A program made the translations under genes and the position numbers. From an uncultured Chloroflexia bacterium (GTDB taxonomy: Bacteria > Chloroflexota > Ktedonobacteria > Ktedonobacterales > JADMIN01), in contig CAVRAI010000001.1 of assembly GCA_963718915.1 (NCBI GenBank), forward strand, positions 240,001 through 272,000: 32,000 nucleotides of DNA, written 5' to 3'. The notes beneath the pieces are model-generated. The model was not told the origin of the DNA. It worked only from the letters and a program-made list of their open reading frames with translations, and did no database searches. Positions 1-32,000 of this stretch are shown here, piece after piece. Each line of letters opens with the position of its first letter. The stretch's first letter is position 1.

Positions 1-1
1 C

Positions 2-166
2 CACCTGCATGATGCCGGGCTAGGAAGTATCTCAGAGATCCTGGACGGAGATCCCCCGCATCGGCCACGTGGATGCATCGCCCAAGCCTGGGGCGTAGCG
101 GAAGTCCTGCGCATGTGGCGGCTACTCGAGCGAGACATCAAAACCGCTCAGGTGACTGTCGGCTGA
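2..166 (+). CDS. C-terminal end of a glycogen debranching enzyme / amylo-alpha-1,6-glucosidase family protein (5' partial)
   Basis: Frame 2 is open from the window edge to TGA at 164-166. It translates [39 protein letters not shown], matching the typical GDE C-terminal motif (EixDGD..P.GC..QAWsvaEvLR). Confidence 0.6.
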
Positions 167-241
167 CAGCCAACGCGAAGGCGCCACGCTCCGCCAGAGA
201 TGGCGCGTGTCGTATGTGTCGCATATAGCGGGCAAGCCGCA

Positions 242-571
242 CTACTGTCTGCGAAAGTCAAAGTGGACGACGTTGCGCTCTGGCGCCTCGCCCAGGAATG
301 GTTCGGCGACAAGCCATGTCTCGCAACTGTTACGCACTGCGAGTGCCTCGGCAAGCTTCAGCGCAGTCGTGCGGTCAGTCGTATGATAGGCGCTGGTCGA
401 GTCCCAGTCAGTGATACCTAACTCCTCTGCCTCAACGATGCGCCGCATATAGCAACCTGCAGGCTCGTCGGGCGGGTAGATGGTCACGCCGATGCGGATG
501 AAGTACAGTGTTGTGTCAGATTGCGGCCAGCGAAGCCAGTGAGACCAGTCTTCATCGGGCACGGTGGACAC
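242..571 (-). CDS. hypothetical protein (109 aa)
   Basis: Longest ORF in this gap. GTG start is preceded by GAGGAGG at about 7 nt. No family recognised. Confidence 0.45.
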   Translation of the reverse strand: MSTVPDEDWSHWLRWPQSDTTLYFIRIGVTIYPPDEPAGCYMRRIVEAEELGITDWDSTSAYHTTDRTTALKLAEALAVRNSCETWLVAEPFLGEAPERNVVHFDFRRQ

Positions 572-684
572 GGCAATACCTCCTCAACCTTGCTCCGGCG
601 TGTTCCGTAGCGCCAGAGCACCCCCACCGTAAGGTCTGCTTCGTCGCATGATGCGTGCCGTTATTAACGGCTGTCAGACAACAA

Positions 685-713
685 GGGGGCGAACGCTGTT
701 ATGCGTCGCCCCC
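685..713 (-). terminator. hairpin downstream of rbfA (putative intrinsic terminator)
   Basis: GGGGGCGA(a)CGC..GCGTCGCCCCC stem (about 11 bp with one bulge). On the minus strand it is followed by TTGTTGTCT. It lies about 47 nt after the rbfA stop. Confidence 0.4.
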
Positions 714-759
714 GCTTGCTACGCCATTATCACATGGTCAGCGCAAAACGCGCCGACAT

Positions 760-1152
760 TCAATCAGATTCTTCACGCTCGCTCTCGGCGCTTACGGGCA
801 CGTCAGACTCCTGCTCAACCTGCTTGAGCAGATCCAGCACCCGCGCGCCACGGGCGATAGACTCATCGAGACGGAAAGAAATCTCAGGCACATGGCGAAT
901 GGTCAGCCGTTGCGCAAGCTCGCGCCGCAGAAATCCGGTCGCGGAATCGAGACCGCGCATGGTCTCGCGCTGCTCCTCCGGGCTGCCCATCACACTCACA
1001 AAGACTTTCGCATAGCGTAGATCGTGTGACACCTCAACACCAGTGATGCTGGCAAAGCCAATACGCGGATCTTTCATGCGCGTGCGTATAAGGTCGCTCA
1101 ACTCGCGGGTGATTGCCCCGCTCAGTTGGTCTTCGCGTCTGTAGTTCCGCAT
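760..1152 (-). CDS. rbfA: ribosome-binding factor A
   Basis: 130 aa. RbfA-like sequence (RELSDLIRTRMKDPRIGFASITGVEVSHDLRYAKVFVSV). RBS AAGGAGGTG precedes the ATG. Located downstream of infB as in many bacteria. Confidence 0.95.
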   Translation of the reverse strand: MRNYRREDQLSGAITRELSDLIRTRMKDPRIGFASITGVEVSHDLRYAKVFVSVMGSPEEQRETMRGLDSATGFLRRELAQRLTIRHVPEISFRLDESIARGARVLDLLKQVEQESDVPVSAESEREESD

Positions 1153-1337
1153 GCTTCACCTCCTTCGAGCAAGTGAACGCGCCTGCGATCCCTGCCCGCC
1201 CATGGTCCATTCAGCCACAGCGCCGTTGCCGGGTTGCCGCCAGCATACGCCACTGATACCCCCGAGACAAGCCCCCCGGTACTCCGACCGACTCCGACCG
1301 GGTACCTGCATTCACTCTCCTGTACCCCCTATTTAAA

Positions 1338-1380
1338 GACTCCCCTCACCCAGACGCAAGACATCTGGACAAGGGGAGTC
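1338..1380 (-). terminator. long hairpin after infB (putative intrinsic terminator)
   Basis: GACTCCCCT / AGGGGAGTC 9-bp outer stem with an inner CCAGA/TCTGG stem. On the minus strand it is followed by TTTAAATA. It lies about 45 nt after the infB stop. Confidence 0.4.
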
Positions 1381-1423
1381 CATGGATCCCAGTGCGCCGC
1401 CAGGGCGCCATGGGCCGTTCGGG

Positions 1424-3589
1424 CTATACCCGCACCTTGCTAAATGCCTCGACGATGTCGCCAACTTCCAGCGCGTTGTAGTCTTCGAGGATGAGGCCGC
1501 ACTCGTAGCCCTGCGCCACCTCGCGCACATCATCTTTGCCGCGCCGAATCGACTGGATCTGGCCGGTAAAGACCGTCTGGCCGCCGCGCTGGACGCGCAC
1601 CTGCGACGCACGGACAATCTTGCCATCGGTAATACGGCAGCCGCCGATAATGACCTGACGCCCGACCTTGAAGAGCTGCATCACCTCCGCGTGGCCATCT
1701 ACCTGCTCGCGATAGACTGGCTCCAGCAGACCCTTGAGGGCCGCCTCGATATCCTCGACGAGCTTGTAAATGATATTGTACGAGCGAATGTCCACGCCAT
1801 TGATGCTGGCGAGCCGCTGCGCCGCCGGATCCACCTTCACGTTGAAGGCGATGATGATGGCGCTGGATGCCGACGCCAGATAGACGTCGGTCTCGCCGAC
1901 ATTGCCCACGGCATCCTGAATCAGGCGCACCTTCAGGTTTTCCTCGGCGTGCTCCTCGCCGACACGACCCAGCGCGTGCCGGATCGCCTCCGCTGACCCC
2001 TGCACATCCGACTTCACCAGCAGGTTCAGTTCCTTGATCTTGCCCTCACGCATCTGCATATAGAGCGTATCCAGGGTGATGCTGTGGCCTGCCTGGCGGT
2101 CGGCCTCGCGCCGTTTCTGGATGAGCGTGCGCGCGGCTTTCTCATCCGCCACCACCTCGAGCCGGTCGCCCGCGGCGGGCACCTCTGAGAGGCCCAGAAT
2201 ACTCACTGGCGTGCTGGGCGTCGCCTTGCGAATTCGCTCTCCCTTGTCGTCGAACATCGCGCGGACACGCCCCGAGATCGTGCCGACCACAATCGTGTCG
2301 CCCACCTTGAGCGTGCCATCCTGCACGAGCGCGTTCGCCGCGACGCCGGTATTCTGGTCGAGGCGCGCCTCGATCACGACGCCGTGCGCCGAGCCGTTTG
2401 GGTTGGCCTTCAGGTCTTGCAGGTCGGCGACCAGCAGAATCATCTCCAGCAGTTCGGTGATACCAGTCTGCTTCTTGGCCGAGACCGGCACACAGACGAC
2501 CTCACCGCCGTACTCCTCGATGACGACACCATGATCGGCAAGCTGCTGCTTGACGTGGTCAGGGTTGGCGTTTGGCCGGTCGATCTTGTTGAGCGCGACG
2601 ACCAGCGGCACCTGCGCGGCGCGGGCATGGTCAATCGCCTCGATGGTCTGGGGCATCACGCCGTCGTCCGCCGCGACGACGATCACCGCGATATCCGTCA
2701 CCTGCGCGCCACGCGCCCGCATCTGCGTGAACGCCTCGTGACCTGGTGTATCCAGGAAGGTGATCTTGCGCCCGTTGACCTCCACCTGGTACGCGCCGAT
2801 GTGCTGGGTGATGCCGCCCGCCTCACCCGCCGCCACCTGCGCGTGGCGGATGGCGTCGAGCAGGGAGGTCTTGCCATGGTCGACGTGCCCCATGACTGTC
2901 ACGACCGGCGGGCGCGTAATCCGTCCGATATCGTTGGCATGTGCGGCAGCGCCGATCAGCGCCGCCTCTGGCCGAACCGCGACGGCGGGCGCGGCAGCCG
3001 CGACGGCGGCCTCCTCCGGGGTATAGCCAATCTGTTCGGCGACCTTTGCCGCCGCGTCATAGTTGACCACTTCGTTGATGCTGGCAAAGATGCTCAGAGT
3101 AATCAGATTGCGGATGACTTCATTGACCGAGACACTCAGCAATTCCGCCAGATCCTTGACGACAATCTGCGCGGGCAGCGCGACCGGGCCACTCGGCTTG
3201 ACCGCGACGGCCGCCGCGCGTGACGGGGCTGCCGCTGGTCCGTTGCCATTGCCGCGCCCATGTGGGCCACCTCTGCCACCGCGCGCGCCATTGCCGCCGG
3301 GCCGCCCACCACCGGGACGACCGCCAGGGCCACCAGGGCGCGGGCCGCCGCCCGGACGACCGCCAGGGCCACCAGGGCGCGGGCCGCCGGGTCCGCCAGC
3401 CGGGCGCGGGGGTCCGCCGCCGGGTCGTGGCGCGCCGGGACGCACACCACCGCCACCATTGGGGCCGCCAGCCGGGCGGGCAGTGGTGCCGGAGGGGAGA
3501 TGCGAGGGGGAGGCGCCAGCGGGACGTTGCGAAGCGGGCGAAGAAGATGATGTAGACGATGTGCGAGAACGAGAAGTAGTATCTGGCAT
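1424..3589 (-). CDS. infB: translation initiation factor IF-2
   Basis: G-domain motifs [20 protein letters not shown] and NKID, followed by IF2 C-terminal domains. Start chosen at ATG 3589 (MPDTTS...) because AGGAGGG lies 4-10 nt upstream. The ORF-track start at 3691 lacks an RBS. Confidence 0.97.
3315..3389. repeat. perfect 36-bp direct duplication (39-bp period) inside the infB N-terminal Pro/Gly-rich region
   Basis: GGACGACCGCCAGGGCCACCAGGGCGCGGGCCGCCG occurs at 3315-3350 and again at 3354-3389. It encodes a repeated [13 protein letters not shown] unit. Confidence 0.9.
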
Positions 3590-3634
3590 AGACCCTCCTG
3601 AAAAACCGGCATCTCCGGTGAGGACTTGATTACG

Positions 3635-3688
3635 AAAAAAACAATAAAAGCAGGCTGGCCATCTCCGGTTCTTCGAAGATTGCCAGCC
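3635..3688 (-). promoter_or_regulatory. terminator-like hairpin plus U-tract inside the infB 5' leader (candidate attenuator)
   Basis: Minus strand: GGCTGGC-C-ATCT...AGAT-T-GCCAGCC (11 bp, 1 mismatch) followed by TGCTTTTATTGTTTTTTT. It lies about 45-100 nt upstream of the infB ATG. A second small hairpin, ACCGG-AGATG-CCGGT+TTTT (3601-3619), abuts the RBS. Confidence 0.4.
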
Positions 3689-3964
3689 CAACGCGGCGGA
3701 TACTTGACGACCTGGATTCAGGCGCAGCTATGATTCTCTTGATGATAAGTCATGGAGTCATGCGCAGCCCAGGCGTGGTGGCGACGAATCGCGCACGTTT
3801 AAGCTCCCATAGCAATGCTCTCGCTATCCGCGTTGGGTGATAAATAGACGACGCTTCTAAAAGCAACGGGCATCTGGGGAAACTGAACTAGCGCATCCAT
3901 AACGATGTCATTCGCTCGCCGCGCTCGCCGCGCAGCGCATAATATCACTCTCCCCAACCTGAGT

Positions 3965-3993
3965 AGCATGACACAGAATCGCGCTCATGTCAA
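3965..3993 (-). promoter_or_regulatory. candidate sigma70-type promoter for infB
   Basis: Minus strand: TTGACA (3993-3988), 17-nt spacer, CATGCT (3970-3965). Confidence 0.3.
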
Positions 3994-4073
3994 GCGTGCG
4001 ACCACCGTGCTGAACCCGTCCGAACGCCGTTGCCATCGGGGTTGACGCCCTACCAATCCATCGGTTGGCCGCG

Positions 4074-4103
4074 TTGACAGCTACGCACGGCGCATGATAT
4101 GCT
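4074..4103 (+). promoter_or_regulatory. candidate sigma70-type promoter for the rpsP operon
   Basis: TTGACA (4074-4079), 18-nt spacer, TATGCT (4098-4103). It lies about 140 nt upstream of the rpsP ATG. Confidence 0.4.
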
Positions 4104-4244
4104 AGGGGGGCTTTTGCGTGCAAGCTTGGGCCGTAACGTCTACGAAACTCTGCGTTCGACAACGCGATACGCCGCGAGCGTCTCTCGCGTGTGAACAATA
4201 GATCAACCTACCCACTGATTATCTGTGAAGGGATTGCCTGAGAC

Positions 4245-4574
4245 ATGGTCAAGATTCGCCTTATGCGCATGGGCATGAAGGGCGCGCCAACCTATCGCGT
4301 CGTCGTCGCCGATGCCCGCTCGCCGCGTGATGGCCGCATTATCGAAAATATCGGCTGGTACAATCCACGCACCGAGCCATCAACGATCAACATTGACGCC
4401 GACCGCGCGAAGCACTGGCTTGGCGTTGGCGCGCAGCCGACCGACTCCGTGGTCTCGCTGCTGATTCGTAGCGGCATCATCCCACGGCCCTCGCGCGAGG
4501 AGACCGTCGCGAAGTCCGCTGTGAAGAAAGCCGCCGCCGCGAAGTCCGCTCAGTCGGCCAAGGCCAGCAGCTAG
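4245..4574 (+). CDS. rpsP: 30S ribosomal protein S16
   Basis: [41 protein letters not shown] is the canonical S16 N-terminus. It has an Ala/Lys-rich C-terminal extension. Confidence 0.97.
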
Positions 4575-4610
4575 CCAGACCTAGCCAGACCTGACTGACC
4601 TGGCCAGACC
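4571..4610. repeat. 10-bp tandem repeat (CTAGCCAGAC x2 exact plus 2 degenerate units)
   Basis: ctagccagac ctagccagac ctgactgacc tggccagacc, spanning the rpsP stop and the intergenic spacer. Confidence 0.75.
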
Positions 4611-4672
4611 TGTCTCAGATGCGGTGGCTCATACGCGCCACCCCGTCTGGAGACTCCGGAGGCGATTTTACC

Positions 4673-4939
4673 ATGCAGGGGCTGATAGAATTTCTCGCGC
4701 GCAATCTCGTCGATGACCCCGACGCTGTGCAGGTGCGTGTGATCCGCGATGATCGCTATGCGACCGTGCTGGGGCTGCGTGTCAGCGGCGAAGACCTGGG
4801 CAAGGTGATTGGCCGCCAGGGACGAGTCGCGCGGGCCATGCGCACGTTGATGCGCACGGCGGCGATGCTAGAAGGCAAGCAGCATATCGGGCTGGAGATC
4901 GATGAGAACGAACCATCCGCGCAGACCCCACAGGAATAG
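4673..4939 (+). CDS. KH domain RNA-binding protein (UPF0109/YlqC-like)
   Basis: GKVIGRQGRVARAMRTLM contains the KH GxxG motif. Conserved position between rpsP and rimM. Start placed at ATG 4673 (MQGLIEF), with GGAGG upstream. Confidence 0.85.
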   Translation: MQGLIEFLARNLVDDPDAVQVRVIRDDRYATVLGLRVSGEDLGKVIGRQGRVARAMRTLMRTAAMLEGKQHIGLEIDENEPSAQTPQE

Positions 4940-5597
4940 CGACGGCGCCGCGCATGCATCCCCCGGCACGCCAGATACGCCAGATACGCCAGAGACGGCA
5001 TGGATCGCCGTCGGCGAGATCGTGGGCGTGTTTGGCATTCGTGGCGAGGTGAAAGTTCTCCCGCAGACTGATTTCCCCGACCGCTTCGCGCGGACGCCAA
5101 CGCTCTACCTGGGCGATGCGCGCGACCCCCGCGCTGTGCAAAGCGCCCGGCAACATCAGCGTATCGTGCTCCTCAAGCTCGCCGGCGTGGACGACGCGAC
5201 CGCCGCCCAAGGTCTGCGTGGCCTCACACTCTGGATTCCCGAGGACGAGCGCATGCCCCTCACCGACGACCAATTCTATCAGCACGATGTCGTTGGCCTG
5301 AAGGTCGTTCATATCAACGGCCAGCCGCTGGGCGAGATCGTCGACTTTATCGCCGGCAGTGGCAACGACCTCTTTGTCGTCCGCGCGGCGCCAGGCGGAC
5401 GCGAGGTACTGCTTCCGGCGGTGCGCGAATTCATCCGCGAGTTAGATATCCCCGGCGGCGTGCTGCGGGTTGACCCCATCCCTGGCCTCTTCGACGACCA
5501 GAGCGAAAACGCCGCCGATTCCAGCAACCCCGACGAGCTTGTGCCAGCGGATGATGCCATCGCTGCCGCTGATACCAACGACCGCCGCGACTCGTAA
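4902..5597 (+). CDS. rimM: 16S rRNA processing protein RimM
   Basis: WIAVGEIVGVFGIRGEVKVLPQTDFPDRF N-terminal barrel plus a PRC-barrel C-terminal region. 4902 is the only upstream ATG and overlaps the KH gene by 38 nt. The acidic C-terminal tail is unusual. Confidence 0.88.
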   Translation: MRTNHPRRPHRNSDGAAHASPGTPDTPDTPETAWIAVGEIVGVFGIRGEVKVLPQTDFPDRFARTPTLYLGDARDPRAVQSARQHQRIVLLKLAGVDDATAAQGLRGLTLWIPEDERMPLTDDQFYQHDVVGLKVVHINGQPLGEIVDFIAGSGNDLFVVRAAPGGREVLLPAVREFIRELDIPGGVLRVDPIPGLFDDQSENAADSSNPDELVPADDAIAAADTNDRRDS

Positions 5598-5672
5598 CAG
5601 ACTATCAGGGAACGAGCCAGCTCATTCAGCGTCACCATCCATGACGCCAGGGCGAGGTCTGGAGGCCCGATA

Positions 5673-7658
5673 GTGCTCGATACACTCGTGAAAGTGCTGC
5701 TAACCGCCGGACTCATCGCCGCGCTGGCATGGCTCGGCGGGCGACTGCTTGGCATCCGCCAGTCGTGGGGGCGCGGTCTGGTCGCCTCGGTGCTTGGCGT
5801 TGGCGCGGCAGCCATCCTCGCGTTCGCGGTCGCCTCGCAGAATCCACTGCCCTATCCGCTCTTCTTCCTGCTCATCATCCTGCTCCCGTCGCTGCTCATC
5901 TCGATGGGCCTCTCTGCCCTGCTGGAATTACTAGTGCGCCCCGGCCCGCTGATTCGAGTCGAGAGTCGTCTCGCCCAGGCGCCACATCCGATCCGCGCCA
6001 TACGGCAATGGTTCGAGCGTGAACGGCGCTACTCGCAGATCACCTGGATAGCCGCCCGGCACGGCCTCGCCACAACCCTCGAACGCCGCCGCCCGCGTTC
6101 CGATGGCGCGGCAGATACCTCCACCGCCACTGTGGCGCGCAACCTGCGTGACGCACTGGTGGAGGCTGGCGGCGTTTTCGTCAAGCTGGGGCAGATCCTC
6201 TCGACGCGCAATGATCTCTTGCCAGCGGATGTGATAGCCGAGTTGAGCGGCTTGCAGGATAACGTACCACCCGCGCCACAGGATGCCATCGAGGAGTTGA
6301 TCGTCGCTGAGCTTGGCGCGCCACCGGCCGTGATCTTCGCGTCGTTCGAGTCGGAGCCTGTGGCCGCCGCGTCCATCGCCCAGGTCTATCGCGCGCAGTT
6401 ACTCACCGGCGAACAGGTTGCCGTCAAGGTACAGCGTCCGGATATTGCCACGCTTGTCGAGCGCGATCTGGATATCCTCCAGCGGCTGGCGCGCATCGTC
6501 GAATCGAGCACCACCTGGGGGCGATCATCCCATGTGACCGAGCTGGCGGGCGGTTTCGCGACGGCCCTGCGTGAGGAGATGGATTTCCGGATCGAGGCGC
6601 GCAACATGCGTACGGTCACGACAGCGCTGGGCAAGTCGGAGACTGTGCGCATCCCGAAGGTCTACGAGCGCCTTTCGACGCGCCGGGTGCTGGTGAGCGA
6701 ATGGTTCGATGGTGTCAGCGCGCGCGACGCTGGCCCGCTGATGGAGGAGTTGGGCCTGGAGCCGGTCGCGCTCGCCCGCGATTTGCTCGACATGATGGCG
6801 CGGCAAATCATGCGCTCAGGTGTCTTCCATGCCGATCCGCACCCTGGCAACGTCTTTGTCTTGCGCAGCAAGCAACTGGGATTGCTCGACTTCGGCTCGG
6901 TTGGCCGGATCGATCTACTGGAGCAGACGGCGCTGCGTGACCTGCTCCTTGCGCTGCAACGGCGTGATGTCGTCGAACTGCGCATTGCATTGCTCGCGCT
7001 GGCGTCGCCCCAGGTGGATCTCGATGCGGAGGTTCACGATGAGCAACTGGAGCGCGAACTGGGACAACTGATGGCGCAATCGCTGCAGCCGGGCGAGCCA
7101 CTGGATGCGAGCATCTTCATCAATCTGCTCCAGCTGCTTCAGGACCATAATCTCGCGTTCCCGCCGGAGGTTGGCGCGGTCTTTCGCGCGGCGGTGACGT
7201 TGGAAGGCACGCTGCGTGTGCTCGCGCCGGGCTTCCCGCTGATGGAGGAGGCGCAGAAGCTGGCGACGCGCTGGGTGAGCGAATCGCTCGTGCCGTCCGC
7301 GCTGGCGCGCTCAGCCAATGACGAGCTGCAATCGCTGCTGCCCATCCTGAAACGGCTGCCCCGGCGGCTGGATCGCATCACCGAGGTAGCCGAACGCGGC
7401 TCACTGACACTGAAGGTGCGGCTCTTCGCCGATGCGCGCGACGAACGGGTCGTCACCACGATAGCCAGCCGGGCGATCATGGCGTTTCTCGGCGGAGTGG
7501 TCGGGCTGATGTCGGTGATGCTGCTCGGCGTTTCAGGTGGCCCGGTCTTCTATCAGGAGATCAGCCTCTTCCAGATTGTCGGCTACCTGGGCCTCTGCGC
7601 CAGCATCATCCTCATCATGCGCGTGGTCATCGCCATCCTGCGCGACCGCGCCGTGTGA
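5673..7658 (+). CDS. ABC1/UbiB-family atypical kinase with N- and C-terminal transmembrane segments
   Basis: Motifs VKLGQILSTRNDLLP, ASIAQVYRA, VAVKVQRPDI, FHADPHPGNVFV and LLDFG. GTG start with GGAGG 7 nt upstream. Confidence 0.9.
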   Translation: MLDTLVKVLLTAGLIAALAWLGGRLLGIRQSWGRGLVASVLGVGAAAILAFAVASQNPLPYPLFFLLIILLPSLLISMGLSALLELLVRPGPLIRVESRLAQAPHPIRAIRQWFERERRYSQITWIAARHGLATTLERRRPRSDGAADTSTATVARNLRDALVEAGGVFVKLGQILSTRNDLLPADVIAELSGLQDNVPPAPQDAIEELIVAELGAPPAVIFASFESEPVAAASIAQVYRAQLLTGEQVAVKVQRPDIATLVERDLDILQRLARIVESSTTWGRSSHVTELAGGFATALREEMDFRIEARNMRTVTTALGKSETVRIPKVYERLSTRRVLVSEWFDGVSARDAGPLMEELGLEPVALARDLLDMMARQIMRSGVFHADPHPGNVFVLRSKQLGLLDFGSVGRIDLLEQTALRDLLLALQRRDVVELRIALLALASPQVDLDAEVHDEQLERELGQLMAQSLQPGEPLDASIFINLLQLLQDHNLAFPPEVGAVFRAAVTLEGTLRVLAPGFPLMEEAQKLATRWVSESLVPSALARSANDELQSLLPILKRLPRRLDRITEVAERGSLTLKVRLFADARDERVVTTIASRAIMAFLGGVVGLMSVMLLGVSGGPVFYQEISLFQIVGYLGLCASIILIMRVVIAILRDRAV

Positions 7659-7779
7659 GTACGATGCCCCGGCCATGAACGGCGCGGCCAGCCAGTTGCG
7701 GCGCGCGGCGATTTGCAGTATCCTCTGTGCGAACCGTGAACCTCTTCCACAAGCAGAATAAAAAAAGGGCAGCCAGGAT

Positions 7780-8841
7780 ATGCAGAGCAGCACCGATGCG
7801 CCATCAGCCACCCTCCTGAACCGTGTGCGTAGCGCGCTGGATCGCTATGTGACGCCACTGTTGCATCGCTATGTGACGCCGCGGACGGTGCGCCCGTTTG
7901 CCGCGGTGACGGCGGTGACGATGTTCGTCGTCTATGCGCTGGGCACGCTGGTGACGACCACCGGCTCCGGCCACGGCTGCGGCGACTCCTGGCCGCTCTG
8001 TCGCGGGGAATTCGTCCCCGAATTCGCCATCTCGACGGCCATCGAGTTCACCCACCGAGTGGCGACGGCTGGCGTCACGGTGCTGGTGCTGGCGACGGCG
8101 TTCGGCGTCCTCTGGCTCTGGCGCTCGCGGCTGGAACTGCGCATCCTCGCGCCGCTGATGGTCGTCGCGCTCTTCGCCGAGGCCGGGCTGGGCGCCGCGC
8201 TAGTGCTGCTCCCCGCGTCGCCAGTGTTGCTGGCGATCCACTTTGGCGCATCACTCGTCCTCTTCAGCAGCGTGTTGCTGACCGCGCTCATCGTCCACGA
8301 GCTGGGCGGCTGGGATCGTCTGCGTGATCTGCCCGTCACCCGTGGCTTCCGCATCCTTGTCGTCGCCCTGGCGCTCTACACCTACGTCGTCGGCTATCTC
8401 GGCGCGTATATGCGGCTGCGGGGGGCGGAGATTGCTTGCCAGGGCTGGCCCGCCTGCAACGGCCAGCTATTCCCCGGCTTCAGTGGCTTCGTGGGCATCG
8501 CCTTCACCCATCGCGTCGCGGCGTTCGTCTTGCTGGCTGGCACGGTCTGGCTCTTCGTCTGGGCGCGCTCGATGCGTGCGGATCGCCCTGACCTCTATCG
8601 TGGCAGCTTCTATGCGTTGCTGGCGGTCATCGCGCAGGTCTTCGCGGGGGCCATCGTGGCGCTGACACGTGTGGCGGAATATAGCCAGATGCTCCACGCC
8701 GGGCTGGTGGCGCTACTCTTTGGCGCGCTCGTCTACGTCTGCCTGCAAACGCTGCCACGCCCCTCGGCGGCCCGCACAGCGCCAGAAGTCGAGGCGACGC
8801 CAGTAAAAGCCACACCCTCGGCGGCGGCTCAGCGGGGATAG
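7780..8841 (+). CDS. ctaA: heme A synthase (COX15/CtaA family)
   Basis: Polytopic membrane protein with duplicated halves. Each half has a Cys pair (GCGDSWPLC, CQGWPAC) and an FTHRVA histidine motif. Confidence 0.85.
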   Translation: MQSSTDAPSATLLNRVRSALDRYVTPLLHRYVTPRTVRPFAAVTAVTMFVVYALGTLVTTTGSGHGCGDSWPLCRGEFVPEFAISTAIEFTHRVATAGVTVLVLATAFGVLWLWRSRLELRILAPLMVVALFAEAGLGAALVLLPASPVLLAIHFGASLVLFSSVLLTALIVHELGGWDRLRDLPVTRGFRILVVALALYTYVVGYLGAYMRLRGAEIACQGWPACNGQLFPGFSGFVGIAFTHRVAAFVLLAGTVWLFVWARSMRADRPDLYRGSFYALLAVIAQVFAGAIVALTRVAEYSQMLHAGLVALLFGALVYVCLQTLPRPSAARTAPEVEATPVKATPSAAAQRG

Positions 8842-8892
8842 CCTCTTGCCACACGCTGCTATCGCTGCCAGACTCTCGAAAGGCGCTGAGCC

Positions 8893-9444
8893 ATGTCTCT
8901 TCCGCAATCAGCGGATCCCACAGGCGCTCCAGCGTCTACAGGCGACAGGCTGCCCACGACTCCGGTTTTTCTTGTCGGTATTGGCCTGATTCTGCTGGGC
9001 AGCGCCATAGCGTTTGCCGCGCTCTTCTTCCAGTGGGGTCACGACTGTCCAGATCCCGCCACTGGTATCGCATGCTCCAGTTTGGGGACTAGCGACACGT
9101 CGCCGCTGGTCCCTTTGCCGCTGAGCAATCCCTATGCACTCCCGCAATATCTCCCGTTTGTGCTGTTCTCTCCTGTGCTGGGAGTCATCATAGTCGCGCT
9201 CTTGTTGGCGACGCGCAGCAGGCGATGGGATCCTCTGGCGCGCACCGCGCTTGCCTTTGGGGGGATTAGCGTCTTCTGCGGGTTCATTGGTACGCTGGTA
9301 ACGGCCTATGGCCTTGGGTTCACCGATTCCGCTGTCGTTCGTGTTCGTGTGCTGGATGAGGGCGCTATAGTCTCAGTCCTGTCCTATGCCGTGGTGCTGG
9401 TAGGAGTCATCTGCGCCTTCGTTGGCACGCCGCCACGCAAGTGA
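8893..9444 (+). CDS. hypothetical membrane protein (about 4 TM)
   Basis: 183-aa ORF with hydrophobic segments. RBS-like GAAAGG upstream. No family recognised. Confidence 0.5.
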   Translation: MSLPQSADPTGAPASTGDRLPTTPVFLVGIGLILLGSAIAFAALFFQWGHDCPDPATGIACSSLGTSDTSPLVPLPLSNPYALPQYLPFVLFSPVLGVIIVALLLATRSRRWDPLARTALAFGGISVFCGFIGTLVTAYGLGFTDSAVVRVRVLDEGAIVSVLSYAVVLVGVICAFVGTPPRK

Positions 9445-9474
9445 CCTGGGGTACTACCTTATCTCGTTCGATGC

Positions 9475-10423
9475 TCACAGCGCAATCTGGCAGCGTAGCA
9501 CGCCCGGCGAGCATTGCGCCGTCAGCACATCACCATCGAGTCGCCATGGTGCGTCGAGGGTCGCGTCGGCGTAGTAGCCGAGCGCGGCGCGTATGGTGAA
9601 GGTGGCATCCCCAGCCACGAAGCGGATTGGCTCGTTGCGCCCGCCGACGCCCGTGATGAAGCGATAGGCCCGCCGCGCCGACCACGCGGGCGTGATGGTG
9701 TAGTCGTCCTCGGTGGGCCACGACTGGTAGCTGGCGTGTGACGCATCCTGCGGCTGTGGCTGGATCGTTCCCGCAGCGAGCGCGGCCAGCGCCTCGGCCA
9801 GCAGTACGCCGCCGCGCCTGGCGCAGACAAGATCCAGCATCGCGGCGGTAATGCCATCGGATAGAGGTATCGTTTCACGAAGAACAATCGGGCCAGTATC
9901 GAATCCCTCATCCATCAGGTGAATGGTGACACCGCCGGTCTCGTCGCCATCGTGGAAGACCCAGAAGAGCGGGTCGGGTCCGCGATGCGCCGGGAGCAGC
10001 GACGGGTGAACGTTGAGACAGCCGAGCCGGGGCAGGCGCAGGAGCGATGCGGGCAATTTGCGCGAGAAGCAGGCGACGGTGATGGCGTCGAAGTCGAGTG
10101 CGGTCAAGGCGTCGGGCATGTCGGGGCCGCCCAGTTCCAGCACCGGGATCTCGCGCTCGGCGGCGACATCGAGGATGGTGCGCGGCGTGGTGTGGGCGAG
10201 GAGTGGCAGCGCGACGCCACGCGCCGCTCTCCGTTCGGGCGAGCAGCAGTGGCGGCTGGCCCGCACGCTCGCGCAGCGCGGGGAGCGCGACGGCCACCAC
10301 CTCGACGCCCGCCCGCAGCAACTCCTCCAGCACAAGTAGTGAGAAGACGCCGGTCATGCCGCAGAAGACGACGCGCACCGCCGCCGACGGAGCAGGGTCA
10401 CGCGCGTCATCCTGGGTATTCAT
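9475..10423 (-). pseudogene. formyltransferase (Fmt-like) gene split by a frameshift
   Basis: The N-terminal Rossmann part (VVFCGMTGVFSLLVLEELLRAGVEVVAV) is in ORF 9908-10423. The remainder (NVHPSLLPAHRGPDPLFW motif and C-terminal domain) is in ORF 9475-10335, in another frame. The frames switch at about 10200-10240. Confidence 0.75.
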
Positions 10424-10444
10424 GGCGAATATCCGACTTGTTGT

Positions 10445-12040
<1,596 letters not shown>

Positions 12041-12303
12041 TCACTGGGCCTGTATGTGTCCTGCATATGTTGGGCGCCTACCGCTCTCCTCAATCTCGTG
12101 TGTATTTGAGTAATCTTATCACGTACGATGATTTCGCGTCAACGCGCCCTTGATGCTTCTGGTTATCCTCAATATCCTCAACTAAACTTCAACGAGCATC
12201 CGGCCACTCGCCTTGTTATGTCAGATGCTGTATGATGGTCAGCGCGTACTAGCGCGTCATCTTATCCTGGCGATATGCCAAACCGACATCTATCAAGAGT
12301 AAA

Positions 12304-13479
12304 GTGAGCGCCATCATGGATTCTCCTGCCTCCAGTCTCGTCCCCGAAAAGACCGTCAACGCCTTTCTCGAAGACCTGCGTGCCCTGGTCAACATCAACT
12401 CAGGCACCTATACCCCCGATGGCGTCGCGCAGGTCGCGGCGTACATGCGGGCGCTCTTCGAGGCGACCGGCTGCGCGGTGGAGTTGATTTCTGGCGAGAG
12501 GATGGGGCCGCAACTTATCGCCCGCCGTACTGGGACAGGCCAGGGACATGTCCTCATCATCGGCCACATGGATACCGTCTTCCCCGATGGCGAGGCGGAT
12601 CGCCGCCCATTCGATATCCACGATGGCTGCGCCTATGGGCCGGGAGTCTTCGATATGAAGAGCGGCCTGCTGGTGGCGGCGTACGCCATTTGCGGGCTGG
12701 TCGAGCGGGACGAGGCGCCGTGGGAGACGCTAACGATGATCTGCAACAGCGACGAGGAGATTGGCTCGCCCGAAAGCCATGCGCTGATCGAGGCCGAGGC
12801 GCGAAAGGCCGATCTCGCGCTGGTGCTGGAGCCGACCTCAGACGTGGCCCGCGTGACCATCGCCCGCAAGGGCGCGGCTACCTATACGCTCGAAATTCAC
12901 GGCGTCGCTGCGCATGCGGGCGTCGAGCCGCAGCGCGGGCGGAGCGCGATTCTGGAGATGGCGCATCGCATCGTGGCGCTCCATGGGCTCAACGGCACCA
13001 TTCCCGGCGTGACGGTCAACGTTGGCGTGGTGCAGGGGGGCGAGCGGCCCAACGTCGTCGCCGAGGCTGCCTATGCCGAGATCGATGTGCGCGCCGCCGA
13101 TGAGGAGGGCGTAGAGGCCATCGAGGCGGCGCTGGCGAAGGTAGTGGCCGATACGAATGTGCCCGATACCACTGCCATGCTGGAGGGTTTCTTCGCGCAC
13201 CGCCCATTCACGCAGAGTCCATCGAGCGCGCGGCTCTTCGCGTTGGCCGCCGAGGCCGCCGCCGAACTGGGCATCACGCTGCGGGGCGAGCCGACGGGCG
13301 GCGCGTCGGATGGCAACACCACTGCCGGGCTGGGCATCCCGACGCTAGACGGGCTGGGGCTGGTCGGCGGCCTGGCGCACAATCCCGGCGAATACGTCGA
13401 GATCGACTCAATTGCGCCGCGTATCGCCCTGCTGATGGGCATCCTCAGGCGGCTCAACGGCGCGGATTTCTCGGCGTAG
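12304..13479 (+). CDS. M20 family metallopeptidase (carboxypeptidase G2-like)
   Basis: Motifs IIGHMDTVFP, GPGVFDMKSG and NSDEEIGSPES, plus a dimerisation-domain region. Start uncertain (GTG 12304 or ATG 12316). Confidence 0.85.
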   Translation: MSAIMDSPASSLVPEKTVNAFLEDLRALVNINSGTYTPDGVAQVAAYMRALFEATGCAVELISGERMGPQLIARRTGTGQGHVLIIGHMDTVFPDGEADRRPFDIHDGCAYGPGVFDMKSGLLVAAYAICGLVERDEAPWETLTMICNSDEEIGSPESHALIEAEARKADLALVLEPTSDVARVTIARKGAATYTLEIHGVAAHAGVEPQRGRSAILEMAHRIVALHGLNGTIPGVTVNVGVVQGGERPNVVAEAAYAEIDVRAADEEGVEAIEAALAKVVADTNVPDTTAMLEGFFAHRPFTQSPSSARLFALAAEAAAELGITLRGEPTGGASDGNTTAGLGIPTLDGLGLVGGLAHNPGEYVEIDSIAPRIALLMGILRRLNGADFSA

Positions 13480-13551
13480 AACGGCGGTTGGCTGCCATTG
13501 CGCCAGGGTGAGCGAGCCACAGAATGATGAACGTTACGAATTAAACCCGAA

Positions 13552-13711
13552 CAGTGTGGTAGGGTGAGCAGGCCGGAAGCCCAAAGGCCCCGGCGAATTT
13601 CCCGCCCACTAGCGTCGCTCTGTCCATTCGCTGAAGCGTTCACGCTACGGCTTGCCGCGCCCACCACGATGCGTGGGGGTAGGAATAAAACGTGAAACTG
13701 CATCAGCCCTG
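13552..13711 (+). repeat. dispersed intergenic hairpin repeat, copy A
   Basis: Shares conserved cores with 24578-24727: CAGTGyGGTrGGGTGAGCAGG, GCGAATTTCCC, ATTCGCTG, GGAATAAAA-like and CAT.A.CCCTG. The cores are separated by hairpin modules. Confidence 0.8.
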
Positions 13712-13840
13712 CGGCTAATCCCATCTGTTCGGCACCCTCGCTGATGGCGATCTGTATGCTATCTTGAACGCCATCGCGCCAGATGCTACACTGACAAGGC
13801 AGCCGGACGGTATGTCTGTAAAGCAAGTGAGAGTGCGCCG

Positions 13841-15283
13841 ATGAGCCAGAGCAGCCTAGCAGTTCCCAGCGCCAGCAGCCCTTATAAAATCTTCCTCTCC
13901 TATCGCCGCTCGGATAGCCAGGCGACAGTGGATCACATCTTCGAGTGGCTGGTGCGCGCCTTTGGCCGCGAGGTGATCTTTAAGGATGTGGACACGATCC
14001 CGCGCGGCTACGAGTTCGCCCCCTATATCACCCATGTCCTCAGCCAGTGTCGCGTGGCGCTGCTGGCGCTTGGCCCCTCCTGGCCCACCGTCCTCGCGAC
14101 CGAAGGCGCCTACTCCGGGCGGCCCCGGCTGGACGACCCGGAGGATCATGTGCGGATTGAGACGGAGCAGGCGCTGGCCCTGGCTCCGGTGAATGCGACG
14201 GGCGCGCCTGCCAGCGCGTTACTGCTGATCCCCGTGCTGGTGCAGGGCGCGCAGATGCCACATCCAGGGGACCTGCCCGCGAGCCTGCAGCCGTTGTGCA
14301 GGCGCAATGCCACGCCCGTGCGCTATGACCCGGATTTCACCCGCGATATGCAGCGACTTATCAGCGATTGCGCCCACTGGATGGGCGTCCCCGTCCCCGA
14401 CCTGCTTGGCGCCAACCATACTCCAGCGTCGCTGCGTCCACCAGACGAGGTGGATGCGTTTCTGGCGGTCGCGACGCCTCAAATTCGCGACGCCTTCAGC
14501 GCGCAGAACTGGGCGCAGGTCATCCGGCAGGCGAAGGCGCTTCCTTTGCAGGTTCCTGCCGAGCGTGTACCTACTGAGGTGTATCAGATGTGGGGGCGGG
14601 CGCTCATGGCGATGCGTGACTATGGGGGCGCGAAGACCGCCTGGGACACCGTACGGCAGCGGGAGCCGCGCGATGTGGCGGCGTTGCGGGCGGCGGCGGA
14701 GGCACGAGTGGAGTTGAACGAGCAGGCCGAGGCGCTCACGCTGCTGGATGGCGCGTTGCTGCTCACACAGGGGGACGCTCAGCAGCAGGTGGCGTTGCTG
14801 GCGATATATGCCCACATCCTGCGCGAACTGGCCCAGAGCGAGCGTGGGGCCGCCGCCCAGGCGCACTGGGCGAACCTGCTGCGGGTGGTCAATGAAAGGC
14901 AATCGTTGGCGGGGACGCAGGACACTACCTGGCTGATAATGAAACTGGAAGCGCTTCGGGGATCGGGGCGTGATGTAGAGGCGCTGGAGGTGTTGGAGGA
15001 GGCGCGTGCGCTGACCGCCCGCGCGTCAGCCACCGCCGCGCAGTGGCTGACGCGCGCCCGGCTGGCCTGGACGCTGGCGGGCGAGGCTCCTAATGTTGAG
15101 GTGCGTGTCGCAATCGGCAACGCATCGCGTCTGGCTCCGGCTGATGGGGCGATTGCCTTGGAGCGTCAGCTCCTGCTGAAAGAAACCCTAACACCGCCAA
15201 TATCAGTTCGCTCGGATGGCTCAGCTGAAATTGCTATGCGCGATATGGCCATTGTCGGATTTGGGACTCTAGTACTTAAGTAA
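13841..15283 (+). CDS. TIR domain - TPR repeat protein, 3' end truncated and replaced by an IS insertion
   Basis: N-terminal YKIFLSYRRSDS...VRIETEQAL...LIPVLVQGAQMP resembles a bacterial TIR_2 domain. The C-terminal half is helical and TPR-like. The last 3 codons and the TAA stop (15272-15283) lie inside IS sequence. Confidence 0.85.
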   Translation: MSQSSLAVPSASSPYKIFLSYRRSDSQATVDHIFEWLVRAFGREVIFKDVDTIPRGYEFAPYITHVLSQCRVALLALGPSWPTVLATEGAYSGRPRLDDPEDHVRIETEQALALAPVNATGAPASALLLIPVLVQGAQMPHPGDLPASLQPLCRRNATPVRYDPDFTRDMQRLISDCAHWMGVPVPDLLGANHTPASLRPPDEVDAFLAVATPQIRDAFSAQNWAQVIRQAKALPLQVPAERVPTEVYQMWGRALMAMRDYGGAKTAWDTVRQREPRDVAALRAAAEARVELNEQAEALTLLDGALLLTQGDAQQQVALLAIYAHILRELAQSERGAAAQAHWANLLRVVNERQSLAGTQDTTWLIMKLEALRGSGRDVEALEVLEEARALTARASATAAQWLTRARLAWTLAGEAPNVEVRVAIGNASRLAPADGAIALERQLLLKETLTPPISVRSDGSAEIAMRDMAIVGFGTLVLK

Positions 15284-16220
15284 CTATCTCAAAAGGGACA
15301 AGCGATGGAGGCGGCGAAACCACAGCAGCGCGCAGGCCAGTTGGAGCAGCCCCCGAAAATTGGCGGCGTACTTGTCGTAGCGGATGAGCAGCGCGCGGCA
15401 CTTCGAGAGCCAGGCCAGCGTGCGCTCCACGACCCAGCGACGTGCCGGGAACCGCTTCTCACCCGTGGCCAGATCGAGCTTCTCCTTGCCGATGCGGCGC
15501 AGGTGCGGGATGTAGTGGTGGCTTGCCACCGCCGCGGCGCCGGTCGGATTGTCATAGCCCAGATCCAAACACAGATGCTGTGGCCGCTCCCGGGTCGGAT
15601 GAGGCCGCGCCACCACAACTGCCTCCAGCGTCGCCGCGAGCAGCTTGGTATCATGGACATTGGCACCAGCGATCACGACCGCCAGTGGGCCGCCAGCCGC
15701 CTCGACCAGCAGGCTGCGCTTCACTCCGCGTTTGCCGCGATCGGTGGGATTGCGGCCAATGAGGTCCCCCCCAGCCGGGCCTTGCCCAGCATGGCATCTG
15801 CCGCTTGCCACTCCCAGTCCACCCCACCCAACTCGGCACAGTGGTCCACCAGCGTGGCCCAGATGCACTCGAAAAAGCCCAGACGCACCCAGCGCTGGAA
15901 GGTGCGATGGACTGAGCTATCATCAGGGAACCGCTCCGGCAACTGGTTCCACTGGCAGCCGCTGCGCAGCCGAAAGATGAGTGCATCCAGCGTCCGCCGC
16001 GCATCCACGCGTGGCCGGCCCGTCGCCTGCGGCGGATCAAGCCTCGCCAGGATTGGGGCAATCACATCCCATAACTCATCGGAGACGGTCCAGATCGTCG
16101 CCATGGCGTTCCAATCGGGCCGGACCTTGCGTGGTCGCCCCATCCCTCACCTCCTGCCTGATCATCACTCCCTTCCACAGCACAGTCTACCGCACCTGAC
16201 AGCGTTCTGAGATAGTTACT
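15279..16220 (-). mobile_element. IS5-family (IS427/IS1031-like) insertion sequence nested in the IS630 left IR
   Basis: 942 bp. The IRs are AGTAACTATCTCA(A/G)AA at both ends. Flanking TA at 15277-15278 and 16221-16222. Carries an orfA/orfB transposase. Confidence 0.85.
15284..16143 (-). CDS. IS5-family transposase, orfA (15721-16143) and orfB (15284-15868) joined by a -1 frameshift
   Basis: orfA has ..GRPRVDARRTLDALIFRLRSGCQWNQLP... orfB has GRNPTDRGKRGVKRSLLVEAAGGPLAV..ANVHD. The frames overlap at a G7 run (C7 on the plus strand, 15766-15772). A -1 shift gives the canonical ..GKARLGGDLIGRNPTDRGK. Confidence 0.85.
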
Positions 16221-16277
16221 TAGTCCACATTGATTTGGGAGAAGGTGGTAGAATGCAGCACCAGAAAGGAGCCTCGT

Positions 16278-17416
16278 ATGCCCACCTCTACCCACCCCCT
16301 GACGTTGTCCGCCGCTGAACGCGCCCAGGCCCAGACCGTCATCCAGCGCGGACATACCGCTGCGCGAATCCAGCGGCGCGCCCATGTGCTCTTGAAATTG
16401 GCCGACGGCTGGAGCGCCGCCGCGATTAGCCAGGCGCTCGATGTCAGCCAGAATACGGTCTGGCGCGTGCGCCAACGCTTTGCCGCAGAGGGTGTCGCGG
16501 CGGTGCTCGCCGACCGGCGGCAGACGCGGCTCCGGGCCGCCTTGACCGGCGAGCAGCAAGCCCACCTCATTGCCGTCGCGTGCAGCGATGCGCCCGCTGG
16601 CCACGACCACTGGACGCTGCGCCTCTTGGCGGGCAAAGCGATCGAACTCGGCTTTGTGGAACGCATCTCGCCCGAAACCATCCGCGCCTTGCTCAAAAAA
16701 ACGCGCTGAAGCCCTGGCAGCACAAAGCCTGGTGTATTCCCACCGTGAGCGCCGCCTTTGTCGCGGCGATGGAGGATGTGCTCGCGCTTTACGCCCACGT
16801 CTATGCCGCTCCGCCCGATCCCCTGCGCCCCCTCGTCTGCCTCGATGAGAAGCCCGTCGTCTTGCACGGGCAGCCGCGGATGGGACTGCCGCCCGCTCCC
16901 GGCCGCGTGGAGCGCCGGGACTACGAATATATTCGGCAGGGAACGGCCAACCTCTTTGTGCTGGTCGCTCCGCATGCGGGCTGGCGTCACGTACGCGTCA
17001 CCGCGCGGCGTACCGCGCTGGACTATGCCCGCTGCTTGCGGTGGCTGGTCGAGGAAGCCTTCCCTCTGGCCGAGCGGATCGCGCTCGTGCAGGATAACCT
17101 CAACACCCATACCCTGGCCGCGCTCTATGCGGCGTTCCCGCCTGCGCAGGCGCGCGCTATCGCCAGCCGCTTGGAGGTGCACTATACGCCAAAACATGGC
17201 AGTTGGCTCAATATGGCCGAGATCGAGATCAGCGTCATCGAGCGCGGCTGCCTCGCGCGTCCAGTCCCCGATAACGACACGCTGGTTCAGCGCGTCACCG
17301 CCCTGGAGGCCGAGCGCAACGCAACTCACGCCCGCATCCGCTGGCAATTCACCCCCGATGATGCTCGTACCAAGCTGCATGCGCTCTATCCTAACCCTCA
17401 AATCAAACTGGACTGA
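16278..17416 (+). CDS. IS630-family transposase, orfA (16278-16709) and orfB (to 17416) joined by a -1 frameshift
   Basis: HTH N-terminus and a DDE region (DEKPV...VQDNLNTHT...YTPKHGSWLNMAEIE). The slippery A7 run at 16695-16701 gives ..ALLKKNALKPWQHKAWCIP. RBS GAAAGGAG precedes ATG 16278. Confidence 0.88.
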
Positions 17417-17526
17417 GTACTAGGAAGCACATTCGGTCTCGGGGTATGCCGAGACGTTGCCCGATTGTTTGGCGATTTATTTTGGCTGGCGGGATTATAC
17501 ACGTCGAACACCAAAATTTCCTCCGG

Positions 17527-18486
17527 ATGAAAACGCAACTACTTATGTCGAGATGTTCAGCAAATTTATTGAGTGTTGCCCCCAACGAAGAGCCCATGAT
17601 CGCAGCTACTCATCTTGTATCGCTCCTCGAAAGTTTCTATATCTCTACGCGGCGAAACACTGTAAAACCGCTGTTATGGGTAGTTGAGGGTCGAGATCTT
17701 ACTATTTGCCTTCCGGCGCTCAAGACATTGGGGAGGAAGCGCGACTTTGATGACATCCGTTTGGTCATCGTCTGGATTGTGCCTGATTCTATTGATCAGG
17801 CTTTGAAGGATAGCGCAGCTGAACTGCTAGCATGGTCGCAGCAGGTTGACACCATCCTGGCGACTACGCTGGTAATTCAGCATAACAGTCGGCTTGCCGA
17901 AACAATGAGGCGCAGCCAGTTCAACATCCTCTATAGGAGCATCGCCGCGCTCCTGGGCGGTGGCATGGTCAATCCTGAAGCCAACTTCGCCACTTTGACG
18001 ATTCAACTCCACAATGCCGGATACCCGTTCGTCGCTCTTGCGGCTGGCGCAATTGGTGTGAATGCATCTCACAGTAATTTCACTAACGGCTTGATCGTTG
18101 GCAATAGAGGAGATATCAACCCGATTGATGCCTCATTTAAGGTCAATCAATTGGCTTCTATGGCGCTCCGGAAAGAAAGTGAGTTGTCAACCGTCACCGA
18201 ATCGCTATCAGCGGTTCCTTTCGTCAACCTGGTCGTACCCACGCGCCTTCAGATGACAAGGGAGTTTCAGAGCGAGGTTTCCCACCGGCTCCGATTTGAA
18301 TATGGTGTGCCATCAGAGAATGTCATCGTCACGCCCTTGACCGATCCGAGAGATCGCGGAATCGATATCAGCAGGCAAAATAGATGGTTCAAGGGAGACT
18401 TCTATATCCACTTTACGGCTCTACGTGGTATTGGTACCGGGCATGGGGAGATACCCAAAGATTTGCAAGGTGAGGTATCCCTATAA
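17527..18486 (+). CDS. hypothetical protein in a low-GC island (possible degenerate FtsZ/tubulin-like fold)
   Basis: Long ORF (track 17446-18486) in a region of visibly lower GC. Start uncertain: ATG at 17446, 17527, 17545 or 17596. 17527 is preferred because of the ATGA overlap with the reconstructed upstream stop. No family confidently recognised. Confidence 0.6.
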   Translation: MKTQLLMSRCSANLLSVAPNEEPMIAATHLVSLLESFYISTRRNTVKPLLWVVEGRDLTICLPALKTLGRKRDFDDIRLVIVWIVPDSIDQALKDSAAELLAWSQQVDTILATTLVIQHNSRLAETMRRSQFNILYRSIAALLGGGMVNPEANFATLTIQLHNAGYPFVALAAGAIGVNASHSNFTNGLIVGNRGDINPIDASFKVNQLASMALRKESELSTVTESLSAVPFVNLVVPTRLQMTREFQSEVSHRLRFEYGVPSENVIVTPLTDPRDRGIDISRQNRWFKGDFYIHFTALRGIGTGHGEIPKDLQGEVSL

Positions 18487-18936
18487 GGACAGGACGAGGC
18501 CGCTGAGCCAGACGGTGCATTGCTCGATGGTCAGGCAGCCGCAGCTCATCCCCTCACGCAGGAGGCTCTGCATCGCGTGGATACGCGCCAGTTGCGCCTC
18601 CAACTCGTTGAGCTTGCGCTGAACCAGCGCCTCCCACCGCACCGACGGCGGCGTGCCAGCCTCGAAGCCGAAGAACAACTCGCGAATCTCGCCAAGGGTA
18701 AATCCCGCCTGCCGCGCGTGCGCGATCACCCGAAGCCGCTGAACCGTGCTGGTGTCATAGCGCCGCCGTCCGTTGAGTCGCGCGGGCATAGGCAAGAGGC
18801 CAATATCCTCGTAGTAGCGGATCACTGAGGTGGCGATTCCTGCTCGACGCGCGACCACGCCTATCGCCAGGCCAACCTCACTGCTCGAATGTGCCGCGTC
18901 GATTGGGTCGCATCCATCGTCGTCGTTCGCCGCCAT
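18481..18936 (-). CDS. MerR-family transcriptional regulator, SoxR-like
   Basis: HTH region LAIGVVARRAGIATSVIRYYEDIGLLP..NGRRRYD. C-terminal SCGCLTIEQC resembles the SoxR CxxCxCx5C cluster motif but lacks the first Cys. RBS GGAGAAA. Confidence 0.85.
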   Translation of the reverse strand: MAANDDDGCDPIDAAHSSSEVGLAIGVVARRAGIATSVIRYYEDIGLLPMPARLNGRRRYDTSTVQRLRVIAHARQAGFTLGEIRELFFGFEAGTPPSVRWEALVQRKLNELEAQLARIHAMQSLLREGMSCGCLTIEQCTVWLSGLVLSL

Positions 18937-18988
18937 CGCCTGTTTTCTCCACGATCCATCAAATTTCGCAATTTGGGCTGCTCATCCC

Positions 18989-19020
18989 TTGACTTCAAGC
19001 GCACTTGAAGAGTGTACGCT
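18989..19020 (+). promoter_or_regulatory. MerR-type promoter with overlong spacer and a SoxR-box-like dyad
   Basis: TTGACT (18989-18994), 20-nt spacer, TACGCT (19015-19020). The perfect inverted repeat CTTCAAG-cgca-CTTGAAG (18993-19010) is centred in the spacer. Confidence 0.6.
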
Positions 19021-19093
19021 GCTGAGCGAGGGAAAAACTACCCTCAGGCGATTGTGCGCTGTTCCAGATGTCAGGGACAGAAAGGAGTGTTCG

Positions 19094-19459
19094 ATGATGT
19101 CCGATGGTTCTGTGGATATCCCGGTAGCATGCAGTCTTACTGACGCTGAACTGGAGGTTCGGGGCGACGAAAATGCTGACCTATTCGCGCATGCTCGTGC
19201 GGTCGAGGAGTTACCAGACGGCTATCGCTTCGCCTTCCCGGCGGACGATGATGGCGTCCCGGCGCTGCTACAGTTCATCCTTGCCGAGCGCGCCTGCTGC
19301 CCGTTCTTCACGTTCGAGTTGCTGTTCCCTGCACCACACCAGGTCGTCTGGGTGACGATTCGGGGCAATGAAGAAGCCAAGGGGATTGTGCGCGATGGGC
19401 TGGTGCCGAAAGTTCGCGCACAGTCTGTAACATCGTCAGGAAATGGCTCAGCAGCGTGA
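19094..19459 (+). CDS. small Cys-containing protein (ACSL ... ERACCPFFTF motif), divergent from the merR-like gene
   Basis: ATG 19094 is preceded by AAAGGAG. 121 aa. A conserved-looking CCPFF motif suggests a metal or redox ligand site. Family name not recalled. Confidence 0.65.
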   Translation: MMSDGSVDIPVACSLTDAELEVRGDENADLFAHARAVEELPDGYRFAFPADDDGVPALLQFILAERACCPFFTFELLFPAPHQVVWVTIRGNEEAKGIVRDGLVPKVRAQSVTSSGNGSAA

Positions 19460-19553
19460 GCATCGAGTAAGGCTTACATACAGTCAGGCGGAGGGAAGCC
19501 CGCCATGGGCCACCATCCGCCTGAAGTGTGTCTCTCGGTTGTTTGCGCTGGGT

Positions 19554-19907
19554 TTAGACATACCGCGCGTTGCGTGGGCCGACGAAGATCGTGTTGGGGC
19601 TGAAGTACGCCAGCACCATCAGCAGAATCCACAGCGCGAACGTCACAAAGCCGACCAGGCCAGCGAGCAACCCGAAGACAAAGCCGATTATCGGGATGTG
19701 GCTCATCATTCCGCCCAACAGACCGATCAGGCCCAGCGAGCCGAAGATGACCACCGACTGCATGGCATGGCGCCGAACCGTCTGATTCCGTTGCTCCACG
19801 AACAGCAGAATCAGCCCTGATACCCAGATGAACGCGTATGCGAGCACCCGCTCCCAGCGCTCCTGGATGCCAAGCGTGGTCGGGCTAGAATAGTTTTGGT
19901 TGTACAT
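19554..19907 (-). CDS. DUF4870-like small membrane protein
   Basis: ERWERVLAYAFIWVSGLILLFVEQRNQTVRRHAMQSVV matches the pattern of the DUF4870 / Tic20-like family (ER..A.LaY....sGl..l......fvRfHA.QS). About 3 TM. Confidence 0.65.
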   Translation of the reverse strand: MYNQNYSSPTTLGIQERWERVLAYAFIWVSGLILLFVEQRNQTVRRHAMQSVVIFGSLGLIGLLGGMMSHIPIIGFVFGLLAGLVGFVTFALWILLMVLAYFSPNTIFVGPRNARYV

Positions 19908-20199
19908 CTTTCTGCCACTCCCTGGAAATGCTTGCTGAGGAGATTGTGACCGTCACTGCCGCCGGTGGTTCATCGCTCCGGCTCTCCCTCAGTGATTCTC
20001 CCTTCAAGTGCTACGTGCCGGATTGCACGAGGTTGCATCCAATACTATACCTGCTTTGTAACCTTCATTGTGACCCGTTCTGGATAGGGCGTATGTGCTA
20101 TCATATCGAAGGCGAAACGAGCAAGGCGTTTCGGCAACCAGCGCGTGTCTTTGCCTTCGGCAGCGTCGCCGGAGCCAGATATTGAGAAGAGGGTGTCCT

Positions 20200-21375
20200 A
20201 TGGCGGGCGTGGTCAGGCGAGAAATGCTCTCAGAGCGCGTGCGTTCCATCAAACCATCTGGCATTCGTAAATTCTTCGATATCGCCGCGACGATGGGTGA
20301 CGTGATCTCGCTCGGCGTGGGCGAACCCGACTTCGTCACGCCCGATCATATCCGCCAGGCGGGCATCGATTCGATCAACGCGGGCGATACCCACTACACC
20401 TCCAACTGGGGCACACTGCCGCTGCGCCAGGCCATTAGCGAGAATATCGAGCGGCGATACGGCGTCCACTATGACCCCGCGACCGAGGTGATGGTGACGG
20501 TCGGCGTCAGCGAGGGCATCGACGCCACACTCCGCGCCATCCTCGATGAGGGCGACGAGGTGGCCGTGCCCGATCCCGGCTACGTCGCCTACGAGGCCGA
20601 TGTGGCGCTGGCAGGCGGCAAGGTCGTCCCGGTGCGTACCCACGTCGAAGAAGAGTTCGAGGTGCGCGCTGCCACCTTAGAAGCTGTCTTGACGCCACGC
20701 ACGAAGGTGGCGCTGCTGGGCAACCCGAACAACCCAACCGGCGCGGTCATCGCGCGCTCCGAACTCGAAAAGATCGCCGCGCTCGCCGTCCGTAACGACC
20801 TGCTGGTCATCAGCGACGAGGTGTATAGCCGCCTGGTCTATGGCGAAGAGCACGCTTGCATCGCCGCGATGCCTGGTATGCGCGAGCGCACGGTGCTGGC
20901 GGATGGCTTCTCGAAGGCGTATGCGATGACCGGATGGCGCGTCGGCTACCTCTGCGCCCCGGCCCATCTGCTCGAAGCCATTCTCAAGGTTCACCAGTAC
21001 GCCATCATGTGCGCGCCGACGATGAGCCAGGCGGCTGCCCTCGAAGCGCTGCTCCACGGCGAGGATGACGTGGTGGCGATGGTCGCCAGCTACGACGAGC
21101 GGCGCAAGCTGATGGTGAACGGCTTCAACGCGATTGGGCTGGACTGCTACATGCCGCGCGGCGCGTTCTATGCCTTCCCGTCCATCGCGCGCACGGGGAT
21201 GACTTCAGAGGAGTTCGCCGAGAAGCTGCTCTTCGAGGAGAAGGTGGCGGCGGTGCCCGGCAGCGCATTCGGCGAGGGCGGCGAGGGCTTCATCCGCTGC
21301 ACCTATTGCACGGCGCAAGACAAGATCGGTGAGGCGCTCGAACGCATAGGGCGCTTTGTCCAGAAATATTCGTAA
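20200..21375 (+). CDS. class I/II pyridoxal-phosphate aminotransferase (aspartate/aromatic-type)
   Basis: Motifs IKPSGIRKFFD, LGVGEPDF, NPNNPTG and the PLP-lysine motif SKAYAMTGWRVGY. Start placed at ATG 20200 (MAGVV), with a GA-rich RBS. Confidence 0.9.
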   Translation: MAGVVRREMLSERVRSIKPSGIRKFFDIAATMGDVISLGVGEPDFVTPDHIRQAGIDSINAGDTHYTSNWGTLPLRQAISENIERRYGVHYDPATEVMVTVGVSEGIDATLRAILDEGDEVAVPDPGYVAYEADVALAGGKVVPVRTHVEEEFEVRAATLEAVLTPRTKVALLGNPNNPTGAVIARSELEKIAALAVRNDLLVISDEVYSRLVYGEEHACIAAMPGMRERTVLADGFSKAYAMTGWRVGYLCAPAHLLEAILKVHQYAIMCAPTMSQAAALEALLHGEDDVVAMVASYDERRKLMVNGFNAIGLDCYMPRGAFYAFPSIARTGMTSEEFAEKLLFEEKVAAVPGSAFGEGGEGFIRCTYCTAQDKIGEALERIGRFVQKYS

Positions 21376-21392
21376 CGGCGCGGGCGGTTAAG

Positions 21393-21558
21393 CCTGGCGG
21401 CTGAAGCCGCGGCTAAGGGTCTCACTACGTTCGACCGCAAAGGCCGCCTTCGCGGCCTCCAGAGTGGTAGGCGCCTTGGGCCGCTGTCTGGAGCCTGCCT
21501 CCGCAGGCTTCGCGGATGCGCGCAAGCGCATCCCTTAGGCGCGGCTTTAGCCGCCAGG
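21393..21558. repeat. 166-nt nested palindromic / multi-hairpin element between the aminotransferase gene and gatB
   Basis: 27-bp outer inverted repeat, 21393-21419 vs 21532-21558 (1 mismatch, 1 G-T). It encloses perfect hairpins GGCCGC-cttc-GCGGCC, TCCAGA..TCTGGA, GCCTGC-ctcc-GCAGGC and GGATGCGC-gcaa-GCGCATCC. Confidence 0.8.
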
Positions 21559-21605
21559 CGACTCCGTTCAGACAGATTCGTTAACTCTAGCTCGAAGGAA
21601 GATAC

Positions 21606-23093
21606 ATGCCTGCTGCTACACCCAAAATCGATGTGGAGTATGAGGTCACTATCGGCCTGGAGGTCCACGCGCAACTGCTCACTGAGAGTAAGATGTTCTG
21701 CCGCTGCTCGACGGGCTATGCCAACGCGGCGCCCAACACTCACAACTGTCCCATCTGCATGGGATTTCCGGGGACGCTGCCGGTTATCAACGAGCAAGCG
21801 ATTGACTATACCATCATGACGGCGCTGGCGCTCAACTGTCACATCGCCGAATACTCGAAGTTCGACCGCAAGAACTACTTCTATCCCGATCTGCCCAAGG
21901 GCTATCAAATCTCGCAGTATGACGTCCCGCTGAGCGCCAATGGCTACCTGATGATCCACATCAATGGCGAGGACCGCCGCATCGGCATCACGCGCATCCA
22001 CCTGGAGGAAGACACCGGGCGTCACCTGGAGCGCGAGGCACACGGCGAGGCCTATAGCCTGATCGACCTGAACCGTGCGGGCGTCCCGCTGATGGAGATC
22101 GTCGGCGAGCCAGACATCCGCACGCCGGAGGAGGCGCGGCTCTACATGGAGAAGCTGCGCACCGTCCTGCTCTATCTCGGAGTGAACTCCGGTCGCATGG
22201 AGGAGGGCGCGCTACGCTGCGACGCGAATATCTCTGTGCGCCCGAAGGGGCAGAAGGAATTTGGCTCGAAGGTCGAGATCAAGAACATGAACTCGTTCCG
22301 CGCGGTCGAGCGGGCGCTGGCCTATGAGGCGGAGCGCCAGGAGGCAGAATTGCGCGCCGGGCATACCATTCCCCAGCAGACCCGCGGCTGGCGCGAGGAC
22401 AAAGGCATTACAGTGGCGCAACGCTCCAAAGAAGAGGCGAACGACTATCGCTACTTCCCGGAGCCAGACCTGCCGCGGCTGGTTGTCAGCCGGGAATGGG
22501 TCGAGCGGATTCGCGCCGAGATGCCCGAACTGCCCGACGCCACACGCGAGCGCTTCATCGCGACCTATGAGCTTTCCGACTACGACGCCGACCAGCTGAC
22601 GGCGGAACGCGCACTGGCCGAATATTTCGAGGCGGCGGTGCAGGCGCGCCCGGCGACGAATCGCATTGCGCGGGCAAAGTCGGTGGCGAACTGGGTGGTT
22701 GGCGACCTACGGCGACTCTTGAACGCCGCGGGGACGGATATCGGCGCGAGCCCGGTAGCGCCAGTGGCCATCGCCGAGCTGGTGGAACTGGTGGAGCGGA
22801 ATACGATCAACGGCAAACAGGCGAAGGACGTGCTGGAGAAGGCATTTGCCAGCGGCGAGGCGCCGGGGGCGATTGTTGCGCGCGAGGGCATCGCGCAGAT
22901 CAGCGACCAGGGCGAGTTGGTGGCTGCCGTCGAGGCGGCGATAGCGGAGAATCCCAAAGCAGTCGAGGACTATAAATCGGGCAAGACCAGCGCGGTACAG
23001 TTTCTGGTCGGCCAGGTGATGAAACGGACGAAGGGCCGCGCAAAGCCCGACGCCGTAAGCCTGCTGCTGGTGGAGAAACTCGAGAGTCTCTAA
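21606..23093 (+). CDS. gatB: Asp-tRNA(Asn)/Glu-tRNA(Gln) amidotransferase subunit B
   Basis: 495 aa. [14 protein letters not shown]-terminus, [11 protein letters not shown] motif and a YqeY-like C-terminal domain. Confidence 0.97.
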
Positions 23094-23241
23094 GATACGC
23101 CGGGCCTGCGTGTTGAGGGGGCGCATCGAGCTGGCTATACACAGGAATAGTTCGTGGAGTGTTGTCGGCCCAGAGCGCGGCAATTTGGCCGCATCATCTT
23201 CGGAAGCATGTAGAGATGCTGAGTGAGGAGAGTTCTGGCTT

Positions 23242-24507
23242 ATGCACAACGATGTGCCCAATGGGCGGCCCAATCCCTACAAGATGGCGTTGGCGCAGTT
23301 TGAGGAGGCGGCCGACCGGCTCAACCTCGACGAAGACCTGCGTGGCATCCTGCGGATGTCCAAGCGCGAGCTGACCGTACACTTCCCGGTGCATATGGAC
23401 AATGGCAGAACCCGCATGTTCACGGGCTTCCGCGTCCAGCACAACATCAATCGCGGACCAGCCAAAGGCGGCATTCGCTACGACGCAGCCGTCTCGCTGG
23501 ACGAGATACGGGCGCTGGCGATGTGGATGACGTGGAAGTGCGCGGTGGTTGATATCCCCTTCGGTGGCGCCAAAGGTGGGGTCATCGTCGATCCCAAACA
23601 GCTCAGCGAGAGCGAACTCGAGCATCTCACGCGCCGCTATACAACCGAGATTTCGGTGCTGATTGGTCCGGCCAGTGATATTCCCGCGCCAGACGTCAAC
23701 ACCAACGCGCAGACGATGGCTTGGATGATGGACACCTATTCCATGCACGCGGGCTTCTCGGTGCCCGCGGTCGTCACGGGCAAGCCGCTCTCCATCGGCG
23801 GCAGCGAGGGGCGCAACGAGGCGACGGCGACCGGCGCGGTGGCGGTCATGAAGATGGCGGCGGACGAGTTGAAGATGCCGCTACGCGACCTACGGGTGGC
23901 GATCCAGGGCTTCGGCAATGCGGGCGCGATTGCCGCCGAACTTCTGCATGCCGAAGGCATTCGCGTGGTGGCGGTCAGCGACCGTTCGGGCGGCGTCTAT
24001 GATGAGCGCGGCCTCGATGTGCCCGCCTTGCTGAAATACAAGCAGGAGCATCGTATCGTGACCGGCTTCCCCGACGCGCAGGAGCTGAGCATCGCGGATA
24101 CGCTTGAGGTACCCTGCGATGTGCTGATTCCGGCGGCGACCGAGGGCGTTTTGACGCAGGAGAATGCTCCTCGCGTGCAGGCGCGCATCATTGTCGAGGC
24201 GGCCAATGGGCCGACCACGCCCGACGCCGATAAGATCTTCTTCGAGCGTGGTGTGCGCCTCGTCCCGGATATTCTGGCGAATGCCGCTGGCGTGACGGTC
24301 AGCTACTTCGAGTGGGTGCAGGACCTGCAAAACTTCTTCTGGGAACCCGATGAGGTGCAGGAGAAGCTGGCGCTGGTGATGGGAAACGCCTATATCGCCG
24401 TCGCCAAACTGGCGCGCGACCAGGAGTGCGATCTGCGCACGGCGGCCAACATGGTGGCCATCAAGCGGGTCGCCGACGCCACGCAGATGCGCGGGATATA
24501 CCCGTAA
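23242..24507 (+). CDS. gdh: glutamate dehydrogenase (Glu/Leu/Phe/Val dehydrogenase family)
   Basis: Motifs PAKGGIRY, PFGGAKGG and the Rossmann GFGNAG. 421 aa. RBS GAGGAG. Confidence 0.93.
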   Translation: MHNDVPNGRPNPYKMALAQFEEAADRLNLDEDLRGILRMSKRELTVHFPVHMDNGRTRMFTGFRVQHNINRGPAKGGIRYDAAVSLDEIRALAMWMTWKCAVVDIPFGGAKGGVIVDPKQLSESELEHLTRRYTTEISVLIGPASDIPAPDVNTNAQTMAWMMDTYSMHAGFSVPAVVTGKPLSIGGSEGRNEATATGAVAVMKMAADELKMPLRDLRVAIQGFGNAGAIAAELLHAEGIRVVAVSDRSGGVYDERGLDVPALLKYKQEHRIVTGFPDAQELSIADTLEVPCDVLIPAATEGVLTQENAPRVQARIIVEAANGPTTPDADKIFFERGVRLVPDILANAAGVTVSYFEWVQDLQNFFWEPDEVQEKLALVMGNAYIAVAKLARDQECDLRTAANMVAIKRVADATQMRGIYP

Positions 24508-24577
24508 ACCTCCAAAGGCAATTTGGGTCGGGACAGTCCGCGACTTATGTGGTTTTAGCATGTGTGGCGGAGACGGG

Positions 24578-24727
24578 CAGTGCGGTGGGGTGAGCAGGTC
24601 GTAGCGTAAACGCTACGGCGAATTTCCCACGTCTCAGGCCTATTCGCTGGGGCCTTCGGGTTCCAGCCTCTCCGCCCGACTCTCACGCCCACTATTCGGG
24701 ATAAAAAGGAAAAGTTCATAAACCCTG
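24578..24727 (+). repeat. dispersed intergenic hairpin repeat, copy B
   Basis: Same conserved cores as 13552-13711. Hairpins are CGTAGCG-taaa-CGCTACG and CTGGGGCC-ttcg-GGTTCCAG. The second needs G-U pairs, so it is RNA- and plus-strand-specific. Confidence 0.8.
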
Positions 24728-24834
24728 TCCAGGCAGCCAGACCATGGCTGCCTGCGCGTCTCTGCTGTAATTTCGGCTCGTGAGGCGCGTCACTGGCAAG
24801 TGTTTTGCTGGAGTCAAACGGGAGAAAGATATAC

Positions 24835-25584
24835 GTGGATACCAACAATACCACCAATACCAACACACCCAACTCTCAGACCAAGCAGGCCGCGCTCCTG
24901 GGGATCATCGACCACGCCCGCACTCTGGAGCAGACGCTCGCCAGTTTCTTCGACGACTCGGCGCGCGCCGCCGTTGGCACGGTGGAGGTGTGGGCTCCCA
25001 AAGACCATTTCGCGCATTTGGCTGTCTGGCAAATCTTTCGGGTGCGGCGACTGGAGGCCATCTCCACGGGTAATCCACCCGAGGAGCCAGAAAGTAATGA
25101 CGAGGCCTTTCAGAAATATCAGGGTAACACGTGGAACGACAGTTGGGCAATGGCGATGCGGGCGCTGGATGAGAACGCCACCGTGATTGCGCGAACATCC
25201 GAGGACGACCTGACGCACCCTGAGCGCTTCCCGTGGATGAATGGGGGATCGTTTGTCTCCGGTGTCGTCAGTAGTTGCTACCTTCATCCGGTCGAACATG
25301 TGGCGCAGATGTACGAAGAGCATGGCGATCTGGCCGCCGTCGAGCGCATACAATTGGAGTCGGTCGCGGTGGTAAGTGGCCTCTTCGGCAGAGGCGAAGA
25401 ATATGGCATTGCCGCCTACAATCTGGGCTGCTTCTATGCCAAGCATGGCCGAGCGGACGACGCGATTACGCAGGTGCGCGAGGCGCTGGCGGTCAATCCC
25501 CGGCTGACGGAGTGGTCGAAAGAGGACTCTGATCTCGTCTCGCTGCATAGCCTGCCAGCCTATCAGGCGCTCTACGTCGGCTAA
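24835..25584 (+). CDS. DinB/ClbS-like four-helix-bundle protein with a C-terminal TPR-like motif
   Basis: WAPKDHFAHLAVWQ resembles ClbS/DfsB-DinB family signatures. The C-terminus AAYNLGCFYAKHGRADDAITQVREALAVNP is TPR-like. GTG 24835 is preceded by GGAG; TTG 24805 is an alternative start. Confidence 0.5.
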   Translation: MDTNNTTNTNTPNSQTKQAALLGIIDHARTLEQTLASFFDDSARAAVGTVEVWAPKDHFAHLAVWQIFRVRRLEAISTGNPPEEPESNDEAFQKYQGNTWNDSWAMAMRALDENATVIARTSEDDLTHPERFPWMNGGSFVSGVVSSCYLHPVEHVAQMYEEHGDLAAVERIQLESVAVVSGLFGRGEEYGIAAYNLGCFYAKHGRADDAITQVREALAVNPRLTEWSKEDSDLVSLHSLPAYQALYVG

Positions 25585-25647
25585 CCGGTCGCTGGTGGCT
25601 GATGCGGTTCTACCATCCAATATCAATCACGTGAGGAGCAGCGCGGT

Positions 25648-26676
25648 ATGGCCGAGCGCAACAACGACCTCTGCGACGTTGCGGGTATTCTCGTCGGGCA
25701 CGATACCGACCTGGAGGCGGGGACTGGCTGTACCGTCATCCGATGCGCCTGGCCCGCGCTTGGCGCCGTGGATGTGCGCGGCGGCGCGCCCGGTACGCGC
25801 GAAACCGATCTGCTCGATCCGCGCTGCATGATGACCGAGGTACACGCGGTAGTGCTGACGGGAGGTAGCGCCTTTGGGCTGGCTGCCGCCGATGGCGTGA
25901 TGCGCGCGCTGGCTGAGGAGGGTGTCGGGTTCGACGCTGGCCCGGCGCGCGTGCCGATTGTTCCAGCGGCGGTGCTCTTCGATCTGGGCGTTGGCCGCGC
26001 CGATGTCCGTCCCGATGCGGCGTCGGGGATGCGGGCTGTGCGGGCGGCAGCCGGTGGGCCGATTGCGCAGGGAACGGTGGGCGCGGGCACGGGAGCGACG
26101 GTCGGCAAGATGGCTGGCCCGGCGCTCGCCGTCAAGGGTGGTGTCGGCTCCGCCAGCGAGCAACTGCCCGATGGCCACGTAATCGGCGCGCTGGTCGCCG
26201 TCAACGCGCTCGGCGACATCTACGACGCCGAAACGGGACGTCTGCTGGCGGGCGCACGCAGCCCCTCAGGCCAACGCTGGCTGGCGGACGACATTGCCGC
26301 CGCGCGGAGTGGCGCGCCGACACAACCACCCGCCCCGGAGTCGCCACCAGTTCCGGGCACGCAGACGACGCTGGCCGTCATCGCGACCGATGCGCCCTTC
26401 ACCAAAGCCGAACTGGCCAAGCTCGCCCAGATGGCGCACGACGGGCTGGCGCTGGCGATTCGCCCGGTCCATACCCCCTTCGATGGCGATGTCGTCTTCG
26501 CCCTCTCCACCGCGCAAACCGCCGCCACTGCCGCTCCCGCTGGCGCGCTACCCCTGGCGCTGGCTGGCGGAGTGGCCGCTCGGACGCTGGCCCGCGCCGT
26601 CGCCAACGCGATTCGCGCCGCCATCGGGCTGCACGGCGTCCCGGCACTACTTGAGTTGCCCTTCGCGCGAGAATGA
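25648..26676 (+). CDS. P1 / S58 (DmpA-type) family aminopeptidase
   Basis: Motifs GTGCTVI, RGGAPGTRETD, LTGGSAFGL, GTVGAGTGA, TTLAVIATDAPF and FDGDVVFALST. RBS GAGGAG. Confidence 0.88.
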   Translation: MAERNNDLCDVAGILVGHDTDLEAGTGCTVIRCAWPALGAVDVRGGAPGTRETDLLDPRCMMTEVHAVVLTGGSAFGLAAADGVMRALAEEGVGFDAGPARVPIVPAAVLFDLGVGRADVRPDAASGMRAVRAAAGGPIAQGTVGAGTGATVGKMAGPALAVKGGVGSASEQLPDGHVIGALVAVNALGDIYDAETGRLLAGARSPSGQRWLADDIAAARSGAPTQPPAPESPPVPGTQTTLAVIATDAPFTKAELAKLAQMAHDGLALAIRPVHTPFDGDVVFALSTAQTAATAAPAGALPLALAGGVAARTLARAVANAIRAAIGLHGVPALLELPFARE

Positions 26677-26704
26677 AGGGGGCGCGCGTTCGTCACAGCC
26701 GCTA

Positions 26705-27436
26705 TCAATAGACGAGGTGCAGGTAGAAGCCGACGATGAAGCGGGCCACAAACGCTGTAATCGCAAACCAGCCCAGCAGGATCAGCGCCGACACCACCAG
26801 ACTGACGCGCGTGCGCCAGCGGTGAATCGCCTGTCCATTCCCCAAACGCACGGCGACGCCGCTCAGGATGAAGCTCCCCATCGCGCTAGCCGCCGTGACC
26901 GCCGCGAGCGCCTGAATGATGATCGGAGACCTTTCGAAGACGATATTGATCAGTTGGGAGATGGCTGGGGGCAGGCGCATGCGGAACGATCCAACCGCCG
27001 GGAGCGAACTCAGGCCGAAGATCAAGATAATAGCAAACCCAACCAGACTCACGACCAGACAGATGGCGGCCCATTTTTCCAGCCGCGCCAGCGCCGCCAC
27101 ATTGTCCGAGGAGCGCCGCGCCCGGCGTCCCAGAAGGATGGCCACCACCGCCAGTGCTAGAATCGCCAGGAAGCTGACGATCACGATCACCGAGATGCGC
27201 GCCAGGGCCGCCTGCTGAAATGGCGTGACATCGCCGCGATAGGCGGGGAAGCTGCTCAGTTCAGCAGGGCGCAGCGCCGACGCGGTGAGTTCCATGACCA
27301 GCAGCCAGACCGCCGACGCAACGAAAGCAACACTGCCACAGGTGGCGCTGATCGCGGTCAGCCATCGCCCACGCCCCTGCGCCCGCGAACCATTGTTCGC
27401 TGGATAGGGAGTCTGGCCAGACGGTGAAAGCGTCAC
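26705..27436 (-). CDS. hypothetical polytopic membrane protein
   Basis: 243 aa with 5-6 hydrophobic segments. GTG start is preceded by GGAGGG. Divergent from the 27747 operon. Confidence 0.55.
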   Translation of the reverse strand: MTLSPSGQTPYPANNGSRAQGRGRWLTAISATCGSVAFVASAVWLLVMELTASALRPAELSSFPAYRGDVTPFQQAALARISVIVIVSFLAILALAVVAILLGRRARRSSDNVAALARLEKWAAICLVVSLVGFAIILIFGLSSLPAVGSFRMRLPPAISQLINIVFERSPIIIQALAAVTAASAMGSFILSGVAVRLGNGQAIHRWRTRVSLVVSALILLGWFAITAFVARFIVGFYLHLVY

Positions 27437-27597
27437 GGTGATGCCCTCCAGTTAACGCTGCGATTCTATCAGGCTATACGCCCGTCACTAAAACTACGCC
27501 CGATACCTTGAGCGCATCACAACCCATGACTGCCACAACTGAGGCAATCAGGCAACGCGGGGTGGTAGCCCGAATATGCTGCTCTACACTGCTCTGG

Positions 27598-27626
27598 TTG
27601 TGCCGAATGGCGCGCCATGTTATACT
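27598..27626 (+). promoter_or_regulatory. candidate promoter for the 27747-30828 operon
   Basis: TTGTGC, 17-nt spacer, TATACT. It lies about 120 nt upstream of GTG 27747. Confidence 0.3.
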
Positions 27627-27746
27627 CCCTCCGTGCGCCTCCGCCAGTCTGGGCATGGATTTCGGGCCGCGCTATGGATGCTTTTTCGCGGATGATCGTG
27701 GGGCGCCGACGCTATTTGCCGCTCGGCATAAGGGAGGCCACGGCCT

Positions 27747-29852
27747 GTGTCGCTTACATTACTTTTCGGCTTGATGACGTTGGCGCCGGCCGTCGTCGCG
27801 ATTCTTCTCGTCATCCTTTCGCGTGTCACCACATTCCGCCTGCCGTCGCCGGTCGCATTCGCCCTGGCGGGGCTGGCAGCGGCCGCGCCAATTGTCGGGC
27901 TGATTCTGCTCAGTTCCGATCTCACCTTCCCCACGCCGCTTCGCTTCGCCTTCGCGGGCAATAGCGCCACGCCGTTCGCGCCGGTCTTCCGCGCGGATGG
28001 CTTTTCCTTCTACAGCGCCTGGGGCATCGCGGTGCTGATCGTGCCGCTGTTGCTCTGGCTGGTCTGGATGGACGCGGGCCGGGCAGCAAGCTCATCCGGT
28101 CGGCTGCTGGCCGAGCTGGGACTGGTGATCGGCCTCGAAGCGTGCGCGCTGCAACTGGTCTTCTCCGATAACCTGCTCTGGTTCGGCCTGGTCTGGCTCG
28201 CGTTGGTAGCGCTGACATGGTACCTGGGAGAACAGGGCGCCGAGAGCAGTAATCTCGATTATCGCGGCCTGATTGCGATGCTGATTGGGCCAGCGTTGAC
28301 AGTGCTGCTGCTACTGCTCATCGCGATCACCACCAAAGATCACACGTTCTACGGGCTGGCGGGCCATTCAGCCGCGTCGCCGTGGCAGATCGTCCTGCTG
28401 GCGGTAACACTCTCGCTGGCGGGCGGTGGCTATCCGTTCGTTGCGTGGGTGCGCCGGAGGGCCGCGTTTGCCACGCCGTCCGGGTTCGGCGCGCTCCTGG
28501 CGCTGGCGCTGCCGATGGTCGTCTTTGTCGGCGCGCGCTCATGGAGCGCCCTGCAAGCGACCACCAGCGGACTCTGGCCGCAGATTGGCGCGGTGACGCC
28601 GCCGATCACCGGAGGCATCGCGCTGGCGGTGCTCGGCTCGCTCTCGGTTGCCATTGCTGGTCTGCTGGCGCTTGGGCGCCGCGATGGGCGCACCCTGGTG
28701 GCGCTGCTCGCGACCGCGCAGGTCGGCTGGGGGCTGTTCGCCCTCGGCTCGTCACAGCCCGCCGCCGCTATCGGCGTGGTCATCTTGCTGGCGACCAGTG
28801 TGGTGGGTATCGGCGCGATGACGGCGGCGCTGGTTTCCGGCGGCATACTGACGGCGGATGATGAGCCTGACGGATCTGGCCCAGCGCCGTTTGGCCTGGC
28901 GTCACGCCCACTCAACCTTCTTGCCTGGTCTGTCGGCGCGGCTACCGCGCTGGGTGTCCCGTTCTTCGGCGGGTTCATCGCGCGCAACCAGATTACCGCC
29001 GGCACGCTTGCCGGGACGAAACTGGGCATCCCGCTCCTTGGCCTTGCCTGGCTGGGCGATGCGCTCTTTGCGCTGGCGCTGATCCGAGCGACGGTGCTGG
29101 CCTTCAAGGCCGACCCGGACGAACTGGCGGGCGATGAGACCGAAAAACCCGCGCGTTCCTCCGCGTCGGAGTTGCTGGAGCTGCCCGGAGCGGTGCTGGC
29201 GGTCATCGGGATCGCGCTTGGCATCTTCCCCCAGACATTCCTGAATATGGGCGCTCTCTTCGCGGTCGATCAGATAACGCCCGCAGGCGCCGCGAATGGC
29301 GTGCTGCGCGTCATATCGTTCGGCTACTCGACCGGGAATAGCCAGTGGCTCCCCGGCATCTTCTGGCTGGCGGCGGTGGTGCTGACAGGCGCCATTCTGC
29401 TCATCCGCCTGGGAACGCACCGCACCGCGGTGACGCTGGAGATCAGCGGCGAGGCAGAGTTGACCGGCATGGAACGCGACGCGCTGGACGAGCCTGCGGT
29501 CGTCTGGGTTGACCTCGCCTCCGCCTTTACCTCGTCCTGGACGCAGGTGGCGGGCAGTCAGCTCATCGGCGGTATCGATGAAGATGACGAATACATCGAG
29601 GCGCAACTGGACGACGACGACGAGGGCGACGATGACAGCGGCCCCGACGACACGACGCCTCCTGACGACGCCGATGACGGCGCCGCGACGCCCGAAAAAG
29701 GTGTGGCTCCGGCCAATGGCGTGACAGCAGAGGCAAACGTGGCCGACGAGACCGCCGAGGACACATCCGCCGAAGAGGCGCCCGTCAACGAACGCAAGGC
29801 GGCGAAGCAGGGCGCCCGTAAAGCCGGACAGCGCGGCCAGTCGCGGCAATAG
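27747..29852 (+). CDS. divergent complex-I antiporter-like subunit (NuoL/M/N - HycC/HyfB - MrpD superfamily) with an acidic disordered C-terminal tail
   Basis: Segments collinear with PF00361-type proteins. FRADGFSFYSAWGIAVLIVPLL matches the N-terminal motif. SDNLLWFGLVWLALVALTWYL matches the TM5 region. GGGYPFVAWVRRRAAFATPSGFGALLA corresponds to K..PFH.WLPDA..APTPVSALL. LLALGRRDGRTLVALLATAQVGWG corresponds to Al.Q.DlKRlLAYSSi.H.G. RBS AAGGGAGG. Confidence 0.6.
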   Translation: MSLTLLFGLMTLAPAVVAILLVILSRVTTFRLPSPVAFALAGLAAAAPIVGLILLSSDLTFPTPLRFAFAGNSATPFAPVFRADGFSFYSAWGIAVLIVPLLLWLVWMDAGRAASSSGRLLAELGLVIGLEACALQLVFSDNLLWFGLVWLALVALTWYLGEQGAESSNLDYRGLIAMLIGPALTVLLLLLIAITTKDHTFYGLAGHSAASPWQIVLLAVTLSLAGGGYPFVAWVRRRAAFATPSGFGALLALALPMVVFVGARSWSALQATTSGLWPQIGAVTPPITGGIALAVLGSLSVAIAGLLALGRRDGRTLVALLATAQVGWGLFALGSSQPAAAIGVVILLATSVVGIGAMTAALVSGGILTADDEPDGSGPAPFGLASRPLNLLAWSVGAATALGVPFFGGFIARNQITAGTLAGTKLGIPLLGLAWLGDALFALALIRATVLAFKADPDELAGDETEKPARSSASELLELPGAVLAVIGIALGIFPQTFLNMGALFAVDQITPAGAANGVLRVISFGYSTGNSQWLPGIFWLAAVVLTGAILLIRLGTHRTAVTLEISGEAELTGMERDALDEPAVVWVDLASAFTSSWTQVAGSQLIGGIDEDDEYIEAQLDDDDEGDDDSGPDDTTPPDDADDGAATPEKGVAPANGVTAEANVADETAEDTSAEEAPVNERKAAKQGARKAGQRGQSRQ

Positions 29853-29877
29853 ACGACTCCCAGGAGGAAAGTAGCCC

Positions 29878-30828
29878 ATGAACGGGGTGTTGAGTTTTGC
29901 ACTGGCGGTGCTGATTTATCCGGGATTGCTGGTGGCGGTGGTCGCGGGTGTGGCGCTGCTCCTGGTACGGGCGGTCGCCAGCGGCGCGGCGGGTGGCGAG
30001 AAGGGCGATTTCATCGCCGACCTGCGCGAGTCCTGGCAGGGTGAGACGATTGCGCCAGACGGTGTGAGTGAGTCCGCGCTGACGCTCAGCAGCGTCGTCG
30101 CGATCCTCGCGCCCGCGCTGGCGCTCGTGATGCTGCCAGTGCCCGGCAATCCACTGGTGACGGCGATTGGCCTGAAGGGCGATCTGGTGGCGGAGGGCGC
30201 GCTGTTGCTGGGGCTGCCGCTGGCGCGATTGTTTGTCGGCTGGCTGACGCCGACCCCCCTCACGCGCATTGCCGCCGACCGAGGCGCGCGCTTGCTAGCC
30301 GGGGCGGCGCTCTCCCTGACGCTCTCACTCACCGCCATCGCCCAGCAGTTCGACACGCTGACGATTGCCAACGCGCCCATCAAAGCGCCCAGCGGTATCT
30401 TGATCGCCGCGCGCGTGTTGGCCGCGCTTGCCTTTATCTGTGTGCTGCCCGTGCTCACGCGCATCACCGCGATTCGCGAGCCGCGCGACGCCGAGGATAC
30501 AGCCCCCGACGAGTTGCTGGAGGTCACGGGGCGCGACCGCTTCTGCTTCCGGCTTGGCGAGGCGATTCAGCTTGCGGCGACCGCGGGCTTTTTCCTTGCA
30601 GTCTTCGTCATGCCCTTCTTCTCCGTGGCGCCACAGGGCGCGGCCATGGCGATCATCTGGATCGTCGGGCTGCTACTGACGGCGGCGGGCATTGGCGTGT
30701 GGGACGCGCTACGCCGACAGATGCCCGTGGGCAACGATCATCCACCGCTGACCTGGTGGCTGGGCTGGCCACTGCTGATCTCGTTGGCGGCGCTGGTCGT
30801 CACCGCCTGGGCCACGCGCGGGGTCTAG
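29878..30828 (+). CDS. divergent NuoH/HycD-like membrane subunit
   Basis: 316 aa, about 8 TM. GDFIADLRESWQGETIAPDG resembles the NuoH/HycD loop (..aD..Kl..KE...P). DELLEVTGRDRFCFRLGEAIQLAATAGFFLAVFVMPFF resembles E.EL.eG...EysG..F.....aEy......lf..P. RBS AGGAGG. Starts 25 nt after the upstream stop. Confidence 0.5.
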   Translation: MNGVLSFALAVLIYPGLLVAVVAGVALLLVRAVASGAAGGEKGDFIADLRESWQGETIAPDGVSESALTLSSVVAILAPALALVMLPVPGNPLVTAIGLKGDLVAEGALLLGLPLARLFVGWLTPTPLTRIAADRGARLLAGAALSLTLSLTAIAQQFDTLTIANAPIKAPSGILIAARVLAALAFICVLPVLTRITAIREPRDAEDTAPDELLEVTGRDRFCFRLGEAIQLAATAGFFLAVFVMPFFSVAPQGAAMAIIWIVGLLLTAAGIGVWDALRRQMPVGNDHPPLTWWLGWPLLISLAALVVTAWATRGV

Positions 30829-30855
30829 CCGGGCCACGATCTGCGCAGTTGAGTG

Positions 30856-30886
30856 GAACCTGTCAGATGAGATGTCTGGCAGGTTC
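30856..30886 (+). terminator. 12-bp hairpin after the NuoH-like gene (weak terminator candidate)
   Basis: GAACCTGTCAGA-tgagatg-TCTGGCAGGTTC, with one U-G pair that works only on the plus-strand RNA. There is no clear U-tract (GTTGCATTC). Confidence 0.3.
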
Positions 30887-31196
30887 GTTGCATTCACGCT
30901 TGTGAACGATACGTCCCAACGGCATATTTGCAGGTTCTTGCCTCCTCTCATCCCCATGTGTTGATGTTCCCATACATACTTCTGGTATAGAATGCCTCAG
31001 CATAATGTATGCCTTGTGCGCGTAAACCCAACAATGTACACCTATTCTCTTTTGCTGACACGGATGATATAGTGACTTTGCATTGACCTGGTCAGCCAAT
31101 TTGTAAAGCAAGCGAAGCATAACCAAGCAAACCGGATAACACTTCCCGCGCGTTTCCTCGTACTGTTTTGCTGTTGAATGAGGATAAGGCTCGCGT

Positions 31197-31373
31197 ATGA
31201 ATTGCCCACAATGTCAAGACTGCTCGTTGTGTGGCCATCGACAGACGCTCTCCCTCGACAACCGCGTCAACCGCACCTACACCTGTCTCTGTTGTGGCAT
31301 CGTCGTAGACCGCGACTGCAACGCGAGCCGGAACATATTAAGACTGGGACGACAGTCTCTGGCGTCGGCCTAA
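31197..31373 (+). pseudogene. tnpB: C-terminal zinc-ribbon remnant of an IS200/IS605-family TnpB (OrfB)
   Basis: The 58-codon ORF MNCPQCQDCSLCGHRQTLSLDNRVNRTYTCLCCGIVVDRDCNASRNILRLG matches the TnpB C-terminal pattern C..CG....l..R...C..CG...DRD.NA..NI. Stops lie immediately upstream, and no RuvC or WED region was found. Confidence 0.7.
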
Positions 31374-31610
31374 CCGAGCTTAGAAACTGTTATGCACTCA
31401 AGGTCGAACGGCCCAGGAAGCCTAGAATACGAGACTGGAAGAGCGGCAGAACGCCAGGAGAGGTGCAAAACCACACAACTGAGCGATGATACGAGCGGCT
31501 TTAGCCTCATCGCGTGTCCAATTCTACAGCGTTCTACGATAGTCACCGTCAAGTCTTTAACAGGCTCTAGGCTAAAACCACCTGAGACGCCAATAGACGA
31601 GGGAGCGGAG

Positions 31611-32000
31611 ATGATGCATACGGATAGATTGCGTTGGCGGCTGTCAGGTATTCTGTCTTCGGCGCTGCTCATCTCCGCCCTGTGTGTGGGCGGCTGTACC
31701 CCGGCGCTGCACGGCGCGTCCAGCACGACATCGGCGCAACTGGGCAACGGCGTGTTGGCATGGCCCTTCGATACCCATTCTGGCGCGTGGGTGATTGAGA
31801 ATGGCTACAACTGGAACGCCAGCAACGGTGGTCTCGATCATGGCTGTTCATCTTATGGGCAAACCTGCTACGAACAAGATTCCTTCGACTTCCAGATCAG
31901 TGGCCCTCAAGGCAGCACAATTGGCGCGCAAGTGTTGAGTCCAGTCGCTGGGAGTCTGGTAGACTTCCAGAGCGCTGTTCCAGGTGATGGTAGTTCGGGT
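31611..32000 (+). CDS. putative secreted lipoprotein (3' partial; possibly M23-like)
   Basis: ATG is preceded by GGGAGCGGAG. Signal peptide with a lipobox-like LISALCVGGC. Open to the window end. The GLDHG...SPVAGSLV pattern is only weakly M23-like. Confidence 0.55.
   Translation, partial: MMHTDRLRWRLSGILSSALLISALCVGGCTPALHGASSTTSAQLGNGVLAWPFDTHSGAWVIENGYNWNASNGGLDHGCSSYGQTCYEQDSFDFQISGPQGSTIGAQVLSPVAGSLVDFQSAVPGDGSSG

What the first reader, a model, noticed from the sequence alone, without database searches (positions are those of the whole stretch)
13841..18486. TIR-TPR gene truncated by an IS; excision restores an operon with a low-GC unknown gene (candidate two-gene TIR system)
The TIR-TPR ORF ends in IS sequence: codons GTA CTT AAG TAA at 15272-15283 belong to the IS630 and IS5 ends. 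Removing 15272-17422 (IS630 plus one TA copy) in silico joins ...GGG ACT CTA to GGA AGC ACA.... The frame then stays open for 35 codons (GSTFGLGVCRDVARLFGDLFWLAGLYTSNTKISSG, partly hydrophobic) to TGA at 17528-17530. That stop overlaps an in-frame ATG (17527-17529) of the next long ORF, giving an ATGA coupling junction. GC visibly drops from about 15180, inside the 3' end of the TIR-TPR ORF, and stays low after the IS up to about 18480. This supports the two sides having been contiguous. Bacterial TIR domains (Thoeris and other TIR-containing defence systems) are NAD-consuming or signalling effectors, and a candidate catalytic Glu is present (VRIETEQAL). A TIR-TPR protein coupled to an uncharacterised partner and inactivated by IS insertion is a plausible novel defence-type module. 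Caveat: 35 stop-free codons at about 50% GC could occur by chance with probability of order 0.2.
Basis: partly seen in the sequence, partly recalled or inferred. Interest (0 to 1): 0.75.

Follow-up and report, generated by a model that had tools for sequence, protein, structure and literature searches.

The report
IS-broken TIR gene fused to tubulin-like domain
This is not a two-gene TIR operon but the wreck of one chimeric gene: an immune-type TIR-TPR protein whose usual hypervariable lectin-like sensor domain was replaced by a foreign, very divergent tubulin/FtsZ-like domain, and which was then split by two nested transposable elements.

Summary
The excision restores real coding sequence. 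A family HMM built without the window matches the repaired ORF in one hit (positions 4-370 of 371, 363 bits).

The two-gene reading fails. The 35 codons and the "319-aa unknown gene" are parts of one domain (X). The TGA/ATGA is a 1-nt homopolymer frameshift (CC here, CCC in a sister contig). X folds confidently (pLDDT 87) as a tubulin/FtsZ-superfamily domain without the GGGTGSG signature. Its rare relatives (Ktedonobacterales where named) carry it behind a multi-TM module, in an operon with a soluble paralogue and a NACHT-like protein.

Close homologues of the TIR-TPR part all end in an FGE-sulfatase/C-type-lectin domain, and one is a demonstrable DGR target. None has an X neighbour. In the window a 50%-GC X cassette replaced that domain in frame, at domain boundaries.

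A second, independent chimera (TIR plus the TM module of the same family) hints at a functional link between the two. The function remains inferred, and the gene is dead.

The parts
13841..15271 (+). 5' part of the chimeric ORF (477 codons): TIR, helical TPR-like region, linker, and the first ~16 residues of domain X
   Evidence: ORF list. 60-65% identity to P0005/P0007 up to 15169-15199. In frame with the X homology.
13880..14395 (+). TIR domain (aa ~14-185). Candidate catalytic Glu E107 = codon 14159-14161
   Evidence: Pfam TIR_2 at 26.4 bits, just under the 28-bit cut-off; homologues pass. PADLOC ThsB-like E 1.7e-6. Family profile hits the SARM1 TIR at E 2e-5, with E107 aligned to the Glu of HKE. 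E107 is invariant in A8.
14438..15181 (+). Alpha-helical TPR-like region shared with the TIR-TPR-FGE homologues
   Evidence: Sub-threshold TPR_16/TPR_2/TPR_19 hits. Alignment A1 is conserved to about aa 447.
15182..15235 (+). Recombination junction / linker. Homology to TIR-TPR-FGE proteins ends and GC drops from ~0.65 to ~0.5. Homology to the X family starts just downstream
   Evidence: tblastn end points 15169/15199. GC profile. HMM position 4 starts about 10 aa before strand S1.
15270..15271 (.). Left copy of the TA target-site duplication of the IS630-family element (inside the Leu codon CTA of the GFGTL|GS loop)
15272..17420 (+). IS630-family element (about 1205 bp without the nested IS). 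HTH ORF 16230-16709 and DDE_3 ORF 16580-17416 overlap at an A7 run
   Evidence: Pfam HTH_32/HTH_23/DDE_3. IRs and TA/TA. A-run.
15279..16219 (-). IS5-family (IS427/IS1031-like) element nested in the left IR of the IS630. TTA duplication at 15276-78 / 16220-22
   Evidence: DUF4096 (15721-16143) and DDE_Tnp_1 (15284-15868) ORFs on the minus strand. IR GTAACTATCTC. Same insertion point in L001.
17421..17422 (.). Right copy of the TA duplication
17423..17524 (+). Continuation of domain X in the TIR-TPR frame (GSTFGLGVCRDVARLFGDLFWLAGLYTSNTKISS = T1 loop, helix H1, strand S2)
   Evidence: Matches the family motif G(S)xFxxGVCxxVxxLFGxxxWLAGLYxxN. HMM positions 15-46.
17523..17530 (+). 1-nt frameshift site (CC here, CCC in L001).
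   Evidence: Alignment A3. Homologues read ...LASRMKNRL... across this point.
17525..18486 (+). Rest of domain X (frame +1 relative to the upstream part), ending at TAA 18484-86.
   Evidence: HMM positions 41-370 of 371, 310 bits. 43-47% identity to P0003/P0094-96. AF2 pLDDT 87 for the repaired 377-aa domain and Foldseek hits to tubulin/FtsZ/CetZ.
18481..18936 (-). MerR-family regulator (host GC). Its stop overlaps the stop of X and marks the right edge of the low-GC cassette. Not part of the system
   Evidence: Pfam MerR_1 / MerR-DNA-bind. GC 0.64.

Best explanation
The locus is the remnant of ONE chimeric gene of about 831 codons, with this layout:
- TIR domain (aa ~14-185).
- Helical TPR-like region (to about aa 447).
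- Short linker.
- A divergent tubulin/FtsZ-superfamily domain, "X" (about 370 aa).

Shown:
1. X is a single domain that spans both the IS630 site and the TGA/ATGA.
2. All close homologues of the TIR-TPR part carry a C-terminal FGE-sulfatase/C-type-lectin domain instead of X. In at least one of them that domain is diversified by a diversity-generating retroelement (DGR).
3. In the window that domain is absent. In its place is a 50%-GC, domain-sized X cassette, in frame with TIR-TPR. Relatives of X normally sit behind a multi-TM module in an operon with a soluble paralogue, a polytopic membrane protein and a NACHT-like protein; where a source is named, they come from Ktedonobacterales.
4. The gene was then broken by an IS630-family insertion at a TA in the T1 loop of X. 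That IS630 was itself hit by an IS5-family element. There is also a 1-nt homopolymer frameshift, which is either real or an assembly error.

Inferred:
- The cassette came by horizontal transfer from a lower-GC relative. It swapped the ligand-sensing module of a single-chain sensor-effector protein for a self-assembling one.
- When intact, the protein would have been an NAD-cleaving TIR effector (E107 retained). Its activation, which in known TIR enzymes requires ordered oligomerisation, would be governed by tubulin-like assembly of X or by docking of X onto the native TM-X/paralogue system.
- The product is now at most a truncated TIR-TPR protein.
For: One domain across the IS and the frameshift:
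- A profile search finds 20 relatives of the downstream ORF. In most, the match is the C-terminal part of a 700-1030-aa protein. These proteins carry, just upstream of the match, the motif R.LAIVGFGSxGSxFAxGVCxQVxxLFGxxxWLAGLYxxN. The window has RDMAIVGFGTL|GSTFGLGVCRDVARLFGDLFWLAGLYTSN, where | marks the IS site.
- A family HMM built without the window matches the repaired ORF at positions 4-370 of 371 in one hit (362.8 bits).
- L001 has CCC at 17523 and reads through.

Fold of X:
- The repaired 377-aa X gives an AF2 model with pLDDT 87.0 and pTM 0.89. The 296-aa "downstream ORF" alone, with a 2-sequence alignment, gave 37.6.
- Foldseek top hits are CetZ2 (E 5.5e-10), gamma/beta-tubulin and FtsZ, all at probability 1.00 and TM 0.5-0.58. 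The viral library returns phage tubulins.

Domain replacement:
- P0005-P0011 are 51-64% identical to the window protein up to aa ~447 and then continue into PF03781.
- There is no FGE remnant anywhere in the window.
- In L012 the homologue is followed by RVT_1 and bAvd, and its 3' end pairs with a template repeat that differs almost only at TR adenines.

Foreign origin of X:
- GC is 0.50 and GC3 0.54 in X, against 0.66-0.67 and 0.77-0.82 in the flanking host genes. Native TM-X operons are 0.58-0.64.

Boundaries of the cassette:
- The cassette starts about 10 aa before strand S1 (HMM position 4) and ends at HMM position 370 of 371, at the X stop codon, which abuts the merR stop.

TIR competence:
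- The family profile hits the SARM1 TIR at E 2e-5. Invariant E107 is aligned to the Glu of DWVHKEIVTAL.

Independent link between TIR and this family:
- P0013 is a TIR 56% identical to the window's, fused to the TM module of the same family (E 1.7e-68).

Precedents:
- Tubulin homologues and FGS (FGE-sulfatase) domains occur in predicted conflict systems of multicellular bacteria (PMC7159879). DGR-diversified C-type-lectin sensors occur with TIR effectors (PMC10907252).
Against: - No intact, IS-free TIR-TPR-X allele was found anywhere. The architecture is known only from this locus and its near-identical sister contig.
- In-frame fusion has a 1-in-3 chance expectation.
- ATG codons at 15236 and 15245 (MRDMAIVGFG) could have started a separately translated X.
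- X lacks the GGGTG(S/T)G T4 signature and the acidic T7 residues. GTP binding and polymerisation are therefore unproven, and X may be a pseudo-enzyme.
- The Pfam TIR_2 and TPR scores of the window protein itself are below the gathering cut-offs.
- The locus sits among housekeeping genes, not in a defence island.
- The gene is dead, so no present function can be claimed.
- All structural inference rests on a predicted model with a 15-sequence alignment.
Confidence: 0.6

Rival explanations
1. First reader's model. A 512-aa TIR-TPR protein is translationally coupled through ATGA to a separate 319-aa partner gene of unknown function, forming a two-gene TIR defence module.
For: After in-silico IS excision the ORF does end at TGA 17528-30, overlapping ATG 17527-29. 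A gene caller annotated a separate 313-aa product (P0001).
Against: The last 50 residues of the "512-aa protein" and the "319-aa protein" align to consecutive parts of one domain in about 30 homologues, with no gene boundary there. L001 has one more C and reads through. Conservation with P0003 starts only at 17596, so nothing supports ATG 17527 as a start. There is no Shine-Dalgarno sequence before 17527. No TIR-TPR homologue has such a neighbour.
Confidence: 0.03
2. A truncated TIR-TPR pseudogene sits next to an independently translated, horizontally acquired stand-alone X gene that starts at ATG 15236 or 15245. The frame continuity between the two is accidental and there is no functional link.
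For: ATG codons lie immediately before strand S1 (MRDMAIVGFG). TM-less X paralogues that start right at this motif exist (P0105, L002 gene 2). In-frame continuity has probability 1/3. The cassette has foreign GC.
Against: The window's X is 45-47% identical to the TM-anchored subfamily but only 18-25% to the soluble paralogues. The Met positions are not conserved in the family, which has N/R and L there. No evident ribosome-binding site lies in 15215-15235. The low-GC DNA extends about 50 nt upstream of these ATGs, in frame and stop-free. A second TIR fusion with the same family exists (P0013).
Confidence: 0.2
3. Pure debris. An illegitimate recombination or HGT event destroyed a DGR-type TIR-TPR-FGE gene, and the resulting chimera never functioned. 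The IS insertions are further decay.
For: The architecture is unique in 5.8 billion clusters. The locus carries three inactivating lesions. The surroundings are housekeeping genes. No DGR reverse transcriptase remains in the window.
Against: Both break-points respect domain boundaries, and the cassette is almost exactly one domain (HMM 4-370 of 371). About 370 codons at 50% GC remain stop-free apart from one homopolymer indel. The TIR-TPR part is intact and keeps all family-invariant residues. This argues for recent selection or very recent origin.
Confidence: 0.15

Closest known systems
DGR-diversified TIR-(TPR)-FGE-sulfatase / C-type-lectin sensor-effector proteins of multicellular bacteria (Kaur et al. 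2020, PMC7159879; Dore et al. 2024, PMC10907252)
   Same: The N-terminal TIR plus helical region is 51-64% identical to such proteins (P0005-P0011). One of them (P0006, L012) has an adjacent RVT_1 and bAvd and a VR/TR pair. The layout is also the same: effector at the N-terminus, variable module at the C-terminus.
   Different: The defining FGE/CLec domain and any DGR are absent from the window. A tubulin/FtsZ-like domain occupies the sensor position.
Tubulin/FtsZ superfamily (FtsZ, CetZ, tubulins, phage PhuZ/TubZ)
   Same: The predicted fold and strand/helix order (S1-H1 ... H7-T7-H8 plus the C-terminal domain) match. Foldseek gives probability 1.00 and E down to 5.5e-10. X keeps a glycine-rich loop after S1 (GFGxxGS).
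   Different: Sequence identity is only 7-14% and there is no Pfam Tubulin hit. The T4 signature GGGTG(S/T)G is replaced by (V)xGxD, and the T7 acidic residues are not conserved. In the native family the domain sits C-terminal to a roughly seven-helix membrane module.
FtsZl1 / FtsZl2 families (Makarova & Koonin 2010, PMC2875224) and the tubulin-containing GTPase-centric conflict systems (PMC7159879)
   Same: These are divergent prokaryotic tubulin-superfamily proteins encoded in multi-gene, membrane-associated or conflict-type neighbourhoods. One crenarchaeal FtsZ-like gene with N-terminal TM helices is likewise transposon-disrupted.
   Different: FtsZl1 and FtsZl2 retain GGGTG(S/T)G. They associate with coiled-coil, vWA, GTPase or OmpA partners, or with HSP70 and GAP1-type GTPases. 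The X family has none of these. It is instead linked to a soluble paralogue, a polytopic membrane protein and a NACHT-like TM protein.
TIR NADase effectors activated by ordered assembly (SARM1; per my own knowledge also TIR-SAVED, TIR-STING and Thoeris ThsB)
   Same: The TIR profile matches the SARM1 TIR, with the catalytic Glu position conserved. There are weak ThsB / SAVED-TIR PADLOC hits. The TIR is fused to a potentially self-assembling module.
   Different: No ThsA, SAVED, STING or cyclase partner is present in the window. Any assembly module here would be tubulin-like, and I found no precedent for that in the held literature.

Membership tests
TIR domain (PF13676 TIR_2), NADase type | Significant match to a TIR profile over the whole domain | tested here: met
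   The window protein alone scores 26.4 bits against a 28-bit cut-off. However, its alignable homologues pass, and the family profile A8 hits SARM1 TIR chains at E 2e-5 over positions 4-152.
TIR domain (PF13676 TIR_2), NADase type | Catalytic glutamate in the WxxxE-like motif | tested here: met
   E107 (VRIETEQAL) is invariant in A8. It aligns with the Glu of SARM1 DWVHKEIVTAL. Identifying that residue as E642 rests on my own knowledge.
TIR domain (PF13676 TIR_2), NADase type | NAD+ cleavage activity | not testable with these tools
   Needs a biochemical assay.
Thoeris (ThsA + ThsB) | Adjacent ThsA-type effector (SIR2 / Macro / TM with SLOG) | tested here: not met
   Only partial ThsB-like hits on the TIR (NCBIfam 21 bits against a 220-bit cut-off). 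No such neighbour is present in the window.
DGR-targeted TIR-TPR-FGE/CLec sensor proteins | C-terminal FGE-sulfatase (C-type-lectin fold) domain | tested here: not met
   tblastn of P0005/P0007 finds nothing beyond 15199 anywhere in the window.
DGR-targeted TIR-TPR-FGE/CLec sensor proteins | Nearby reverse transcriptase / Avd and a TR-VR pair | tested here: not met
   Present in L012. No RT or Avd is among the window ORFs scanned.
DGR-targeted TIR-TPR-FGE/CLec sensor proteins | Homologous N-terminal TIR plus helical region | tested here: met
   51-64% identity over aa 1-447.
Tubulin/FtsZ superfamily | Two-domain tubulin/FtsZ fold | tested here: met
   AF2 pLDDT 87 and pTM 0.89. Foldseek PDB top 50 hits are all tubulin, FtsZ or CetZ, at probability 1.00 and TM 0.48-0.58. 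This rests on a predicted structure only.
Tubulin/FtsZ superfamily | T4 signature GGGTG(S/T)G | tested here: not met
   The loop after strand S4 reads WVVEGRDL in the window and WVVxGxDL in the family.
Tubulin/FtsZ superfamily | T1 glycine-rich loop after S1 | tested here: inconclusive
   GFGxxGS, with G19 and G21 invariant in A4. It resembles but does not equal GxGGGGxN or GQCGNQ. No residue-level structural superposition was available.
Tubulin/FtsZ superfamily | GTP binding/hydrolysis and head-to-tail polymerisation | not testable with these tools
   Needs biochemistry or electron microscopy.
FtsZl1 / FtsZl2 (PMC2875224) | Retained GGGTGSG. Coiled-coil plus alpha C-domain (l1) or proteobacterial alpha/beta C-region (l2). 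vWA/GTPase/OmpA neighbourhood | tested here: not met
   The motif is absent. The architecture is TM module plus X. The neighbours are a soluble paralogue, a multi-TM protein and a NACHT-like protein.
IS630 family | HTH plus DDE_3 transposase, terminal IRs, TA target duplication | tested here: met
IS5 family (IS427/IS1031-like group) | DUF4096 plus DDE_Tnp_1 in two overlapping frames, short IRs, 2-4 bp duplication | tested here: met
   The TTA duplication is at 15276-78 / 16220-22. Subgroup assignment is from my own knowledge.
Translationally coupled two-gene operon (ATGA) | Stop/start overlap conserved between two separately conserved genes | tested here: not met
   The overlap is absent in L001. 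Homologues are continuous polypeptides across this point.

The most novel reading that the evidence does not exclude
A previously undescribed, T4-less, membrane-anchored branch of the tubulin/FtsZ superfamily forms part of an immune or conflict apparatus. It is paired with a soluble paralogue and a NACHT-like membrane protein, and where a source is named it comes from Ktedonobacterales. TIR NADase effectors have plugged into this apparatus at least twice: once by fusing to its tubulin-like domain (this window) and once by fusing to its membrane module (P0013). In the intact window protein, tubulin-like polymerisation, or co-assembly with the native system, would line up TIR domains and switch on NAD+ cleavage. 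That would be a new way to activate a TIR.
Probability: 0.15. Interest if true: 0.8.

Novelty: new variant of a known kind. Interest (0 to 1): 0.5.

Why it matters
The result corrects an attractive but wrong reading. An apparent "ATGA-coupled partner gene" turns out to be the frameshifted tail of the same domain. This shows how IS excision plus family-profile matching can reconstruct a dead gene.

The reconstructed protein is a natural domain-swap experiment. In a family of single-chain TIR sensor-effectors, the hypervariable (DGR-targeted) lectin-type sensor has been exchanged, at domain boundaries, for a tubulin/FtsZ-like module. If that chimera worked, it would tie TIR activation, which depends on ordered oligomerisation, to a cytoskeletal-type polymer.

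Independently, the X family itself has no Pfam, NCBIfam, PHROG or PADLOC model and only a few dozen members. It looks like an unrecognised, highly divergent tubulin-superfamily lineage with a conserved operon, and it is worth structural and cell-biological study in filamentous Chloroflexota.

Tried and rejected
- Direct annotation of the downstream ORF: Pfam, PADLOC, PHROGs and NCBIfam gave no hits.
- AF2 on the 296-aa ORF with a 2-sequence alignment: pLDDT 37.6, unusable.
- Profile search of PDB sequences with the X alignment: only designed proteins, which is meaningless.
- Search for an FGE-sulfatase remnant or a TM-module remnant in the window: none.
- Search for an IS-free allele: a degenerate junction pattern found 0 hits in JGI metagenomes. 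The genome-contig scans with the X alignment and with the TIR-TPR protein found no relative except a distant acidobacterial TIR. The metagenome scan with the X alignment confirmed nothing.
- Organism name: the cluster look-up carries no names or accessions, and P0004 is not on record in the contig index. The taxon is inferred only from homologues labelled Ktedonobacterales.
- C-terminus of P0015 (a TIR-TPR homologue without FGE): unassigned by Pfam and by PDB sequence search.
- Rejected, P0003 as evidence for a stand-alone 377-aa gene: it starts at the contig edge and matches the C-terminal part of 870-aa P0094.
- Rejected, Thoeris membership: no ThsA is present.
- Rejected, FtsZl1/l2 membership: the signature motif and the gene context differ.

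Full report
**1.

- ORF 13841-15283 (480 aa) runs into IS sequence.
- An IS630-family element occupies 15272-17420. It has an HTH ORF at 16230-16709 and a DDE_3 ORF at 16580-17416.
- Its ends are GTACTTAGTCCAC... and ...CTGGACTGAGTAC, and it is flanked by TA at 15270-71 and 17421-22.
- Its left inverted repeat is split by an IS5-family element at about 15279-16219. That element has DUF4096 and DDE_Tnp_1 ORFs on the minus strand, an IR of GTAACTATCTC, and a TTA duplication.
- Deleting 15272-17422 yields the 512-aa ORF, the 35 extra codons, TGA 17528-30 and the overlapping ATG 17527-29 exactly as described.
- GC falls from 0.65-0.82 to about 0.5 between 15150 and 15210. Outside the IS elements it stays near 0.50 up to 18486. 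GC3 is 0.54 there, against 0.77-0.82 in neighbouring host genes.

**2. What the upstream gene normally looks like**

The closest relatives of the TIR-TPR protein (P0005-P0011) are 51-64% identical to it and about 700 aa long. They align with it only up to about residue 447. After that they all continue into a PF03781 FGE-sulfatase domain.

tblastn places the end of homology at window 15169-15199, which is where the GC drops. It finds no FGE remnant anywhere in the window.

The contexts of these homologues share no conserved neighbour, and none contains a homologue of the downstream ORF.

In L012 the homologue P0006 is followed by a reverse transcriptase (RVT_1) and bAvd. The last 129 nt of its FGE domain pair with a repeat downstream of bAvd, and the two copies differ almost only where the downstream copy has adenine. 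This is the signature of a diversity-generating retroelement.

So the parental family is the known kind of TIR effector fused to a DGR-diversified C-type-lectin/FGE sensor, described for multicellular bacteria (PMC7159879, PMC10907252).

The TIR itself looks catalytically competent:
- A profile of the family's TIR region hits SARM1 TIR chains at E 2e-5.
- The invariant E107 (VRIETEQAL) aligns with the Glu of SARM1 DWVHKEIVTAL. Calling that residue E642 rests on my own knowledge.

**3. What the downstream ORF really is**

The word-indexed search found only three relatives:
- the ORF itself;
- P0002 on L001, which is the same locus from a sister contig, 94% identical at the nucleotide level and carrying both IS elements;
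- P0003, which starts at a contig edge.

The exhaustive profile search found 20 representatives. In most of them the match is the C-terminal ~300-370 residues of a 700-1030-aa protein. Their N-terminal ~330-460 residues form a multi-TM module.

Immediately upstream of the matched part, these proteins carry the motif R.LAIVGFGSxGSxFAxGVCxQVxxLFGxxxWLAGLYxxN. The window's repaired junction reads RDMAIVGFGTL|GSTFGLGVCRDVARLFGDLFWLAGLYTSN, where | marks the IS630 site.

The homologues then continue ...LASRMKNRLSN... (P0096), where the window has ...KISS and then, one frame over, RMKTQLLMSR. The TGA/ATGA is therefore a 1-nt frameshift inside a single domain. L001 has CCC where the window has CC (17523-24) and reads through.

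An HMM of the family built without the window quantifies this:

| Sequence tested | HMM positions matched | Score |
|---|---|---|
| Downstream ORF as it stands | 41-370 | 310 bits |
| 35-codon piece | 15-46 | 23 bits |
| IS-excised and frame-repaired ORF | 4-370 of 371, one hit | 362.8 bits |

**4. The fold of domain X**

With a 15-sequence alignment, the repaired 377-aa domain gives an AF2 model with pLDDT 87.0 and pTM 0.89. The truncated 296-aa ORF with a 2-sequence alignment gave 37.6.

Foldseek against the PDB returns only tubulin-superfamily proteins at the top:
- CetZ2 4b45, E 5.5e-10;
- gamma- and beta-tubulins;
- FtsZ 5mn5 and 2vap;
- all at probability 1.00 and TM 0.48-0.58.

The viral library returns phage tubulins and PhuZ.

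The order of secondary-structure elements is S1-H1-S2-H2-S3-H3-S4-H4-S5-H5-S6, a long H7, H8, and then a C-terminal beta/alpha domain. By my reading this is the FtsZ topology.

- The IS630 sits in the glycine-rich loop after S1 (GFGTL|GS).
- The family keeps that loop (GFGxxGS).
- It lacks the GGGTG(S/T)G T4 signature (WVVxGxDL instead) and the acidic T7 residues.
- It has no Pfam, NCBIfam, PHROG or PADLOC model.
- It differs from FtsZl1/FtsZl2, which keep the signature and have other partners.

**5. Native context of X**

In L002 and L008 the TM-X gene is followed by three genes:
- a TM-less X paralogue (452-508 aa; HMM E about 1e-21 to 1e-23);
- a polytopic membrane protein (493-509 aa);
- a 900-1000-aa protein with a Walker A motif, a weak NACHT hit and TM segments.

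All four genes are homologous between the two loci. A fifth gene (286-293 aa) is shared between L007 and L008.

These native operons have 58-64% GC, like their hosts. The window contains no other piece of the operon.

**6. How the window locus arose (inference)**

A cassette of about 1.13 kb and 50% GC sits in frame after the TPR region of a resident 67%-GC gene. It corresponds almost exactly to domain X, from about 10 residues before S1 (HMM position 4) to the stop codon (HMM position 370 of 371). It replaces the FGE domain and everything up to the stop codon of the convergent merR gene.

Both break-points respect domain boundaries, and the X part is stop-free except for the homopolymer indel. 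For these reasons I favour a once-functional TIR-TPR-X fusion over random debris. An in-frame join still has a 1-in-3 chance expectation, and the ATGs at 15236 and 15245 leave room for a separately translated X.

The TA insertion of IS630 came later, and the IS5 hit in its IR came after that. The IS5 hit probably prevents precise excision. Both insertions are shared with L001 at identical positions.

**7. A second chimera**

P0013 (L010) is a complete 512-aa ORF. It joins a TIR 56% identical to the window's to the TM module of the same TM-X family (HMM positions 33-333 of 348, E 1.7e-68). It stops where X would begin, and the TM part again has lower GC.

Two independent fusions of this TIR clade with the two halves of one rare family are suggestive of a functional association. 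They are not proof of one.

**8. Mechanism**

Shown:
- The domain composition.
- Conservation of the TIR catalytic Glu position.
- The tubulin-like predicted fold.
- The IS and frameshift lesions.

Inferred:
- The parental proteins are single-chain sensor-effectors, with the CLec domain sensing and the TIR executing.
- In the chimera, the sensor was replaced by a module that may self-assemble or dock onto the TM-X/paralogue system. That would provide the ordered oligomerisation that known TIR NADases need.
- GTP binding and polymerisation of X are untested, and the missing T4 motif makes them doubtful.
- Today the locus can at most yield a 480-aa TIR-TPR stub.

**9. Verdict**

The "two-gene TIR system" is not supported.

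What remains is a dead, so far unique domain-swap variant of a known TIR sensor-effector family, together with an apparently undescribed tubulin-superfamily lineage. Interest is moderate. It would be high only if TIR-tubulin coupling proves functional.

Noticed in passing
L001 (whole, = window 13828-18519): The sister contig from ENA assembly ERZ25039457 shows mosaic divergence from the window. Mismatches are about 9% in 13828-14994 (TIR-TPR) and inside the IS5 (15271-16132). They are about 1% or less in 15000-15270, the IS630 and domain X. Both IS junctions are identical. This suggests recent recombination or gene conversion between strains, or a strain-mixed assembly. L001 also has many homopolymer indels.
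   Followed up: partly
L010 617-2155: P0013 is a complete ORF that fuses a TIR (56% identical to the window's) to the multi-TM module of the TM-X family. It lacks TM1 and the X domain, and a tRNA-like sequence sits at the contig end. GC drops from 0.585 (TIR) to 0.515 (TM part).
   Followed up: partly
L012 2490-6427: The TIR-TPR-FGE homologue P0006 is a DGR target. RVT_1 (4741-5853) and bAvd (5834-6196) follow it. VR 4505-4633 and TR 6299-6427 are 84% identical, with differences almost only at TR adenines.
   Followed up: yes
L002 18-7868; L008 25-9704; L007 7289-10238: There is a conserved gene cluster of unknown function. It comprises a 286-293-aa protein, TM-X (a tubulin-like domain behind about seven TM helices), a soluble X paralogue, a ~500-aa polytopic membrane protein (weak DUF5671 hit), and a 900-1000-aa Walker-A / weak-NACHT protein with TM segments.
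   Followed up: partly
window 16690-16710: The IS630 HTH and DDE_3 ORFs are in different frames and overlap at an A7 run (CTCAAAAAAACGCG). This could be a programmed frameshift site, or another homopolymer error or lesion.
   Followed up: no
L003 399-2522: P0010 is a TIR-TPR-FGE paralogue or orthologue from the same ENA assembly. It loses alignment with the family inside the FGE domain (...EAEWEKRPAGTNAMGS...), as if frameshifted. This is either a pseudogene or an assembly indel.
   Followed up: no
L011 2488-2955: An IS200-type Y1 transposase gene lies directly downstream of the closest TIR-TPR-FGE homologue, P0007. L011 comes from the same JGI metagenome (3300047677) as L002.
   Followed up: no
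window 18830-19459 and 27747-29852: Two sizeable ORFs (209 aa, divergent from merR; and 701 aa) have no Pfam hit, in an otherwise housekeeping neighbourhood (IF-2, ABC1, CtaA, IMPDH, M20 peptidase, aminotransferase, GatB, glutamate dehydrogenase).
   Followed up: no
P0015 (716 aa): This TIR-TPR homologue (32% identity over 86% of the query) has neither FGE nor X. It has a different, unassigned ~300-aa C-terminal domain, which suggests that C-terminal module swapping recurs in this family.
   Followed up: partly

Follow-up and report, generated by a model that had tools for sequence, protein, structure and literature searches.

A NuoL-like and NuoH-like gene pair of Ktedonobacterales as a candidate membrane arm left from a four-subunit, group 4 hydrogenase-related complex

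INTRODUCTION

There is continuing debate over how redox chemistry drives ion movement in the membrane arm shared by complex I and related hydrogenases, and few minimal versions of this arm occur in nature. The closest described counterparts of the gene pair reported here are in the membrane arm of the group 4 [NiFe]-hydrogenases, where the same two folds, one antiporter-like and one NuoH-like, are encoded by adjacent genes (EchA/EchB, HycC/HycD and MbhH/MbhM). Ech has six subunits. Ehr complexes are relatives of the group 4 hydrogenases that lack the NiFe-coordinating residues (PMC6349859) and, in general terms, have been recorded from Chloroflexi (bioRxiv 10.1101/2021.08.23.457424). The Ehr gene clusters described are larger than the loci considered below; an example is the seven-gene GSU0739-45 cluster of Geobacter, which encodes several membrane subunits (PMC7894505).

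Here we analyze a 32-kb stretch of DNA, referred to in its entirety as the window, which contains an antiporter-like gene (L) followed by a NuoH-like gene (H). A first-pass annotation had described these genes as an orphan complex-I-like membrane module with inactivated proton-channel residues and had proposed that such a pair was undescribed. On the last point we agree, as no free-standing pair of an antiporter-like and a NuoH-like protein was found in the literature searched.

RESULTS

The pair encodes remote homologues of NuoL- and NuoH-type proteins

Both open reading frames are present and separated by 25 nt (Table 1). Each is preceded by a strong ribosome-binding site located 9 nt 5′ of its start codon (AAGGGAGG for L and AGGAGG for H). 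The flanking genes are also as first described, consisting of a divergent membrane protein, a TnpB zinc-ribbon remnant (31188-31370) and a lipoprotein-like ORF. No gene for a NuoB/D-type or small membrane subunit lies in the window, which lacks NuoB/D-like sequence throughout by tblastn and profile search, and no MrpB, C, E, F or G gene is near the pair.

Table 1. Positions in the window of the gene pair, its control elements, its domains and its neighbor
Feature	Coordinates	Strand	Basis or remark
L-like gene, 701-aa divergent antiporter-like (NuoL/HycC-type) membrane protein	27747..29852	+	profile, fold, dN/dS
H-like gene, 316-aa divergent NuoH/HycD-type membrane protein	29878..30828	+	Pfam, hhalign, AF2
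Promoter-like element TTGTGC, 17-nt spacer, extended -10 (TGTTATACTC)	27598..27627	+	conservation
Ultra-conserved non-coding leader, ~110 nt	27635..27746	+	start approximate, transcription start inferred
L Shine-Dalgarno AAGGGAGG, inside leader	27730-27737	+	
Shine-Dalgarno AGGAGG of H-like gene	29863..29868	+	
Antiporter-like core, aa 76-436, aligned with NuoL 74-425	27972..29054	+	hhalign 95%, AF2
Cytoplasmic C-terminal segment, aa 575-625, invariant W587, after TM15	29469..29621	+	
Acidic low-complexity tail with basic tip, aa 626-701	29622..29849	+	pLDDT, identity
Divergent 243-aa membrane protein, clade-specific neighbor, module membership not demonstrated	26705..27436	-	no Pfam match

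The proposed identities of the two proteins proved to be remote yet genuine homology, detected by profile and predicted fold. The 701-aa protein has no match to PF00361 (Proton_antipo_M) in a Pfam scan, while more distant members of the L family do; its homology is instead carried by NCBIfam NDH_I_L (E 2e-7, 30 bits, against a curated equivalog cut-off of 407), by hhalign alignment of aa 76-436 with NuoL/M/N/HycC (95% probability) and by Foldseek (E ~1e-11, TM-score ≤0.79 to NuoM/N/ND4/MrpD/MBS). Its AF2 model (pTM 0.81) contains a 14-TM core in which TM7 (aa 212-226/232-241) and TM12 (aa 388-402/412-422) are discontinuous, as in the canonical fold. The 316-aa protein passes PF00146 (NADHdh) marginally (27.8 bits, gathering cut-off 27, E 2e-6), and most of its relatives carry precomputed matches to this family. 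Alignment with NuoH/HycD by hhalign gives 97.6% probability. In the AF2 model (pTM 0.84) there are eight TMs, and an amphipathic helix lies between the first two (TM1 and TM2). Compared by Foldseek, this model matched NuoH, HycD, MbhM and ND1 (E 1e-7, TM 0.6-0.73).

Channel residues of L are replaced throughout the family

The residues of L that had been called by eye hold in profile alignment, with the reference residue numbering confirmed on the E. coli sequences. NuoL E144 (TM5) corresponds to L151, within 'VWLAL'; K229 (TM7) to A225, which lies just before 'GGGYPFVAWVRRRA' and is Ala in 106 of 107 sequences; H254 (TM8) to A252; K342 (TM11) to G354; and K399 (TM12) to R413, which is Arg in 90/107. 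The QxDxKK block of NuoL aligns with 'GRRDGRT...ATAQ'. These replacements agree over the 107 sequences and three alignment methods. In their place, the family has invariant residues of its own: E131, E162, D171, R236-238, R264, R311-D313-R315 and D371/E373. Since just two charged residues are buried (E131 and R413), a continuous ion path through L is not evident.

Automated annotation names relatives of the pair 'formate hydrogenlyase subunit 3/4' or 'NADH-quinone oxidoreductase subunit H', as would be expected if these were ordinary subunits of complex I, formate hydrogenlyase or Mrp that had been displaced from a standard operon, with the residue loss an artefact of alignment. We find this explanation scarcely credible. 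The replacements are consistent across sequences and methods, the scores fall far under every curated equivalog cut-off, and, among 1.84 billion representative proteins, the L family stands sharply apart, with canonical antiporter-like proteins appearing at E > 1e-11 and over TM9-12 only.

The same replacements are fixed in relatives that retain catalytic-type subunits (described below), including an outgroup whose large subunit has the full set of NiFe ligands. They are therefore older than the orphaning of the pair, and the proposal that 'inactivated' channel residues accompany the orphan state does not survive. The L residue set is an old, conserved alternative design rather than decay.

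Beyond the membrane core, L has a cytoplasmic C-terminal segment that is conserved in loci with and without the catalytic-type genes (dN/dS 0.16-0.26) and is modeled as short helices. The long acidic tail and basic tip noted in the first-pass annotation are present and predicted to be disordered (pLDDT <50). Although this tail evolves fast (40-46% identity within the clade), its acidic-then-basic pattern recurs throughout the L family. Acidic tails also occur on the NuoB-like proteins of relatives.

H retains few of the E-channel and quinone-loop residues that NuoH and HycD have in common. The two E. coli proteins agree at 24 charged or polar positions, and only the equivalents of NuoH D63, D111, R148 and E228 are identical in H. 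Those of D111, R148 and E228 (D102, R135 and E215 in H) are the only ones conserved family-wide. The equivalent of E220 is kept conservatively, as Asp. NuoH E157 has become Ala, R37, R46, Q59, K66 and K70 are lost, and most of the conserved residues in the TM1-2 loop are gone.

Relatives encode a four-gene operon from which NuoD- and NuoB-like genes were lost

Relatives of the pair occur in 19 species-level genomes and at 17 metagenome loci. Among these are about 14 distinct loci in other Ktedonobacterales where the orthologous locus is a compact operon encoding NuoD-like, L, NuoB-like and H proteins, in that order. The pair stands alone in this genome region, as first proposed. Its orthologues in relatives do occur with NuoD- and NuoB-type genes, which in part tells against the first-pass annotation by its own standard; however, the unit they form is minimal, hydrogenase-like (Ehr-like) and distinct from the usual nuo, hyf and mrp operons. 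In these four-gene relatives there is no ferredoxin subunit of the NuoI/HycF/EchF type, no NuoC-like domain and no small membrane subunit. Gaps between D and L in two loci (L014 and L019), considered as possible sites of an extra subunit, hold IscB-like and TnpB-like genes. All 14 NuoD-like proteins have C241, C531 and C534, and in each of them Ala takes the place of C244. In the outgroup operons, the large subunit has both NiFe motifs with all four Cys (RxCGxC...DPCxxC), and among PDB entries it matches MbhL best over its full length. This four-gene Ehr-like complex of soil Ktedonobacterales, so far seen only in that order of bacteria, is previously undescribed.

D and B were deleted in situ in the lineage of the window. 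The bare-pair clade that includes the window is monophyletic (100% bootstrap), and its sister is locus L005 (82%), which carries a frame-shifted D pseudogene in two fragments (E ~2e-5) adjoining an integrase scar. The L gene beside this pseudogene is split into 523 and 231 aa. Synteny supports the orthology of these loci: genes upstream of L005 (aminotransferase, GatB, GDH and S58) are also found in the window and at bare-pair locus L042, and contig P0033 has downstream genes in common with L005. A candidate remnant of NuoB at the expected position in L005, between its L and H genes (12321-12467, matching the section of the profile with the CxxC motif), scored E = 13 and is not claimed. Another bare pair, L020, groups with four-gene locus L036 (83%). 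D and B have been lost at least twice, making the loss recurrent.

The ancestral promoter position is retained

Upstream of the pair is an operon-specific promoter-like element (TTGTGC-N17-TATACTC) with hexamers invariant in 16/16 aligned loci. It is located 5′ of L in bare-pair loci and 5′ of the NuoD-like gene in four-gene loci, with exactly one copy at each of 28 loci, and is the sole match in the window even when 2 mismatches are allowed. The leader that follows is near-identical in all of the bare-pair clade, even at L009 and L042, whose genes have dS of 0.8-1.0. Because 1-nt indels are tolerated, the leader is not coding, and a small ORF was ruled out. It matches no Rfam family. A predicted hairpin overlaps the Shine-Dalgarno sequence and start codon; since compensatory changes occur in just 2 of 44 pairs, covariation is insufficient and we do not claim a conserved RNA structure.

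Both genes are under purifying selection

Within the bare-pair clade, dN/dS is 0.14-0.27 for L and 0.09-0.28 for H, with dS up to ~1. For comparison, flanking housekeeping genes have values of 0.09-0.18 and L in four-gene operons has 0.16-0.31. Both ORFs are intact in every member of this clade, which spans 66-93% protein identity. The bare pair is not decaying, and both genes are under purifying selection. It could be argued that the pair is a non-functional remnant of operon decay, its genes pseudogenes in waiting, given that the catalytic partners are gone, that mobile-element scars surround these operons and that L005 has a split L gene beside its D pseudogene. We consider this very improbable, as the reading frames, both ribosome-binding sites, the promoter and the leader are all conserved, and a pseudogene reading of the pair was rejected on dN/dS.

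We think it unlikely that the operon has been split, with NuoD-like and NuoB-like proteins encoded elsewhere in the genome and docking on L-H in a complex that would remain a redox enzyme of four subunits. In favor of this explanation, the pair retains most of the positions that four-gene operons conserve at 90% or more (68/78 in H and 99/114 in L; 87% overall). By region-wise dN/dS, loops of H that face NuoB/D evolve faster than the TM core, but do so in both architectures, so there is no clade-specific signal of relaxation. A Fisher test of conserved positions in these loops gave a non-significant trend (odds ratio ~3, p 0.12-0.13), and the H surface may still bind something. In addition, at least one MAG carries the four-gene operon twice (L017 and L024), indicating that paralogues exist in this group. 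When a NuoD-like query was run against word-indexed homologues, just 20 matches were obtained, 0 of them on contigs of bare-pair organisms, but this method is too insensitive to serve as evidence of absence. Against a split operon, D decays in place in L005 rather than relocating, neither the window nor the 10-kb flanks of ~10 bare-pair loci contain any D/B signal, and the genome scan yielded a single locus for each bare-pair MAG. Moreover, H dN/dS is somewhat higher in bare pairs than in most four-gene operons, and every non-conservative change at a conserved position of H (W29L, P42K, L43G, R55G, L221R and R288H) maps to the predicted cytoplasmic face.

A further possibility is that a new, non-homologous soluble partner has replaced the hydrogenase-like module and docks on the Arg-rich cytoplasmic face, the C-terminal segment or the acidic tail. 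Selection on the C-terminal segment and the invariant cytoplasmic Arg clusters could be explained in this way; however, both features are already present in four-gene operons. The new ultra-conserved leader suggests changed regulation, and a clade-specific divergent neighbor gene arose after the loss. This gene is conserved 5′ of the pair in L001 (where it is duplicated), L006-L009, L027 and L028, whereas L042, L005, L020 and every four-gene locus lack it. Yet its 243-aa product is a membrane protein, and no gene for a soluble protein is conserved with the pair across the clade, the flanks differing between the window, L001 and L042. We regard a replacement partner as quite unlikely.

DISCUSSION

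On balance, we lean toward the explanation that the pair is the retained membrane arm of a four-subunit, group 4 hydrogenase-related (Ehr-like) complex, and that a putative L-H heterodimer is now independent of redox chemistry. The ancestral operon has the order NuoD-like, L, NuoB-like, H. Long before the orphaning, the L protein of this whole lineage had already abandoned the canonical chain of Glu and Lys residues for proton transfer, keeping the antiporter fold and the two broken helices and evolving invariant charged residues of its own. In the lineage of the window, D and B were deleted, the ancestral promoter was kept, the strongly conserved leader was fixed and both membrane genes stayed under purifying selection. 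The L-H heterodimer would now work without redox chemistry, most likely as a passive or secondary ion- or proton-conducting membrane module or as a structural one. Its functional core may comprise the polar cluster of H (D102, D134/R135/R138 and E215/D220/R225/E228) and the buried E131/R413 of L, with the cytoplasmic C-terminal segment and acidic tail as a potential interaction surface.

Since the catalytic subunits have been deleted, yet the pair is kept by selection behind its original promoter, the complex-I-type membrane core may serve a purpose by itself. We infer that the new, non-redox role first suggested for the pair is plausible for this clade, although the first framing is not supported in two respects, the gene context of orthologues and the link between the channel residues and the orphan state. 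With somewhat less confidence, we suggest that a complex-I-type membrane core may be an autonomous, selectable machine that dispenses with the redox module, using non-canonical buried charges and its own promoter and leader RNA.

In that case, together with four-gene relatives whose antiporter-like subunit would never have had the canonical proton chain, the pair would form a natural stepwise series, from a full NiFe site to a degenerate site to no catalytic subunits, that would separate the role of the membrane arm from that of the redox arm. As L keeps the fold and broken helices, but not the Glu/Lys chain, it offers a test of structural versus catalytic features. Should the pair work alone, a NuoH/NuoL-type core would have a function that does not depend on electron transfer; otherwise, the partners it lacks form a well-defined object of search. 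The automated labels 'formate hydrogenlyase subunit 3/4' and 'NuoH' in Ktedonobacterales genomes are misleading for metabolic reconstruction.

How does the pair compare with known systems? DabAB/MpsAB is another case of a single PF00361 antiporter-like protein outside complex I and Mrp that has one partner encoded by an adjacent gene, DabA being carbonic-anhydrase-like. DabB keeps the canonical Lys/Glu residues that are absent from L. In the Pfam scan, the partner in the window matches PF00146 rather than the PF10070 of DabA. In the Mrp antiporter, the MrpA/D-like subunits are accompanied by small subunits, whereas the partner of L is NuoH-like.

With complex I NuoL/M/N, L shares the fold, the broken TM7/TM12 and several motifs (ADN, PxxxW, a QxDxK-type TM9-10 loop and GF..K/R in TM12), but it lacks the central hydrophilic axis residues of NuoL (E144 to L, K229 to A, H254 to A and K342 to G). 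H keeps the D111, R148 and E228 equivalents of NuoH and has lost E157 and the quinone-site residues of the TM1-2 loop. The pair is without NuoA/J/K and N- or Q-module genes, and there is no sign of a quinone site.

The likeness is greatest to the group 4 [NiFe]-hydrogenases, whose large- and small-subunit-like proteins are likewise co-encoded by relatives of the pair. Unlike these enzymes, the window has neither a large nor a small subunit, the relatives have just four genes, and the L family lacks the TM5 Glu, TM7 Lys, TM8 Lys/His and TM11 Lys. The four-gene complex of this lineage is simpler than Ech and, to our knowledge, the smallest hydrogenase-like complex. These four-gene relatives fit the definition of Ehr complexes loosely, as one NiFe Cys is lost (the second N-terminal Cys, now Ala) and three of the four are invariant. 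Since it has no large or small subunit at all, the pair in the window is a derivative of an Ehr-like operon, not an Ehr complex.

Results

The two genes at issue encode a NuoL/HycC-type antiporter-like protein (L) and a NuoH/HycD-type protein (H), lie 25 nt apart on the same strand, and each have a strong Shine-Dalgarno sequence 9 nt before the start codon (AAGGGAGG for L, AGGAGG for H). No further complex-I-type gene was found among the genes of the 32-kb window; the remainder encode IF-2, RimM, an ABC1/UbiB-type kinase, CtaA, an M20 peptidase, a TIR-TPR protein, an aminotransferase, GatB, glutamate dehydrogenase, a DinB-like protein and an S58 peptidase. The first-pass annotation, which described two close genes in an orphan setting, was thus accurate as to ORFs, ribosome-binding sites and flanking genes.

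Features of the locus and of the outgroup operons (window coordinates unless a locus is named)
Feature	Position	Strand	Remark
L gene	27747-29852	+	701 aa, GTG start
Acidic disordered tail of L, with basic tip	29622-29849 (aa 626-701)	+	low complexity
H gene	29878-30828	+	316 aa
Promoter-like element	27598-27627		TTGTGC-N17-TG.TATACTC, upstream of L; hexamers invariant in 16/16 aligned loci
Leader, ~110 nt	~27635-27746		upstream of L; equivalents in L001, L006-L009, L025, L027, L028, L042
Divergent membrane protein, 243 aa	26705-27436	-	upstream of the pair; no Pfam match
TnpB zinc-ribbon/RuvC remnant	31188-31370		just downstream of H
Outgroup four-gene operons	L045 6785-11840; L047 2231-6979; L048		full NiFe motifs in large subunit

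The membrane protein gene upstream of the pair is fast-evolving. Most of the related loci that group with the window (the window clade) carry it divergently from the pair; one of them, L001, has it as a tandem duplicate (8293-9003 and 9070-9735), and it is not present in L042 or in any of the four-gene loci described below. Downstream, GC falls to 54% at a lipoprotein-like ORF and the TnpB remnant. GC is 0.54-0.56 at 17001-19000 and 31001-32000, compared with ~0.63-0.67 elsewhere, and these stretches are possible horizontal acquisitions; no Pfam family matched the ORFs at 16220-18486. Two possible defence or signalling genes, unrelated to the pair, encode the window's TIR-domain protein with TPR repeats (13841-15283, + strand) and a TIR_2 protein near the pair in L001 (1687-3369).

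Both proteins have the folds expected of complex-I-type membrane subunits. H scores barely above the Pfam PF00146 cut-off (27.8 bits; cut-off 27), aligns with E. coli NuoH/HycD at an hhalign probability of 97.6%, and yields an AlphaFold model (pLDDT 81, pTM 0.84) whose structural matches are NuoH, ND1, HycD and MbhM. L has no match to Pfam PF00361, matches NCBIfam NDH_I_L at E 2e-7, and aligns over aa 76-436 with NuoL/M/N/HycC at 95% probability (hhalign). Its model (pTM 0.81) matches NuoL/M/N, MrpA/D, HycC and MBS chains (E ~1e-11, TM-score ≤0.79), and its TM7 and TM12 helices are discontinuous, as is usual for the antiporter fold. Fifteen predicted TM helices are followed by a conserved cytoplasmic segment (aa 575-625) and then the tail; long acidic low-complexity tails also end the NuoB-like proteins of relatives (e.g., L003 12616-13272). 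In a profile search of 1.84 billion representative proteins, L fell in a small family with a sharp boundary: ~60 clusters were found at E < 1e-30, and canonical antiporter-like proteins appeared only at E > 1e-11 and over TM9-12 only.

We found 94 relatives of L (34-93% identity), all from Ktedonobacterales wherever the source names the organism, and more than 120 of H. By tblastn and ORF extraction we classified 19 loci from species-level genomes, 17 from metagenomes and several long contigs. Most of the loci carry a compact operon, with frequent 4-nt overlaps, in the order D-L-B-H, where D is NuoD/HycE-like (~345-390 aa) and B is NuoB/HycG-like (~160-250 aa, with an acidic tail). In 18-19 of 19 sequences B keeps CxxC...C...GCPP, which could ligate a [4Fe-4S] cluster. 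D matches HycE at 99.8% probability and stops exactly at the position of the HycE mature C terminus; three of the four NiFe cysteines are invariant and the fourth (HycE C244) is Ala in 14/14. One bin holds two copies of the four-gene operon (L017 and L024, on contigs 13 and 12 of MAG MFD02579.bin.2.12), so the operon has paralogues within a single organism or bin. The bare L-H pair occurs in the window clade (the window, L001/2, L006-L009, L025-L029 and L042), in L020 and in L005.

The first-pass annotation had also proposed, from by-eye alignment, that the proton-channel residues of L are inactivated. With the E. coli reference numbering confirmed on the sequences beforehand, profile-profile alignment placed L151 at NuoL E144 (TM5), A225 at K229 (TM7), A252 at H254 (TM8), I346/T350/G354 at H334/H338/K342 (TM11) and R413 at K399 (TM12), and the TM9-TM12 register was identical in a separate HMMER alignment to ND5 structures. 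The individual replacements had therefore been read essentially correctly. However, they do not reflect decay: they are ancient, and the changes at the TM5 Glu, TM7 Lys, TM8 His/Lys and TM11 Lys are also fixed in four-gene operons (A225 in 106/107 sequences) and shared by outgroup operons (A/S, Ala in 8/8, Leu in 8/8, with Met, Ile or Phe in TM12). Since the same replacements occur in both, the non-canonical state of L is not tied to its being an orphan; by these alignments L is a long-standing non-canonical design whose residue features are uncorrelated with the presence or absence of D and B. L of the Ktedonobacterales then gained invariant charges of its own, namely E131 (TM4), E162 and D171 (cytoplasmic ends of TM5/6), R236-R238 (past the TM7 break), R311-R312-D313-R315 (TM9-10 loop), D371, E373, R413 (TM12 break), R447 and R559, several of which differ in the outgroup. 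In H, of the charged residues common to NuoH and HycD, only the D111, R148 and E228 equivalents are kept family-wide; the NuoH D63 equivalent is also Asp in the window, and NuoH E157 and the TM1-2 loop residues are lost.

How did the pair come to stand alone? The four-gene contig P0033 and L005 share downstream genes (HAD hydrolase, zf_Tbcl, Band_7/flotillin, SDR and LOG), and the upstream genes of L005 (aminotransferase, GatB, GDH and S58 peptidase) are common to L042 and the window, so the two architectures are one locus from which D and B were lost in situ. Directly upstream of L, L005 retains a frame-shifted NuoD-like pseudogene (two colinear fragments, E ~2e-5) beside an integrase scar; in the same profile search, neither D nor B remnants turned up in the window or its clade. 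A rooted neighbour-joining tree built from L+H recovers a monophyletic window clade (100% bootstrap) with L005 as sister (82%), and L020 pairs with the four-gene locus L036 (83%), never inside the window/L005 group. The tree therefore implies at least two losses of D and B. Three separate losses are likely, since a neutral D remnant in L005 as old as its divergence from the window clade would no longer be recognisable.

Mobile-element genes or scars lie inside or beside several of these operons, namely an IscB-like gene with PLMP and HNH motifs (L014 8396-9757, + strand) and a TnpB (L019 9008-9892, - strand), each between D and L, an integrase-core scar inside the D pseudogene (L005 9225-9389), and the TnpB remnant of the window; transposon activity is a possible cause of the repeated loss of D and B. 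The L gene of L005 is broken into two ORFs, of 523 aa (10001-11572) and 231 aa (11635-12330), exactly at the variable cytoplasmic TM13-TM14 loop; a gene fission that is tolerated, a frameshift toward decay or a long-read assembly indel could each explain this.

Conservation in the ~200 nt upstream of L greatly exceeds that of the coding sequence, even when the members compared are close to saturation at synonymous sites. The promoter-like element found there precedes D in four-gene loci, the pseudogene in L005 and L in bare pairs (L003 8701-8730, L010 8646-8675, L005 9434-9463, L020 4652-4681 and others). Each of 28 loci has exactly one copy, and the window likewise yields a single match when two mismatches are allowed, so the element is operon-specific rather than a generic consensus. 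Its hexamers are invariant across operons with only 35-40% protein identity, always directly upstream of the operon, which suggests a dedicated sigma factor or regulator. Because this ancestral promoter is retained, D must have been excised from between it and L, and the pair probably still belongs to the ancestral regulon. The leader that follows is confined to the bare-pair clade and better conserved than the genes downstream. It has no Rfam match, tolerates 1-nt indels and contains a predicted hairpin overlapping the Shine-Dalgarno sequence and start codon; covariation gave no support for the hairpin, variation being too low. We consider the leader a candidate new cis-regulatory RNA.

L has dN/dS values of 0.14-0.27 and H of 0.09-0.28 within the window clade (dS up to ~1), compared with 0.09-0.18 for flanking housekeeping genes and, in four-gene operons, 0.16-0.31 for L and mostly 0.07-0.11 for H. 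Relative to four-gene operons, constraint on L is therefore unchanged and that on H mildly relaxed. At positions conserved to at least 90% in four-gene operons, the bare-pair clade mostly keeps the residue (L 99/114, H 68/78). Selection has continued, and these patterns point to a functional pair. Decay, or membership of an ordinary nuo or hyf system, has to be set beside these values and the sharp family boundary; jointly we consider them highly improbable. The non-conservative changes in H (W29L, P42K, L43G, R55G, L221R and R288H) all fall on the predicted cytoplasmic face, the expected NuoB/D docking side, an enrichment that is not significant (odds ratio ~3, p ~0.13); region-wise dN/dS of H gave no informative signal. 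It is unlikely, in our estimation, that D and B are supplied in trans.

Discussion

We lean towards L and H being an autonomous module. They would pair as a heterodimer in the manner of HycC-HycD or EchA-EchB and operate independently of redox input. The conserved polar cluster of H (D102, D134/R135/R138, E215/D220/R225/E228/Q231), with the buried E131 and R413 of L, may be the functional core, serving as a passive or secondary ion or proton pathway or structurally, and the cytoplasmic C-terminal segment of L could be an interaction surface. Recruitment of a new, non-homologous partner strikes us as rather improbable.

More distant relatives (E 1e-40 to 1e-60) also have D-L-B-H operons. Their large subunit carries complete NiFe motifs (ERTCGTCGHSH and C-terminal DLCIACIDR), with MbhL as best full-length PDB match. 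In the three outgroup operons L045, L047 and L048 the small subunit has Asn or Asp for the fourth Cys (GCPP), and the antiporter-like subunit is without any canonical Lys/Glu. Ferredoxin-type subunits (NuoI/HycF/EchF) are absent from these three operons, which could be the smallest membrane-bound hydrogenases known. Judged from these motifs, the reduction series runs from four NiFe Cys, through three Cys and Ala, to catalytic subunits gone. In the pair and its relatives the complex-I superfamily thus has a naturally occurring reduction series, known here from sequence and models.

In a literature search mostly without subscription-journal papers, and hence weak evidence, we found no description of the four-gene operon, of an antiporter-like subunit lacking the whole Lys/Glu chain, or of a free-standing NuoL-like/NuoH-like pair. 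The search did turn up the Ehr complexes, group 4 hydrogenase relatives without NiFe-coordinating residues (PMC6349859), a general class noted generically in the Chloroflexi supergroup (bioRxiv 10.1101/2021.08.23.457424). With Ala for the fourth NiFe Cys, the NuoD-like protein of the Ktedonobacterales four-gene operons fits the Ehr definition, although these operons are much smaller than the Ehr clusters on record, of which the one in Geobacter has 7 genes (PMC7894505).
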